Shown here: positions 1-64,000 of the stretch, one piece after another
How positions within the stretch are numbered: position 1 is the first letter of the stretch
Layout: every line of letters starts with the position of its first letter
NCBI GenBank assembly: GCA_022729235.1
Contig: JALDAJ010000001.1
Location: 224,001-288,000, forward strand
DNA from: Candidatus Nanohalarchaeota archaeon
Lineage (GTDB): Archaea; Nanohalarchaeota; Nanosalinia; Nanosalinales; Nanosalinaceae
DNA length: 64,000 nt
Direction: 5' to 3'
Position numbers and translations under genes: made by a program
The notes under the pieces: generated by a model
The model's database searches: none
Told to the model about the DNA's origin: nothing
The model's input: only the letters and a program-made list of their open reading frames with translations

Positions 1-1254
1 TACGGAGCCGACCACGCGGCGGTCGAACAGGCACTCCAACAGCTTGAAACATTCCAGACCCTTCTAGGAGCAGAAATTGGTTCTATCGTTACACTGGGAA
101 TCGGACCTATCGTCACAGCATCGATTGTACTACAGATGATGGTCGGATCCGACCTCCTGCCCTGGGACACCAACACCGACGAAGGCAGGGCGAAGTTCCA
201 GAGCACGCAAAAAGTACTCGCATACAGCCTCTGTGTAGTCAATGCACTAGGATTCGTTCTGACAGGGACATTCGGAAACGTTATGGGAAGTCCTTTCCTC
301 ATAGCCCTACTAACAGGACAGATAGCGCTGGGCGGAATGATAATCGTTATACTGGACGACCTCATACAGAAATGGGGCTTCGGATCAGGAGTAGGACTGT
401 TCATCGCCGCAGGAGTTTCAAAAGCAGTATTCGTCTCCGCGTTCTCACCCTTAACAACCACAGGAGAACTCTACTGGACATCCGGCGGTAACCCTGTAGG
501 CGCTCTATTCCTGTTCGCCAACACACTCGACCTGACCGCATTGATGCCTATAATCTCGGCAGCAGCAGTTTTCGCGGTCGTCGTGTACATGCAGTCGATG
601 AGAGTAGAGATACCGCTGACCTTTGGAAATGTAAGAGGATTCGGACAGAAATGGCCTCTCAAGTTCCTGTACACCAGCGTCATGCCAGTCATCCTGCTGG
701 TAGCTCTCATCGCAAATATACAGATCGCAGGAACCGCACTCGCAGGACAGGACGGATGCTCGGTACTGGGATGCTTCTCAGGCGGGCAGGCAACCTCCGG
801 ACTGGTGCTATGGCTTAACGCGCCGACAGAGGTATTTGAGAATCTTATCAGCACAGGATTCGCAGCAGTCGGTGCGATCGATATGATCCGTGTGCTCTTC
901 TACCTATCCATATACTCAATCGGAGGGATAGTCTTCTCTGTATTCTGGGCAAAAACAACCGGACAGGGCTCTGGAGACGTCGCGGAACAGATCTCCCGGA
1001 CAGGAATGAAAGTTCCAGGGTTCAGGAAGGATACAAGAATAATCAAGAAAGTACTCGACCGTTACATCCCCGGGCTCGCAGTACTGTCCGGACTCGTAGT
1101 AGGTCTCCTCGCAGCGCTCGCCGACATGACAAGGGCAGCGGGTGGAGGAATCGGTGTACTTCTTACCGTCATGATCCTCTACCGAATGTACGAACAGCTA
1201 GCGCAAAAGCATATGGAAGAGCTCCACCCTGCGATGAGAGAGTTCTTCGAATAA
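1..1254 (+). CDS. secY: Preprotein translocase SecY (5' end lies outside the window)
   Basis: Frame open from base 1 (TLGIGPIVTAS); KWGFGSGVGLFI, PLKFLYTSVMPVIL, VPGFRKD and GGIGVLLTV motifs. Confidence 0.97.
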   Translation, partial: YGADHAAVEQALQQLETFQTLLGAEIGSIVTLGIGPIVTASIVLQMMVGSDLLPWDTNTDEGRAKFQSTQKVLAYSLCVVNALGFVLTGTFGNVMGSPFLIALLTGQIALGGMIIVILDDLIQKWGFGSGVGLFIAAGVSKAVFVSAFSPLTTTGELYWTSGGNPVGALFLFANTLDLTALMPIISAAAVFAVVVYMQSMRVEIPLTFGNVRGFGQKWPLKFLYTSVMPVILLVALIANIQIAGTALAGQDGCSVLGCFSGGQATSGLVLWLNAPTEVFENLISTGFAAVGAIDMIRVLFYLSIYSIGGIVFSVFWAKTTGQGSGDVAEQISRTGMKVPGFRKDTRIIKKVLDRYIPGLAVLSGLVVGLLAALADMTRAAGGGIGVLLTVMILYRMYEQLAQKHMEELHPAMREFFE

Positions 1255-1291
1255 CTCACAATTTAAAAGCGTTCCCGCAGAGAGATTTGTT

Positions 1292-2023
1292 ATGGCTGGT
1301 ATCGAAGCACTGCTTACAGCGATGTACGGCTTCTATGACGCTATTTTCCAGCCTGTACTCCTCTTCGGACCCTATATCTCGCTCGCGTTCTTTTCCGCAG
1401 TACTGGCCGCACTTTTTTCCATAATCTACTGGTACCTGCTTGACATCGAGAAGGCAGACGAAATCAAGGATAAGCTGAGCGAACAGCAGGAAAAGATGAA
1501 AGAGGCCAGAAGTGACGATGAGAGCGACAAGGCATCAGAGCACATGCAGAAGACGATGCAGCTCAACCAGGAACTCATGAAGCTTAACCTGAAGCCTATG
1601 ATCGCCACGATGGTCTTCGTTGCACTGATATTTCCCTGGCTCAGCTACACATTCTCCCCAGCAGTAGCGCTAGAACCGGTAAATGACCATGTATTCGAGG
1701 GGGAGCTGGAGTATGCAGGACAGGTGGAACAGATACAGGTTGACAACTCGACAGATCCTGCTACGGTAACCGTTAACGGTAGCGAAGGAGAAATAGGCGG
1801 ACTAGTCGAGGCTCACAACATTGAATGGGAGCTGGTTCGTTTCGGTGAAAACGGAGGGTTCTTTGCCGTACAGGAAGGGCTTATACTCAGCGTAAGCGCA
1901 AAGTTCATCGACCTACCATTCACACTACCCTACATCGGTGGAGCACTTAACTGGCTAGGATTCTACATCCTCATCGCGATGCCCCTAACATACGGATTCC
2001 GAAAGCTTTTAGGCGTAGCATAA
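1292..2023 (+). CDS. DUF106 / EMC3-TMCO1 (Oxa1 superfamily) membrane protein
   Basis: TM, coiled coil, LKPM, TM, C-terminal WLGFYIL...FRKLLG; conserved position after secY. Confidence 0.88.
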   Translation: MAGIEALLTAMYGFYDAIFQPVLLFGPYISLAFFSAVLAALFSIIYWYLLDIEKADEIKDKLSEQQEKMKEARSDDESDKASEHMQKTMQLNQELMKLNLKPMIATMVFVALIFPWLSYTFSPAVALEPVNDHVFEGELEYAGQVEQIQVDNSTDPATVTVNGSEGEIGGLVEAHNIEWELVRFGENGGFFAVQEGLILSVSAKFIDLPFTLPYIGGALNWLGFYILIAMPLTYGFRKLLGVA

Positions 2024-2056
2024 ACCGGCTTAAAGCTTCACCCAGCATCCATCACT

Positions 2057-3022
2057 ATGACCGATAAACACTGGTACACCCGGGAAGCATCTGAACCTTC
2101 TGAAGACTACGGGACGAGACCTGAGAAAAGATCTATAGAAGAGCTTCTGGAACAAGGGATTTTGATAGTTGATAAACCGTTCGGACCGACAAGTAACCAG
2201 GTATCAGGCTGGATAAAGGAGGAGCTCGATTTAAAGAAGACAGGTCACTTCGGAACACTTGACCCGAACGCGACAGGAGTCCTACCGATAGGTGTCAACC
2301 GTGGAACCCGGATACAGGAAGCGCTTGCAAAAGCCCGGAAAGAATACGTTTTCGAGGCAGAGCTGGGCGAAGAGAAGCCAGAAGACGATATACGAGAGGC
2401 AGTAAAGAGCTTTGAAGGAGTCAACAAACAGGTACCTCCAGAAAAGAGCGCGGTCAAAAGAGAGGAACGTGAACGCGAAGCATACGAGACCGAACTGCTT
2501 GAAGTCCAGGAGAATCAAGTTCTTGGACGGGTTAGATGTGAATCAGGGTTCTACGTGCGCGTCATGATAGAACAGCTCGGAGAGAAACTTGACACATCGG
2601 CAGAGATGACCGAATTACGGCGGACAAAACAGGGAGAACTCAGCGAGGAAGACACCGCAACACTGCAGGATATAGTCGATGCATACAACTTCTACCGCAA
2701 GGAAGGTAAGGAAGAGGAAATCAGGAAAGTTTTACATCCCATCGAGAGGGCGGTCGCACACATGCCGAAAATCGTTATCAAGGATACCGCAGTCAACGCT
2801 GTCGCAAATGGTTCCGACCTCGGATCAACCGGCATCTCAAAGCTGCAGGACGGCATCCAGGAAGGCGATAGAGCGGCAATCATGACACTGAAAGGCGAAC
2901 TCGTGGCGCTCGCAACCGCGCAGATGACCTCAGAAGAGATGTACGACCAGAAAGGTACAGCAGCCACACTGGAAAGCGTTCACATGAACCCAGAAATCTA
3001 TCCGAAAAAGTGGAAACGGTAG
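2057..3022 (+). CDS. cbf5: H/ACA pseudouridine synthase Cbf5 (TruB family, PUA domain)
   Basis: VDKPFGPTS, GHFGTLDPNATGVL, CESGFYVR, MTELRRT, PUA domain. Confidence 0.96.
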   Translation: MTDKHWYTREASEPSEDYGTRPEKRSIEELLEQGILIVDKPFGPTSNQVSGWIKEELDLKKTGHFGTLDPNATGVLPIGVNRGTRIQEALAKARKEYVFEAELGEEKPEDDIREAVKSFEGVNKQVPPEKSAVKREEREREAYETELLEVQENQVLGRVRCESGFYVRVMIEQLGEKLDTSAEMTELRRTKQGELSEEDTATLQDIVDAYNFYRKEGKEEEIRKVLHPIERAVAHMPKIVIKDTAVNAVANGSDLGSTGISKLQDGIQEGDRAAIMTLKGELVALATAQMTSEEMYDQKGTAATLESVHMNPEIYPKKWKR

Positions 3023-3055
3023 AGGAATTATTAGTATGGAGGATAAAATCTTGAT

Positions 3056-3568
3056 ATGAAACTGATAATAACAGACGAGGAACCTGACCTCGACGGCGCA
3101 GCTTCCTCCTACGCGTATGCTGAATTTCTCAAAAAGAACGATGAAAAAGCAGTAGGAGCCGTATTCGGCGACCTGAACGAACAGACGGAACAGATACTTG
3201 AAGAACTTGACGAGGAGATACAGGACGCCTCTTACTACCTGTACTCCGCGGACGAAATCATCATCGTAAGCGCGAGCAGTATGGACCATATCTCACGGCG
3301 CATATCCCCTGACAAAGTCGTAGAAATCATCGACCACGAAGACGTCAGCAAGGAAGACTTCCCGGAGGCAGATATCGAGATAGAAGGCGTCAGCACCGCA
3401 TCAACCATTATCGCGGAGAAATTCCGGGACAACGACATCGAGGTAAGCAAGGGCGCAGTCACACTACTACACGCGGCGATAACTTCCACCATTGAAGAAC
3501 TGGATGACGAAGAAGTAACCGACCGCGACCGGGAAATAGTCGAGTGGCTGGAAGAACAGAAAGAATAA
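3056..3568 (+). CDS. DHH-family protein resembling the N-terminal domain of Mn-dependent pyrophosphatase; degenerate motifs
   Basis: EEPDLDG, EIIDHE in place of DHH, STASTIIAE; no DHHA2 domain. Confidence 0.65.
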   Translation: MKLIITDEEPDLDGAASSYAYAEFLKKNDEKAVGAVFGDLNEQTEQILEELDEEIQDASYYLYSADEIIIVSASSMDHISRRISPDKVVEIIDHEDVSKEDFPEADIEIEGVSTASTIIAEKFRDNDIEVSKGAVTLLHAAITSTIEELDDEEVTDRDREIVEWLEEQKE

Positions 3569-3633
3569 CTCCTCTCCAGCAGGGTAGCTTATAAGATTCT
3601 TAGTCAAGCTCTTCCTCATAGTGGCTTCCATAA

Positions 3634-3780
3634 GCCGGGGTGACTGAGTCTGGACGAAAGTGCCAGCCTGGAATAGCCGGCTCCTCTTTGAGGTGACGGC
3701 TTGAGAAGAGCTCTTCTCTTCGATCCCAGTCAGCTGGTGACCCATACCGGGTCTCCTGGGTTCAAATCCCAGCCCCGGCG
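3634..3780 (+). tRNA. tRNA-Ser(GGA) with 58-nt intron 3674-3731
   Basis: Acceptor GCCGGGG/CCCCGGC, anticodon GGA 3670-3672, long variable arm, BHB with CTGG/CCAG helix. Confidence 0.93.
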
Positions 3781-3793
3781 TCTTCGACGCCTT

Positions 3794-3908
3794 GCTGGAT
3801 TTGATTATCCTCACATCTCTCACGAGAAGTTCAGGGTTCAAATCCGAGAAATCCAGTTCTGGTTTCGAGTTGCAGAAAATCTTTTGATTTTCGAACCCAT
3901 ATCCGGCG
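3794..3908 (+). repeat. tRNA-derived inverted and direct copies plus two tandem GAA..TTC-GA hairpins
   Basis: gctggatttga (antisense T-arm), gggttcaaatcc, gagaaatccagttctggtttcga, gcagaaaatcttttgattttcgaa, degenerate 3' copy ending ccggcg. Confidence 0.7.
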
Positions 3909-3962
3909 CTTATCTAATATTCAGCCGGTTTTATAACCGAACTTCACCAAATCTTGTCCATC

Positions 3963-4811
3963 ATGAAAAAATCTATCTTACTCGCAACACTTGTACTCGC
4001 TATAGGCGTGGGATTCGCGAGTGCACAGGACGCGGAGACTCAGGAAGAACCTCAACCTGACGAGGAGGTACCTGAAGAAGTAAGTACAGGATGGTTTACA
4101 CCTGACTCAGCGCTCTACGGGCTCGAAACTGCCTGGGATAACACAGGTATGGCTCTAGGAGTCAAGTCTCCTGGCGATGTAGCCCAGAAGAGAGCTGCCG
4201 AAGCTCAAGTAATGGCTGAAGAAGGAAACTACGGGGCAGCACAGAGGGCGGCGGAAGGACTTGAGAACGCCGCATCAAGAGCCGGAGATGACGATATCGA
4301 AGGTATTGAACAGGCAACATCGACACTTGAAAGAGTGATCGAAGATGCGCCTGAAGAAGCCCTTGAAGGCCTCCAGACAGCGATGGAGAACGTGGCGGAA
4401 GCGGGTCCGGAGGATTTAGAAATCGAACCAGGACCACCGGGAGATGAACCAGGTGAAGACGTAGAACCCGGACAGCCGGATGACGAGCCTCAACCAGGTG
4501 ACCAACCGAATGGTGACGCTGAAGCAGGCGGTGAAGAAACTAGAGAGATAGTAGTAGAGAACGACGGGATGTCATTCGAAACAGGAGAAATCGAGGTTGA
4601 AGAAGGAGAAGAAGTAACTATCACATTCGCCAACCAGGGCGGTATCCACGACCTGAGAATCCCTGAACTTGAAGTAGGAACAGAGGAAATCTCAGGCGGA
4701 GAACGAGCGTCCTTCACCCACACCTTTGACGAACCAGGAACTTACGAATTTGAGTGCAGCGTCGGCAACCACGCCGAACAGGGTATGACTGGAGATATAG
4801 TAGTTGAGTAA
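3963..4811 (+). CDS. Secreted protein: DUF5667-like helical domain, acidic Pro-rich linker, cupredoxin (halocyanin-like) domain
   Basis: Signal peptide; TPDSALYGLE; type-1 Cu ligands H...C-x4-H-x4-M (HDLRI; ECSVGNHAEQGM). Confidence 0.82.
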   Translation: MKKSILLATLVLAIGVGFASAQDAETQEEPQPDEEVPEEVSTGWFTPDSALYGLETAWDNTGMALGVKSPGDVAQKRAAEAQVMAEEGNYGAAQRAAEGLENAASRAGDDDIEGIEQATSTLERVIEDAPEEALEGLQTAMENVAEAGPEDLEIEPGPPGDEPGEDVEPGQPDDEPQPGDQPNGDAEAGGEETREIVVENDGMSFETGEIEVEEGEEVTITFANQGGIHDLRIPELEVGTEEISGGERASFTHTFDEPGTYEFECSVGNHAEQGMTGDIVVE

Positions 4812-4869
4812 ACCCTGTTCCTGGGACTCCTTCCTTTATTTTTACTACTTGCGTCTTGAAGCCAGTTCT

Positions 4870-6237
4870 TTAATCTATATAGAGAGTTTTCCTATTCACG
4901 AACTCTTTGATGCCTTCCTCTCCAAGCTCTCGACCGTAGCCAGAGTTCTTCACTCCGCCAAAGGGCAGTCTAGGATCGGATTTTACTAGTTCGTTAACAA
5001 ATACATTCCCTGCTTCTAGCTCTCTACTAAGTCTTTCCGCCCTTTCCAAGTCTTGTGTCCATATTGAGGCGCCTAGACCGTATGGAGTTCTATTTGCAAT
5101 TTCAACTGCTTCTTTTTCGGAAGAAACCGTAAAGACTGAAGCTACAGGTCCGAATAGTTCTTCTTCATAAGCCGGTGTTTCCTCCGGGATATCTCTTAAA
5201 ATCGTGGGTTCGTAGAAGAATCCGTTTCTATCCGGTATGCTGCCGCCGGTAACCACTTCAGCTCCTGCTTTAACTGATTCTTCAACCTGAGCGGCAAGTT
5301 CATCTCTCAGGTCTTTCCTTGCTATAGGGCCTATATCTACATCTTCGTTCGCCGGATTTCCGATTTGCATGGATTCAAACTGATTCTTAAGCATCTCCAG
5401 GCATTCATCAGCGATGTCCTCGTGCACTATTATTCTTTTTGCGGCGATACAGCTCTGTCCGTTGTTAAGAAGCCTTGATGTCGTGGCTACCTCACATGCT
5501 TTCTCTATATCTGCATCTTCAAGAATTATGAATGGGTCGCTGCCGCCAAGTTCTAGAACCGTCTTCTTCAGGTTTTCTCCCGCCTGTCTTGCCACCGCTT
5601 TTCCAGCTCCCGTGCTTCCTGTCAGAGTTACTCCTCTGACCCGGTCATCTGCTATAATTTTGGAGGCTTGATCGTTTGTCACGTATATATTCTGGAACAC
5701 GCCCTCAGAGAACCCTGCGTCTTTAAAGATTTCTTCTATCTTCGCAGCAGTTTTCGGGACATTTGGCGCATGTTTCAATATACCTACATTCCCTGCCATC
5801 AGGTTTGGTGCGGCGAAACGCATTACCTGCCATAGAGGAAAGTTCCAGGGCATTATCGCGAATACCGGTCCTAGAGGCTCATATCTTACCGTGCTTTTCT
5901 GCGCATCTGTAGGTATATTCTTCTCCGATAAGTAAGACTCAGCATATGATGCGTAGTGTTCACATACCCACGCACATTTCTCTACCTCTGATTTTGCAGA
6001 ATTTATGGGTTTGCCCATCTCCTCTGTCATTGTTTCAGAGAGTTCCTTCGAGTTCTCTCTAAGTAAATCAGCTACTTTTCTCATTTTCTGCCTTCTTTCT
6101 TCAAACCCTGTCTTTCTCCATTCTTGGAACGTTTCCCAGCTTTTCTCCAGGACTTGTCTCACTTCTTGATCTGGAGCAGTTTCAAACTCCTCTATATTTT
6201 CCTCCGTAGCCGGGTTAACTATCCTGTATTTTGACAT
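4870..6237 (-). CDS. NAD(P)-dependent succinate-semialdehyde dehydrogenase (Sad/GabD1-like ALDH)
   Basis: IMPWNFP, LKHA, LTGS, LELGGSDP, NNGQSCIAAKR, EELFGP, PFGGVKNSGYGRELG. Confidence 0.9.
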   Translation of the reverse strand: MSKYRIVNPATEENIEEFETAPDQEVRQVLEKSWETFQEWRKTGFEERRQKMRKVADLLRENSKELSETMTEEMGKPINSAKSEVEKCAWVCEHYASYAESYLSEKNIPTDAQKSTVRYEPLGPVFAIMPWNFPLWQVMRFAAPNLMAGNVGILKHAPNVPKTAAKIEEIFKDAGFSEGVFQNIYVTNDQASKIIADDRVRGVTLTGSTGAGKAVARQAGENLKKTVLELGGSDPFIILEDADIEKACEVATTSRLLNNGQSCIAAKRIIVHEDIADECLEMLKNQFESMQIGNPANEDVDIGPIARKDLRDELAAQVEESVKAGAEVVTGGSIPDRNGFFYEPTILRDIPEETPAYEEELFGPVASVFTVSSEKEAVEIANRTPYGLGASIWTQDLERAERLSRELEAGNVFVNELVKSDPRLPFGGVKNSGYGRELGEEGIKEFVNRKTLYID

Positions 6238-6248
6238 ATCTCTCCACT

Positions 6249-7889
6249 TCAAGTTGGACAAATCATTTCTCCAAGTTTTTCAGTCAACCTGTGATTTTCC
6301 TCGGGATCCACGGGAACCTCGATTACATCTACTTCTCCACTGTCCAGCGACTTCTCCAGTATTTCTGTAAGCTGGCAGGGCGATTCAACTCTGTGACCTT
6401 GAGCACCATAGCTCTCCGCCAGCTTCACGAAGTCAGGATTGTCGAACTCTGCGCCGAACTTGTGACCGTATTCATCCACCTGTTTCCATGTTATCGCACC
6501 TAATTCCTGATCATTGAATACCAGAAGCGTCAAATCAAGATTTAGACGTGTGGCTGTTTCAAGCTCTTGGGCGTTCATAACAAAACAGCCATCCCCTATT
6601 GTAGCTACTATATTCCTCTCAGGTTCCGCCAGCTTTGCACCTATAGCTCCAGGAAGCGCTATCCCCATAGTAGCCAGTCCGTTTGAAACAATGAACGTGT
6701 TGGGTTCATAGGTAGGGTATAACCTGCTCATCCAGAGTTTATGGGCTCCCGTATCTGTTATAAGCACGTCATCATCCGCCAGATGTTCTCTAAGATCATG
6801 CACTATTCTCTGGGGCTTCATAGGAAGTGAATCATCATTTGTGTACTTGTTAAACTCGTCTTCTATAAACCTCTTCAGGTCTCTCGAATATTCAGCATCT
6901 TTTCCTTCTATATCCTCCTCTTTCAAAGTCCTCAAGGATTGTCTAATATTCCCTACCATCTGTGCTGAAGGCCTGTAATGTTTGTCGACTTCCGGAATCC
7001 GTGAATCAATATGAATGATTTCCTTATCTCTATCAGGATTCCATTTTTCAGGATAATATTCTATGTAATCCGTACCTACGGCGATAATAAGGTCGGCCTT
7101 TTCTATACCACACATCACATAATCCCGGTTCTGAAGACCGATTGTACCGATAGAAAGGTCTTCTCTAGCCGAAATAGCTCCTTTACCCATGAAAGTAGTC
7201 ACGACAGGAATATTATTCTGTTTTACAAACTGTGTGAGCTCCTCAGACGCGCCGGAACGTATAACGCCGTTACCAGCTATTATATACGGATTTTCAGAAT
7301 CCTCTATTAGTTCAGCTACTTCTCTGACAGTTTCAGCGTCCGGTTTTGTATCGCTGTCAAGTCCGGGTTTCGGCAGCAAAGGTTCGCCAATATCCTTGTT
7401 TTCCAGGACATCCGCGGGAAGCTCTATATGAGTGGCTCCCGGTTTCTCAGACTCAGCAATCTGAAAGGACTTCCTGACTATTTCAGGTATAGCCTCCGGT
7501 TTTTCCACGGACTTATTGAACTGGGTGACTTCACTTAGAATATTTACGACATCAATATACTGGTGTGATTCCTTGTGCGTCTTATCTCTTTCTAGTTGAC
7601 CCGTTAAAGCTACTAGCGCGCCTGCATCCAGGTTTGCGTCAGCGACAGCTGTAATAAGATTCGTGGCTCCCGGTCCAAGAGTTGAAAGACATACCCCTGC
7701 ATCTCCTGTCAGCCTTCCATAAACATCCGCCATGAAAGCCGCTCCTTGCTCATGCCTTGTTAAAACAAGATCGATATCGGAGCGAGAAAGTTCGTCCATT
7801 ATACTCGTGGTCTGTTCACCCGGCAAACCAAAGATGTATTCCACTCCTTCATTTTCTAATGCCTTGATGAGAAGCTCAGAGCCTCTCAT
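6249..7889 (-). CDS. ThDP-dependent acetolactate-synthase-like enzyme (2-oxoglutarate decarboxylase-like subfamily)
   Basis: FGLPGE, TRHEQGAAFMA, STLGPGATN, SNGLATMG, GDG..N motif; adjacent to SSADH. Confidence 0.85.
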   Translation of the reverse strand: MRGSELLIKALENEGVEYIFGLPGEQTTSIMDELSRSDIDLVLTRHEQGAAFMADVYGRLTGDAGVCLSTLGPGATNLITAVADANLDAGALVALTGQLERDKTHKESHQYIDVVNILSEVTQFNKSVEKPEAIPEIVRKSFQIAESEKPGATHIELPADVLENKDIGEPLLPKPGLDSDTKPDAETVREVAELIEDSENPYIIAGNGVIRSGASEELTQFVKQNNIPVVTTFMGKGAISAREDLSIGTIGLQNRDYVMCGIEKADLIIAVGTDYIEYYPEKWNPDRDKEIIHIDSRIPEVDKHYRPSAQMVGNIRQSLRTLKEEDIEGKDAEYSRDLKRFIEDEFNKYTNDDSLPMKPQRIVHDLREHLADDDVLITDTGAHKLWMSRLYPTYEPNTFIVSNGLATMGIALPGAIGAKLAEPERNIVATIGDGCFVMNAQELETATRLNLDLTLLVFNDQELGAITWKQVDEYGHKFGAEFDNPDFVKLAESYGAQGHRVESPCQLTEILEKSLDSGEVDVIEVPVDPEENHRLTEKLGEMICPT

Positions 7890-7961
7890 AATCGAATCTC
7901 TCCTCCCGGAGATTTCTGCCTATCCATACTAATGTGTAAAAATGTTGCACATTTTTAAACA

Positions 7962-8270
7962 TTAAAGTCGTTCGATTGCCTCCCTCTTTTCCTCCATCCA
8001 CAAATCCAGTTCTTTACTGGCTTTCTCCCTGAGACTCTCAGAATCCATTGAATAGACATGTTCCCTCCCATTTCTTGAAACCTTAACCAAACCTGCTTTC
8101 TTAAGTCCTGACAGGTATCTCTGAACAGTGCTTCTGTCAAGATTGATACTATCAGATAGCTCTTTAACCGTCATCTCCTCTCCACAAAGCTCCATCAGGA
8201 TATCTACATCCCTACTTTTCAGCTTGAAAACAACACTCAAGAGCTCCTCTAACTCGGGGGAACACTCCAT
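7962..8270 (-). CDS. Winged-HTH transcriptional regulator (TrmB/COG3355-like)
   Basis: MTVKELSDSINLDRSTVQRYL; same strand, upstream of the ThDP enzyme. Confidence 0.8.
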   Translation of the reverse strand: MECSPELEELLSVVFKLKSRDVDILMELCGEEMTVKELSDSINLDRSTVQRYLSGLKKAGLVKVSRNGREHVYSMDSESLREKASKELDLWMEEKREAIERL

Positions 8271-8474
8271 ACATGTAAATAAAGAAACTATACTTTTATT
8301 CTTGAAACGTATCACAGCCAGCCAGAAGCCCGAATCCCTTTAACACGACCTTAATCAGTACCTGATTAATAGCTACTAACACGCGATTTCTGCAGAAGCC
8401 GTAAGAGAAACGAGTGTTCAAGGGACACACACAACATTAATAAACTTTGCGGTAACAACAGTTCTCTTGTAACC

Positions 8475-8681
8475 ATGACAGAATGCGAAATCTGTGGTAG
8501 AACCGAGAAAGAACTCAGCGAAGAGTTCGGACGCGAGATCAAGGTTAGCGAGCATGAAGGCATGAACAAGTGCCAGAAATGCCTCAGCGAGTACCAGAGA
8601 GAGACAGGGGAAGAAAAAGTCGAAGACCTTGATAACGAGCTCGCGGAAAGTAAGGACTGGAAAGACGTCGTAACGGCGTAA
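8475..8681 (+). CDS. Small Zn-finger protein
   Basis: CEIC...CQKC, acidic tail. Confidence 0.7.
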   Translation: MTECEICGRTEKELSEEFGREIKVSEHEGMNKCQKCLSEYQRETGEEKVEDLDNELAESKDWKDVVTA

Positions 8682-8712
8682 CATTTCTATTTCTTCCTTC
8701 CAAAACTTAGAC

Positions 8713-9063
8713 ATGCCACAGCCAGAAAACTATCTCAGAACCATCTACGAACTCTCCGAGAAAGGAGAGAGTTCTACAGCCAACTCCGAAGTAGCTGAGG
8801 CTCTAGACGTATCAGACGCAAGCGCCTCGGAAGCCATACAGAAACTGGAGGAGCGAAATCTAGTGTGCAGAGCACCCTACAAAGGCATTACCCTGAGCCC
8901 ACCCGGGAAAAAGCAGGGAGAAAAACTCTCCAGAAAATACAGCGTACTTGTAAAATTCTTCGAATGGTTAGGAGTTGAAAACCCTGAAAAAGAAGCTGTT
9001 GAAATAGAACACGCGATTTCCAGTGATGCCACGGAAAAGATAGAAGAACTCGTCAACAGATAA
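8713..9063 (+). CDS. DtxR/MntR-family metal-dependent regulator
   Basis: ENYLRTIY, HTH, PYKGITL, EAVEIEHAIS. Confidence 0.9.
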   Translation: MPQPENYLRTIYELSEKGESSTANSEVAEALDVSDASASEAIQKLEERNLVCRAPYKGITLSPPGKKQGEKLSRKYSVLVKFFEWLGVENPEKEAVEIEHAISSDATEKIEELVNR

Positions 9064-9154
9064 CATGTCAACGATATCAGTCCTCCAGGAACTAGTCCCC
9101 CAAGAATAGACTGTTTTCTTAAGTGTTGCCTTCTTTCAGTAAAATGTACGAAAC

Positions 9155-9210
9155 AGCCCCCTGGTGTGAACGCAGATACGAGATCTGCTTGAAGCACACA
9201 GGAAGCAAAT
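9155..9210 (+). repeat. Direct copy of the tRNA-Gln 5' end, core hairpin (reverse orientation) and degenerate inverted copy
   Basis: agccccctggtgt at 9155 and 9211; gcagat-acgag-atctgc; acacaggaagc. Confidence 0.72.
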
Positions 9211-9343
9211 AGCCCCCTGGTGTAGCGGTCAATCATAGCGGCCTTTGGCACCTCAAGTTCTCGTCAGGGAACGAGGACTTTGAAGAGCTCTGCTCTTCAG
9301 GTGAAGATAGCCGCTGACCCAGGTTCGAATCCTGGGGGGGCTA
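9211..9343 (+). tRNA. tRNA-Gln(TTG) with 60-nt intron 9249-9308
   Basis: Acceptor AGCCCCC/GGGGGCT, anticodon TTG 9245-9247, BHB. Confidence 0.93.
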
Positions 9344-9346
9344 ACC

Positions 9347-9628
9347 ATGGCATCAGAAGTACGTGCATCCCACATCCTGGTCGACAGCAAGGAAAAAGCA
9401 CAGAACATAAAAGAACAGCTGGACAACGGAAAAAGCTTTGAACAGCTGGCAAAGGAGGCAAGCGAATGTCCCTCATCGGAGAAAGGAGGAGACCTCGGAT
9501 TTTTCGGAAAAGGTGACATGGTCAAGCCGTTCGAGAGGAAGGCGTTCAGCATGGATGTCGGCGACGTTTCCGGACCTGTCAAGACAGAGTTCGGGCATCA
9601 CCTGATCAAGAAGACTGATGAACGCTGA
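9347..9628 (+). CDS. Parvulin-type peptidyl-prolyl isomerase (PpiC/Par10-like)
   Basis: ASHILV, SECPS..KGGDLGFF, MVKPFE, VKTEFGHHLI. Confidence 0.93.
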   Translation: MASEVRASHILVDSKEKAQNIKEQLDNGKSFEQLAKEASECPSSEKGGDLGFFGKGDMVKPFERKAFSMDVGDVSGPVKTEFGHHLIKKTDER

Positions 9629-9678
9629 ACGCTGTCCACCCTTTATAAAATTTAGAGTGAAGTTGAGTGGTACGGGTT

Positions 9679-10170
9679 ATGTCTGAGACAAAAGAAGTTG
9701 TAAGAATTGCAAGAACAGATATCGACGGCACCAAGCCTGTAGCCAAAGCTATAACCTCACTGCAGGGTGTCGGCGAGACTTACGGTCACGCAGTATCACA
9801 GGTAATAGATGTAGATACAGAGACCAAGATAGGAGACCTTAGCGATGAAGAAATCGATAAAATCGAGGATACTATAAGAAGCCCGGAGGAAGCCGGAATC
9901 CCTGAATGGCTCAGAAACAGAAGAAAAGATAGGGAAGAAGGAGATGACCAGCACCTGATAGGTTCGGATCTTGAACTGAAAGAAGAATTCGATATCAGGC
10001 GCCTGAAAGAAATCGACTCGTACAAGGGCTGGAGACACGAAATCGGACTACCTGTTAGAGGACAGAAGACCAAGTCCTCGTTCAGATCAGGTTCAAAAAT
10101 CGGTGTTTCACGCGCACGCCTAAGAGAAGAAGCTTCCGAAGGCGGCGGAGACGACGAAGGTGAGGAGTAA
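9679..10170 (+). CDS. rps13: 30S ribosomal protein S13
   Basis: VRIARTDIDG, WLRNRRKD, GLPVRGQKTKS. Confidence 0.96.
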   Translation: MSETKEVVRIARTDIDGTKPVAKAITSLQGVGETYGHAVSQVIDVDTETKIGDLSDEEIDKIEDTIRSPEEAGIPEWLRNRRKDREEGDDQHLIGSDLELKEEFDIRRLKEIDSYKGWRHEIGLPVRGQKTKSSFRSGSKIGVSRARLREEASEGGGDDEGEE

Positions 10171-10192
10171 TGCACGGACAAGGTGATTTTGA

Positions 10193-10783
10193 GTGGTAAA
10201 AAAACTGAAGAAGCAGTACGAGACTCCTAACGAAGGATGGAACCAGGAAAGAATTAACAGAGAAATAGAGCTTATGGAGGAATACGGACTGAAGAACAAG
10301 GAAGAAGTCTTCAAAGCCCAGAGCCAGCTAAGAAGCCTGAGACGCGAAGCCCGTAACCTGGTAGCATCGGAAAACGAGAAGGAAAGGAAAGATCTTATTG
10401 AGAAAGCCAACCGGCTAGGGATTGTAAAAAAGGATGCAGAGCTTGAGGATATACTATCCCTAAGTGTTACAGACTTCCTTAACAGGAGACTCCAGACCGC
10501 AGTAAACAGGCGAGGATATACAGACACAGTGCAGGAGGCACGACAGCTTGTTGTTCACGGTCACGTTTACGTCAACGGACAGAGAGTAAACGTCCCGAGC
10601 TACATGCTTACACAGGAGGAAGAAAAAGGTATAGAGGTAATACTGCCTGAACCAGAAGATGAAGAAACAGAGCAGGAAGAAGATGAAGCCGAAGCAGAAA
10701 CAGGTGAAGAAGAGGAAACGGAAGAAAATGAAGAAGCAGAGGAAAAAACTGACGAAGAATCCGAAACGGAGGAAGAAGAATGA
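10193..10783 (+). CDS. rps4: 30S ribosomal protein S4 with long acidic tail
   Basis: [26 protein letters not shown]; SD GGTGA; GTG start. Confidence 0.96.
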
Positions 10784-11160
10784 CTAAAGGAATAGTTAAC
10801 ATCTACTCAAGCTTCAATAACACGATAATCCACATAACTGATGCTACAGGAGCTGAAACAATTTCCCGTATATCATCAGGCATGGTTACCGACAAAGGTC
10901 GGCTCCAGGGAGAACCGTTCCCTGCTATGAAGGCAGCGAAACAAGCAGTAGAGGAGGCACTGGAGAAAGGCATAGAAGAAGTAGACATCCAGGTAAGAGC
11001 ACCTGGAGGACAGAAACAGAAGATGCCCGGGAAAGGCGCACAGCCAGCTATCCGTGCGATTTCACGAAGCGAAATCGATGTCGGAAACATCGAAGACGTT
11101 ACACCCGAACCACACGACGGCGTAAGAGCCAAAGGCGGTAAGAGAGGTCGAAGAGTATGA
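10780..11160 (+). CDS. rps11: 30S ribosomal protein S11
   Basis: [40 protein letters not shown]. Confidence 0.97.
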
Positions 11161-11729
11161 ATATCGAAGTTGAAACAGAAGAAGACGGCGTCATGGAACT
11201 AAGACTTGAAAACGGGAACGCCGCAGTAGCGAACACTCTAAGACGCACAATGATGGCTAAAGTACCAACCCTCGCGGTACAGCACCTGGATATCGTGAAG
11301 AACGAGTCAGGTATTTTCGATGAAGTCCTGGCTAACAGGGTCGGACAGGTACCATTTACTATACCCGATAACGTTGAAGAAGGCGATACCGTGAACATCG
11401 CCCTGAAACAGGAAGGACCCGGAACAGTACTCGCTGAAGATCTCAAAACAGACAACGACGAGGCAGAACCTGTCAACCCAGAAGCTGTATTAGTCAGCCT
11501 GAAAGAAGATCAGGCACTGGAATTCGAGGCAGAAGCACAGCTAGGACGCGGTAAGGACCACACCAAACACCAGGGAGGAACAATCGGCTACGAGAAAGTC
11601 GATGAAGGAGAATTCCTCTTCAGGATAGAATCAACTTCCGGCTACAGCAACGAAGAACTCGTGGAAGCTGCGATTCAAGAAGTCAAGCAGGAACTTGATG
11701 AGTTCGAAGAAGCAGTTGAAGAGCTGTAG
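11157..11729 (+). CDS. rpoD: RNA polymerase subunit Rpo3/D (short form)
   Basis: [40 protein letters not shown]; position after rps11. Confidence 0.93.
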
Positions 11730-11814
11730 AATTTTTCTCTCATTCTGGATAACCTACCTCCCCCACTTTAAACTCTTCTACATTAATTCTCCTCTAGAGC
11801 CAGCTGTATCCAAC

Positions 11815-11965
11815 GCCGGGGTGGCCGAGTGGCTAAAGGCGCGGGACTTAAGTTCCTCAAGTTCTCCGACAGGGAGAACGAGGACCTAGAAGCGAACGCA
11901 CGTGAGCTTCGTGAGGATATCCCGTCCCCGCAGGGGGTGCGCGAGTTCAAATCTCGCCCCCGGCA
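11815..11965 (+). tRNA. tRNA-Leu(TAA) with 66-nt intron 11853-11918
   Basis: Acceptor GCCGGGG/CCCCGGC, anticodon TAA 11849-11851, long variable arm. Confidence 0.92.
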
Positions 11966-11978
11966 AATAATTTTTTCT

Positions 11979-12043
11979 GGCGAGATTTAATAAGCGGCAG
12001 AAAATCTCCGATTTTCAACCGAGTTCAAATCCCTGCCCCGGCA
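11979..12043 (+). repeat. Inverted T-arm copy, core hairpin and direct copy of the tRNA-Leu 3' end
   Basis: ggcgagatttaa; gcagaaaatc-tcc-gattttcaa; cgagttcaaatccctgccccggca. Confidence 0.8.
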
Positions 12044-12121
12044 TTTTCAGTGCTTACAAGCTGTAAGAACAGACCTTCCGAAAAGTTTAGGCAAGCCTAA
12101 AAAAGGTTGTACTCTAGTGCA

Positions 12122-12376
12122 ATGTTTGTTATGTCCTATAGTAAAGATTTCTCCCATCTTGAAGACACAGTGAAAACCTGCCTAGGAGACGGTTATGGAG
12201 TCAGTATAGGCACCAATAATGATAATTTTGAGGTCTACGTGACACCAGCAGACGGGCTAAGCAGCGAAGAGTTGGAAAAAATTGAAGAAGACGTACGTCG
12301 AGCTATCAATCCAGGAGCATACTGCGACAGTCACAGACTTGAGGAGTTCTATAGAGTGAGAATCCGCGCCCCATAG
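12122..12376 (+). CDS. Hypothetical protein inserted in the ribosomal cluster
   Basis: Acidic ORF, no recognised motif. Confidence 0.5.
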   Translation: MFVMSYSKDFSHLEDTVKTCLGDGYGVSIGTNNDNFEVYVTPADGLSSEELEKIEEDVRRAINPGAYCDSHRLEEFYRVRIRAP

Positions 12377-12452
12377 CTCTCAAACCATGACACCAGCGCA
12401 ACCGATTTATAAAGTTTTATCTCAACTGAATGACTACAGCCATCAGTGGTCT

Positions 12453-12500
12453 CGGTCGAACCTCTGGTTCGAGCCGTTGAGAAGATCTCTGATCTTCGAA
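12453..12500 (+). repeat. Two-hairpin palindromic element in the rpl18e 5' leader
   Basis: cggtcgaacc-tct-ggttcgagccg ttga-gaagatc-tct-gatcttc-ga; TATA tttataaa at about 12406. Confidence 0.8.
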
Positions 12501-12518
12501 CCGCGAGGTGAATACATC

Positions 12519-12869
12519 ATGGATAAAAACGCAGACCCAACCAACCCAGTACTTATCGAAACTCTAGATGTTCTTGAGGAGCAGGAAGCTCCTATATGGA
12601 ACTCAGTTAGAGAAAACCTTGGAAAAGTTAACCGTCAACGACCTGAAGTCAATATATCGGATATCGAAAGGATCGCAGAGGACGGAGAAACAGTTGTTGT
12701 ACCTGGTAAAGTACTTGGAGCCGGAAGACTGACAAAGAACGTTACAGTCTCCGCATTCGACGTTTCAAAAGGTGCAAGACAGAAAATCGAAGAAGACGGC
12801 GAGTTCATGTTTATCCAGGATTTAGTTGAGGAAAATCCCGAAGGAGAAGGGGTGAGAATAGTAAAATGA
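12519..12869 (+). CDS. rpl18e: 50S ribosomal protein L18e
   Basis: TNPVL, APIW, VNISDI, VVPGKVLGAG; SD GAGGTGA. Confidence 0.95.
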   Translation: MDKNADPTNPVLIETLDVLEEQEAPIWNSVRENLGKVNRQRPEVNISDIERIAEDGETVVVPGKVLGAGRLTKNVTVSAFDVSKGARQKIEEDGEFMFIQDLVEENPEGEGVRIVK

Positions 12870-13303
12870 CTGATACAGAAAATGTGGTAGTGATCAACGC
12901 TGAAGGCAAAGTAATCGGAAGACTGGCGTCAGAAATCGCGAGAAAAGTTAGAGACGGAGAAGAAGTAAGAGTTGTGAACTCTGAAAAAGTAGTTATCTCA
13001 GGCGATGAAGAAGAGATAAAAGCTGATTACAGACAGAGACACGAGAGAGGCGCAAGACACGACGGTCCTTACTTCCCAAAGAGACCTGACAAGATACTGA
13101 AGAGAACAGTCAGAGGCATGCTACCGTACAAGAACCAAGAGGGTCGAGAGGCATTCAAAAGAGTCAAGACCTACCTGGGTGTCCCTGAAGAGTTCGAAGA
13201 CTACGAAGAAGTTGAAGAGGTCAAGGAAGGAGACGAGCTGAAGAACCGGAACTATGTAAAACTTGGCGAAGTATCCAAGCACATCGGGTGGACTCCTAGA
13301 TGA
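12866..13303 (+). CDS. rpl13: 50S ribosomal protein L13
   Basis: IGRLAS, GPYFPKRPD, RTVRGMLPYK. Confidence 0.96.
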   Translation: MTDTENVVVINAEGKVIGRLASEIARKVRDGEEVRVVNSEKVVISGDEEEIKADYRQRHERGARHDGPYFPKRPDKILKRTVRGMLPYKNQEGREAFKRVKTYLGVPEEFEDYEEVEEVKEGDELKNRNYVKLGEVSKHIGWTPR

Positions 13304-13707
13304 GCGATGAAGCATTCGGAACCGGGAAAAGAAAGACAGCGAAGGCTAGAGCAAGCATAGAAGAGGGCGAAGGAACACTTAGGATTAACTCCAAGCCCCT
13401 GCACACGCTGCCCAAGATGTCCCAGCAGAGGATTAAAGAACCGCTTACCATCGCTGGCGAAGAAATAATAGAAGAAATCAGCATAGAGGTCAATAGCAAC
13501 GGGGGCGGAGTACAGGGACAGGCAGAAGCCATCAGGATGGCTATCGCCCGCGCACTAGTAGAATACACAGACAGCGACGAACTCGAAAACAAGTTCCGTG
13601 AATACGACAGGAACATGCTGGTCGAGGACCCACGAAGAACTGAGACCAGAAAACCCTCACAGTCGAGCAAAGGAGCCCGACACAAACAACAGAAGTCCTA
13701 CAGGTGA
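13300..13707 (+). CDS. rps9: 30S ribosomal protein S9
   Basis: GKRKTAKARA, GGGVQGQAEA, DPRRTE, QKSYR. Confidence 0.97.
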   Translation: MSDEAFGTGKRKTAKARASIEEGEGTLRINSKPLHTLPKMSQQRIKEPLTIAGEEIIEEISIEVNSNGGGVQGQAEAIRMAIARALVEYTDSDELENKFREYDRNMLVEDPRRTETRKPSQSSKGARHKQQKSYR

Positions 13708-13764
13708 TCAGCAGTGCATTTCACTGAAATGGACTTCGCAAAAACTCACGGAGGTGAGTTTTGA

Positions 13765-13962
13765 GTGCAGATACCAGTTAGATGTCTTTCATGCGGAAAA
13801 GTTATCGCAGACAAGTGGGAAGAATTCCAGGAACGTACAGAAGAAGGTGAGGACGCTGGAGAAGTACTTGACGACCTCGGAGTCGACAAATACTGCTGCA
13901 GAACAATCTTCCTGACCCATGTCGACACAATCGATGAAATCGGGGAACACAAGATTACTTGA
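13765..13962 (+). CDS. rpoN: RNA polymerase subunit Rpo10/N
   Basis: IPVRCLSCGKV, LDDLG..YCCR; GTG start with SD GGAGGTGA. Confidence 0.96.
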   Translation: MQIPVRCLSCGKVIADKWEEFQERTEEGEDAGEVLDDLGVDKYCCRTIFLTHVDTIDEIGEHKIT

Positions 13963-14344
13963 GTAACTTCCTCAGCGCTGGAAGAATCATCTCCAGATTA
14001 GGAGCCAGCTCTATATCCTCCAGCTTAGAGGAGTCAATCCACTCCATCTCAGAGAATTTTTCCTCTTTTATCTCCGGCTCTCCGCTCTTTATCTTCGAAA
14101 GATATCCGTGCCAGAGAAAAAGTTCTCCATCATGCTGGAACTCTCCGCTGAAAAACGGTTTCTCAAGCGCCACTTCGACACCGAGTTCCTCCCCTGCCTC
14201 CCTCACAGCGGCTTCGGTCGGCGACTCCTCGTCTTCAACCTTGCCACCAGGCACCTCCCACCAACATTCATCTTCCCTGTAAAGAAGGAGGACCTTGCCG
14301 TTCTCGACTATAACATTACCTGCAAGTTCAGTTACGCCGCTCAT
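13955..14344 (-). CDS. NUDIX hydrolase
   Basis: PGGKVE..ES..EAAVREAGEELG. Confidence 0.92.
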   Translation of the reverse strand: MSGVTELAGNVIVENGKVLLLYREDECWWEVPGGKVEDEESPTEAAVREAGEELGVEVALEKPFFSGEFQHDGELFLWHGYLSKIKSGEPEIKEEKFSEMEWIDSSKLEDIELAPNLEMILPALRKLLK

Positions 14345-14498
14345 AACTCCTCTGCACCCTCCCGGAGTTCATTTATTTCTCGATTATTTCCCGAAAACAG
14401 GCATCCTACCACCATAAAATCTCCATATCACTGGAAATTTCTTAATCTTCCGGATATATCAGTCAGGTTTTTATTCCAGCCTCCTTCAAACCTTCCTA

Positions 14499-16742
14499 AT
14501 GGGTATCGATAGTTTCCTGGACAAGCTGAAATCAAGTGATGAGGACTTCGAGGAGCAGATTGAACAGCTCCAGGAGGAGGAAACAACCGAGGTACGGAAC
14601 CAGATCAATAATGCTATCGGCGAATCACTTTCAGAGCTTGAAAATGAGTGGAAGAAGGCGTTCGAGACATACCGGAAACGCGACCAAGAACGCTTCCTTG
14701 AGGCAGTCAAGAACATAAAGAGAAATATAGTTGAGGAAATATCCGAGGAACTGGGGGAAATAACTGAACGAGAGCACGAAGAGATAGAACAGCAGATAAA
14801 AACACAGTTAGGGACTTTTGAACAGCGGCTAGGAAACGTAGAACAGGAATTAAAGCACGATATTGGTACAAAGGCAGACAGAAACTGGGTAGAAGAACTT
14901 GAAGACCGTATCGAACAGTTTCTAGAAGAAGAAAAACAGCTCGAAGAAGAATTTGACGGATTCAGGTCCGAAACCAACTCCCGCCTCAACGAGCTTCGGA
15001 CTGATACGTCAGAGAACCGAGAAATAGTGAAGAGCCTCCAGGAAAACCTGGAGAAGCATGAATCCGGCACTGATAACCGATTCGAGAAGCACCGGGATAG
15101 ACTAAACGCTGAAAGCCAGACCCGGGAAGAGATGGAGGAACGCCTCAAGAACAGGATATCCTCGCTCTCGACCGAGTTCGACTCCATGGAGGAGTCTGTA
15201 CACGAGAAGACACAGAACGTACTTGACTCGAACAAGAAGATGTCCCAGAGACTGGACAACATCCAGAAACGGATGGACGAAGCCGGGGAGGCAAGACTGA
15301 ATCTCCGTGAGGAACTTGAAAAAGAACGGGAGCAACGTCTCGAAGAAGTAAAGAACAAGGTGATAGAAAAGACACCAGATCATGAAGATGTCAACAGACT
15401 CCGGGAGAAGCATGCCTCGCTCCAGAACGAGATGGATGAGAAAGCTGAAACAACCGAGATAAGCCGGCTTGAGGAGAACATCGGATCTTTCGAGAAAAGA
15501 CTTGACAGTTTATCAGAAACATTACCGGAGAAACATGAGATTCAGAACCTTGAAGACCGGGTGGAAGAAGTCAAAGAGGAATTATACGGATCTCTGGATG
15601 AGACACGCGGAGACCTGCACGAACGGATTGAGGAGAAAGTTGCGGAGATACAGGAAGAGATAAACCAGCTCGAGGACGCGGCAGAACACGACCGGAACGA
15701 GCTCTGGGGTAAGACAAGCGAACTCGGCTCCTGGCTGGAATCCATACAGGGACGGGTTGAAGAGGTTGAAGACAACAGGGACGAGTTCTGGGACAACCTT
15801 GAGACCACGAGAGCGGAACAGCGGGAGCTAAGGCAGGATGTTGAAGAAAAAGAAGAGAATCTGTCATCTAGAATAGAGGGTGTCGAGAACTCTCTCAATT
15901 CACGGGCAGATAACCTTGAGGAAAACATGTCACAGAACAAGAGCGAGCTGGAAGCCCGGATAGAAAGGGAGACCGGAGAAGTGAGAGATAAACTATCTTC
16001 AAGAATCCAGGATGTTGAAAGCGGTGCTGAGTCAAGAATGGACTCTATACAACAGAGCATATCCGAGACAAAGAACGACTTCGAGACCCAGCTGGACAGG
16101 AAGACAAAGATGTTGAGACAGGATCTAAACGATAATTTAGAGCAGGAAGTCGAGATACTTGACAACAAAGTTGAATCCAACAGGGATAGTCGTGAATCGA
16201 TGAGAAGCGAAGTGAAAGGAGAGCTCCAGTCTGTAGAGAAGAAAGTTGACAGCCTCAACCAGGAGATGGAAGGACTGCGTTCAAGGCTCGAAGACGAAAA
16301 AGCAAACCTGAAACAGGAGCTGATGAATGTAGAAAACGAGATCGATGATCTCAGATCAGAAATAGGGAAAAAAGCGGACAAATCCCGGTTCTCAAACATC
16401 GATGTCGAAGCTCTACACCGCAATGCACAGCAGTTGCAGGAAAGAGCAGAAACCGCGCCCGGTAGCGGTACCGCACCGCCCGAAAACAACAATCAACAGG
16501 ATTTAAGCGATACTCTGAGACCCTCCGAAGTTACCTGGAACATGGAAGGTAACCGTGCAAAAGTAGAGGGAAGTTTAGAGTTCAGGAGAAATATTGACGG
16601 CAACTACCTGTACACTTTCTCAGACGGACAGGACAGCATCATAGTCAAGAGCAACTTAAGACTTGAAGAAGGACCGGAAACGCTTACAGGAAGAATAAAG
16701 ACAATGGACGACATTCTCTACCTCGAACCTGAACACGCTTAA
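14499..16742 (+). CDS. Long acidic coiled-coil protein with small C-terminal beta (OB-fold-like) domain
   Basis: About 640 aa of heptad pattern, Pro/Gly linker, then YLYTFSDGQDSIIVK; no Walker motifs. Confidence 0.75.
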   Translation: MGIDSFLDKLKSSDEDFEEQIEQLQEEETTEVRNQINNAIGESLSELENEWKKAFETYRKRDQERFLEAVKNIKRNIVEEISEELGEITEREHEEIEQQIKTQLGTFEQRLGNVEQELKHDIGTKADRNWVEELEDRIEQFLEEEKQLEEEFDGFRSETNSRLNELRTDTSENREIVKSLQENLEKHESGTDNRFEKHRDRLNAESQTREEMEERLKNRISSLSTEFDSMEESVHEKTQNVLDSNKKMSQRLDNIQKRMDEAGEARLNLREELEKEREQRLEEVKNKVIEKTPDHEDVNRLREKHASLQNEMDEKAETTEISRLEENIGSFEKRLDSLSETLPEKHEIQNLEDRVEEVKEELYGSLDETRGDLHERIEEKVAEIQEEINQLEDAAEHDRNELWGKTSELGSWLESIQGRVEEVEDNRDEFWDNLETTRAEQRELRQDVEEKEENLSSRIEGVENSLNSRADNLEENMSQNKSELEARIERETGEVRDKLSSRIQDVESGAESRMDSIQQSISETKNDFETQLDRKTKMLRQDLNDNLEQEVEILDNKVESNRDSRESMRSEVKGELQSVEKKVDSLNQEMEGLRSRLEDEKANLKQELMNVENEIDDLRSEIGKKADKSRFSNIDVEALHRNAQQLQERAETAPGSGTAPPENNNQQDLSDTLRPSEVTWNMEGNRAKVEGSLEFRRNIDGNYLYTFSDGQDSIIVKSNLRLEEGPETLTGRIKTMDDILYLEPEHA

Positions 16743-16780
16743 AAGTGTTATACTCGATTTCTTCTATACTCATTTACAAT

Positions 16781-16855
16781 GCGGCCGTGGTGTAGTCCGG
16801 TCAATCATCTCGGCCTTTCGAGCCGATCACCCGGGTTCAAATCCCGGCGGCCGCA
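16781..16855 (+). tRNA. tRNA-Glu(TTC), no intron
   Basis: GCGGCCG/CGGCCGC acceptor, TCGGC-CT-TTC-GA-GCCGA. Confidence 0.95.
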
Positions 16856-16877
16856 TAACCTTTCAGGTTCTACTTGA

Positions 16878-16911
16878 GCCGGGTTTTGAAGGAAAAATCC
16901 TGGCGGCCGCA
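16878..16911 (+). repeat. Inverted and direct copy of the tRNA-Glu 3' end
   Basis: gccgggttttgaa (antisense of ttcaaatcccggc) then aaatcctggcggccgca. Confidence 0.75.
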
Positions 16912-16932
16912 CTTAATTATCTTCTATAAACA

Positions 16933-17250
16933 CTACTCGTTATTCTGCTTATACGTGCTCCACATGTAAACCAGTCTCTTGAAACAGTTCTTCCAGTCGT
17001 CTTCTCTGGTGAAGAACATCTTCTTCCATTCACCATCAATTTTCAGCATTATAGAGGGAAAAACAGGGTCAAGCTCGAAATCCAGGTCTTCTACATCCGA
17101 ATATTTCACGGAGTCAAGTATGATCTCTCTCGAAAACATGTCCGAAATCCGCTCCCAGTCCTCCACATCTTCTCTTTCCCGGGAAATACTTCCAAGACCT
17201 AAAGTGACATCACCCAGTTTTGATTCAAAGGTCTCCTCATCTTCGTTCAT
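16933..17250 (-). CDS. Hypothetical protein
   Basis: Acidic ORF abutting the citryl-CoA lyase stop. Confidence 0.65.
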   Translation of the reverse strand: MNEDEETFESKLGDVTLGLGSISREREDVEDWERISDMFSREIILDSVKYSDVEDLDFELDPVFPSIMLKIDGEWKKMFFTREDDWKNCFKRLVYMWSTYKQNNE

Positions 17251-17952
17251 CTAATCACCGATGTACTCTCCTTCTTCACGCCGGAAGTCTTCCTCGTCCA
17301 TCTCTTCACGTACGTGCGCGACGAGTCCCGGTGTCCTCGCGATTATGAACAATCCTTTCCCAAGTTCAGGCTCCCAGCCGAGGTCAGACATAACCGAGGC
17401 GATAGCACCGTCCACATTGATAACCAGCCGTGTCTTCCTTTCTGCGAACTCTTCCTGTATCCGTCTTATCTTCTCAACGTGCTCTCCAGCGATGCCAAGT
17501 TCTTCCGCTTTCTCGAATATCTTCTCGGCTCTAGGATCCTCCTCGTCATAGACCTTATGCCCTATACCAGGGAGTTTCTCACCCCTGTCGAGGCATCCTT
17601 CAACTATCTCTTCCGCCCCGTCTTCCTGCTGGAGCATCTCCATCGCGCCCTCGATAGCGCCACCGTGCTTGTCGCCGAGCGCGAGCACGCCAGAGGCTAC
17701 ACTAGCATTCATATCGTTTCCTCCGCTCTGGACGGTGCGGGCGGAAACAGTTGACGGGTTGCCGATGCCGTGGTCGATACAGCTCGAAAGTATCGTGTTG
17801 AAAATTTCCGATTCTCCGTCGCTTGGCTCTTCCCCTCTCAGCACCAGCCAGATAGCGTCCGCGAAATCCATGTCCATCACGTCTTCCAGTAGCTCTCCTC
17901 GGACAACCGCGTCCTCACCGCTTGAAGAGATACTAGTCTCCCACTCCGACAT
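17251..17952 (-). CDS. Citryl-CoA lyase (citrate-synthase-like fold)
   Basis: DHG..PS, HGGA, PGIGH, DPRA, NVDG, ARTPGLVAH; about 233 aa. Confidence 0.87.
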   Translation of the reverse strand: MSEWETSISSSGEDAVVRGELLEDVMDMDFADAIWLVLRGEEPSDGESEIFNTILSSCIDHGIGNPSTVSARTVQSGGNDMNASVASGVLALGDKHGGAIEGAMEMLQQEDGAEEIVEGCLDRGEKLPGIGHKVYDEEDPRAEKIFEKAEELGIAGEHVEKIRRIQEEFAERKTRLVINVDGAIASVMSDLGWEPELGKGLFIIARTPGLVAHVREEMDEEDFRREEGEYIGD

Positions 17953-18355
17953 GTTCTTCACCCGATTTGTTGATCGAGATTTGTCGCATCGTAAGGTCTT
18001 CCAGTATCTCGTTTACCGATACTTCGCCTGGTTCAAGGGCTTTCAAGAGAGATGAGCCGACCCTTTTCCTCCAGACCTCATCTATTTTCTCTCGGGTCCT
18101 ACCCGAACCATCTTCATAGGTAAGCTCGATTACCGCATTTTCCTCACCGCTGGCGTAGACCTCTATAGTATGACTTGAAGAATCTATTTTCAGGTAACGC
18201 GCATCCTCTCCCAGTTGCATCTCTAGAGATTCCTCGTCCTCATATCTGTCACCGTGGTCGCGTAGTTGTGCCAAAAAACGGTTAATATCATACTCCTCAC
18301 CTATACTACTTTTCCGGTAAGCAATACCTCCTTCTCTTCCGTATAACGTCCTCAA
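17933..18355 (-). CDS. Hypothetical protein within the citrate operon
   Basis: Overlaps both neighbours; acidic. Confidence 0.55.
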   Translation of the reverse strand: MRTLYGREGGIAYRKSSIGEEYDINRFLAQLRDHGDRYEDEESLEMQLGEDARYLKIDSSSHTIEVYASGEENAVIELTYEDGSGRTREKIDEVWRKRVGSSLLKALEPGEVSVNEILEDLTMRQISINKSGEEHVGVGD

Positions 18356-19242
18356 AGTATCTCCTCCAGTTTGTCGCCTATCTCGTGGTGCACGTCTACC
18401 ACGTGTGCACCTGCGTCTTGGAGGGCTTTAACTTTACCTGACGGCGTGCCTCTTTCACCCCTTATGATGGCGCCGGCGTGCCCGTACTTCTTCTCGGGCA
18501 TCTCCTCCGTGAACTTTCCGGCGATGAAAGCAATCAGCGGCTTCGAGAACCCTCCCTTCTCCAGCAGTTCCGCGGCTTTCTCTTCGTAGGTACCGCCTAG
18601 CTCGCCGTACATGACGACCGCTTCCGTCTGAGGGTCTTCCTCGAAAAGCTTTAGCGCGTCCTCGAAGGACGTTCCGGCGATTACGTCTCCGCCGAGACCA
18701 GCTGCTGTCGAGATACCGTAGCCTTTCTGCCTGATGACCCACGCGGTCTCCGTTGTCATCCCTCCGCTCTTCGATATCACTCCTACCTTACCCGGCTCGT
18801 ATACTTTTCCAGGACTGCTTCCGCCGATAGGCCCGAGCTTGCACTCGCCCGGCGTTATTATACCGACCGAGGTCGGTCCGACAACTCTTGCGCCTTTCTC
18901 TCTTGCTTTCTCGTTTATCTTCCACGCATCTTTCGTAGGTATCCGTTCAGTCACGATGTTAAGGAGCGGTATATCGTTCTCCAGCGCCTCGAACGCTGCG
19001 TCTTTAGCCGCGAAGCTGGGTACGTACACGAGCGATGCATTAATTTCTGGGTGCTCGTTAAGCGCCTCCCTGACGGTGTCGTAGACCGGTACGCCCGTGA
19101 CTTCCTGCCCGCCTTTGCCCGGAGTCACGCCCGCGACGACGTCGGTCCCGTACTCTATCATCTCCGGTACTTTTTCGGATGCCTCCCTGCCTGTTATTCC
19201 CTGGACCAGTACCTTTGTATCCTCATCAACCAGTATACTCAT
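18352..19242 (-). CDS. Succinyl-CoA-synthetase-alpha-like / citryl-CoA synthetase small subunit
   Basis: VQGITG, GVTPGKGG, SKSGGM, GELGG, YGHAGA phospho-His. Confidence 0.88.
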   Translation of the reverse strand: MSILVDEDTKVLVQGITGREASEKVPEMIEYGTDVVAGVTPGKGGQEVTGVPVYDTVREALNEHPEINASLVYVPSFAAKDAAFEALENDIPLLNIVTERIPTKDAWKINEKAREKGARVVGPTSVGIITPGECKLGPIGGSSPGKVYEPGKVGVISKSGGMTTETAWVIRQKGYGISTAAGLGGDVIAGTSFEDALKLFEEDPQTEAVVMYGELGGTYEEKAAELLEKGGFSKPLIAFIAGKFTEEMPEKKYGHAGAIIRGERGTPSGKVKALQDAGAHVVDVHHEIGDKLEEIL

Positions 19243-19895
19243 TCTTGCGTCATCTCTTCTCGAACCGCGTCTTCGATGTTTTCAAAGCTGAGTTCTTCTA
19301 TCTGTTTCCCGTTCCAGTCGGAGCCAAATGTGTTGAACTGTTTCACCCAGACGAACTCCATGCCGACTTTCCGGCATCCTTGATCCACTCTCGCATTGTT
19401 TCCAAAATAGGTGAACTCCTCCGCGCGTTCGTCCCGGATATTGAGAAAAGCCTGGAAAATATCTCTCGATGGTTTCTCCGCGCCGACTTCTTCTGAGACA
19501 ACGTAGCCCTCGTAGTTGATGTAGTGGTTCCTGAAAACATCAATCATGAACTCTTTCTCCTCCACAGAATTGTCGCTGATGAAGCCTATAGTTCCCAGCT
19601 GAGAGTTGCACCTCATAAGGGTTTCGGGTATCTCGCTTCCCGCGATGAACCTCCGCGCCTTTCTCCTGTACGCCTCCACTATATCTTCCGGGTCTGCCTT
19701 GAGATTGTTCGACATCAGGAAATCGTGGACCTCCTGTAGCTTGAAGATGTTGTACTCGTAAATCGGGAACCTCGGTATATCCTTCTCAGGGTATCCCTGC
19801 TCCACCAAGACATCCTTCACCGCCTCGTTCATCAAACGGTCGTCCGGCAGTAAAGTGTCGCCGATGTCGAATACAGGTGTTTTAATCCTAGCCAT
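19239..19895 (-). CDS. HAD-superfamily hydrolase
   Basis: FDIGDTL, ISD, EKP, FGNN..VD. Confidence 0.75.
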   Translation of the reverse strand: MARIKTPVFDIGDTLLPDDRLMNEAVKDVLVEQGYPEKDIPRFPIYEYNIFKLQEVHDFLMSNNLKADPEDIVEAYRRKARRFIAGSEIPETLMRCNSQLGTIGFISDNSVEEKEFMIDVFRNHYINYEGYVVSEEVGAEKPSRDIFQAFLNIRDERAEEFTYFGNNARVDQGCRKVGMEFVWVKQFNTFGSDWNGKQIEELSFENIEDAVREEMTQE

Positions 19896-21057
19896 CAGTC
19901 GAAACCTCCGGTTTCTCATCCTCCGAACTCTCCGAGTTTCGTCCGTCCACCATCTCCATCAAGACCTCCGCGGTCTCAGTCATCGGAGTGTCATTCCTGA
20001 AAAGCTCCATTTCGAGCCCGAGTTTGTCGCGGGTCTCCCTCAGCAGCTCGAACGCTTTATCGGCGTTCGGTCCGTCTCGCCTCACAACTATCGGGTAGTC
20101 CGGCTCGATTTCTTCCAGCGCCTGGCAGAAGCCTTTCATGGTGCGATAGATGTCGGTGTTGTTTGCTGTTCCTCCTGCATGCCAGCAACCCTCAAGACCG
20201 GGCTTTGAAAGCACTATTTTCGATAACCGGTAGACCTTCTCCGTGGGCGGATTGCCCCCGTATTCAGTGTAGTTCGCCGGGCTTCCGCCGTACGATATCA
20301 GCGCGTCCATATTTGTCAGTGACGCGCCACCCCCGGCAAGCATCATCGCGATGTCGCCGTCCAGCTCGGTGTATTTGCCCGCGATTCCATGGTGGTCGTC
20401 CTCATCGATTCTCTCCGCTTTAATCTCTCTATCTGTTTTCTCCCTGCCGAACTCTGACCGCTCCGAATAGTCGCGGTCGTGCCTGTAGGACGCGTCATCC
20501 TCTAAATCTATCACCGCATCCAGAACCACATATCCCTCTCCCGTCTTGACGAGCGGGTTGACCTCCAGCATCCGGGCGTCCTCCTCGAAGAAGCAATGCG
20601 CCAGCTTCTCCAGCGCGGAACCCAGTTTAACGATGTCGTCGCTTTCTACACTGTTCTCCTTCAGAAACTGCCGTATCCTCCACTGCAGGACATCTTCAAG
20701 CACCAGTTTCTCGACTTCTCTATCCTCGATTCCTGTTCCACCGTCTCTAGAAAACATGAGCACAGGTTTTCTCAAATCGGTATCGTAGATTATAGCGGCG
20801 TAGTATTCCGCCGAGTAATCAACTTTCTCCTCGACCAGGACTTCCTCCACACGGCGACCATTGACCTCGCTACCTCTCATCTCCGAGGCAATTTCCTCTG
20901 CTTCCTTCCTGCTGGATGCGAACTTGACACCGCCGTGCTCCTTCCTGTTCTTCGCCAGCACCTGTGCCTTGACCACGTACTCTTCTCCGTTATCGCGGGG
21001 CGTCTCCAGACCGTAGTTTTCGAGAAGTTCCTTGGCTTCGTGTTCGAAAAGCTTCAC
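19888..21057 (-). CDS. ATP-grasp subunit of ATP-citrate lyase / citryl-CoA synthetase large subunit
   Basis: KLFEHEAK, EVNPL; ACL-type AGGGAS, ANYTEYGGNP, GGTANNTD, VRRDGPN; GTG start. Confidence 0.85.
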   Translation of the reverse strand: MKLFEHEAKELLENYGLETPRDNGEEYVVKAQVLAKNRKEHGGVKFASSRKEAEEIASEMRGSEVNGRRVEEVLVEEKVDYSAEYYAAIIYDTDLRKPVLMFSRDGGTGIEDREVEKLVLEDVLQWRIRQFLKENSVESDDIVKLGSALEKLAHCFFEEDARMLEVNPLVKTGEGYVVLDAVIDLEDDASYRHDRDYSERSEFGREKTDREIKAERIDEDDHHGIAGKYTELDGDIAMMLAGGGASLTNMDALISYGGSPANYTEYGGNPPTEKVYRLSKIVLSKPGLEGCWHAGGTANNTDIYRTMKGFCQALEEIEPDYPIVVRRDGPNADKAFELLRETRDKLGLEMELFRNDTPMTETAEVLMEMVDGRNSESSEDEKPEVSTDG

Positions 21058-21108
21058 GTTAACCGTGTTGTATCCAAAACTTAAAGCATTCACTGAGAAT
21101 CGGATACC

Positions 21109-21627
21109 ATGGTATACACCGGTCGCGGCGATAAGGGAGAAACTGATCTCGGCTCAGGCGAGAGCGTGGGAAAGGACTCGGAGAGACTTGAAGCGTACGG
21201 AACCGTCGACGAATTAAATTCTCTTCTCGGCGTGGTAGCTTCGAAGTCAGAGAGAAAAAGAGAGGATATCGAGGCGATACAGAACGAGCTGCATATTTTA
21301 CAGGCGGAGCTAGCAGACATGAACTCGGAGCACAGGATTACTGAAGAAGACATCGATAGGCTTGAAAACGAGTGTGATTCTTACCAAGAAGAACTGCCTC
21401 ATCCAGGAGGTTTCGTAATATCCGGGGGTACGGAAACTGCAAGCTATCTACATCTTGCACGTTCAGTAGCGAGGAGAGCAGAGAGAAAAATTGCGGCGCT
21501 GAGAAACGAGAAATATATCCAGCCAGAAGTATTGACGTATATTAACCGGTTGAGCGACCTGTTCTTCCTGATGGCGCGGCACGAGAACCATGTTGAAGGT
21601 GTCGAGGAGAAGAATCCGGACTACTGA
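21109..21627 (+). CDS. PduO-type cob(I)alamin adenosyltransferase
   Basis: YTGRGDKGET, AYGTVDELNS, ARSVARRAER, YINRLSD. Confidence 0.93.
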   Translation: MVYTGRGDKGETDLGSGESVGKDSERLEAYGTVDELNSLLGVVASKSERKREDIEAIQNELHILQAELADMNSEHRITEEDIDRLENECDSYQEELPHPGGFVISGGTETASYLHLARSVARRAERKIAALRNEKYIQPEVLTYINRLSDLFFLMARHENHVEGVEEKNPDY

Positions 21628-22374
21628 TTACATCTTCCGCGTCCATTCGTTGCTGGAGAACTTTTCATCAGCCAGTTCGCACGCCTCTTCAAGCTCTTCC
21701 TCGGTCAGCGAACCTTCTTTCCCACCGTATTCTTCCTTGAACTTTTGCTTCATCTCGTCGATGACTTCTTCCCGTGAATGTTCGATATAGTCCTTCATTA
21801 CCGCAACCCGTTTCTCCGCAGATTCTATCGCCTTGTCCGACACTTTCTCCTTACCGATGCGCAGAGCTTTCAGCATCTTTCTAGTATCGAGGTCGTAGCT
21901 CAGCATGGTGTGGTGCAGTACCGCGTCCTGTTTCCTCAACTGTGCGGCACCACCGATTTTCCCGTCCGGGTGCTCTATGTCGTTTAGAGGTCTCCACTCC
22001 ACGTCAAGCCCAAGAGAGTTCAGCGCCTGGATAGCCCATCTGTCAAGCTCACGGTAGCTTTTTTCGACGTCCGCCGGCACCTCCTTCTTCGGTATGTAGA
22101 GCGAGTAAGTTATCACGTTTCCAGGTTCGGCGTACATCGCACCACCGCCCGTTATACGCCGTACGACCTCTATCTCGTTCTCCGTCACATAGCCATGCTG
22201 TACCTCATCTTGGTATGCCTGGAATCTTCCAAAAGGAATCGAGGAATTCTCGCGGTGCCAGAAGCGCAGTGTCGGACGCATCTCTCCACTATCCAGCTTC
22301 TCGGTCAAAACTTCGTCGAGGGCGTGGTGCACCGCCTCCGAGTATCTTCCTTCATCTATTATACGCCACTTCAT
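21628..22374 (-). CDS. Lipoate-protein ligase A, catalytic domain
   Basis: RRITGGGA, LNDI, KIGGAAQ, LHH. Confidence 0.9.
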   Translation of the reverse strand: MKWRIIDEGRYSEAVHHALDEVLTEKLDSGEMRPTLRFWHRENSSIPFGRFQAYQDEVQHGYVTENEIEVVRRITGGGAMYAEPGNVITYSLYIPKKEVPADVEKSYRELDRWAIQALNSLGLDVEWRPLNDIEHPDGKIGGAAQLRKQDAVLHHTMLSYDLDTRKMLKALRIGKEKVSDKAIESAEKRVAVMKDYIEHSREEVIDEMKQKFKEEYGGKEGSLTEEELEEACELADEKFSSNEWTRKM

Positions 22375-22643
22375 CCAGACACCACCTTTTCCAGTGCTTC
22401 CACGACATGCTCCGGGGAGAAACCTATGAGTTCCGCGTCTACATCCTCGATAGCATCTATGACTTCTTCTTCGGAGAAGTCTGTTGGAACTCCTGTTATA
22501 GCCTCTTCTATATCTTCAAGGGCTTCAGGCGGCTGGATGAAGAAATCACCGGTTATAGAGATCTGGTTAAAGACATCGTCAAAATCAGCCTCCACTTGAA
22601 CGAGCTTACCGTCCGGTACTTTAACCGAGGCTTTCTCTGCCAT
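22371..22643 (-). CDS. Stand-alone lipoate-protein ligase C-terminal domain (LplB-like)
   Basis: KVPDGKL, ITGDFFIQPPE; overlaps the lplA start. Confidence 0.85.
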   Translation of the reverse strand: MAEKASVKVPDGKLVQVEADFDDVFNQISITGDFFIQPPEALEDIEEAITGVPTDFSEEEVIDAIEDVDAELIGFSPEHVVEALEKVVSG

Positions 22644-22699
22644 ACGTAGAACGGTTAAATCCCAATTTATATAGGTTGTCAAGACTAACTTCCGGTTAA

Positions 22700-23446
22700 A
22701 TGGGTCAGGTAGAGGGAATATCTTACCGTACAGAGAAAGGGGAAGGAACTCCTCTAGTCTTCATACACGGGTGGCTATGCTCGAAGGAGACCTGGGAACC
22801 TATAGATGACGAGCTTGAAATCGATAATCCGAAGGTGTTCTACGATTTGCGCTGTCACGGCGAATCCTCCTGTTCAAAATTCGACTTTGATATCCTGGCA
22901 GAGGATCTCAAAACCGTTATAGAAGAGCTCGGACTGGAGAATCCGGTACTGGTCGGGGACTCGATGGGAGGTATGGTTGCATTGACCTATGCCGTCCAGT
23001 ACGACGGTTTTTCAGGACTCTTTCTAACCGGGACCTGTGCCTCAACACCTGAACCCGAGAACTACTCGCCGCGTTTCTTCCTCGAAAAATTCGGTTCTAT
23101 GGACCGGCGTGCGTGGGCGATAGAGATAATCGAGAACTATGCCTCTGACACAGATAACGTGGAGGCGAAGGATGCAGCCCGTAAGACCCTTATAGAGGCG
23201 GGAGACACCGAAGTGATCTATGGTTTAGGTTCGATGATAAGCTACGATTTGAGAGACAGGTTAGAAGAGTTAGACACGTCTGCCGCGGTCGTGGCAGGAA
23301 AGAAAGACGGAGCGATAACTATGGAAAAATCAAAAGAACTAGCAGAGATTCTTGACGCAGAGTTACATAAAATCGATGCCACACACCTGATGTTCTCAGA
23401 GAAACCGGGAAAGATAGCCAGTTTACTTGAAAACTTCCTCTCCTGA
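22700..23446 (+). CDS. Alpha/beta hydrolase
   Basis: FIHGW, DLRCHGES, GDSMGG, G..D, late His. Confidence 0.88.
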   Translation: MGQVEGISYRTEKGEGTPLVFIHGWLCSKETWEPIDDELEIDNPKVFYDLRCHGESSCSKFDFDILAEDLKTVIEELGLENPVLVGDSMGGMVALTYAVQYDGFSGLFLTGTCASTPEPENYSPRFFLEKFGSMDRRAWAIEIIENYASDTDNVEAKDAARKTLIEAGDTEVIYGLGSMISYDLRDRLEELDTSAAVVAGKKDGAITMEKSKELAEILDAELHKIDATHLMFSEKPGKIASLLENFLS

Positions 23447-24322
23447 TTCTAAATCTTCAAATCCGTCATATCTACCCTGTAGAGAGAACCTGTTCCTGCT
23501 GTCTCCTGTCAGGAGGCAGAAGCCACGGTAATCCCTGCCTTCACCATCCACAGGATTTTCCAGCCACTCGTCTGTCGAGTAACGTTCCCTTCTCCAGTAA
23601 TCCATACCATCATCTGTAAGACTCTCCTCCCTATACTCAAAGGGAAACTTGTCGGCGATATGGTCCAGGAAGTGCTCCTGGTAAGACTCCTTCAATCCCG
23701 TCCTGTTTAACGCCGGATCCTCCGAAAGCGCTGGTAGGCGCTCTATATACTTTTTCTCTTCTACTTGGTGCTCCTCGCCGTCCCTGAGCCTTATCCACCT
23801 TTCCAGGTCCTCCGCAGGCCACTCCTCGAGAGAGACCATGCCAACGAAAAGGATTGAACCTGAATCATAGTCTACGTAAGTGCTGTTGCCTGACAGGGGC
23901 TTACCATCCAGCAGAACACATAGCTCGTCACTGTCTTCCGCGAGACCCAACCTCTCCTGTTCAACGCCAACATCCACGCAACTATCGATAATCGAAGGTC
24001 CTATGTAGCGTTCGAACAAGTCCTCTTTACGTCCCGGATACTCTCCTGACTCCGGGAGCGCTATCGCGTAGTGGAAGTCTCCCGGCTTTATCATTATCGC
24101 GGAGCCACCGGTCAGCCTCCTGTTAAGCGGCAGACCGTCACCCTTTATCTCCCCCTGATTCACGTGATTCAGGGGTTCCGATCTTGCAAGAGAGATTCCT
24201 TCTTTACTGAACTCCGAGACATCGACGACAGGCATACCTTCTCTCGCCCGGCTGAGATGGCGATTGTAAGCCGAGAAGACCTTCTCTATATCGCCTTCTA
24301 TACTCTGTAGTTCCGCGTCCAT
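23423..24322 (-). CDS. Divergent lipoate/biotin-ligase-family protein
   Basis: RRLTGGSA, DGKPLSGNS; catalytic Lys context altered. Confidence 0.6.
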   Translation of the reverse strand: MDAELQSIEGDIEKVFSAYNRHLSRAREGMPVVDVSEFSKEGISLARSEPLNHVNQGEIKGDGLPLNRRLTGGSAIMIKPGDFHYAIALPESGEYPGRKEDLFERYIGPSIIDSCVDVGVEQERLGLAEDSDELCVLLDGKPLSGNSTYVDYDSGSILFVGMVSLEEWPAEDLERWIRLRDGEEHQVEEKKYIERLPALSEDPALNRTGLKESYQEHFLDHIADKFPFEYREESLTDDGMDYWRRERYSTDEWLENPVDGEGRDYRGFCLLTGDSRNRFSLQGRYDGFEDLESGEEVFK

Positions 24323-24400
24323 CTTTAACCGTAGATGAAAATAGGCGACACTACCTGTTAAAAAACTAGTCACCAACTCAGTTTACAGTATTCTCCATAC

Positions 24401-24434
24401 GCGGGGGTAGCCAAGAATAGCTTGCCAACCCCCT
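24401..24434 (+). repeat. Direct and inverted copy of the tRNA-Leu(TAG) 5' end
   Basis: gcgggggtagccaag at 24401 and 24467; cttgccaaccccct is the antisense. Confidence 0.8.
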
Positions 24435-24466
24435 CCTCAAAAACAATAGGCAAGCCTTTACCCCAT

Positions 24467-24549
24467 GCGGGGGTAGCCAAGTGGCCAAAGGCGCAGGATT
24501 TAGGCTCCTGTCCTGCAGAGGTTCGCAGGTTCGAATCCTGTCCCCCGCA
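24467..24549 (+). tRNA. tRNA-Leu(TAG), no intron
   Basis: GCGGGGG/CCCCCGC, CAGGA-TT-TAG-GC-TCCTG, variable arm. Confidence 0.94.
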
Positions 24550-24615
24550 CTATTACATCTCGCTCAAGACAGCGACCTGCAAACATTCCATGTTTGCTCT
24601 ATCTCAAAAGATGTC

Positions 24616-25266
24616 TCAGGAAGCCTCCGGCAACAGTTCTGGGAGAACATCTTGAGCGGTATAGGGTGATACTGCAAAGCCTGTGTCCGGTCCCTGTCTG
24701 GCACTGATTATACCTGCTACTTCTCCTTCTTGAGTTATCATAGGTCCGCCTGAATTACCTGGTCGTATAGATGCCTCTATCCTCACCGCGTCCTCTATTG
24801 TAACACCTTCCTGGGTCATGACGGAATGGTTTAAGCCACTTACTTCTCCTATAGTAGTCTTCTTCCCCTGTCCGTGCGGATTACCTATTATAAGCAGTTC
24901 CTGGTTCTTTTCCGGAAGCTCTTCAGCTATCTCAAGTTCATCGGCTTCAGACGGTATTTCCTCCATTTCCAGCACTGCTAGGTCGCTGTCGTAGTCCCTG
25001 CCTACAATCTCCGCATTTTTCCATTCTCCCTCACCGAAGCTTACGTGTATTGTTCCCAGAGGATTGTTTCTAGGGGCTACAACATGGTTATTTGTAACGA
25101 TGTAGTTTGACTCGTAAACAAAACCTGATCCCATATTCAGCTCCTCCCCTCCCCACCCCTTGATTTCGACCACAGATTCGCTATAACTCTCGTCAAAGCC
25201 CTCAATCTCTGCTGCTGCAGGATACACCAGAAAAGCCACGATAACTAGGAGATAGACCGGTTTCAT
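24616..25266 (-). CDS. Secreted trypsin-like (HtrA-type) serine protease without PDZ domain
   Basis: Signal peptide, TNNHV, DLAVL, PGNSGGP. Confidence 0.9.
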   Translation of the reverse strand: MKPVYLLVIVAFLVYPAAAEIEGFDESYSESVVEIKGWGGEELNMGSGFVYESNYIVTNNHVVAPRNNPLGTIHVSFGEGEWKNAEIVGRDYDSDLAVLEMEEIPSEADELEIAEELPEKNQELLIIGNPHGQGKKTTIGEVSGLNHSVMTQEGVTIEDAVRIEASIRPGNSGGPMITQEGEVAGIISARQGPDTGFAVSPYTAQDVLPELLPEAS

Positions 25267-25360
25267 TGTCTTATCTATCTATATTTCTCAGTTTTGAAGA
25301 ACTCCTGTAGCGTATGTAATATTTGACGCTATATCAATTCCAGAAGAATCATATAAACCC

Positions 25361-25687
25361 TTAATAGTCATCTTCATCCTCTCTTACCTCATCCCAGAGT
25401 TCATCGAGACCGTTCTCACGGTATACCTCTCCTACCCTGTCATGCATTCCATCCATTAAACCTTCAAGCCCTTTGGCACCTACCACTGCACCGAGCATGA
25501 ACGCGCTGACAGAGTTATAATCAGAATAACTGTATAGCAATCCTGTAGCGGCTACCGGCTGGTACGTTTCTTGTCCAGCATTCCCAGGAAGTTTCCCTGC
25601 ATCATCAAGCAACCGCAGGGAACCGGCTATGCTAGCTGAAATCGTGGCTCCGGCTAGAAAGCTCCCTGCATACACAGAATCCTCCAT
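25361..25687 (-). CDS. Hypothetical membrane protein
   Basis: Hydrophobic segments, acidic C-terminus. Confidence 0.5.
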   Translation of the reverse strand: MEDSVYAGSFLAGATISASIAGSLRLLDDAGKLPGNAGQETYQPVAATGLLYSYSDYNSVSAFMLGAVVGAKGLEGLMDGMHDRVGEVYRENGLDELWDEVREDEDDY

Positions 25688-25693
25688 CGGAAA

Positions 25694-26383
25694 TCACGGG
25701 TCGATGTGCCTCCCTTTTCCAGTCACCTGTTTCTGTTCAAACCCGGCGCCGAAACCGGCGCTCAGGACGCGGGTTATAGCCTCAGTTTTCGTCTCATCGG
25801 TTCTCGTCACCCATTGCTCATCTATCTCAACGAGGAAACCGGAGGTTATATTCGGGGAGGTCGGTATAAATACAAGGTTTTGTCCTCTTTTGCACCCGTT
25901 ACCAGTCTCAAACCCGGTGATTTTCATCCCTCCTAGGTCAACTTTAACCGGGTGCCCGAAGTCAGAGCTTCCGAGGACTGTGTCAGCAGTTGTCTTTGTT
26001 GCACTGTAAACCGTGCCCAAAATAGGCGTCTTACCGATTGTCCTGTCAACACCATCCTCTAAACGTGTACCATAACCAGTACTTGCAAACTTTCCTATAC
26101 CTGCGACCGCGATACCTCCAAGTACAGAGATAACTATCAGCTTTATAGCCTGGTTAACATAGTAATAAGAGGTAATTTCCAGGAAACCTGTCGCCGGTAC
26201 ACCGCTCATAAGTCCGAGAATCCAGAAAACGATAGCCAGCGTGATTATTATCGGCGATAAGAAAATTAGACCTGCTGCCATCGAGCTACTGCTTCTCCCT
26301 AGAAACCCTGGTTCCTTTCCAGACACCGTCTTTAATTCCCTGTTCTCATCCATTTCTACCCCCTCCTCTCCAAGCGTATTCAT
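25694..26383 (-). CDS. DUF502 membrane protein
   Basis: PILGTVY, VFIPTSPNITSGF, VLSAG. Confidence 0.85.
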   Translation of the reverse strand: MNTLGEEGVEMDENRELKTVSGKEPGFLGRSSSSMAAGLIFLSPIIITLAIVFWILGLMSGVPATGFLEITSYYYVNQAIKLIVISVLGGIAVAGIGKFASTGYGTRLEDGVDRTIGKTPILGTVYSATKTTADTVLGSSDFGHPVKVDLGGMKITGFETGNGCKRGQNLVFIPTSPNITSGFLVEIDEQWVTRTDETKTEAITRVLSAGFGAGFEQKQVTGKGRHIDP

Positions 26384-26737
26384 TCTTACATGAAGACAAG
26401 GCTGGGTATCTCTGGATTAAAATAATAGTTACACCAGGAAATCCTCACTTTCAATATAGCCCTCTGAAAACCCTTGTATCCCTCCGCTTACCTCTCTATC
26501 CTCCGTCCCTCTAAAAGCTTTATACAGGCTCAGATATAGAAACAAAGAAGTAATAACAGGTTTAAAAGAATATAGCTGTAGTAAAATAGTTTTTATCATT
26601 AAATAGTTCAGTAAATAGCCTATATTAGGATTTAACTTTCTTTAAAAACTTCTTTGAAAGATAAAAGCTTTATACGTTCGGCAAAAGAGTCGAACAACCC
26701 AAAAACCACAGAAATAACTTTCATGAGGTGATACTAT

Positions 26738-27499
26738 ATGACAGACGATACAGACAGTAGTGACACGATAGATGTAGGAGAAGATGTTGACACAGATGTA
26801 AAAGGCGTAGGAGAAGACGTTGATACAACTAAAACCGAGGACAGAAATCTACGGCAACGTACCCGGGACTACTTTACAGCAGATGAAGATACAGAAGAAG
26901 GCTGGGGAGCACCCGCAGCAGGCACCCGATTCAGCAGAAGAGGATTTGTTACAGGTGCCGGAGCAGCAGTAATCGGTGCAGGAGTTCTAGGATACGGAGC
27001 CACGGAAGCAGATCTTCTAAACGAGGATCCGGCAGCACCAGCCCCTCCAGCAGTAGATGAAACACCGACACCCACCCCTGAGCCAGGAGTAGCTATAGAA
27101 AGGGAGAACGAATACCGGTTCGACTCCGAGCAAGAGTTAAAGGAAGCGACCCCGGAGGACTGGGTATGCAACCCTTCACCGGGGAACTACCTCGCCACAT
27201 TCAACTCTGACGAAGTAGAAGACTTGCTTACTGAGGGCGACCTCCACGGTACAGACCCAACTGGAACTCTAAACTCTGAAGAACGGGCAATGGACCTCGG
27301 CGACATAACGCCGCACCAAGGCCTTTACGCCCTAGACGTCGACCGGAGAAGTACCGACGATGGAGAAGAATACGGATTCTTTGTCCAGATTGTAGGTCAG
27401 GAAGAGGGAGGAGTCTACGCGACCAGGGGCGCAGCAGTCGAGATGATAGACGAACTTGAAAGACAGGACGATCTCGAAGGTTTCTACGAATGCACATGA
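26738..27499 (+). CDS. Tat-motif membrane-anchored protein with acidic N-terminal extension
   Basis: SRRGFV plus hydrophobic stretch at about aa 66; PT linker; SD GAGGTGA. Confidence 0.7.
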   Translation: MTDDTDSSDTIDVGEDVDTDVKGVGEDVDTTKTEDRNLRQRTRDYFTADEDTEEGWGAPAAGTRFSRRGFVTGAGAAVIGAGVLGYGATEADLLNEDPAAPAPPAVDETPTPTPEPGVAIERENEYRFDSEQELKEATPEDWVCNPSPGNYLATFNSDEVEDLLTEGDLHGTDPTGTLNSEERAMDLGDITPHQGLYALDVDRRSTDDGEEYGFFVQIVGQEEGGVYATRGAAVEMIDELERQDDLEGFYECT

Positions 27500-27516
27500 A
27501 GACGAGGTGAGAAGTA

Positions 27517-28824
27517 ATGAAATCTAGAAACCTCAGAGCCCCTCTTATTTTATTCTTAACCTTATTCCTGGCAGCAGGAGCTCTGGCTCTTGGAGAGGCA
27601 AGTACCTCCAGTTTCGGGAGCGACATGGAAGACAGAGACGTAGATGACGATCTCAGGTCAGGATTCGGAGATGACATCTACGATGAAGGACAGTCTGAAG
27701 AGTCAACCACGTCCAGCTCTGAGTCCACAGATTCGTCTACCCAAAGCACAGATTCAGAAAATGAAGAGACCACAGGAATCTCCTCTGAAGACTTTGGTGG
27801 AGACATAGATGACGAAGGAACATCAAGAGACGGATTCGGAGATGATATAGACGACGAGACAGGTGAGGAAGAAACCGAAGAAACAGAGGATACAGAAGTT
27901 ACGTCTGAAGACTTTGGTGAAGATATAGATGACGAAGGAACATCAAGAGACGGATTCGGAGACGACACAGATGATGAAGGATCACCAAGAGACGGATTCG
28001 GAGACGACACAGATGATGAAGGATCACCAAGAGACGGATTCGGAGACGACGTAGATGACGAATCGCCTGGCGATGGACCGGAAGATGAACCAGCTGACGA
28101 AGAGCAGGATGAAACAGAAGAAAACGAGGAAGAATCCGAGTCAGCTGCTGACGCTATAGACCCAGAACTCTCCTCTTCAGTCTGGCCCGGAACAGTGAAC
28201 ATAGGAGAGACTGTAACCGTTACAGGCAACGTCGTGGGAGTGGAAGATGAAGAGCTGACCGTCATGACCAACACAGGGATAGTCTCAACAGAACAAGTAG
28301 ATGGACAGCAGACCTTCCAGACCACGTTCACTCCTGAAGAGACAGGTACACACGAAGTAGAAGTTGTGGTAGGAGAACTCAGCGAGACCCACGATATCGA
28401 AGTACAGTCTACAGTAGATATCGAATCAATCACCTGGCCGAGTTCAGTTGAAGAAGGAGAGAGCTTCCAGGTATGCGCCGAAGTCTCTTCCGAGGAAGAC
28501 CCCGAGGTCAGACTGCTAAAGGATGGAGCACAGGTCGAGGTTAAGACAGGAGACGGCACGAAATGCTTCACGACACAGCTCCACCAGGTAGGCGACCACC
28601 AGTTAACGGTCGAAGCAGAAGTTGACGGGGACAGCGACACGGAGACAACAACAGTAAATGCCTACACAGTAGCGACCGGTACAGAACCTCAGAACAACCA
28701 GGGTATGATAGGAAGCTTCATGGACTCCATGTCCGCGAACCTCGGACTTGTGATTGCCGCTATACTGGCAGTCGCACTCGCAGGGTATGTCTACAGCAGT
28801 AGCAGAAGCCGGAGCAAAACCTGA
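27517..28824 (+). CDS. Surface protein: signal peptide, acidic FG-D repeats, two Ig-like domains, C-terminal TM anchor
   Basis: About 8 xxFGxDxDD units; beta-rich domains; TM plus basic tail. Confidence 0.78.
   Translation: MKSRNLRAPLILFLTLFLAAGALALGEASTSSFGSDMEDRDVDDDLRSGFGDDIYDEGQSEESTTSSSESTDSSTQSTDSENEETTGISSEDFGGDIDDEGTSRDGFGDDIDDETGEEETEETEDTEVTSEDFGEDIDDEGTSRDGFGDDTDDEGSPRDGFGDDTDDEGSPRDGFGDDVDDESPGDGPEDEPADEEQDETEENEEESESAADAIDPELSSSVWPGTVNIGETVTVTGNVVGVEDEELTVMTNTGIVSTEQVDGQQTFQTTFTPEETGTHEVEVVVGELSETHDIEVQSTVDIESITWPSSVEEGESFQVCAEVSSEEDPEVRLLKDGAQVEVKTGDGTKCFTTQLHQVGDHQLTVEAEVDGDSDTETTTVNAYTVATGTEPQNNQGMIGSFMDSMSANLGLVIAAILAVALAGYVYSSSRSRSKT
27947..28060 (+). repeat. 42-bp intragenic tandem repeat (DGFGDDTDDEGSPR)
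   Basis: gagacggattcggagacgacacagatgatgaaggatcaccaa, about 2.7 copies. Confidence 0.85.
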
Positions 28825-28889
28825 CAACCCCCCATTTCCTTTTCATTTTCTCCAGACAGGTACAAAGAAGGTGAAACAGGTGACCGAAG

Positions 28890-29561
28890 ATGAGAGAATA
28901 CCCAGAAAACGACAGTCAAATCCAGGAAGAAAACCCGGAGATAAACCGGAGAGACTACCTGAACGACTACGTAAAGCCTGCAGGAAAGGCTGCTCTGACA
29001 GGGAGTCTTGCAGGATGTTTCCACAGACCGACCGCTCCCAGACTGGAGGAGCGTGTCGAAGAAGTCGAAACCAGTATACGCCGGAACTTCCCCATAGGAG
29101 ACTACAACTTCAACTTTGAATGGAATACCACCGAACTAGATCTTTACCACATAGAGGAGACCAACGTACAGGACGCCAGTAACTTCGGGCTTTACGCAGA
29201 AGTAGACCTTGCCGATGACTCAGATGACCTATTTGGATGGCTGGAAGGAGCCTCCAGGGAAAGACAGGAACAGTTTTTCGAAATCCTCTCAGAACCTATG
29301 TACGACCTGAAGAACGAGATATACAGCGAGCTAAGAGACGCTACAGACCCCCAGAGACCGTTACACCGCAACCGTATAACCGAATACGGCGTACGGATAA
29401 ACGGAAGAAAATGCTCATATATCGAAGACTTCGTGCAGGGAGAAGACATGGACGAAACACTCAGGAGCGCAAGCCACTACAGAGACTACATAGGTACAGG
29501 AGAGGAAGTCCATGTAGAACTTGACAGAGGATGGCCATTCGGACTAGGATGGGTCTGCTAG
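28890..29561 (+). CDS. Putative Tat lipoprotein
   Basis: NRRDYL ... LAGC lipobox. Confidence 0.6.
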   Translation: MREYPENDSQIQEENPEINRRDYLNDYVKPAGKAALTGSLAGCFHRPTAPRLEERVEEVETSIRRNFPIGDYNFNFEWNTTELDLYHIEETNVQDASNFGLYAEVDLADDSDDLFGWLEGASRERQEQFFEILSEPMYDLKNEIYSELRDATDPQRPLHRNRITEYGVRINGRKCSYIEDFVQGEDMDETLRSASHYRDYIGTGEEVHVELDRGWPFGLGWVC

Positions 29562-29639
29562 AAATCCATCCCATAAACTTCTTGACATAATTAAAAAGAT
29601 TCACAACCTCACCCCTTATTGACGACCACGATACAACGT

Positions 29640-29714
29640 GGTGGGGGTAGGTTAGCTGGTCTATACTCCGACCTTGTGGCGGTCGGGACGCGGGTTCGAA
29701 TCCCGCCCCCCGCC
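29640..29714 (+). tRNA. tRNA-His(GTG), encoded G-1, no intron
   Basis: CGACC-TT-GTG-GC-GGTCG; C discriminator. Confidence 0.9.
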
Positions 29715-30875
29715 CTACCTTTCAACACCTGTTTCTCTCGCCGCCTCCTCTACTTTCTCCGCGACATCCATCGCCAGCTCACGATCAAGCGTTTCAGGAA
29801 CTATCTTATCTCTTTCAGACTCTACAAAATTCTTTATCGCCTCAGAGGCAGCCAGCTTCATCTCCTCGTTGATATCTGTTGCTCGGGCATCAAGCGCACC
29901 CCTGAAGACGCCCGGAAATGCAAGCGAGTTGTTCACCTGGTTGTCGAAGTCGGAGCGACCGGTCGCGGTGATGAAAGCTCCCGCGTCCCTCGCATCTTCT
30001 GGCATGATTTCGGGTTCAGGATTGGCGAGCGCGAAAACAACCGGGTCTTCTGCCATGCTCTCGATCATCTCCTCCGAGATGACACCTGCCGTAGAAAGAC
30101 CGATCACGGCGTCAGCACCCTCCATCGCGTCCTCCAGGGAACCCGACTCCTCCCTCGCAAGAGTCTTCTCCGCGAGTTCTGCCTTGTACCCATTTCCGCT
30201 CTCTGGATCCAGTACCCCCGAGGAGTCAACCGGAACAACTTTCTCCGCACCCGCGTTCACGAGAAAGTTCGCGACCGCGATTCCAGATGCTCCCGCACCT
30301 ATTATCACAATCCTCGAATCCTCCAGCGACTTCTCGGCGAGTTCGAGAGCGTTCTCCAGCGCCGCCTTAACTACTATAGCAGTGCCGTGCTGGTCGTCGT
30401 GGAAGACCGGTATATCCAGCTTCTCCTTCAAATCTTCTTCTATCTCGAAGCATTTAGGCGCGGATATATCCTCCAGGTTGATACCTCCAAACGTCGGAGC
30501 CATCCTTTCCACTGATTCGATTATTTTGTCCGTATCCTGAACATCCAGAACAACCGGGAAGCCATCGACATCTCCGAACTTTTTCATCAGGTTTGCCTTC
30601 CCTTCCATGACCGGCATCGATGCCTCCGGACCTATATCACCCAGCCCGAGTACAGCGCTTCCATCACTCACAACTGCGACCAGGTTACCCTTGCTGGTGT
30701 ACTGGTAAGCGTTCTCCCTGTCCCTATCGATCTCGTGACAGGGTTCTGCGACGCCCGGAGTGTAGACCAGTCCGAGGTCTTCCGCGTCATCTATCTCCAC
30801 GGATGGTTCGACACTGATTTTCCCAGGGTTCTTTGAGTGAAGTTCGAGAGCTTCTTCTCTATCTACCATAGACAA
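29715..30875 (-). CDS. NAD(P)-dependent malic enzyme
   Basis: [44 protein letters not shown]. Confidence 0.95.
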
Positions 30876-30961
30876 ACCTGATTATCCCAGGAATTTAATC
30901 ATACCTACTTTACCTTGAGGTCACCAAAACAGCTAAAAGATAATTTATATTACCATGTAAT

Positions 30962-32188
30962 ATGTCCGAACTGGAAGACGCGCGTCAGAACCTGGAAGAA
31001 GCATTAAACGCCATAGGTAAGGAAGAATACTACGATCACCTGAAGCACCCTGAACGTTTCGTTGAAGTGAATTTTCCTGTATCAATGGACGACGGCTCGA
31101 AAAAAGTTTTTACCGGCTACCGTTCACAGCACTCGACCGTCCGAGGTCCTGGAAAAGGAGGTATCCGTTTCTCACCCAATGTCAACGAGGAGGAAGTAAA
31201 GGCGCTGTCTATCTGGATGAGCCTGAAGTGCGCAGTAGCAGATATCCCCTACGGCGGTGCGAAAGGAGGAGTGATTGTAGACACAGAAGAGATCTCACAT
31301 GCAGAAGAAGAGCGCCTATCCCGCAGGTACATCGATGCAATAGCAGAAGTGATAGGCGTGAACCACGATGTCCCGGCGCCGGACATGAACACTACAAGCA
31401 AGCACATGGCGTGGATGATGGACGAATACAGCAGCGACAACCGGGAACACCGTCCAGGAGTAATAACCGGGAAACCCGTAGAAGCTTTCGGAAGCGAAGG
31501 CAGAGATGTCGCAACCGGATACGGTGCTGCATATGTTATAGAGAGGATAATAGAAGACGAGAATTTAAACCCTGATGAACTTACCGCTGCGATCCAGGGA
31601 TTCGGTAATGCGGCATCACCTGCGGTCAAGAAACTTATCGATATGGGTGTGAACGTCGTCGCGGTCTCCGACCACATCGGCGCCACCTACAACGAGAACG
31701 GGTTCACCCGGGAAGAGTTGACCAGCTGCGACAATGATCCGGGAATAGTATGTAAAGCCGGAGAAGACCTGGAAAACGGCGAACTCCTGGAGCTTGAAGT
31801 CGACTTCCTGGTACCCGCAGCTATCGAGAACGTGATAACGGAAGAAAACGCGGACAACGTCTCCGCGGACTACGTAGTGGAAATCGCGAACGGACCTACC
31901 ACTAGAGAGGCGGACGAGATACTGGAAGAAAAAGACATCACAATGGTCCCGGGTATCCTCGCGAACTCGGGCGGAGTAACTGTCTCCTACTACGAATGGG
32001 TTCAGAACCGGACCGGAGAGTACTGGACGAAAGAAGAAGTGCTGGAAAGACTGAGGGAAAACATCCAGAACGCCTACGAACAGTTCAGGCAGGTACAGGA
32101 GGAAGAAGATGTCTACGGACGCCAGGCAGCCTACATTATGGGTGCCAGAAAAATAGTCGAGGCACTTGAGTCACGCGAATACATGTGA
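30962..32188 (+). CDS. gdhA: Glutamate dehydrogenase (Glu/Leu/Phe/Val family)
   Basis: GPGKGGIR, PYGGAKGG, VPAPD, QGFGN, ANSGGVTVSYYEW. Confidence 0.92.
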   Translation: MSELEDARQNLEEALNAIGKEEYYDHLKHPERFVEVNFPVSMDDGSKKVFTGYRSQHSTVRGPGKGGIRFSPNVNEEEVKALSIWMSLKCAVADIPYGGAKGGVIVDTEEISHAEEERLSRRYIDAIAEVIGVNHDVPAPDMNTTSKHMAWMMDEYSSDNREHRPGVITGKPVEAFGSEGRDVATGYGAAYVIERIIEDENLNPDELTAAIQGFGNAASPAVKKLIDMGVNVVAVSDHIGATYNENGFTREELTSCDNDPGIVCKAGEDLENGELLELEVDFLVPAAIENVITEENADNVSADYVVEIANGPTTREADEILEEKDITMVPGILANSGGVTVSYYEWVQNRTGEYWTKEEVLERLRENIQNAYEQFRQVQEEEDVYGRQAAYIMGARKIVEALESREYM

Positions 32189-32230
32189 CTCCCGTCCGAT
32201 CCACATCAAACATTCAAACGAGTCTAACCC

Positions 32231-32238
32231 TTTATAAG
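32231..32238 (+). promoter_or_regulatory. Probable TATA box of the 16S rRNA transcript
   Basis: tttataag about 320 bp upstream of 16S. Confidence 0.5.
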
Positions 32239-32467
32239 ATTTAACGGCGACTGTAATCTTGCTCGCAGCGATACACAAGTTGCGGGCGTAAATGAAATGC
32301 CCAAGACATAAACTCTGTATAGAGTTTATTATCACAGGAGGCTCTCGACGAGTTTCCGGGAGGGCGAAGATGAGCGTCATATTTTTTGATGTGATGTAGG
32401 AAGAGACGGAACTTTGATAGCATCCATGCGGAGCTGTCTTATGTTTGACAGCTCCACGGTGTGTTCC

Positions 32468-32523
32468 ACGGCTTTCTCCGTTCAGGAGATAGCCGTTTGA
32501 GAAACCTGTTCTGCAGGTTTCGA
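32468..32523 (+). repeat. Two-hairpin palindromic element in the 16S leader
   Basis: acggctttctcc-gttca-ggagatagccgt ttga-gaaacctg-ttctg-caggtttc-ga. Confidence 0.78.
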
Positions 32524-32553
32524 CGTCAGAACCCTCCAACATTTGTTGGAGCA

Positions 32554-34027
<1,474 letters not shown>

Positions 34028-34196
34028 GAAAACTTAGCTTCTGCCACACAACCGGCAGAAGCCTCACACATCACTTCCAGGAACGCTATCAGCCTGGAAT
34101 GAGAATCCGTCTCTTCTTACATCCTTTACTTTTTGCTTTCTCTGAACTTTTTCCGAAAACTTTTAATACGCAGAAAAACAATGTTACTATGTTACA

Positions 34197-34613
34197 ATGA
34201 CAAAAATGAAGGATTATACAGAGCTAGCAAGTCAGGAAGAATCCGATTTGGAACTCAGAAGAGTAGAAGTAGCCGAATATAACTCGAAAGAGTGGGTATA
34301 TCAAATATGGAGAAACCAAGACACAGAGGAAGACTATGTCAGTGTCCTAGGTGAGCTAGAAAATACTAGCGAATACTGCAAAAATCACAGGTTTGAAGGA
34401 GACATAGAGGAACATATTCTGGAAGACGATAGGGTATACAAATGGAGTCCTTCAAATACTGAAACCGAAGCTACCGTAGTATCTGTCCACAAGTACGACG
34501 AAAAAGATAGACCTGAAACCGCAGCCAGCATCAAAGCATTGGACAAAAACGGAGAAGATGCCGAAGATTTAGAAACCATCTTAGAATCTAACCTAAATCA
34601 AGATCCTGTATAA
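34197..34613 (+). CDS. Hypothetical protein
   Basis: Acidic ORF, AT-rich codons. Confidence 0.6.
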   Translation: MTKMKDYTELASQEESDLELRRVEVAEYNSKEWVYQIWRNQDTEEDYVSVLGELENTSEYCKNHRFEGDIEEHILEDDRVYKWSPSNTETEATVVSVHKYDEKDRPETAASIKALDKNGEDAEDLETILESNLNQDPV

Positions 34614-34684
34614 TATACCTGTACATACCTCTGCATCCCTCAGACTGTAAAGAAGGGTTTATAAACAGTCGAGAAACCCAGTGC

Positions 34685-35029
34685 ATGAGTCACGCCGATG
34701 CCTCGACCGAGCACTCTGGAAGATCAGCCGCGTATGAAGCAACTAGAAGCCTGGAAGAAGATCTTGATCCTCTCAGACCCTCTGAAACCGACATCAATCT
34801 TTCAAGAGAGTACCGATCCGATGAAAACACATTAATCCTCAGTTACGAGGCGATCCCTACCGAGTTCGCAGAACAAGAACTCGAGGACGCTGAAAAAGCT
34901 AGCGGAAAACGCCGACTGAAACCAAAAACAGAGGAGAAAGCAAAAAATCTCTACGAAGGATGGCTAGAGGCGTTCAGCGAACTTCATGCCAGGTCAATCT
35001 TATACGAACCTTGGGACTCCAACATCTAA
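34685..35029 (+). CDS. Hypothetical protein
   Basis: Acidic ORF with upstream tttataaa. Confidence 0.55.
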   Translation: MSHADASTEHSGRSAAYEATRSLEEDLDPLRPSETDINLSREYRSDENTLILSYEAIPTEFAEQELEDAEKASGKRRLKPKTEEKAKNLYEGWLEAFSELHARSILYEPWDSNI

Positions 35030-35170
35030 GGAAACTGATTACAACCGCGTACAAGAACCATTGCATAATATTTCGCCCCCCTCAAAATGAAGCACCTGTT
35101 TTACATATCGCTGTCAACCCTCGCCGCGTTCTCCACCTGGAAGAAGCGATCGGAAACATCATAACACCTC

Positions 35171-35617
35171 ATGATAACTTTCCAGTTAATGACAGAGGAG
35201 TTATGCCGTGTAGGTATAGTGGCCGTAATCCGTGACGAAAACAACCGCTTCCTGATGGAAAAAAGAAAGAATCCGGAAGAAGAGGACAACTACTGGGGGC
35301 TAATCGCGGGCGGTAAGAAAGCAGATGAGAACAGCCTGGAAGCCGCGGAAAGAGAGGTAATGGAGGAGACCGGTACAGACTTCCACCCAGAAGAAATCGT
35401 CGGGATAGTAGAGCACAACGACCAGAGAGGAGACAGCACCTCCTGGACCGTAGTAGTAGTTGAAGGCGCCATCAACGGCGAACCAGGAAATATGGAGCCA
35501 GAGAAACGAGAAGAAATCACCTGGAAGAAAGAAGACGAATTACCGGACAACCTGCACCCTACAACAGAACTGGCGCTCGATATACTCGAAAAAGACGCGA
35601 TGCATCCGGAACTATAG
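35171..35617 (+). CDS. NUDIX hydrolase (start possibly 35189)
   Basis: AGGKK..EN..EAAEREVMEETG, NMEPEK. Confidence 0.9.
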   Translation: MITFQLMTEELCRVGIVAVIRDENNRFLMEKRKNPEEEDNYWGLIAGGKKADENSLEAAEREVMEETGTDFHPEEIVGIVEHNDQRGDSTSWTVVVVEGAINGEPGNMEPEKREEITWKKEDELPDNLHPTTELALDILEKDAMHPEL

Positions 35618-35634
35618 AAAAACAGCACAATTGA

Positions 35635-35729
35635 TGGACCCTCAGGGATTCGAAAATCGAAGATTTTCTTCTCCTCAGAACTCTGCCGAGTTCTTCAGTT
35701 TGAAGAAATCCCTGATGTAAACTGAAGAG
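35635..35729 (-). repeat. Inverted copy, hairpins and direct copy of the tRNA-Ala 3' end
   Basis: tggaccctcagggattcgaa (35635) vs tggaccctcagggatttgaa (35730); core agaaaatc-ttc-gattttcgaa on the minus strand. Confidence 0.82.
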
Positions 35730-35878
35730 TGGACCCTCAGGGATTTGAACCCTGGGCCTTCCGCTGTTTTGGCCTAATTCCGCCGTAGGCGGCGACCACC
35801 GAAGTGTGGTCCTTGCGTGCCGCACGAGCGTAACCAGGCGTGCAAAGCGGACGTTCTGCCAGGCTGAACTAAGGGCCC
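35730..35878 (-). tRNA. tRNA-Ala(TGC) with 75-nt intron 35766-35840
   Basis: GGGCCCT/AGGGTCC with G3-U70, anticodon TGC, canonical BHB. Confidence 0.93.
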
Positions 35879-35950
35879 GAACGTATACTGTTGTAGTTGG
35901 TTGGTAGTTTTTTAAAGTGAAAAGTTATCCTGGAATGACATCTGGTTACC

Positions 35951-35960
35951 TTATTTAAAG
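35951..35960 (+). promoter_or_regulatory. Probable TATA box of an independent 23S transcript
   Basis: ttatttaaag divergent from tRNA-Ala. Confidence 0.45.
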
Positions 35961-36286
35961 GTTAAGTCTGATTCTTTGGATGCGGGACAATGAAATGAGA
36001 AGGATTATCTCGGATTCGTCTTTTTGCCTATAGAGTCCCGCTCTTGTCTTCCTTGCTTGATAGGCGGGGAGGATTATCTACCTATAAGGGGCGTCCCGTT
36101 GCGGATGTCCTTAGCACGAAAATGTCGCCTGACGCGAGGAGGATGGTGACAAGTAGTGCCACGCACGAGCAGATTTTTTGCGTGAAGCAGGTCCGGCCGC
36201 AATTTTACAAGTGATCCACCGGGCGTCTGTTTCTCGGCTCTGCCGAGAGATGGAGCATATCAAGTTGGTGCCTGACGTTGGATTGC

Positions 36287-39205
36287 TGGTACACAGCCGG
36301 TTAGCGAATGGCTCGGTTCGAGAAGCCGATGAAGGACGTGGCAAGCTGCGATAAGCTTGGGTAAGGCGCATGCAGCCCTAGAGCCCAAGATTTCCTAATG
36401 CGACCTCGTAGGTCGCTTCGGCGACCTAGCCCGCAAGGGCAGGGAACGCGGTGAACTGAAACATCTTAGTAGCCGCAGGAAGAAAAATCAACTGAGATCT
36501 CCTTAGTAGTGGCGAACGAAGGGGAGATAGCGCAAACTGAATCCGCATCTGTGAAGATGCTGGACATGTGGTTCGGCCGTCCGTAGGGACCGCGTCGTGT
36601 AGTCGAAGTCCTCTGGAAAGAGGCGCCGTAGAGAGTGATAGCCTCGTAGACGATCGCGACAACGTTCTGGGACGTGCCAAGAGTAGCATGGGTTGGAAAT
36701 CCTGTGTGAACTGGGAGGCACTACCTTCCAACGCTAAATACTTCTCGAATCCGATAGCGCACTAAGTAGTGTGAACGAAAGCTGAAAAGTACCCTTTACA
36801 GGGGGTTCAAAGACCCTGAAACTAACCGGTGATAGGCTAGGCAGGGCGTGGAAGCTTCGAAACCTTTCAACGAGCCAGTCGAGAGACTGTAGTAGGACAA
36901 GGTGGAGCAGCGTCCTGTCATCCGTTTTGAAAAACGGGGCAGGGAGTGTACTGCCGTGGCGAGACTAAGTCGTTTACGCGATGGAGTCGTAGCGAAAGCA
37001 AGAAGCCCGCAGTTTACGAGGGGTCACGTGTTAACTCGCGTGAAGTCACCGCAGTACGATCCGAAACCGGTCGATCCTGGCCTGGGCAGGTTGAAGCGCA
37101 GCGAAAGCTGCGTGGAGGACCGCAAGCGGTGCTGTGATACAAGCGCTCGCGTGACCTGGGTCAAGGGGTGAAATGTCAATCGAGATCGGTGATGGCTGGT
37201 TCCTCTCAAAATGGGCCGAAGTCCAGCCTTGGACGAGCCGGCTAACGAGGTAAAGCGACTGATTCCGACTCCCTAGGGTTTCCCTAGGGCCGGAGTCAAA
37301 CTCTGAACTCGTTAGCGGTGTAGACTCCAGGAGTCAGGGACGGTGCGTAAGGTACCGTTCCGAGAGGGAAACAACCCAGAGCAAGGTTAAGGCCCCCAAT
37401 TCCTGACTAAGTGCCCATGAAGGGCGTCTCAGTTCTCAGACAGCGGGAAGGTTAGCTTAGAAGCAGCTACCCTTTAAAGAAAGCGTAACAGCTCACCCGT
37501 TGAGGACCGAGGCACCTAAAATGGACGGGGCTCAAGTCAGGAGCCGATACCTTGCCATTGTTTCTACAATGGATAGAGAGGCGATCCGTTCGGACGGAAG
37601 CATGGACGTGAGTTCGTGTGGACCGTGCGGATACGAAGATCCTGCCGGTAGTACCAGCGTCAACAAGAGTGAGAATCTCTTGCGCCGCAAGAGGAAGGGT
37701 TCCTCGGCAATGATTATCAGCTGAGGGTTAGCCGGTCCTAATCCCGCTCCTAACTGGACGCGGGAGAATTGGGAAGCAGGTTAATATTCCTGCGCCTACC
37801 CACGATAACCGACGTTTCGGGATAGCGGAAACTGCGCCTTCGCGCAGTCTAAACTGTTAATGCGGGCGAGCGTAATGCTTCGACCCCGTGAAACAGTGAA
37901 TGGCCTGGGAATTATCCCGGGTTTCCGTGAGTCCTGGAACCTTTGAAAAGGTGTGGGAGTCCGTACCCAGAACTAGCACAAGTCCTCTGGCTGATTAGGC
38001 TAAGGCGTTTCGGGCACAACTCGGCTCAGGGAATTCGGCAAGTTAGCTCCGTACCTTCGGAAGATGGAGTGCCTATCCTCTCGATAGGATAGGTCTCAGT
38101 GACCAGGGGGGCTCGACTGTTTACTAAAAACACATCCGACTGCCAGTCCGAAAGGATTTGTATAGTCGGAGACCCTTGCCCAGTGCCAGCACCTGAACAC
38201 CCCGTACATGGGGACGAAGGGCTGGTAAACGGCGGCGGTAACTATGACCGTCTTAAGGTAGCGTAGTCCCTTGCCAGTTAATTACTGGCCCGCATCAATA
38301 GGGCAACGAGGTCCCCACTGTCCCGAGCCGTGGCCCGGTGAACCCGCCGTACCGGCGCACAGGCCGGTGACTCCCGGTGGGAAGCGAAGACCCTGTGAAC
38401 CTTTACTGCAGTCTGTCGTTGCTGCGGGGGTCCAGGTGTGAAGTGTAGGTAGGAGACGTTACAGAGACGCAGGCGCTAGCCTGTCGCCCAGTCGACCATG
38501 GGACACTACCCTCTTGGAACCCTGCGGCTTACGTCTACGGACGGACAGCGGCAGCTGGGCAGTTTAACTGGGGCGGTATCCCTCTGATAACGAATCAGAG
38601 GGGTCCAAAGGTAGGCTCAGCCCGGTCAGAAATCGGGCGTAGAGTACAAGGATAAAAGCCTGCCTGACTGGAATCTTACCAATACGGATTCCAGGCGCGA
38701 AAGCGTGGCCTAGCGAACCTCTGTGTGCCAATTAGTGAGGCCCAGGTATGACAGAAAAGGTACTCCAGGGATAACTGGATTGTCTCGGGCGCGAGCTCAC
38801 ATCGACCCCGAGGCTTGTTACTTCGATGTCGGCTCTCCGTATCCTGGCTGTGCAACAGCAGCCAAGGGTGGGGGTGTTCACCCATTAAAACGGATCGTGA
38901 GCTGGGTTTAGATCGGCGTGAGCCAGATCGGTTGCTATCTGCCGGGAGTGTTTATGCGGTTTGAGAGGAAAGTCCGGACAGTACGAAAGGAACCCTGGAC
39001 TGAGGCCTCTGGTGTACCTGTCATCCGAGAGGGTGTTGCAGGGTAGCTACGCCTCACAGGCCTAAAAGCTGAAAGCATCTAAGCTTGAAGGTCTCCTCAA
39101 ACAAGAAACCGCATCCGCTCTCGTACAAGACGAGTTGATAGAGTGGCGGTGTAAGCACCAAGGCAACGAGGTGTTCAGCCGACCACTACTAATCGCGGGT
39201 TTCAC
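36287..39205 (+). rRNA. 23S rRNA (ends approximate)
   Basis: GAACTGAAACATCTTAGTA, GGGATAAC, TCGATGTCGGCTC, GTGAGCTGGGTTTAGA, SRL, GCTGAAAGCATCTAAG; processing stem 36186-36272/39223-39345. Confidence 0.98.
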
Positions 39206-39247
39206 AGCAATTCCACACGGACGGCACCAACTTGAGCTCTAACAACT

Positions 39248-39302
39248 ACGACTTACTCCCGTCAGGGAGTTGGTCGTCTGAGAAGACCTCTTTGGTCTTC
39301 GA
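39248..39302 (+). repeat. Two-hairpin palindromic element in the 23S 3' processing arm
   Basis: acgacttactcc..gggagttggtcgt ctga-gaagacc-tcttt-ggtcttc-ga. Confidence 0.85.
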
Positions 39303-39425
39303 AACAGGTGCCTGGTGGATCACTTACCCAACGGCCGGACCTGCTAAGGTATACTTTTTCTGTATTTCTATCTCTATTTACCAGATAGAGAAAGATTTTT
39401 CTGCTACAATAGGACTAAACATACT

Positions 39426-40523
39426 ATGGAAGATGTTCTGAAGGATTATCCTCATCTCTATCAATTTCTACCCGACAACTTTGTGAAAAAGGCTAAACAG
39501 AAAGAAAGAGACGTGGAACACTCCATTATAGTATCTATAAAAAATAATTCCAACTATTTAGAGGTTTTGAATGACAGAATTGAAAGCTTGAAAGGGACTC
39601 CTGGTGAGAATATACTTGACAGATATTCCTCACAAGTAGATTCAAACAAAAAGTTTCATAGCTTTCTAGCAGAAATGAATTGCTATCTTCTGCTAAATGA
39701 GATTTTTGAGGACTTAGAACCCGTTAACGAAGATAGCTTCGATGAAGGTAAAAAACCTACCGATTTCTACTCAGAGAAACACGAAATTGACATCGAAGCT
39801 ACCTCTATTAACAAACACGAACCAGAGAGCAAACTATTCAGTTTAATTAGAGACTGGATAGAAGGTTTTGAGGAAAGCTATGAAGTGAGATTAATTAAGA
39901 AAGATAACTACAACAAATTCCCTTCCAACTATAAGGAAATAGAGGAAAATAGCAAGGAAGTAGAAGAAGTAAAACGTCTCATTGAGAACACGCCTCAACC
40001 TGAGACAATTGAAACAGATGCCTTCAAGATAACAGTAGAAAAATCTGATTTTGAAGAATCTATCTTCAAAGGTTCTGGTTGGGAATCTGCTGAATTTATT
40101 CCTGAAGATCCATCAAATTCTATTCGGAATCAGATAGATTCCAAAACAGACAAAGACCCTATATCAGACCACATGCTAATCTATCTAGATATAGATGGGT
40201 TTTTCCAGATGGATCATTCTTTGACAAAAATACTTCAGGGAGGAATTACTCATTTCGAACCGCCTATAGAACCAGAAGTGTCAAAGAAACTCAACACACA
40301 ACCAGAAGCGCTGAGAAAATATATGGAGGAGAATGGATTAATTCCCTCAGAAAATCAGCCTAGTGCTATACCTCCTGACGAAGAAGGTCTGTTTAAAGAA
40401 ATCGATGACTCGATAATTGGAGTAATCGCTTATCTACCCAATAGAAAACTAGTATTTCTACCAAATGTGTATAGTCAGAACCAGAAAGTTACTGAGATAC
40501 TAAATACCTTAGAACCAGAATAA
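39426..40523 (+). CDS. AT-rich orphan, possible PD-(D/E)xK nuclease fold
   Basis: FLAE ... KPTDF ... IDIEATS; atypical composition. Confidence 0.5.
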   Translation: MEDVLKDYPHLYQFLPDNFVKKAKQKERDVEHSIIVSIKNNSNYLEVLNDRIESLKGTPGENILDRYSSQVDSNKKFHSFLAEMNCYLLLNEIFEDLEPVNEDSFDEGKKPTDFYSEKHEIDIEATSINKHEPESKLFSLIRDWIEGFEESYEVRLIKKDNYNKFPSNYKEIEENSKEVEEVKRLIENTPQPETIETDAFKITVEKSDFEESIFKGSGWESAEFIPEDPSNSIRNQIDSKTDKDPISDHMLIYLDIDGFFQMDHSLTKILQGGITHFEPPIEPEVSKKLNTQPEALRKYMEENGLIPSENQPSAIPPDEEGLFKEIDDSIIGVIAYLPNRKLVFLPNVYSQNQKVTEILNTLEPE

Positions 40524-40609
40524 GAGTCTAATATGTAGGCTAGGGGTATCTGAAAATTTCTTACAGAGATTCAGCTAGTTTTTTAGATTTTTCTGCACTA
40601 TATAGCAGT

Positions 40610-40762
40610 ATGAGCGATTCTGACGACTTTTGGAAAGTAGTGGCAGGAGCAGCAGGATTAGGAGGTCTTGCCTATCTGCTTTCTACGAAAAAGTGTCGTC
40701 AATGTGGTAAAAGAAATCCTAATGAAAACCAAAGATGCTCTAACTGCGGAGCATACCTATGA
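40610..40762 (+). CDS. 50-aa TM plus zinc-ribbon protein (not in the ORF track)
   Basis: MSDSDDFWKVVAGAAGLGGLAYLLSTKKCRQCGKRNPNENQRCSNCGAYL; ATGA overlap with next gene. Confidence 0.8.
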   Translation: MSDSDDFWKVVAGAAGLGGLAYLLSTKKCRQCGKRNPNENQRCSNCGAYL

Positions 40763-41094
40763 CCTCTCTAAAAGAGCTTCTTAGGATATCCGATATAGAA
40801 TTCTGGAAGGAATTGAGACATAACTGGAACCACGGAAGTGTCAAAGACCAGATGCTTTTCTGTCTTCTTATTACTCCAATGCTAACCTTCCTAGTATTCT
40901 ATAACAATGGAATGCCAAAAATACAGCAGTATTTTGTAGGCGGAATGCTCCTAGTACTATTTGTTTCAATTTTCAATACTTGGGCGTTTGCCAAAGGCGA
41001 ATATGAAGAAAGAAATTATAAGTGCAACAACTGTGGAAACCCTATGGAACACAAGTTAATAGAAGACCATACTTGCCCTGAAGATACAGAATAG
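40759..41094 (+). CDS. Two-TM protein with C-terminal CxxC..HxC motif
   Basis: Two hydrophobic helices, CNNC...HTC. Confidence 0.65.
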   Translation: MTSLKELLRISDIEFWKELRHNWNHGSVKDQMLFCLLITPMLTFLVFYNNGMPKIQQYFVGGMLLVLFVSIFNTWAFAKGEYEERNYKCNNCGNPMEHKLIEDHTCPEDTE

Positions 41095-41143
41095 AATGAT
41101 CGCTCTGCAAAAGATTTTATATCCTTAAGAGAAACTTGAACGC

Positions 41144-41365
41144 GTGGAAGTTGCAGAAAAAGCCAGTATAGATGCTACTTTGGGCACAGGACTTATTATT
41201 TCAGCACTGTCTTTATGGCTAATAGTTTTTCAGCTAGAGGAGACATTGTATCTCATTCATAGATCAGCTCAAGCCCTCTGGATACTAGGCATTTTCTTTA
41301 TTAGCCATAGTGTGATTGCCAGATTTACGGGCAAAGGAATAAGGGATCTCCTCAAGAGAGACTAA
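41144..41365 (+). CDS. Small two-TM protein
   Basis: Hydrophobic ORF, GTG start. Confidence 0.5.
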   Translation: MEVAEKASIDATLGTGLIISALSLWLIVFQLEETLYLIHRSAQALWILGIFFISHSVIARFTGKGIRDLLKRD

Positions 41366-41492
41366 ACAAAACTAAACACCTCCTACCTCTAGTTAAACGC
41401 TCTCCTCTGTTTTTTGAACAGAATTAAACGGTCGTTCACGGATATGGCATTTAAGCACCGCCACCCACAGTTTTGGTCGAGGTGAAACACGA

Positions 41493-41813
41493 ATGAGAAC
41501 ATTACTAATCGCACTACTAGCAATCGGGTTAACTGCAGGAGCAGCGGCGATCCCTGCACACGCACAGGACAATATGCCAGATCAGGCAACGGAGAAGATG
41601 GAGGAACACATGCACGATGAAGCAGAGCATCAGGTCCAGGAGAACCAGCAGGAACTGCCTGAAGAAGTAGAGCAGGCAGGTGAGAGTTCAGAGGAAGCGA
41701 ACAGCGAACGGCAAGGATCTCCTGAACACGTCACACGGGGACCGCCCGCGTTTGTAGCGGATAAAGTTCCTGCTCACGTGCTTGATAGAGTGCCGGCGTT
41801 TGTCTTCGGCTAA
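41493..41813 (+). CDS. Secreted acidic low-complexity protein
   Basis: SD GAGGTGA, signal peptide, GPPAFV..VPAFVFG tail. Confidence 0.72.
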   Translation: MRTLLIALLAIGLTAGAAAIPAHAQDNMPDQATEKMEEHMHDEAEHQVQENQQELPEEVEQAGESSEEANSERQGSPEHVTRGPPAFVADKVPAHVLDRVPAFVFG

Positions 41814-41912
41814 AAGAGTGGAGGAGCTCCCGATCCCTTCCCTTCTTTATTTTTGTCAGACTGTATACGCCTTTCTTAAGCAACCCCACCAAATTTGAGG
41901 ATGTGATTTAAA

Positions 41913-42464
41913 ATGAGACGAGCAATTGTCGCAGTAGCTCTCGCAGTATTTCTTGTCGCGGGAGCTACTACAGTTGCGGCGCAAGAAGAGCATAACGAGT
42001 CCGTTGAAGATCCAGTGAATGAGACTGAGGAAGAGATAGAAGCTCCAGTGAATGAAACAGAAGATGAAGTAACAGAGGCTGAAAGAGGTGAGTCCGCTCA
42101 GTTCGACGCTCGGTTGATGACCGCGATCAACACGGTCGAGGTACTTGTAGAAATCGCTCCAGACGAGGAATCGGAGCAAGCACTCCAGGATGTACTGGAC
42201 AGCCTTGAGGAAGTACAGGAGAACACTGATACAGCAAGCCTCGGACCTGAAGGAACACCGAGAGAAGTACCTGAAGACGCAGGAGAGCAAGACGGAGCAG
42301 AAGAGGAACCTGAAGAAGCAGATTCCGGAGAGGAAGCAGAAGAAGCTGGAGAAGAGACACCGGAAGAAGATGAACAACAGGGACCGCCTGAAGACCGTGG
42401 ACCTGAAGAGAACGAGAACCGGCCTGGATTCGTTAACCGGATGCTAGGCGGCATCTTCGGTTAA
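41913..42464 (+). CDS. Secreted acidic low-complexity protein
   Basis: Signal peptide, GPP, RPGFVNRMLGGIFG tail. Confidence 0.72.
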   Translation: MRRAIVAVALAVFLVAGATTVAAQEEHNESVEDPVNETEEEIEAPVNETEDEVTEAERGESAQFDARLMTAINTVEVLVEIAPDEESEQALQDVLDSLEEVQENTDTASLGPEGTPREVPEDAGEQDGAEEEPEEADSGEEAEEAGEETPEEDEQQGPPEDRGPEENENRPGFVNRMLGGIFG

Positions 42465-42528
42465 TCGACCCAGGAACCTCGGTAGCGCCGACAAACCTTT
42501 TTCTTCTTTTACTTCTCTAGTATACAGT

Positions 42529-43125
42529 ATGCCTGAGAGCCCAGAGGCGTTTTACTCACGCGGAGCCGAGAAATTTGCGGAGAAGAATTCTTTCGAGAAT
42601 ATGCCCCAGGAGTACATAGACCTTCTTGACCAGTTCATCGAACTCGTTCAAGGCGATGAAGTCTTGGACGCAGGCTGCGGGCATGGTAGAGATACAAACT
42701 ATTTTACCGAGAACGGGCTTGACACTATCGGGATCGACGTAGCGGGCGGTATGCTAGAGTACGCTAGGGAGAACCAAAAAGGAGAATATCTACGGATGGA
42801 TGTCAGAGAATTAGAATTTGAGGATAACAGGTTTGACGGCTTATGGTGCAATACCGTTCTGCTTTTCTTCCCGATAGGCGAGATGAGAGATGTGATAAAA
42901 GAACTTTCCAGAGTTACAAAAGACGACGGCGTGATTTTTGTCAGCTTCAAAATCGGAGAAAGCCCTATAATGCGCGAAAAATACGGTAGTGAAGTTAAAC
43001 ACCATCTTATACCTGAGGAAAAAGCCATAGACCTGCTTGAATCAGAAGATTTGGAGATAATCGATGTTTACAGATACGAAACTGGCGGAGGATTCAAGGT
43101 CGCCGACATCTTCTGTCGAAACTAG
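42529..43125 (+). CDS. Class I SAM-dependent methyltransferase
   Basis: VLDAGCGHGRD, GID, FDGLW. Confidence 0.9.
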   Translation: MPESPEAFYSRGAEKFAEKNSFENMPQEYIDLLDQFIELVQGDEVLDAGCGHGRDTNYFTENGLDTIGIDVAGGMLEYARENQKGEYLRMDVRELEFEDNRFDGLWCNTVLLFFPIGEMRDVIKELSRVTKDDGVIFVSFKIGESPIMREKYGSEVKHHLIPEEKAIDLLESEDLEIIDVYRYETGGGFKVADIFCRN

Positions 43126-43163
43126 CACCAGATTTTAACGTTTCTCTCACCAATAACTCCTGT

Positions 43164-43580
43164 ATGTCAAGCCATGCCCCTCCTTTCCAGAACGGTGCAG
43201 GAGGCGTTGACCCTCTAGTATTTACAGCTCTGGGAGCCTTGATTGTGATCGTCATCATGTCTTTGGCGTATATCTGGTGGCTTCATAACAGGAGGGAGAC
43301 TATCCTGCCCGAGGAAGAGCTTGAGAAAGAGGATGAAACACAGGAAGACGTGAGAATCGACCGCATGGGATTGTCAAAACGGTCGGAAGATGTTCTGGGT
43401 GTCGTGATGGACGCCCCGATGCTGCAGAACGAGCTTCCAGACGAACTCGGTGTTTCGAAAGCCACAGTCAGTAACGCTGTAAGCGAGCTTTTCGACCGTG
43501 ATCTTGTGATGAAGAAAAAGAAGGCGAACACGTACCTTATCGAGCCTAACATGGATGAGATACGGGAACAGTCCCGCTGA
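43164..43580 (+). CDS. Membrane-anchored winged-HTH regulator
   Basis: N-terminal TM; QNELPDELGVSKATVSNAV. Confidence 0.8.
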   Translation: MSSHAPPFQNGAGGVDPLVFTALGALIVIVIMSLAYIWWLHNRRETILPEEELEKEDETQEDVRIDRMGLSKRSEDVLGVVMDAPMLQNELPDELGVSKATVSNAVSELFDRDLVMKKKKANTYLIEPNMDEIREQSR

Positions 43581-43623
43581 TATCGGCGTTGAGCTTAAAA
43601 ATCTTGTCGTATAGGTTAGCGTG

Positions 43624-44110
43624 TTGGAGGCGGAGTGACCGCCACCGCTGGCGTTCGCAAATCAGAGATTTGCTTCCAACAGCGATCTCTGACGAGAACG
43701 CTGAGTGAGGAAAGTCCCGACACCGACTCAAACGTGGCAGCTGTAAGAGCTGTGGACCGGAAGGTCCTGGAGATCCATCGCAACCTCAGTAATATGAGGG
43801 TAGGTGGCTCATGGAGCAGCAGAAACGACACGTCCTGGTTCAAAGATGACGGCGTGAATGGTGGTAATGGCGTCAAAACCGACGCCACCAGCAAAAGCCA
43901 GATATTTACCAGGGATCGATGAAACGTGGCTCTGACACCCGGTGCAAGCCGAAAGAGCGCGCCGTGCAGGAACGAACCTGCCGGACCAGTCAACCTTCAC
44001 AGGTAGCCTGGTAGTTAAATGCGGTCCACGACTTACTCCTCTCGGGAGTTGGTCGTTTGAGAAGAGCTTTGCTCTTCGATAACAGAATCGGGCTTACTCC
44101 CGCCTCCACC
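43624..44110 (+). ncRNA. rnpB: RNase P RNA (about 485 nt)
   Basis: GAGGAAAGTCC, GCAGAAAC, TGAAACG, GGTGCAAG, TAGTTAAATG, AACAGAATCGGGCTTA; P1 tggaggcgg/ccgcctcca. Confidence 0.93.
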
Positions 44111-44147
44111 ACTAATACTTTTGAAGGTAGACCACGAGGTTCCAAAT

Positions 44148-44309
44148 ATGGCAAAAGACAACGAAGCACGGATGCCGACTTCACAGGGAGGACTTGTCCA
44201 GTACTATGATGCAGATACAGGGATGGAGTTCGATCCCAAGGTAATCATCGGAGGAGTCATGACAGTAGCCGTTATCGGTATCGCGCTCAACACAGGAATC
44301 CTTATTTGA
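44148..44309 (+). CDS. Preprotein translocase Sec61-beta
   Basis: MPTSQGGLVQYYD...DPK plus C-terminal TM. Confidence 0.88.
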   Translation: MAKDNEARMPTSQGGLVQYYDADTGMEFDPKVIIGGVMTVAVIGIALNTGILI

Positions 44310-44378
44310 TTCTTCAACTATCCTCCCGAAGTCAACGTTATTTAAGAATTCTATCTGTAAACTTTTCACGTAGTTCAC

Positions 44379-44569
44379 GGGTCCGTAGCTCAGCCCGGAC
44401 AGAGCACTCGGCTTCTATTCCTCAAGTTCCCAGTAGGGAACGAGGACCGAGAAGACCGCAGGGTCTTCGAAACACACCTTCTCCCCGCGGAGAAGTGTGC
44501 TCGAACGGCTTTCGTCTCAAAGCCGTAGAAGACACCGAGATGTCGAGGGTTCAAATCCCTCCGGACTCG
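44379..44569 (+). tRNA. tRNA-Arg(TCT) with 116-nt intron 44418-44533
   Basis: GGGTCCG/CGGACTC, CTCGG/CCGAG stem, anticodon TCT 44414-44416. Confidence 0.92.
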
Positions 44570-44643
44570 TTATTTTTACTCATTCCAGTAACTGCGTTGT
44601 GGTGTAAATCAGGGTTTAAGACCGCGATACCATATCACTGCTC

Positions 44644-44922
44644 ATGGGGATAATACTTGAAGGAGAACTGGTCAAGAGAAGGGACAGACAGCCTATATGC
44701 GGAGGATGTAAAGAAGCTGTGAATAAGCAGGCGACTGTATGCCAGAGCTGTGGTATAAGACTTTACACGGTGAAAGGTAAGGTGTTCCGGGCAACAGGAA
44801 CTTTATTCGGCGCAGTATATCTTACATACGGTATCGCACAGGCATCGGTAATTTCTACCCTACTAGGCTCCACATTCATGACAGTAGCTGTCTACAGCTA
44901 CTTCTTCAGACCGATGTTATAG
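44644..44922 (+). CDS. Zinc-ribbon plus two-TM protein
   Basis: CGGC...CQSC then two hydrophobic helices. Confidence 0.65.
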   Translation: MGIILEGELVKRRDRQPICGGCKEAVNKQATVCQSCGIRLYTVKGKVFRATGTLFGAVYLTYGIAQASVISTLLGSTFMTVAVYSYFFRPML

Positions 44923-44963
44923 GGTTAGAATGATTAACTTTCTGAACATAACCTCTTTTAGAG

Positions 44964-45737
44964 ATGGAAACCAGCTCCCCTGAAGACGCTGACCTGATAG
45001 TCCAGAAGCTCCCGTGTGATAACGGTATCCACAGGAATCCGCGGAAAGGAACGCTGGACGCGCCGGAGAAGATACTGGAAGACTATGAGTTCGAAAGAAG
45101 TGTCCTCGTGGACGAGGTTTTCCCCGACGAGTTCTCACTGGAGAATACGCAGAGAAGAATCGAGGATAATACAGAGGAACTGATTGAGTATGGTAAGCCC
45201 CTACTTTCTATCGGCGGCGACCACTCCGTCTCCTACCCCGTTATCCGGGCATTGAAGCGGGAGTATCCGGACATGCAGCTGGTGTGGCTCGACTCCCACC
45301 TCGACCTAAAAGAGAAGGTCGACAATCATGTATCGCACGATGTCGTAGTGCGAGAACTGCTGGCAAGAGGTTTTTCGGAGGACGAGATATGGTTTGTCGG
45401 GATTACGAGAATCGATGACGACGAGGAAGAGTTCCTGGAAAAACACGACCTAAATATATATCGCAGCAGCGAGATAGAGGAATTCAAACGAGAGTTCAAA
45501 CCTGGCGAACAAACTGTGTACCTGTCGGTCGACATCGACGCGCTGGAGGAAGAGCTGGCTCCCGGAACAGGGTATCCCGACGGAGAACTGGGATTAGAGA
45601 CCGTAGAAAAGGTCATTGACATAGTTAATCCTACTCACGCAGACCTAGTAGAAGTAGCTCCTTCTCTTGATGAAAACGGCAAAACTATCGACAGCGCAAG
45701 AGACGTACTCTCCCAGATAGAAGACAGTCTTGGCTAA
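44964..45737 (+). CDS. Arginase/agmatinase (ureohydrolase) family protein
   Basis: GGDHS, DSHLD, SVDID, APGTG, DLVEVAP. Confidence 0.88.
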   Translation: METSSPEDADLIVQKLPCDNGIHRNPRKGTLDAPEKILEDYEFERSVLVDEVFPDEFSLENTQRRIEDNTEELIEYGKPLLSIGGDHSVSYPVIRALKREYPDMQLVWLDSHLDLKEKVDNHVSHDVVVRELLARGFSEDEIWFVGITRIDDDEEEFLEKHDLNIYRSSEIEEFKREFKPGEQTVYLSVDIDALEEELAPGTGYPDGELGLETVEKVIDIVNPTHADLVEVAPSLDENGKTIDSARDVLSQIEDSLG

Positions 45738-46264
45738 AGCCTTTCCTGCAGGATTTCGAGAACCCGTGGTGCGTCCGACCTATCCACTACGAGATGAGTG
45801 TCTTCCCTGCAGGAGATAAGATGGTCTACGTTTATCCCTTCTGCAGCCAGGGAGGAAAGAATGAACTCGATAACTCCTGGCGTCTCCTCAAGCCTCACAG
45901 GGCTTACAAGAGTTACTAGTGACTGTTCTTCACCCTCGATCACATGAGTATAGCCATTCTCAGTCTTAGCCTTCACGACAGCATCCCTGTCTTCAGAGCT
46001 TTTCAACGCCTCAACGCCGTCCTCTATCTTCACCTCAGTTCTTTCAAGAACCTGTTCTACCCGCCCCCTTCTATCCGTCTGTACCTCAGATAGATAGTTT
46101 TCAAGGCGGGAAAGCGCAGCTTTTACTGCTTCAAAGCTGTCGATACCTTCATCCTCACATATCTTTCTGGCGAGAGCGCTGTAATTTACTACTCCCTGTG
46201 CCAGCGCCTCACGGAGGTACGGCTTCCTGGAAACGTAGAGTTCAACCTGAGATGCTACAGACAT
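45734..46264 (-). CDS. HTH plus ACT-domain protein, putative amino-acid-responsive regulator
   Basis: GVVNYSALAR, TPGVI, LAAEGINV..LIS; divergent from argG. Confidence 0.72.
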   Translation of the reverse strand: MSVASQVELYVSRKPYLREALAQGVVNYSALARKICEDEGIDSFEAVKAALSRLENYLSEVQTDRRGRVEQVLERTEVKIEDGVEALKSSEDRDAVVKAKTENGYTHVIEGEEQSLVTLVSPVRLEETPGVIEFILSSLAAEGINVDHLISCREDTHLVVDRSDAPRVLEILQERL

Positions 46265-46367
46265 ATGTCTTATTTAGAACACTTATGTTTTATTTGTTAC
46301 GTTCTGGTGTTTCAGGTATTAAAGAAAGACCTTTCTTAGAGAATCTCGTGATCAACAATGACTGAAC

Positions 46368-47633
46368 TTGGAGCCCAAAAGGGTGAATACGAAAGACAGT
46401 ATCGATTATCTAGCAAAACCTGAAAACATCGACAAAGTCGTTCTTCTCTACTCTGGAGGATTAGATACCTCCTGCATGGTCAAGTGGATACAGGAAGAAT
46501 ATGACGCTGATGTAGTCACGCTGACAATCGACCTGGGGCAGCCCGGTGTCGATCTGGAAGATGTGAAGCAGAAAGCGCTTGATCTCGGTGCAGTTGAGGC
46601 GTACGTTGTTGACGCCAAGAAAGAGTTCGGCGAGGATTACATAGCGAAAGCAGTGAAAGCGAACGCCGATTACCAGGGCTATCCATTGAGTACAGCGATA
46701 GCTCGCTACTTAAAATGCGAGAAAGCCGTAGAAATCGCCCACAGAGAAGACGCGGACGCAGTAGCTCACGGCGCCACCGGCAAGGGTAACGACCAGGTCC
46801 GTTTCGAGGCAGGCATCCTCTCCATCGACCCAGACATCAAACTGCTGGCGCCGGTGCGCGAGTGGAGCATGACCCGTGATAAAGAGATAGAGTACGCTGA
46901 GGAGCACGGAATCGATGTGGAGGTAGAGAAAGACTCGCCCTATTCGACAGATGAGAACCTGTGGGGTAAAAGCTCCGAGTGCGGACCTCTCGAAGAACCG
47001 GATAAGGAGCCGCCAGGAGATGTCTTCCAGTTCGTGAATACGCCCGAAGAGGCGTCCGAAGAACCAGAGTACGTCGAGATAAAGTTCGAGAAAGGTGTCC
47101 CTGTAGCGCTTGACGGGGAGAAAATGATGGTTCACGAGCTAGTCGACAAGCTTAACTCGATAGCAGGAGAACACGGCGTCGGTATCATCGACATGATGGA
47201 AGACCGTGTAGTAGGGCTCAAGTCCCGCGAAGTATACGAGTGCCCCGCCGCGGTAACTCTCCTTGAGGCGCATGAACATCTGGAGAATTACTGCAGCACA
47301 AAGCACGAGAACCAGATCAAGAAATTCGTAGACCAGAAGTGGGCGGAGATGGCGTATTCGGGGCTCTGGTTCGACCCGCTGATAGACCATCTCAACGAAT
47401 TTATCGACTCCATGAACCAGAATGTCACCGGCACAGTAAAAATGAAACTGTACAAGGGTAAGGCGCAAGTCGTTGGACGCGAGTCAGAGAACGCGCTCTA
47501 CAACCATCAGCTCGCGAGCTACGACGAGGGAGAAACATTCAACCAGGAGGCATCACCAGGATTTATCCAGCTCTGGAGCCTACAGACCAAGCTCATCAAC
47601 GAACAGGTGAACGGAGATGCTCTGGGAAACTGA
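46368..47633 (+). CDS. argG: Argininosuccinate synthase (start uncertain)
   Basis: LYSGGLDTS, HGATGKGNDQVRF, YSTDENLWG, KSREVYE. Confidence 0.97.
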   Translation: MEPKRVNTKDSIDYLAKPENIDKVVLLYSGGLDTSCMVKWIQEEYDADVVTLTIDLGQPGVDLEDVKQKALDLGAVEAYVVDAKKEFGEDYIAKAVKANADYQGYPLSTAIARYLKCEKAVEIAHREDADAVAHGATGKGNDQVRFEAGILSIDPDIKLLAPVREWSMTRDKEIEYAEEHGIDVEVEKDSPYSTDENLWGKSSECGPLEEPDKEPPGDVFQFVNTPEEASEEPEYVEIKFEKGVPVALDGEKMMVHELVDKLNSIAGEHGVGIIDMMEDRVVGLKSREVYECPAAVTLLEAHEHLENYCSTKHENQIKKFVDQKWAEMAYSGLWFDPLIDHLNEFIDSMNQNVTGTVKMKLYKGKAQVVGRESENALYNHQLASYDEGETFNQEASPGFIQLWSLQTKLINEQVNGDALGN

Positions 47634-48867
47634 CGAATTGGTGAAGGATAGCGTACTCTCGTACACCCAGGAAGAGACGATACTGGAGCAGAAGCTCCTT
47701 CCCTACGATCTTCTAGGTACTGCGGCACACGCGAAGATGCTGGAGAGCCAGGGCTACCTAGAAAAAGGAGAGCTTGAAGAGGTGATGGAGAAACTATCCG
47801 AAATGTACGATGAACAGCATGAAATCGAGGGCGAAGATGTCCACACGTTCATCGAGGAGAAGGTTACAGAGTATACGGACGCTGGGAAGAAGATTCACAC
47901 CGGTCGGTCGCGGAACGATCAGGTGGTTATCGCGACACGGTTGCTGATGAAGGACTCCTGTATCGAGATATCCCTGGAACTCCTGGAGCTCGTGAAAGAA
48001 CTTGGAGAATTCGCGGAAAACGAGAACCAACCCATACCTGGCTACACACACCAGCAGCAGGCAATGCCATCAAGCACCGGGCTCTGGGCGTCGAGTTACG
48101 TCGACGCGCTTGTAGATGACCTTAAACTCCTGCAGTCTGCCTACGAAGTAATCGATCAGAATCCACTTGGTGCGGCAGCAGGGTACGGAACCGTGCTCGA
48201 TATCGACCGTGATAAGACAACCAAGCTCCTAGGTTTCAAGTCGAAGCAGGAGAACCCCATTTACTGCGTTAACCGGGGGAAGCATGAGCTCATGCTTTTG
48301 CAGGCATTGAACCACGTGATGCTTGACGTCCAGAAGCTGTCGGAGGACCTCATCAACTTCTCGGAGGACCAGAAGTTCTTCGATATCCCGAAAGAATTTT
48401 GCACCGGAAGCAGTATCATGCCGCAGAAGAAGAACCCGGATGTACTTGAGATAGCGCGAGCGAAGGCAGACGAAGTAGCCTCTCACGAACACGCGATACG
48501 CTCGATAATAGGAAAGCTACCGCACGGCTACAACCGCGACACCCAACAGACTAAGAAACCCTTGGTAGAGTCGATAGGGACGACCCTGGCGACACTGGAG
48601 ATACTGGCTGACTTGGTAGCCGAACTGGAGGTTTCGGACAGCTTCGAAATACATGACGACATACACGCCGCCGATACAGCGAACAAAATGGTTGAAGACG
48701 ACCTTTCCTTCCGAGAAGCCTACCAAGAAGTGAAGCAGAAACAGGAATATTGCTCCGGAGACAGCATCAAAGAACCAGTACACCAACAGTATGTAGAACT
48801 AGAAAAATTCTGGAAAGCAGAGAAATCAAGTTTTGAGAGAACTAAGGAAAGCCTACTGGACTCGTAA
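47617..48867 (+). CDS. argH: Argininosuccinate lyase (compact)
   Basis: HTGRSRNDQ, PGYTH, GSSIMPQKKNPD, GYNRD. Confidence 0.95.
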   Translation: MLWETDELVKDSVLSYTQEETILEQKLLPYDLLGTAAHAKMLESQGYLEKGELEEVMEKLSEMYDEQHEIEGEDVHTFIEEKVTEYTDAGKKIHTGRSRNDQVVIATRLLMKDSCIEISLELLELVKELGEFAENENQPIPGYTHQQQAMPSSTGLWASSYVDALVDDLKLLQSAYEVIDQNPLGAAAGYGTVLDIDRDKTTKLLGFKSKQENPIYCVNRGKHELMLLQALNHVMLDVQKLSEDLINFSEDQKFFDIPKEFCTGSSIMPQKKNPDVLEIARAKADEVASHEHAIRSIIGKLPHGYNRDTQQTKKPLVESIGTTLATLEILADLVAELEVSDSFEIHDDIHAADTANKMVEDDLSFREAYQEVKQKQEYCSGDSIKEPVHQQYVELEKFWKAEKSSFERTKESLLDS

Positions 48868-48915
48868 GAACTCAGCAAGTTTACCTTATTAAGCATCACT
48901 GCGGAGAAGATAATC

Positions 48916-50742
48916 ATGAAAGAACTGAAACAAAAACTGGCAGAAGAACTCTCCGAAACACTGGAAACGGAAGTAGAAGTAAACGATATTGAAGTTCCAG
49001 AGCCAGAGCACGGGGACTTCGCCTATCCAGCGATGAGAGCTGCCTCACAAATCGGTAAGCAGCCACGAGAACTGGCGGAAGAATCAGCGGAAGAACTTCA
49101 AGAGAAAGAAATAGATCTCGTGGAGAAAGTAGAGGTTGCAGGACCGGGCTATCTGAACTTCTACCTTGACAGAGAAGAACTCGGTGCGGACATAATAGAA
49201 AACGTATCAAATCTCAAGTTCAAGGATAAGGGAGAAAAGGTGAGCGTTGAACATACCTCACCTAATCCTAACAAACCTTTGCACATGGGAACCATGCGTA
49301 CTGCTTTACTCGGAGACACCATCTCGCGTATAGCCGAGAAGATAGGGTACGATGTAGAAGTTATAGACCTTATCAATGACCTGGGTCGGCAAAGCGCCAG
49401 AACTATCTATGCATACAAGAACTTCCTGGACGAGCTAGACGATGAAGACAAGCAGAAGAAGGCAGATTTCTGGATAGGACTGCTTTACTCGAAGGCCGGC
49501 CAGTACCTGGAGGAAAACCCAGAGGATGAAGAAAAAGTCCAGCAGGTAATACAGGACATAGAGGAAGGTGATAATAAGAACTTCGAACTCATGGAAGACC
49601 TGGTATCCAAGTCAGTTCACGGGCAGCTGGAGACAGCATACCGGAGCAACGTGTTCTATGACCTGGTCACGTTCGAGAGAGATATCGTCGCCTCAAACCT
49701 GCTTAACGAATGTGTAGACAAGCTCAGGGATCTTGACAGGGTATACGAGATAGAGAACGGCGAGGATGAGGGATGTATCGTTATAGAGCTCTCGGATTAC
49801 GAGGACGAACTTGGAGGACTCAAGAAGCCATACAAGATACTGTTCCGGAGCGACGGCACCGCTACATACACCGCGAAAGATATCGCTCTGACTATGTGGA
49901 AATTTGGACTCCTCGAATCAAATTTTGAATACAAGGAGTTCGATCAGCAACCTAACAGTGAAACACTATGGAGCACAGGAGGAGACCGGGAGAAAGACTT
50001 CGGAGACGCCGACCACCACATAAACGTGGTCGGAGAACCTCAGAGCTATGTCATGAAGATTCTGGAGCTATCCCTGGAGGCGCTCGGATTCGAAGAAGAG
50101 GCGGAGAACTTCAGTCACATGAGTTTCGAGTTCGTCTACCTCCCCGGCAAAGAGTCGTACTCAGGTAGGAAAGGGAACTGGGTTGGCAAGCACGCTGACG
50201 CAGTCCTAGACAGAGCAAAAGACCTTGCCCTGGAAGAGATACAGGACCGGTACGATTTCAGCCAAGAAAAAGAGGAGGAAATAGCAGAGAAAGTCGCTGT
50301 AGCCGCGGTACGCTACTTCATACTCAAGTTCACACGTGACAAAGACATCAACTTCTCATTTGAAAAGGCGCTGAACTGGGAAGGAGACTCCGGACCATAC
50401 CTGCTCTACACTGTTGCGCGGGCATATGGGATAAAAGACAAGATAGACGCAGAGACTCAATTCACCACATATGAGAAAGATGTAGAATACGAGCTTCTGC
50501 GAAAAATGTCGGAGTTTGAGAAAGTCCTGGAGGAAAGCTTCGAGTCTCAGGAACCCGCCAAGCTGACCCATTATGTGAAAGAAACAGCAGAAAAGTTCAA
50601 CTCCTTCTACCACAAGTGCCCCGTAAAAGATGCGGAGACGGAAGAACTGAAGAAGTCACGGACCGCGATTATCGACACCTACCTAGAGGTTATGGAACAG
50701 GGTCTAGAACTCCTGGGGATCGAACCGTTGGAGGAGATGTAA
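48916..50742 (+). CDS. argS: Arginyl-tRNA synthetase
   Basis: GPGYLNF, SPNPNKPLHMG, RSDGTATY, SGRKG, GPYLLY, FNSFY, C-terminal Met. Confidence 0.96.
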   Translation: MKELKQKLAEELSETLETEVEVNDIEVPEPEHGDFAYPAMRAASQIGKQPRELAEESAEELQEKEIDLVEKVEVAGPGYLNFYLDREELGADIIENVSNLKFKDKGEKVSVEHTSPNPNKPLHMGTMRTALLGDTISRIAEKIGYDVEVIDLINDLGRQSARTIYAYKNFLDELDDEDKQKKADFWIGLLYSKAGQYLEENPEDEEKVQQVIQDIEEGDNKNFELMEDLVSKSVHGQLETAYRSNVFYDLVTFERDIVASNLLNECVDKLRDLDRVYEIENGEDEGCIVIELSDYEDELGGLKKPYKILFRSDGTATYTAKDIALTMWKFGLLESNFEYKEFDQQPNSETLWSTGGDREKDFGDADHHINVVGEPQSYVMKILELSLEALGFEEEAENFSHMSFEFVYLPGKESYSGRKGNWVGKHADAVLDRAKDLALEEIQDRYDFSQEKEEEIAEKVAVAAVRYFILKFTRDKDINFSFEKALNWEGDSGPYLLYTVARAYGIKDKIDAETQFTTYEKDVEYELLRKMSEFEKVLEESFESQEPAKLTHYVKETAEKFNSFYHKCPVKDAETEELKKSRTAIIDTYLEVMEQGLELLGIEPLEEM

Positions 50743-50812
50743 TTCTTCCCGTGGAGAAAGATGCGTCAACCATTTCTATTATTAACAAGCCGGAGTAGTT
50801 TTTTACAGGGCT

Positions 50813-52750
50813 ATGTCTCTCCTAGGAAGTCTCAAGAACACGTTTGTATCCGGCGGTGAGGACAAGAGAGATCTTGCTTTCGAGACTTCAGAGGAACTGG
50901 ATTTCACGTTGAGCGAGAAGAAGGATGTAAAGATCACGGCCAAAGTCGACAAGCTGGCGGATGTAGACGTCAAGTATCCTCTTATCAAGCCTTTTGCGTA
51001 CGCACATATCAAGTGGGACGAGGAGAAAAAGGAGATTATCTATAACCTGGAGGAGCCTTCTCTCAGCGATGAAGAGGAGGATATGCTGGAAACTATAAAA
51101 GACAACTTATCCGAGAAGCTTGATGTCTCGCTGAGCTCGATGGGAGACAGGGAAAAGGTAATAGGGTTCTTGGAGGAAAAAATCAACGAGCTTCTTCTAG
51201 AACTTGGAATCGAGATGACCGAGAAACAGCACAACAAGATAATGTACTACATATACCGCGATTTTGTCGGATTAGGGAAAATCGAGCCTTTCATGCATGA
51301 CCCATACATAGAGGACCTAGGGGCGGACGGAACCGGCATCCCTATCTTCGCTGTTCACTCCGAATTCGGGTCTGTGAAAAGCGATGTTGTATTCAAAGAT
51401 CAAGAAGACCTGAAGAACCTGGTCATAAAACTGGCTGAGCGGTGCGGAAAATACGTTTCCTACGCCAACCCTCTGCTCGATGGTGCGCTACCAGACGGGT
51501 CCCGTGTCAATGCTTCACTGACGGAGGATGTAACCTCTCACGGTCCGACATTCTCGATAAGAAAGTTCCAGGAAACACCGTTCTCTGCAATCGACATAAT
51601 GGACCTTGGAACAGCAAACGCAGATCTCATGGCTTACATGTGGATACTGATGCAGTACCAGCAGTCATTGCTGATAGTAGGGGGTACCGCTACAGGTAAA
51701 ACATCGTTCCTGAACGCCTGCGTCTCGTTCATCCCGCCAGAGGACAAAATCGTGTCGATCGAGGACACGCGCGAGCTCAGGCTTCCGCACGAGAACTGGA
51801 TCCCCTCTGTCACAAGAGAGATGTTTGGTACACAGAACTCAAGCGATGTGGACATGAATCAGCTCCTGAAAGAGTCGTTCCGTGAGAACCCGGACTACGT
51901 CATCGTCGGAGAAGTCAGGGGAGAGGAAGCGTCTGTACTGTTCCAGGGTATGGCATCCGGGCACCCTTCAATCGGTACTATGCACGCCTCGGGACCGAAC
52001 GATGTCGTGAAAAGGCTCGTGACACCCCCTATCTCGCTTTCACCCGCTCTCGTAGAGTCGCTCGATGCTATCGTGGTCATGACACACGCGAAGGGTGTAG
52101 AAAAATCTGCTAGGAGAGCAAGGAATATACACGAGGTCCAGAAGATAATGGGTGACTCCCGGAGTGCAAGAACTAACACTGCTTTCTCATGGACTGCCAG
52201 AGATGATTCGTTCACGGGAGATGAAGACCCGTACCTTTTCAGCCAGATAAGCACGGATTTCGGCATAACAAAAGAGGAGCTCCGGCAGGAACTGGTAGAC
52301 CGGGCTGCGGTACTGGAGTGGCTGCAGGAGAAAGGAGTAAAGAACTTCAACAAGGTATCAAAGATAATAGCGGAGTACTACAAGAACAAGGACGAGATAA
52401 TGAAGATGGTTAATGCTGAAGCGGGAGAATACTCGTTGAAAGAAGTTATAGAAGCTGAAGACAAGGTAGATATCTCACACACGGAAAGACTGGACTCCGC
52501 GATGGAAAGAGAAAGCGATAGAGACGTACAGGAGCTTGAATCAGAACTCAAGGATATGGACAGGGATCTGGATGGAAGTGATAGTCTGGAGAAGAAGATT
52601 AGTTCAGAAGAAAACCCTGTTGAAGACCTCGAGAAAATCCTCAGGGATGAAAGAAAGAAGATAGAGGATATAAGAGGGAAGAAACCCGGAGAAGGAGACC
52701 CGTTCAACGACTCTGATGTCGAAGTCGAGACCGACCCCTTTGAGGCGTAA
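50813..52750 (+). CDS. Type IV pilus assembly ATPase (FlaI/TadA family)
   Basis: GGTATGKT, SIEDTREL, RENPDYVIVGEVRG, GH..TMHA. Confidence 0.93.
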   Translation: MSLLGSLKNTFVSGGEDKRDLAFETSEELDFTLSEKKDVKITAKVDKLADVDVKYPLIKPFAYAHIKWDEEKKEIIYNLEEPSLSDEEEDMLETIKDNLSEKLDVSLSSMGDREKVIGFLEEKINELLLELGIEMTEKQHNKIMYYIYRDFVGLGKIEPFMHDPYIEDLGADGTGIPIFAVHSEFGSVKSDVVFKDQEDLKNLVIKLAERCGKYVSYANPLLDGALPDGSRVNASLTEDVTSHGPTFSIRKFQETPFSAIDIMDLGTANADLMAYMWILMQYQQSLLIVGGTATGKTSFLNACVSFIPPEDKIVSIEDTRELRLPHENWIPSVTREMFGTQNSSDVDMNQLLKESFRENPDYVIVGEVRGEEASVLFQGMASGHPSIGTMHASGPNDVVKRLVTPPISLSPALVESLDAIVVMTHAKGVEKSARRARNIHEVQKIMGDSRSARTNTAFSWTARDDSFTGDEDPYLFSQISTDFGITKEELRQELVDRAAVLEWLQEKGVKNFNKVSKIIAEYYKNKDEIMKMVNAEAGEYSLKEVIEAEDKVDISHTERLDSAMERESDRDVQELESELKDMDRDLDGSDSLEKKISSEENPVEDLEKILRDERKKIEDIRGKKPGEGDPFNDSDVEVETDPFEA

Positions 52751-52752
52751 AA

Positions 52753-53391
52753 ATGGAAAGAGTAAAATCCGGTATAAACAACTTTGATCGCCTACTGGGA
52801 GGAGGTCTACCCAAAAGACAGCTGGTTCTAGTGGAAGGTGCGCCCGGATGCGGCAAGTCCAACCTGGGGCTGGAGTTCCTTTACAGAGGAGCTCAGAAAG
52901 GAGAGCACGGTCTGTATGTCTCATTCCAGGACACTCAACCTGAGGTTATCAGGACCACGACCTTTGACTGGGAGTTCGAGAAAATGGTTGAAAATAACCG
53001 GATAAACATCAGGAAATTCGATCCATACCGTTACGAGCATATAGCCGAGATGCTGCGTACAGCTGTCAAAGAGAATAACGCTGATAGAGTCGTTCTAGAC
53101 CCCATAACAGACCTTGATCTCTACATCGACACGAGAAAAGATCAGCGGAAAAACCTGTTGCAAATAAAAAAGGAAATCCGGGAACTGGACTGTACAACGA
53201 TTCTTATAGCGGAGAAAGAAGAGGCTACAGAACTCGAGGAAGAAGTCGCAGACGCTATCATAGAACTGGAGCTTTTGAGAGAAGAAGGAATGGTAAAAAG
53301 GCATATATTCGTGAAAAAGTTAAAGGGATCTGACTACAACCACGGCGTCCATAACTACATAATCAACAGCGACGGAATAAAGATACAATGA
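52753..53391 (+). CDS. KaiC/RAD55-like ATPase
   Basis: SGINNFDRLLGGG, GAPGCGKS, RVVLD, VKKLKGS. Confidence 0.9.
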   Translation: MERVKSGINNFDRLLGGGLPKRQLVLVEGAPGCGKSNLGLEFLYRGAQKGEHGLYVSFQDTQPEVIRTTTFDWEFEKMVENNRINIRKFDPYRYEHIAEMLRTAVKENNADRVVLDPITDLDLYIDTRKDQRKNLLQIKKEIRELDCTTILIAEKEEATELEEEVADAIIELELLREEGMVKRHIFVKKLKGSDYNHGVHNYIINSDGIKIQ

Positions 53392-53443
53392 CTGACCGAA
53401 TCCGTGAGTTGTTCGTACCAGTAAACACGGACGGTGTAACCGT

Positions 53444-54367
53444 ATGACATCAGACCCCTTCCGATCTACCGTTAGAAAACGGGTAAAAAACGCCCTCAAA
53501 ACAAACAGTTTGTCCGCGGCGTCAAACGCCCTTTTCGGGTCGACAGCTGATAAACACAGCGAACATTTTGAAGACCTCAAAGAAGACCTGAAAAAAGCGG
53601 ATATGGACGTTCTCTACCGCACCTACGTGTCAAAGATGTTCCTGTATACAACCCTCGCCTTCATTTTCTCCACGGTAATGGGTCTGGGATACAGCATGGT
53701 GAATAGCCTGGCGCCTCTACAGGCAGTAAGGTTCTCAATCGGATTACCTCTCGCATTTTCAGTTCTGGTATTCGGATTAATGTACCTGTATCCTTCCCAG
53801 AGAGCGAAGAGACGGAAGAGAAACATAGAGGAAAACCTTCCCTTCGCACTCAACCACCTCAGCGCCATCGCAACCTCAGGAATACCTCCCAGTTCGATGT
53901 TCCAGCTCCTGCACGGGTTCGAAGAATACGGGGCGATTTCAGAAGAGGCTGGAGAGATCTCCCGGCGTGTTAACGTCTTCGGGGAGGATCTTACAACAGC
54001 ACTAAGAGAAGTTGCTGAAAGATCACCCAGCCAAGACTGGAGCGAGATTCTATACGGTATGCTGTCAACGATAGAGACCGGAGGAAATATCGATGAATAC
54101 ATGAGACAGAAAGCAGACGAGGCACTCTTCGATCTTAAGATAGAGCGCGAGAAGGAGATCGAACGTATAAGCACCTATGCATCTTTCTATACCGCCATCC
54201 TGATTGCAGCACCAGTCTTCCTCGTAGTTATCCTTGCAGTGATGAACCTGCTCGGTGGTCGGCTAATGGGTTTCGAGATAAGAGACCTGATGTGGCTCGG
54301 CGTCCACGTGATTATCCCTGTGATAAACACCCTATTCATAATATTCCTGGCACTGAAGGTGGACTAG
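53444..54367 (+). CDS. Pilus membrane platform protein (TadC/FlaJ-like)
   Basis: YP..RA..R, LPFAL, FGEDL, ETGG. Confidence 0.9.
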   Translation: MTSDPFRSTVRKRVKNALKTNSLSAASNALFGSTADKHSEHFEDLKEDLKKADMDVLYRTYVSKMFLYTTLAFIFSTVMGLGYSMVNSLAPLQAVRFSIGLPLAFSVLVFGLMYLYPSQRAKRRKRNIEENLPFALNHLSAIATSGIPPSSMFQLLHGFEEYGAISEEAGEISRRVNVFGEDLTTALREVAERSPSQDWSEILYGMLSTIETGGNIDEYMRQKADEALFDLKIEREKEIERISTYASFYTAILIAAPVFLVVILAVMNLLGGRLMGFEIRDLMWLGVHVIIPVINTLFIIFLALKVD

Positions 54368-55585
54368 ATGGAGAAAAGCACTAAAGAGAAGTACGAACTG
54401 AAGATCAAGAACTTCTGGCGGCGAAATGAGAGGCTGATAGTTCTTATCGCCGCCGCAGCTATCGCAGGACTTATGCTTGCATTAGCAAATACATGGTACT
54501 ACAACCATACGACAAACAAGTTCACGCTCGACCAGCCCCAGGTAATCGATAACGAGAACGACGCAACGTTCAGCTTTGAACTCGAAAACCCCAGGGTAAC
54601 CACTGAAACAATTATAGAACTTGAGTTACAGAACGTCAGGAGAGACTCTGATGTACATATCTCCGTGAATGGAGAGACACTGCAGCAGATAACAAGCGAA
54701 GAAACCGTTATCAGCGTCCCTCCCGAGTTACTTGAAAACAATAACCAGGTCAGAATCTACAGGGAAACTATAGGATTTGACACCCAGGAACTAGTCGCTG
54801 CAGAAGTCGTCTCACACACGAACTTTCAGCAACTGATGTTCGTACTCCTCAACCTCTCCGCTTTTATCCTGATATTCATCCCCCTGGGTTACGTAAAATA
54901 CCAGGAATACGTGGAAAGGAAGAAAATAGAAGACCAGTTCCCCTCCTTCCTCCGGGATATCGTCCAGGGTAACCGCGCCGGCATGTCACTACCCCAGGCA
55001 ATACAGAACACACAGAACAGTAGCTATGGTCCTCTAGACGACCATATACAGAAGATGTCCGCCCAGATAGAATGGGGTGTACCCTTCGACGAAGTACTCA
55101 AGAACTTTGGAAATGAAGTTGGCTCACCGCTCATAAAGAGGAGTGCTGACACTATAATACAGGCCTATACCTCCGGAGGTAACATACAGGATGTTCTGGA
55201 ATCCGTTGGAGAAAACATTCGCTCAATCAAGCAGTTGAAAGAGGAGCGTACAAGCCAGCTGTACGGCGAAATGATAACCGGGTACATAGTCTACTTTATC
55301 TTCATCGGCATCCTTGTCGCACTGATGACATTCCTTCTACCAAATCTTGCAGACGCATCCGAGGCAATGGGTGGCGGAATAGGCATACTTGGAGAAAGCG
55401 GAGGTGGAGATCTGCAGGAAAACATCTCTCTATACGAAGTCTGGTTCTCAAGACTAGTATTTATACAGGCACTCTTCTCCGGCGTAATAATCGGGAAACT
55501 CGCCGAGGGCGAACTCAAGGCAGGACTGAAACACTCCGCGATACTGTTCGCAGTAGGATACCTTTCCGTCACGTTCTTCCTGTGA
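54368..55585 (+). CDS. Second TadC-like platform protein with an inserted extracytoplasmic domain
   Basis: FPSFLRD, WGVPF, SGG, IIGK..EG...GLKH; about 110-aa beta-rich loop after TM1. Confidence 0.88.
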   Translation: MEKSTKEKYELKIKNFWRRNERLIVLIAAAAIAGLMLALANTWYYNHTTNKFTLDQPQVIDNENDATFSFELENPRVTTETIIELELQNVRRDSDVHISVNGETLQQITSEETVISVPPELLENNNQVRIYRETIGFDTQELVAAEVVSHTNFQQLMFVLLNLSAFILIFIPLGYVKYQEYVERKKIEDQFPSFLRDIVQGNRAGMSLPQAIQNTQNSSYGPLDDHIQKMSAQIEWGVPFDEVLKNFGNEVGSPLIKRSADTIIQAYTSGGNIQDVLESVGENIRSIKQLKEERTSQLYGEMITGYIVYFIFIGILVALMTFLLPNLADASEAMGGGIGILGESGGGDLQENISLYEVWFSRLVFIQALFSGVIIGKLAEGELKAGLKHSAILFAVGYLSVTFFL

Positions 55586-55625
55586 CACGTACCAAATAAA
55601 AACAAGCTCTCACAAACGCAAGTAT

Positions 55626-56051
55626 ATGCGAAAAGGTATTTCTCCACTGATAGCTTCCGTGTTACTCCTGGCAGTTACCCTATCGATTGCAAGCATCTTC
55701 TCGGGCTGGGGACCTGACATCGTAAGAACAGTAACTGACGAAACAGGAAACCAGACGGAGCAAACAATCAGCTGCAACCAGGCATCTCTAAGTATCGAAT
55801 CGGCAAAGTACTTCACGGGTGACGGTGAAACCTCCGTAGTAATCAGAAATACCGGTACATCTAATCTGGACGAAGTCCTGGTCTCCGCCTGGCAGGACAA
55901 TCTTCCGATGGAAGATGCAGAGGAGACAGTAGAAGTAGATCGGGGAGACTTTGAAACCATAAATCTGACAACTACGTCCGGTCCTGATAGAATTGAAGCA
56001 TTCTCCAGACAGTGTTCAGACGTATGGGATGATGAGGAAGAGATAAACTAA
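55626..56051 (+). CDS. Type IV pilin
   Basis: Class III signal RKG/ISPLIASVLL. Confidence 0.9.
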   Translation: MRKGISPLIASVLLLAVTLSIASIFSGWGPDIVRTVTDETGNQTEQTISCNQASLSIESAKYFTGDGETSVVIRNTGTSNLDEVLVSAWQDNLPMEDAEETVEVDRGDFETINLTTTSGPDRIEAFSRQCSDVWDDEEEIN

Positions 56052-56060
56052 AGTGATCCG

Positions 56061-56489
56061 ATGAAAGGTATTTCACACATAGTATCCGCAGTAATCGTGC
56101 TTGCAGTCGGCATCACAGCAGTATCCATATATGCAGAATGGGCTCCCTATCTAGCCGAGAATATCGCGGGAGATGCAGCTGAACAAACCGATCAAGAGAT
56201 AAAATGCCGGAACGCAGCTATTACAGTTGAAAACGCAGAATACAGCCAGAGCGGGCAAATAGCTTTCTTTGACCTGGAAAACACAGGTACAATAAGACTG
56301 TCAGATGGACTTAATGTTGGCGCCCTCACCTCATCAACCGTCCTGAACAGAACCACTGTGTCCTCCCTAGATGTCGGAGAGACACAGCACATAACCATCA
56401 GAACCGATAGAACTCCAGAACGTCTCATGGTCAGCAGCATTGACTGTCCAGAAATAAAAGCCGAGACAGAGAGAATCGATATAGATTAA
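56061..56489 (+). CDS. Type IV pilin
   Basis: Class III signal KG/ISHIVSAVIV. Confidence 0.85.
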   Translation: MKGISHIVSAVIVLAVGITAVSIYAEWAPYLAENIAGDAAEQTDQEIKCRNAAITVENAEYSQSGQIAFFDLENTGTIRLSDGLNVGALTSSTVLNRTTVSSLDVGETQHITIRTDRTPERLMVSSIDCPEIKAETERIDID

Positions 56490-56544
56490 ATCTGAGCCGT
56501 CTACAGTAGTAAAAAATGTAAATACAAACCACATATCTTCTTCT

Positions 56545-56742
56545 ATGACAGAGAATTTCTGGATAATAGAGCTCTACAACGATGAAACAGCGAACATCTC
56601 AGTAACCTCTAAAGCAGAGATAGAAGCGCTGGAGAAAAACGGAGATATCGAAGACTGGCAGTGGGAACCTGCCTCAGAAGCCTCGGAGGACGACATGATC
56701 GAGAGAGCGGAAGACCACGGCTACGAACACGACCCGTGGTAA
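56545..56742 (+). CDS. Small acidic hypothetical protein
   Basis: Typical codon usage, 65 aa. Confidence 0.6.
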   Translation: MTENFWIIELYNDETANISVTSKAEIEALEKNGDIEDWQWEPASEASEDDMIERAEDHGYEHDPW

Positions 56743-56940
56743 CCCTATAGAAACTCAGTACCGTACTGCGCCATTATGTCCGCAGATTCGTGGTACATTC
56801 CAGGGTTCTCAAGATAGTGTTCTACCACCCCGTCAACTAAACCATCCACCCCATAAGCAATACCTTCAAAATATTCTAGACATGACTCCCCAAGAGACTC
56901 CTCTGTATATAACTCCAGTTCGACAAAATTCAGGACACGA

Positions 56941-56998
56941 AGTGTAGCCGAGCCCGGATTTGAATTCGAAGACAAGTCTTCTGCAACCAAATGCGGGC
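56941..56998 (-). repeat. Inverted copy, core hairpin and 24-nt direct copy of the tRNA-Phe 3' end
   Basis: agtgtagccgagcccggatttgaa (56941) vs agtgtggccgagcccggatttgaa (57011); minus-strand gcagaagac-tt-gtcttcgaa. Confidence 0.85.
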
Positions 56999-57014
56999 AT
57001 AGGCACACAAAGTG

Positions 57015-57132
57015 TGGCCGAGCCCGGATTTGAACCGGGGACAACTGCATAGCTGAACTACGTTCACCGAAACACCGACTGGATGTCGGCGTGTCTTCAG
57101 TGCAGCGCTCTCCCAGGCTGAGCTACTCGGCC
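57015..57132 (-). tRNA. tRNA-Phe(GAA) with 44-nt intron 57051-57094
   Basis: GGCCGAG/CTCGGCC, CTGCA/TGCAG stem, anticodon GAA. Confidence 0.92.
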
Positions 57133-57225
57133 GCAAAACTCTCTGTAACTCTAGTTTGATAGGTGAGTTTTAAGAATTGAAAGCATAGCATCGTTCTCAT
57201 AAATCTTCTTCTTCAAAGCCCAATT

Positions 57226-58218
57226 ATGACAGAAGAAACCAGGGACCACGTCCTGCCGGGAACGGAAGAGGAGCATCTCGGAGAAGAAGTGAAGGGGTAC
57301 GACTTCAGAGGCGAGTTCGACCTTGAAGAGATGCTGGAGAGCTACGAGACCACCGGCTTCCAGGCCACACACCTGAAAGAGGCTATCGATCTCGTGAAGA
57401 AGATGCGAGAGGAAGATGCAAAGATATTCCTGACCTTTACATCCAATATAATCTCATCCGGTCTCCGGGAGACTATCGCATACCTTGCCCGTGAAGACTT
57501 TGTGGATGTAATGATAACCTCCTCTGGCTCCCATACAGAAGACGTTATCAAGACCGCGAAGGAGTTCAAGATGGGAGACTGGGACGCCAACGAGGCGGAG
57601 CTGCGCGAACAGGGCATCAACCGGCTCGGCAACATCTACGTAGAGTCAGACTGCTACGTCTGGCTGGAAAAATGGCTCAACGACGAGTTCTTCCCAGACT
57701 TCTTCGACGAAGAAAAAATCAGGACGCCTACAGAGGTCGCACAGGAGCTCGGTAGAAAGGTCGGAGCGGACAGCGACCTTGATGGAAGCGATTCCTTCCT
57801 CTACCACGCCTCCGAAAACGATATACCGGTCTACTGTCCCGCGCTAATCGATGCGGAAATCGGCGACTTCCTGTTCTACTACCGGCAGGAGGTCGATGCG
57901 GAGATAGGTATTGAGATACTTGATGACTGGGACTCACTTATCCACGAAGCCGTTGAAGCCGAAAAGACAGGTATTATCGCGGTCGGTGACGGCGTCCCAA
58001 AACACCAGGCAATCATGTCCAACCTGTTCAAGGGCGGCAGCGACTACGCAGTCTACATATCGACAGGAATGGAGGGAGACGGCTCCCTCTCAGGCGCACC
58101 ACCTAAAGAAGCCGTTTCCTGGGGCAAGATAAAGGAGAACACAAGGAACTACACGCAGGTCGAGGCAGAAGCAACGCTCGTGTTTCCATTACTGGTTGCA
58201 GCGGCGTTCAAGCGTTAA
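57226..58218 (+). CDS. Deoxyhypusine synthase
   Basis: TGFQA, TSNIISSGLR, GINRLGN, GVPKH, DGSLSGA, EAVSWGK, EATLVFPL. Confidence 0.95.
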   Translation: MTEETRDHVLPGTEEEHLGEEVKGYDFRGEFDLEEMLESYETTGFQATHLKEAIDLVKKMREEDAKIFLTFTSNIISSGLRETIAYLAREDFVDVMITSSGSHTEDVIKTAKEFKMGDWDANEAELREQGINRLGNIYVESDCYVWLEKWLNDEFFPDFFDEEKIRTPTEVAQELGRKVGADSDLDGSDSFLYHASENDIPVYCPALIDAEIGDFLFYYRQEVDAEIGIEILDDWDSLIHEAVEAEKTGIIAVGDGVPKHQAIMSNLFKGGSDYAVYISTGMEGDGSLSGAPPKEAVSWGKIKENTRNYTQVEAEATLVFPLLVAAAFKR

Positions 58219-58267
58219 CAGGCGAAAAACTTAAAAAAATAGTCTTCTTTCCCGATTATTACGATAT

Positions 58268-59110
58268 ATGTCGACAAGTACATCTCAAGGTATAGAAGAG
58301 TCTGTAGAATTGCCCGAGGAATTAGAATGGCTTGAAGATAGAGACCGCTATCATTCGGAGTCTATTCTGTCTCCCGACAGCAACTTTCCAGACAGGATTC
58401 TAGTAGATGAAGACGTGTTCGAAAAGCTACCTCTATCCAGACAAGGACAAATGACACTCAGCTATGAGAATCCCGATTCTCAAGAGTTCTTGCAGTTTAT
58501 ACATCCCTTCCTAGATGATGAAGACCACAGTTATAAAGAAAGATTGCTGCAGGCAGTAGTAAGAATCCATAACAACGAAAAGATGAGAGAACTGGGAATC
58601 ACACCTCTGGTTAGATATGACGACGACAGTATAGAACATATACCATTTGGAATGGACAACTTCGTCGCAATACGTGGAGAACTAGTAAACGAGGATGACT
58701 TCTTCCACGATCCTCCCCCAAAATTAATAGGAGAGTACCGTGACGAATTCGAAGATGTAGGATGGAAGATGTATGACGCCATAAGGCAGGGAGAGATCGC
58801 ATATATAGAAGGAAAAGGGTCTTGGATTGAAGATCTTCTCAGCAACAGAGCTATTTACAACCAAAAAGTTGTAGTAACAGATATGGGCGAACTCGGTCCC
58901 GAGATGTTTAGATATTTCCAGGAGTTGGATTCATCAGTACGAGACTTCGTATTCGACGAATTTGACGAGGCACCATTTTACAACGAATTAGAATTTCTAG
59001 GAGAGCCTAACCTGATAGAAAGATTCCTTGAGCACTATAATACACCTATGGACCATAACAAGAATGCCATGTCTCTCCAAGAAGATCAAACTAGATCCCA
59101 CTTTTATTAG
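58268..59110 (+). CDS. Hypothetical protein with weak kinase-like motif
   Basis: EDLLSN...VVVTDMGE. Confidence 0.55.
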   Translation: MSTSTSQGIEESVELPEELEWLEDRDRYHSESILSPDSNFPDRILVDEDVFEKLPLSRQGQMTLSYENPDSQEFLQFIHPFLDDEDHSYKERLLQAVVRIHNNEKMRELGITPLVRYDDDSIEHIPFGMDNFVAIRGELVNEDDFFHDPPPKLIGEYRDEFEDVGWKMYDAIRQGEIAYIEGKGSWIEDLLSNRAIYNQKVVVTDMGELGPEMFRYFQELDSSVRDFVFDEFDEAPFYNELEFLGEPNLIERFLEHYNTPMDHNKNAMSLQEDQTRSHFY

Positions 59111-59176
59111 AAGTCTTCAAGAACATACTCTTCTCCAACAACGAAATTAAATAGGGCTCTTCAGGATAAAAATACC

Positions 59177-59995
59177 ATGAAGTACGTCGAGATGCAGGGT
59201 GAGAAAGTCCCGGCGCTCGGGTTCGGTACGTGGCAGATAAAAGGGAGAAACTGTGTGGAAGGTGTAAAGGATGCGCTTGACATGGGCTACCGGCACATCG
59301 ACACGGCGCAGGCGTACGGCAATGAGGCGGAGGTAGGAAAGGCTATCGCGGAGTCGGATGTTTCCCGGGAGAACATCTGGCTGACCACCAAGGTATGGCG
59401 TGACAACTTGAACCGCGAGAACCTTAAAGACTCTGTTGAGAAAAGCCTTGAGAAACTGGGAACCAACTACGTTGATTTACTACTCATACACTGGCCCTTC
59501 CCGGAGATAGAACTTGAACCTGTCCTGGAAGAGATGAACGACCTCGTGGAAGAGAACCAGGCGTTCAACATCGGGGTCAGCAACTTTACTGCAGAGCAAA
59601 TAGAGAGGGTGCAGGAGTTATCCCGTGTAAAACTCCTGGCGAACCAGGCGGAGTATCACCCGTTCCTGAGTCAGGAAAAGGTTCTCGAAACATGCAGGGC
59701 GCACGACATGATGCTGACCGCGTATTCCCCGCTGGCGAGAGGCGACGTTATAGGAAACGAGACCCTGGAAGAGATAGGTTCGCGCTACGGTAAGACTGAG
59801 GCACAGATCGCTCTCCGTTGGCTGGTGCAGCAGGAAGGTGTCAGTGCGATACCAAAAGCTGCGAGCCATGTTCACCGGGAGGATAACTTCAATATCTTCG
59901 ACTTCGAGTTAACCAGTGAAGAGATGGAGCGTATCCATAACCTCACAAGAGGCGACAGGAAGGTAAATCCCTCGTTTGCACCCGACCGGGACTGA
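59177..59995 (+). CDS. Aldo/keto reductase
   Basis: GFGTW, GYRHIDTAQAY, DLLLIHWP, IGVSNF, AYSPL, IPK. Confidence 0.95.
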   Translation: MKYVEMQGEKVPALGFGTWQIKGRNCVEGVKDALDMGYRHIDTAQAYGNEAEVGKAIAESDVSRENIWLTTKVWRDNLNRENLKDSVEKSLEKLGTNYVDLLLIHWPFPEIELEPVLEEMNDLVEENQAFNIGVSNFTAEQIERVQELSRVKLLANQAEYHPFLSQEKVLETCRAHDMMLTAYSPLARGDVIGNETLEEIGSRYGKTEAQIALRWLVQQEGVSAIPKAASHVHREDNFNIFDFELTSEEMERIHNLTRGDRKVNPSFAPDRD

Positions 59996-60085
59996 GATAT
60001 ATCTCTGCACAGGCTAGCATCTGTCCTTCTATAGTTACCGAGTTAAGGAGAACCGGACCAGTTACATACCAGATCGAATTCAAGG

Positions 60086-60556
60086 GTGTCGCCATTGGAC
60101 AAGACCACTATCTCCGCGAGACTGCCGACAAAGCTAGTGAAGCTGATAGACAACATGTCAGACAACCGTACCGAGTTCTTGACAGAGGCTGTTATACGCA
60201 GAATCCACGACGAGGAACTCGTGAGAGAGGAAATCGAGAGGCAGAAAAGGGAGCGCGACCAGCTCATCAATGAGAAGCAGAGGATAGAGAAAGAGATAGA
60301 GGAGAAACGCGACGATATAAGGGAGTTGGAGAACATACTGACCGAGGTTCGGTCGCTTAACAAGGTCAGGGACAAGATACCTGACCAGGAGATACATAAG
60401 ATAAGGAAGATTGTCCGGAAGAACAAGTACGACAACGACCCGCGCAGCCTTTCTCCCCAGGCAGTTATCGAACACAACGCAGATAACCTAGCTAACCGGT
60501 ACGATGTTGAAAAAGAGAAAGTGGTGGAAATACTCAAGATACAGGCGTCTACGTAA
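60086..60556 (+). CDS. Ribbon-helix-helix plus coiled-coil protein
   Basis: TTISARLP..LV..ID....RTEFL.EAV, then coiled coil. Confidence 0.7.
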   Translation: MSPLDKTTISARLPTKLVKLIDNMSDNRTEFLTEAVIRRIHDEELVREEIERQKRERDQLINEKQRIEKEIEEKRDDIRELENILTEVRSLNKVRDKIPDQEIHKIRKIVRKNKYDNDPRSLSPQAVIEHNADNLANRYDVEKEKVVEILKIQAST

Positions 60557-60831
60557 CACAGCCTCTTATCATTATTACATCACCGCATGATTCTCTCCCT
60601 AACCTGTTTTAGTCCAGAGAAACCGCGTCATAAATACAAGACCTCTTCTGTAATAGCTCCCGACCCTCGATGTAAAACATCTCTCTGTATTATTACGAAG
60701 AGTACCCGGTAATAATACACAACAAGATAATATCACAAGGTCAAGGAAACAACTCTACTCCCAGGAGAATTTAATACGAGATACCAAAGGTAATAAAGAG
60801 AGTTACGTGCAAAAAATCCGATAAAAACTTA

Positions 60832-60978
60832 TCAATCTTCCTGCGAGTCCTCGTACTTCTCCGCCTTTCTGATAAGCTCCTCGATAACACCGGAGAAGCT
60901 CTGTCCCGGTCGCTTCCTTTCCTTCAATCTCTCATAAATCTGGTTTTTAATCCCTATATTCGTTGTATACTTACCCAT
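60832..60978 (-). CDS. 48-aa RHH / VapB-antitoxin-like protein (not in the ORF track)
   Basis: MGKYTTNIGIKNQIYERLKERKRPGQSFSGVIEELIRKAEKYEDSQED. Confidence 0.78.
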   Translation of the reverse strand: MGKYTTNIGIKNQIYERLKERKRPGQSFSGVIEELIRKAEKYEDSQED

Positions 60979-61066
60979 GAGTAATACTTAATCCGTTACG
61001 TAAAAAAGACCACAACAAAGACAGTTATAAACATACACGATTCCTTGTGTAGTTAAAGTGATCTAA

Positions 61067-61264
61067 ATGGAGTTCTCGAAACTATCGATGAGAAAAATCA
61101 TCCGTTCACAGGGTGACAAACGAATCTCGGAAAAAAGCACTGGAAAACTCGGAGAGGTACTGGACAGGTTCGCAGGCGATGTAGCTGAAGAAGCCATCGC
61201 AGTAGCCAGAGAGAATGGAAGAAAGACTGTCCGGGCTGAGGATATCAAGCAAGCGCTGAAATAA
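61067..61264 (+). CDS. Archaeal histone (HMf-like singlet)
   Basis: RIS.K, A..A...A...GRKTVRAEDI. Confidence 0.93.
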   Translation: MEFSKLSMRKIIRSQGDKRISEKSTGKLGEVLDRFAGDVAEEAIAVARENGRKTVRAEDIKQALK

Positions 61265-61340
61265 TTGTAATACAAAACCTCTTTTATTCAGCACTATACC
61301 TCTATATGTATTACAAGATAGCAGAACCAAGAGAATAAAG

Positions 61341-61525
61341 CGCCCAGGCCAGGGCTCGAACCTGGGACCACGACGTTGCTGTACCGAAGACCAGTGATCA
61401 CACCGTTTCCTAGAAACGGTGTTCGAGCATCGCTCTTGAAGAACGATGCGATCTTCTTGAACACCATTCTCGGCGAGAATGGCGTGTTTAACAGCGTCGC
61501 GCTCTACCTGCTGAGCTACCTGGGC
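61341..61525 (-). tRNA. tRNA-Asn(GTT) with 112-nt intron 61377-61488
   Basis: GCCCAGG/CCTGGGC, CGACG/CGTCG stem, anticodon GTT, CTGT/ACAG helix. Confidence 0.92.
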
Positions 61526-61669
61526 GTGGAACTGTAAAGACGAGATTGCTAGCTATTTTTTTAAACGTGAATGAAAGATAAAGGGAAAAATCCGGGACCG
61601 GTTAGTCCGTCGGATCAGCCGTAACTACTGATTAGCCCGGGAAACACATCACGAGTTTCGGACGGCAGG

Positions 61670-62800
61670 TTAGTCGAGGAAGTTCTTGTTCTCTATCTTC
61701 TCTGGCAGGTAGGTGTTAGCCACGAATTCAAGTGACTGCGAAGCAAGTGCCTGCTGTTCCACTCTTACACCCATGTCAATCATCTTCTGGAACTGGTTCT
61801 GCCATTCCTCGGTCTGCATCCAGTCGTACTCCATGACATCCTGGATTCTCTTGTAGTCCTTCGTCGGACCTCCTGCATCCTTCGGCTTGCCCTTTAGGTT
61901 TTCGGTGACGTTGTGGAGGTCGTACTCTTCTATATCCTCCATTGTCATACCGATGAGCTTGGCTTCCGGCGTCGCTAACCTATCCGACTGGAATGCTAGT
62001 GACATCGAACCGGATTTGAGGACTGAGTAGATGTAGTATCCCCATGGGTCGCCGTCCGTGAAGACGTAGACGGGTAGATCCAGCTCGTTATTCATCATGT
62101 TGATGAGTCTTCTGGCACCTCTTGCAGGCTGTCCTCCTGTCCCTATGATTATAGCGTTGTGGTCCTTGTGGAAGTCCTCTTCAACCAGCCTGTTAACCAT
62201 CGCCGAGGTCTCGACTACGAGGACGAAGTCTGCATTGCATTCTACGAACTCGAAGTGGTCAACGATAGAGTTGATAGCCATTCCGGAGGTTCCCATGTTC
62301 ATTCCATCGATTTCGTCACCGGAGTCATTGATGACTATAGGTCCGAAAAGCCGTCCTTTCGGCTCAGCGAATAGGTGCAGATCTTCCCTGATAGCTCCTG
62401 TCGCAGTCTCTATGTCAACAACAACGTTGTTGGACTCGTCCTGGTCATCGAACGTGTTTTCGTCCAGCCCAGGCACACTGTGCTTGAGCTGGTAGTATAC
62501 CTCTCTGATTGCCGCTGTTCTTCCCTGTTCGACCAACTCCTTGGTCTTTGAGGCAACCATCAGCGTCTGCATGAACTTTCTCGCGTGAGAGATATTCAGG
62601 AATTTCCTTGTTGAGTAGCTGTCTCCAAGCTCTAACCGTCCATCTTCTTCATCGTACTCGACGTTACTCTTGGACCTGACCTTTGTCTCTATCGTAAGGT
62701 TGTCCTCTTCAGGATCGTCAAGCTGTCTCTGGATTTTCTTTCCCAGCCGGGTCAGTTTATCTACCGTCCGTTCATCGTTCTCAAATTCTTTCTTTGGCAT
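61670..62800 (-). CDS. top6A: DNA topoisomerase VI subunit A
   Basis: REVYY, VVET, GQPARGAR, TDGDPWG, EQQAL. Confidence 0.97.
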   Translation of the reverse strand: MPKKEFENDERTVDKLTRLGKKIQRQLDDPEEDNLTIETKVRSKSNVEYDEEDGRLELGDSYSTRKFLNISHARKFMQTLMVASKTKELVEQGRTAAIREVYYQLKHSVPGLDENTFDDQDESNNVVVDIETATGAIREDLHLFAEPKGRLFGPIVINDSGDEIDGMNMGTSGMAINSIVDHFEFVECNADFVLVVETSAMVNRLVEEDFHKDHNAIIIGTGGQPARGARRLINMMNNELDLPVYVFTDGDPWGYYIYSVLKSGSMSLAFQSDRLATPEAKLIGMTMEDIEEYDLHNVTENLKGKPKDAGGPTKDYKRIQDVMEYDWMQTEEWQNQFQKMIDMGVRVEQQALASQSLEFVANTYLPEKIENKNFLD

Positions 62801-62869
62801 TTCAGATACACCTCGTGTTTCTGAATCCGAGAAGATCTCTGATCTTCGTTGTTCTCATTTTCATCACCT

Positions 62870-64000
62870 CTAGAGCTGTTCGGGGTTGTAGTCCCGTTCA
62901 ACTAGTTTCTGGATTTTGTTCTCCATCTCTTCTTCGTCACCTTCTCCAGCTAACTGGGCGATAGCCGGCGCCATCTCCTTCGCGTAGCTGGTAAGCTTTC
63001 GTTTCTTCTTCTCCTGTATCTTCTGTCTTTCCTTTCTTCCGATGTAGCGCCCGAGTTTTCTACCTGCTTCCTGTAGCGCGAGCCTCATCTCCTTCCTGAT
63101 ATCATCATAGTTCGCTACAGCTTCTTTACCTTCCGAAGTGAAAGGCACCCAGACCGAGGCGATGTGTACCAGAACGTATAGCGGTCCCTGAGGTCTACCT
63201 CCCGACTGGGATATGTTGTACCGGCTCCAGTCCACTTCTTCTATGGCTTTTGTCGTGACACAGGCAGATTTCTTGTATAGTAGAGGAACCTTGTTAGCGT
63301 ACCTGAGCTCGTCGAAGCTTCCTTCCTCTTCTATGTCGCCTCCCCATGCAAGTCCGACCTCTACAACGAACGGGTTGCCCTTGTATACCGTCGGCTTTCT
63401 CGTAATCGCAGTACTGAATTCCGGGTTAAGCTCCTTCTTCAGACCTTTCAGCACCAGGTCTTCACCAATCGGTGATAGGCAGTCCGTCGGCGGCGACTGG
63501 AGTTTTACGCGTTCTGCTGCGTTAAGAATCTGCTCGATCTCATCTTTTTCAAGCGTGTTAGGTCGCCTACCATCATCTACACCTGCCTCATCACATATCT
63601 CCTGCGCGCTCGTACGTCCAACACGGGTGAACTCCTGCTGCAGGAACGAGGATACCGTCCTTGCGCTTGAGCTTTCCACCATCCTCATCACGACACCGAG
63701 TTCGACGCCGTGAAGGTGTGGCTTGATCTCCTTCGGCTTCTCAGGAAGCTCCTTTGATACTCGCGGGTACTCTATCTTGTTCCCGCTCGGCTCCCTGAGC
63801 ACTATACGGGCGTACGGGTTCATGATAGCCGTGTGCTTCAGGTAGTTACGAACAGAGTGGTGTCCCTTCGTGTATTTTGCCTCGATATCCATTTCGATAG
63901 TCGTCCCGTGGTCGAAGTAGTAATCCTTGTCTCCAGGGAACTCGTCACTATCTTCATCGATAACCTCATCCTCAATAATTTCCGGCTCGTTTTCCTCCGT
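62870..64000 (-). CDS. top6B: DNA topoisomerase VI subunit B (5' end lies outside the window)
   Basis: NPYARI, KPHLHGVE, CLSPIG, RYANKVPL, VPFTSEGKE. Confidence 0.96.
   Translation of the reverse strand, partial: TEENEPEIIEDEVIDEDSDEFPGDKDYYFDHGTTIEMDIEAKYTKGHHSVRNYLKHTAIMNPYARIVLREPSGNKIEYPRVSKELPEKPKEIKPHLHGVELGVVMRMVESSSARTVSSFLQQEFTRVGRTSAQEICDEAGVDDGRRPNTLEKDEIEQILNAAERVKLQSPPTDCLSPIGEDLVLKGLKKELNPEFSTAITRKPTVYKGNPFVVEVGLAWGGDIEEEGSFDELRYANKVPLLYKKSACVTTKAIEEVDWSRYNISQSGGRPQGPLYVLVHIASVWVPFTSEGKEAVANYDDIRKEMRLALQEAGRKLGRYIGRKERQKIQEKKKRKLTSYAKEMAPAIAQLAGEGDEEEMENKIQKLVERDYNPEQL

Follow-up and report, generated by a model that had tools for sequence, protein, structure and literature searches.

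Bicistronic designs, for which a 2013 paper by Mutalik et al. is said to be the original description, are synthetic arrangements in which a gene is preceded by a short leader cistron. As described in the accessible sections of two sources (BCD; PMC5995908; bioRxiv 10.1101/2023.02.09.527918), this leader is headed by an SD of its own and holds the SD of the next gene, its stop codon abuts or overlaps the next start codon, and the helicase activity of the translating ribosome frees the downstream initiation site. Judged by these sections, BCD represents the closest known analogue of the element that is the subject of this report. Coupling by RNA unfolding or by termination and reinitiation, in which a start codon silenced by structure is opened or fed by the ribosome arriving from upstream, is treated in the available portion of PMC12548453 for phage f1 VII/IX and for gene pairs of E. 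coli and Haloferax volcanii. The RNA-unfolding model is set out in the same portion, the spacing between stop and start is given there as -4 to +1, and coupling in both E. coli and H. volcanii is reported to fade at spacings above 30-40 nt. A third group of relevance are the REP/BIME sequences and MITEs which, according to the excerpts at hand (PMC3733652, PMC3184786, PMC2229807), are short hairpin repeats in the intergenic parts of operons that occur in both orientations and vary in copy number between relatives, with a palindrome of 20-40 nt and a conserved GTAG or CGTC head as features of REP sequences (excerpt of PMC3733652).

The locus described here is the spacer between top6B and top6A in a nanohaloarchaeal genome that consists of a single contig of 1.03 Mb (48.5% GC, 95% complete). 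The window, by which we mean the whole stretch of DNA that was analysed, comprises 64,000 nt. Three DNA runs yielded a single contig of 153 kb for it, which is identical to the window and is probably its source. In our opinion it is rather likely that the 69-nt spacer is a copy of an intercistronic cassette that is dispersed in genomes of the Nanohaloarchaeota type, measures about 55 nt and would relay ribosomes and thereby keep Top6A tied to Top6B. The features of relevance are the following:

62870..62872, minus strand: stop codon TAG of top6B, the CDS of which runs off the end of the window (Pfam Topo-VIb_trans, 2.1e-63)
62863..62870, minus strand: SD1, GAGGTGAT, serving the mini-ORF; counterpart of the single SD in relatives with a short junction
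62802..62858, minus strand: relay mini-ORF with ATG at 62858, 18 codons plus TGA (62804-62802), predicted product MRTTKIRDLLGFRNTRCI
62831..62847, minus strand: hairpin 1, GAAGATC-AGA-GATCTTC, 7 bp, 100% complementary; the palindromic module of the cassette family
62801..62825, minus strand: hairpin 2, TTCAGAAACAC-GAG-GTGTATCTGAA, arms of 11 nt, 91% complementary with one A.A mismatch
62809..62814, minus strand: SD2, GAGGTG, for top6A; GAG in the loop of hairpin 2, GTG in its 3' arm
61670..62800, minus strand: top6A CDS with ATG at 62800; the start MPKKEF... is kept in relatives
62798..62848, minus strand: match to covariance model R1, 38.7 bits, E = 3.5e-5
62829..62848, element sense on the plus strand: 20-nt core, identical to 12479-12498
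12479..12498, plus strand: sister copy of the core in the leader of an L18e-like gene, sense orientation

The 69 bases between the stop codon of top6B and the start codon of top6A hold an SD with an ATG, two hairpins and an ORF of 18 codons. SD1 (GAGGTGAT) begins with the G of the top6B TAG, is separated from the ATG of the mini-ORF by a gap of 4 nt and is complementary over 8 nt to the 16S rRNA 3' end GGATCACCTCC. The initial annotation had described an ORF of 18 residues that stops 1 nt before top6A, and the TGA of the ORF at 62858-62802 indeed ends 1 nt short of the top6A ATG; alternative in-frame starts (ATG at 62864, GTG at 62867) would give versions of 20 or 21 residues. The same annotation had regarded the SD of top6A as hidden, which agrees with the position of SD2 inside hairpin 2, where it is divided equally between loop and 3' arm. 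Hairpin 2 encloses SD2 together with the spacer preceding the top6A start, and SD2 lies within the mini-ORF, i.e. the SD of the downstream gene is located inside the leader ORF. Both hairpins are part of the MFE as well as of the centroid fold of the spacer, the energy of which stands out only moderately (z = -1.49; equally good folds are obtained for 15 of 200 dinucleotide shuffles). The inverted repeats in the spacer are the two internal hairpins and a palindrome spanning the top6B stop codon, and none of them is terminal. Pfam matches were obtained for Top6A, Top6B and the L18e-like protein near the sister copy of the core.

From our point of view, the arrangement could be explained as follows. 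A cassette placed at a tight stop/start junction would turn the SD and ATG of the host into the start of a mini-ORF, would place a palindromic hairpin of 7 bp a few nt behind the start of this ORF and add a second hairpin that holds a new SD and its spacer, and would let the stop codon of the mini-ORF abut or overlap the downstream start. Ribosomes finishing top6B would then re-initiate 11 nt downstream on the mini-ORF, their passage through both hairpins would melt hairpin 2, termination would take place 1 nt before the AUG of top6A, and re-initiation could occur at this AUG with SD2 exposed. The hairpins would discourage independent initiation, and Top6A synthesis would stay tied to Top6B synthesis despite an insertion of 69 nt that would otherwise lie beyond the coupling distance. 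Since coupling in E. coli and H. volcanii declines at 30-40 nt, an unbridged insertion of this length would be expected to uncouple top6A.

Top6A was located in 38 of 41 related genomes, and the junction with top6B was readable in 21 genomes of the same family, the gene starts of the relatives being inferred from tblastn and the nearest start codon. Ten of these 21 genomes have a short junction of 10-19 nt with a single SD, which is what the initial annotation had anticipated for relatives and which characterises the spacer as an inserted repeat. The other 11 have long junctions of 55-164 nt, and every one of these contains an ATG ORF of 14-39 codons that is led by an SD directly after the top6B stop and whose end falls between -5 and +1 relative to the start of top6A. 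A hairpin of the hairpin 1 type is present in four long spacers, namely those of the source genome (G000), G005, G003 and G023. The core of G005 is the same as that of G000 over 20 nt, whereas G003 and G023 carry the stems GCAAATC/GATTTGC, which amounts to two compensatory pair changes that also alter the peptide. On metagenome contigs, a further 21 top6 junctions were readable, 13 of them short and eight long; seven of the eight have a relay ORF with its end at 0 or +1 (two of the seven being identical), and the remaining long junction is without a relay ORF under the rule used.

The comparison was extended to six junctions, for which gene ends and starts were placed by tblastn in up to 36 genomes. 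The source genome has a cassette at all six of them and its congener G001 has long spacers at two of the six. At five of the six junction types the genes are normally in tight spacing, from -4 to about 19 nt. As a relay ORF we counted any ATG ORF of at least 8 codons that lies in a spacer of at least 45 nt and ends at -6 to +4 of the next start. Such an ORF is present in 34 of the 35 long spacers at the five tight junction types and absent under this rule from one, where spacer shuffling predicts 5.6; this excess does not correspond to 34 independent events, because the cassettes are homologous. At the sixth junction, NusG-L11, most genomes have a long, AT-rich spacer, and relay ORFs are mostly absent from it. 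Empty orthologous sites show TGATG, TAATG or ATGA overlaps or short SD spacers. At filled sites the SD and ATG of the host are retained as the start of the mini-ORF, and a new SD and start are found at the end.

Because relay ORFs occur in 34 of 35 long spacers against 5.6 in shuffled ones, and because the stem of hairpin 1 undergoes compensatory changes, the role of the mini-ORF as a bridge that would preserve coupling from top6B to top6A is well supported by comparison. The initial annotation had already proposed such a function, and the 11 of 11 long top6 junctions together with the 34 of 35 long spacers over five junction types speak in its favour. Ribosomes are probably handed from top6B to top6A via the mini-gene. 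Translation of the mini-ORF, coupling, and the spread of the family by copying are what we infer from these data.

In the source genome, at least 16 operon-internal cassettes with relay ORFs were found, with a cassette measuring about 55 nt and comprising two hairpins. Their common layout starts with an SD or an overlapping stop codon, followed by an ATG and a mini-ORF of 17-35 codons; this ORF holds one or two hairpins, an SD in the last hairpin and a stop codon overlapping or adjoining the start of the next gene (ATGA, GTGA, TAATG). Based on Pfam assignments, the sites include ribosomal junctions (S17|L14|L24; S5|L30; NusG|L11|L1|L10), junctions of other core genes (RpoH|RpoB; AtpF|AtpA; an unknown gene|aIF2-gamma), two further ones (a KaiC-like ATPase|a T2SSF-like protein; an HTH protein|an unknown gene) and the top6 operon (KH protein|Top6B|Top6A), both junctions of which are filled so that this operon contains two cassettes. 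Hairpins of the form GAAR...YTTC number 66 per strand in the genome compared to 13 in a reversed-sequence control, and those with a 3' GA number 39 compared to one when both strands are taken together. The majority of the GAAR...YTTC hairpins is located in the non-coding 9% of the genome or in tRNA genes.

When 15 cassettes, drawn from ten genomes and six junction types, are aligned, the mean column identity is 62%, and the family alignments across junctions and genomes range from 62 to 72%. Hairpin 1 retains its 7 pairs in each of the 15 rows, with both sides changed in four of the 7 pairs. The hairpin 1 loops are purine-rich: 11 are free of pyrimidines and four contain a single one (CAA, ACA, AAC and the 4-nt AGTA of the L1-L10 junction in G023). 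At the L1-L10 junction of G007 the loop reads AGT by its own sequence, the alignment being shifted by one column at this position.

Covariance model R1 was built from four cassettes that come from other genomes and from other junctions than the top6 copy which it nonetheless matches. At E <= 1e-3 it finds 11 copies in the source genome, and 10 of them are gene junctions with relay ORFs. Across 41 genomes, the relatives belonging to the same order, there are between 0 and 21 matches per genome, including matches at the top6 junctions of G005, G023 and G006. Positive genomes account for 20 of 24 relatives in the same family; the figures are 5 of 7 and 1 of 7 for two other families, and 0 of 1 for each of two further ones. 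A two-hairpin pattern searched over genomes of 185,579 species matched 14 stretches, nine of which are nanohaloarchaeal by name (Nanohaloarchaea, Nanohalobium, Nanosalina, Asbonarchaeaceae), the others being three labelled "uncultured archaeon", one Anaerolineales and one Woesearchaeota. The distribution of the cassette is patchy and its copy number variable.

This distribution bears on the question whether a spreading repeat has to be assumed at all. One could also imagine that the top6 spacer is a host-evolved and vertically inherited leader, similar in type to an attenuator or uORF, that would adjust the ratio of Top6A to Top6B. The maintenance of a relay ORF and an SD hairpin in many lineages would fit this idea, and leaders of this kind are known in bacteria, according to the portions of the literature at our disposal. 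It would, however, have to accommodate that the same consensus recurs at the unrelated junctions listed above and at different junctions in relatives, that the number of copies per genome varies as widely as it does, and that genomes of the same genus differ at the top6 junction (G000 and G001, G023 and G007, G024 and G009). Furthermore, the junction types require 10 changes on a single-gene Top6A tree, where the minimum would be 4, and this fit is no better than that of shuffled labels (shuffle mean 10.6; as low in 67 of 200 trials). We consequently regard a purely host-evolved leader as unlikely and continue with the dispersed cassette.

If the cassette relays ribosomes, the peptide encoded by the mini-ORF could be a by-product or could itself be the functional product. 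A motif T-K/Q-I-R-D-L that is found in four of the top6 junction peptides might point to the latter, but this motif is nothing else than hairpin 1 read in frame. The compensatory changes in the stem replace K by Q and L by P in the peptide, the copies vary in their frame relative to SD2 and hence in their C-termini, and the peptides of other junctions are alike only in the stretches encoded by the hairpins, which makes a function of the 18-residue peptide as such extremely improbable. Similarly, the palindromes might act on the level of the DNA or of an antisense transcript from the plus strand, for example as a protein site or a small RNA, with the mini-ORF being incidental. The element-sense strand of the core is the plus strand at top6, and the strand preference of the family hairpins tracks two GC-skew arcs (16:6 compared to 4:13), both of which would be compatible with such a role. 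An incidental ORF, however, does not explain relay ORFs with fixed end points in all but one of the 35 long spacers, and the co-variation of the hairpin arms argues for base pairing rather than for independent half-sites. Moreover, no TATA-like promoter motif was seen in the top6B-top6A spacer. As such, we consider an action through DNA or antisense RNA very unlikely.

The second hairpin is more variable in its predicted effect. A perfect stem of at least 6 bp with its 3' arm over the SD or its spacer occurs in 20 of the 35 long spacers, and the stem beats 95% of the shuffled-head controls in 19 of 35 (mean 5.6 bp compared to 3.2 bp). Over the 16 nt that precede the start, however, the mean unpaired probability is 0.43 in the long spacers and 0.44 in the shuffled-head controls, with one of 35 being significant. 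For the top6 copy of G000 the SD region is predicted to be more paired than in 98% of the shuffles, whereas in three of the 11 long top6 junctions (G001, G020 and G015) the SD core is mostly in a loop, with P(unpaired) of 0.59-0.74. Since the unpaired probability matches that of the controls and three SD cores at top6 are mostly in a loop, SD occlusion, as far as it can be modelled, is frequent in the cassette family and not universal.

With regard to the core within hairpin 1, the initial annotation had noted an identity of 19 nt with the copy in the rpl18e leader; the identity is real and extends over 20 nt. Allowing up to 3 mismatches, the core has 4 matches in the window where 0.02 would be expected, and genome-wide there are 3 exact copies plus one with 2 mismatches compared to 0 for a control pattern. 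The third exact copy lies within a tRNA-Arg intron of 65 nt. As had also been stated, the core in the top6 spacer is antisense to the mRNA, and its orientation is the inverse of that in the rpl18e leader and in the tRNA intron. Because hairpin 1 is a perfect palindrome, its RNA stem is identical in either orientation, and the differences are limited to the loop (AGA in the top6 spacer, UCU in introns) and to the flanks. The hairpin 1 module is present in at least 12 of 26 intron-bearing tRNA calls (called by ARAGORN with introns allowed, the introns being read by eye) and in the 23S trailer. In a MAG labelled as Methanofollis, one 21-mer of the hairpin family is repeated 10 times. A search of the window and the four core loci against Rfam returned tRNA and rRNA only, plus a chance-level OxyS match at E = 0.99, and a search with three Methanofollis loci returned no match.

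The occurrence of the module in tRNA introns was the reason to inspect the top6 junction for a BHB motif. If the spacer were an RNA-processing element similar to BHB introns and cut by the tRNA splicing endonuclease, the sharing of a 20-nt core with the tRNA-Arg intron, and of hairpin 1 with so many tRNA introns and the 23S trailer, would find a simple explanation. Yet the scan, which was positive at the predicted intron in 16 of 20 tRNA controls, gave only a background-level result at top6, i.e. a single weak match on the mRNA strand, which begins within top6B and has outer helices of 3 bp, at a background of 1.99 per 281-nt window. The GA...GA flanks of the intron module are in addition missing from the top6 mRNA, because the core is antisense there. 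Processing by the splicing endonuclease thus appears highly improbable to us, and we retain the translational cassette as the reading for the top6 spacer. Hairpin 1 of top6 was also considered as a kink-turn (L7Ae site), a motif with tandem G.A/A.G pairs at the helix base beside a 3-nt bulge and a C helix; this candidate was rejected since the flanks of hairpin 1 in the top6 mRNA are AC...UC and not GA...GA. Such GA...GA flanks are confined to sense copies such as those of the tRNA introns, and there is no clear C helix in those copies either.

How the cassette reached the top6 junction is a separate question. The initial annotation had proposed that the SD and start were duplicated, and had read the 5' arm of hairpin 2 as the target copied in inverted form. 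The corresponding origin, in which a core inserted at the DNA level and thereby made a direct repeat and an inverted copy of the SD/start (target-IR-core-DR), is unmistakable in its layout elsewhere: at the L14-L24 junction a direct repeat of 15-17 nt of the SD-stop-start region flanks an inverted copy plus the core hairpin, and at tRNA Phe, Lys and Trp the last 18-22 nt are duplicated around an inverted copy plus the core. In G001, a further small hairpin is nested within one of the tRNA-end duplicates. The inversion of the core at top6 relative to its copies in the tRNA intron and the rpl18e leader would also suit a DNA event.

At top6 itself, a second SD and start are present, as the duplication requires, but these do not show up as a literal repeat of the target in direct orientation. 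The similarity of SD1 and SD2 has a score of 6 and ranks 2nd of 13 when SD1 is compared with the SD2 regions of other cassettes, with a permutation p of 0.10 for all 13 cassettes, and any two SD/start regions look alike. In several copies the same stop/start pentamers are found at either end, though function requires these pentamers anyway. The 5' arm of hairpin 2, instead of mirroring the target, matches the family consensus of unrelated junctions, and hairpin 2 and the SD2 spacer together look element-borne, because this consensus is common to unrelated junctions and genomes. A target-IR-core-DR origin of the top6 copy is hence rather doubtful. Since the likeness of SD1 and SD2 does not exceed the background and hairpin 2 follows the family consensus, the comparison favours a copying of whole cassettes. 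A DNA-level mechanism of insertion is plausible, because the layout is clear at L14-L24 and at the tRNA 3' flanks.

Three mobility families were searched in the single-contig, 95%-complete genome, with no match for PF01797 (Y1 transposase) and PF00078 (reverse transcriptase) and with matches below the cut-off only for PF07282 (TnpB-type zinc ribbon). One could speculate that the cassette is a coupling-neutral, selfish piece of DNA of about 55 nt, equipped with its own start, SD in a hairpin and stop, that colonises the overlapping stop/start junctions of essential operons (ribosome, RNA polymerase, ATP synthase, Topo VI), and that the module it has in common with tRNA introns and flanks and with rRNA spacers points to one hairpin-based, transposase-independent copying mechanism in the Nanohaloarchaeota and possibly beyond. 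We put this broader scenario forward tentatively, as a possibility that we would not bet on.

In the literature searched, no description of such natural cassettes in Nanohaloarchaea was found. If the proposed function is true, it would show how a reduced genome tolerates repeats inside its most essential operons, and it would offer a testable archaeal system for long-distance termination-reinitiation. Annotation pipelines would need to recognise mini-ORFs of this kind, and there would be an explanation for the long "intergenic" gaps in the operons of these archaea. The link to the hairpins of tRNA introns further raises the question how short palindromes multiply without a recognisable transposase.

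Palindromic elements of Rickettsia are inserted into genes in frame, and the host proteins gain residues from them. They resemble the cassette in that a palindromic repeat is tolerated by keeping the reading frame open, whereas the mini-ORF of the cassette is separate and located between genes, not inside host ORFs. With the BHB introns of archaeal tRNAs the 7-bp palindromic module is shared, including one identity over 20 nt, but in the top6 spacer there is no bracketing BHB motif and the module has the opposite orientation. The likeness to REP/BIME sequences and MITEs consists in the short hairpin repeats within operons, their two orientations and their variable copy number. Compared to REP sequences, as far as the excerpts cited above define them, the palindrome is present, but the consensus has no GTAG or CGTC head and no RAYT (Y1 transposase) gene was found; compared to MITEs in the same excerpts, terminal inverted repeats are absent and the cassette carries its own SD, start and stop. 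From classical translational coupling, as portrayed in the available portion of PMC12548453, the cassette would differ by a relay through an extra mini-cistron that bridges an insertion of 50-160 nt.

The comparison with the bicistronic design is the closest one. Both have an SD-led short leader cistron that holds the SD of the next gene and a stop codon at the next start, and in the cassette, too, the helicase activity of the translating ribosome would free the downstream initiation site. In contrast to the synthetic devices, as far as they are covered by the sections cited at the outset, the cassette is natural, lies within operons and not at their 5' end, has two hairpins that are conserved, and occurs as a dispersed repeat whose copy number varies. 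Overall, if our reading is true, nature would have invented the synthetic bicistronic device, with its ribosome relay and its insulation of the start site, and would have spread it as a repeat.

The clearest case of the order target, inverted copy, core (a 7-bp palindromic hairpin module) and direct repeat lies outside the window, at the junction between the L14 and L24 genes (genome 217826-217892, in coordinates of the whole 1.03-Mb contig). The stretch of SD, stop codon, spacer and ATG occurs there in two direct copies of 15-17 nt with 2 mismatches. These enclose a core hairpin in the sense orientation as well as an inverted copy, and a 19-aa relay ORF, i.e. a mini-ORF bridging the two genes, crosses the insert. 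The following leader and bridging ORF lie within the window:

12400-12520: leader of an L18e-like gene
53388-53446: 19-codon bridging ORF MTDRIRELFVPVNTDGVTV, between a KaiC-like ATPase gene and a T2SSF-like gene

The leader contains the TATA-like TTTATAAA, a 16-codon ORF terminating upstream of the core, and a hairpin TCGAACC-TCT-GGTTCGA, the arm sequence of which is repeated directly after the core. The bridging ORF shares an ATGA overlap with each of its neighbours; it is devoid of canonical hairpins and gave no match to R1, a covariance model derived from four cassettes (~55-nt two-hairpin repeats at gene junctions) of other genomes and other junctions.

A related arrangement is seen at three tRNA genes, the final 18-22 nt of which recur downstream and thereby flank an inverted T-arm copy and the core hairpin:

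window 56900-57132, minus strand: tRNA-Phe
genome 728100-728350: tRNA-Lys
genome 921850-922103: tRNA-Trp

In three related genomes (G016, G018 and G007), the tRNA-Phe matches end at the exon ends, with neither intron nor flank element, as read from match extents only. The congener G001 carries an additional small hairpin nested within one such tRNA 3'-end duplicate. There are two near-twin modules, each composed of a CGACTTACTCC...GGAGTTGGTCG hairpin and GA-core-GA, one of them 69 nt 3' of the 23S rRNA end and the other ~300 nt upstream of a tRNA-Arg gene:

window 39282-39300: near-twin module
window 44061-44077: near-twin module

On the scale of the entire contig, the strand on which the hairpins read in family sense tracks the two arcs of the cumulative GC skew, which has its minimum at ~390 kb and its maximum at ~880 kb. 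In one arc, plus hairpins outnumber minus hairpins by 16:6; in the other, the corresponding ratio is 4:13. Since the hairpins are clustered, these counts are non-independent.

The module is further found in tRNA introns. With introns allowed, ARAGORN called 26 intron-bearing tRNAs genome-wide (intron length 12-203 nt), including the following loci in the window and others elsewhere in the genome:

3634-3780: intron-bearing tRNA
9210-9347: intron-bearing tRNA
11815-11965: intron-bearing tRNA
44378-44570: intron-bearing tRNA
61340-61525: intron-bearing tRNA

When the introns were compared by reading, at least 12 of the 26 had the module in common, always in tRNA sense and in the order variable hairpin, ~3 nt, (GA)GAAGAnn-loop-nnTCTTC(GA). 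The pattern GAGAAGA-N7-13-TCTTCGA is present in 33 of the 41 genomes of the order (86 matches vs 9 in the backwards control).

The 21-mer GAGAAGATCTCTGATCTTCGA, known otherwise from nanohaloarchaeal tRNA introns, occurs exactly in 10 copies over 9 contigs of a single MAG labelled Methanofollis (records L182-L195, Methanofollis sp.), where it lies within GC-rich repeated contexts and at times has another hairpin of its kind beside it; Rfam gave no match at the three of these loci that were searched.

One could imagine the intron module as a candidate kink-turn or k-junction. Directly 3' of the core hairpin, both long introns carry CCGATGATTAAAAC:

genome 92052-92328: tRNA-Met
genome 921928-922103: tRNA-Trp

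By analogy with the tRNA-Trp of Haloferax, CCGATGATTAAAAC may be a box C/D guide.
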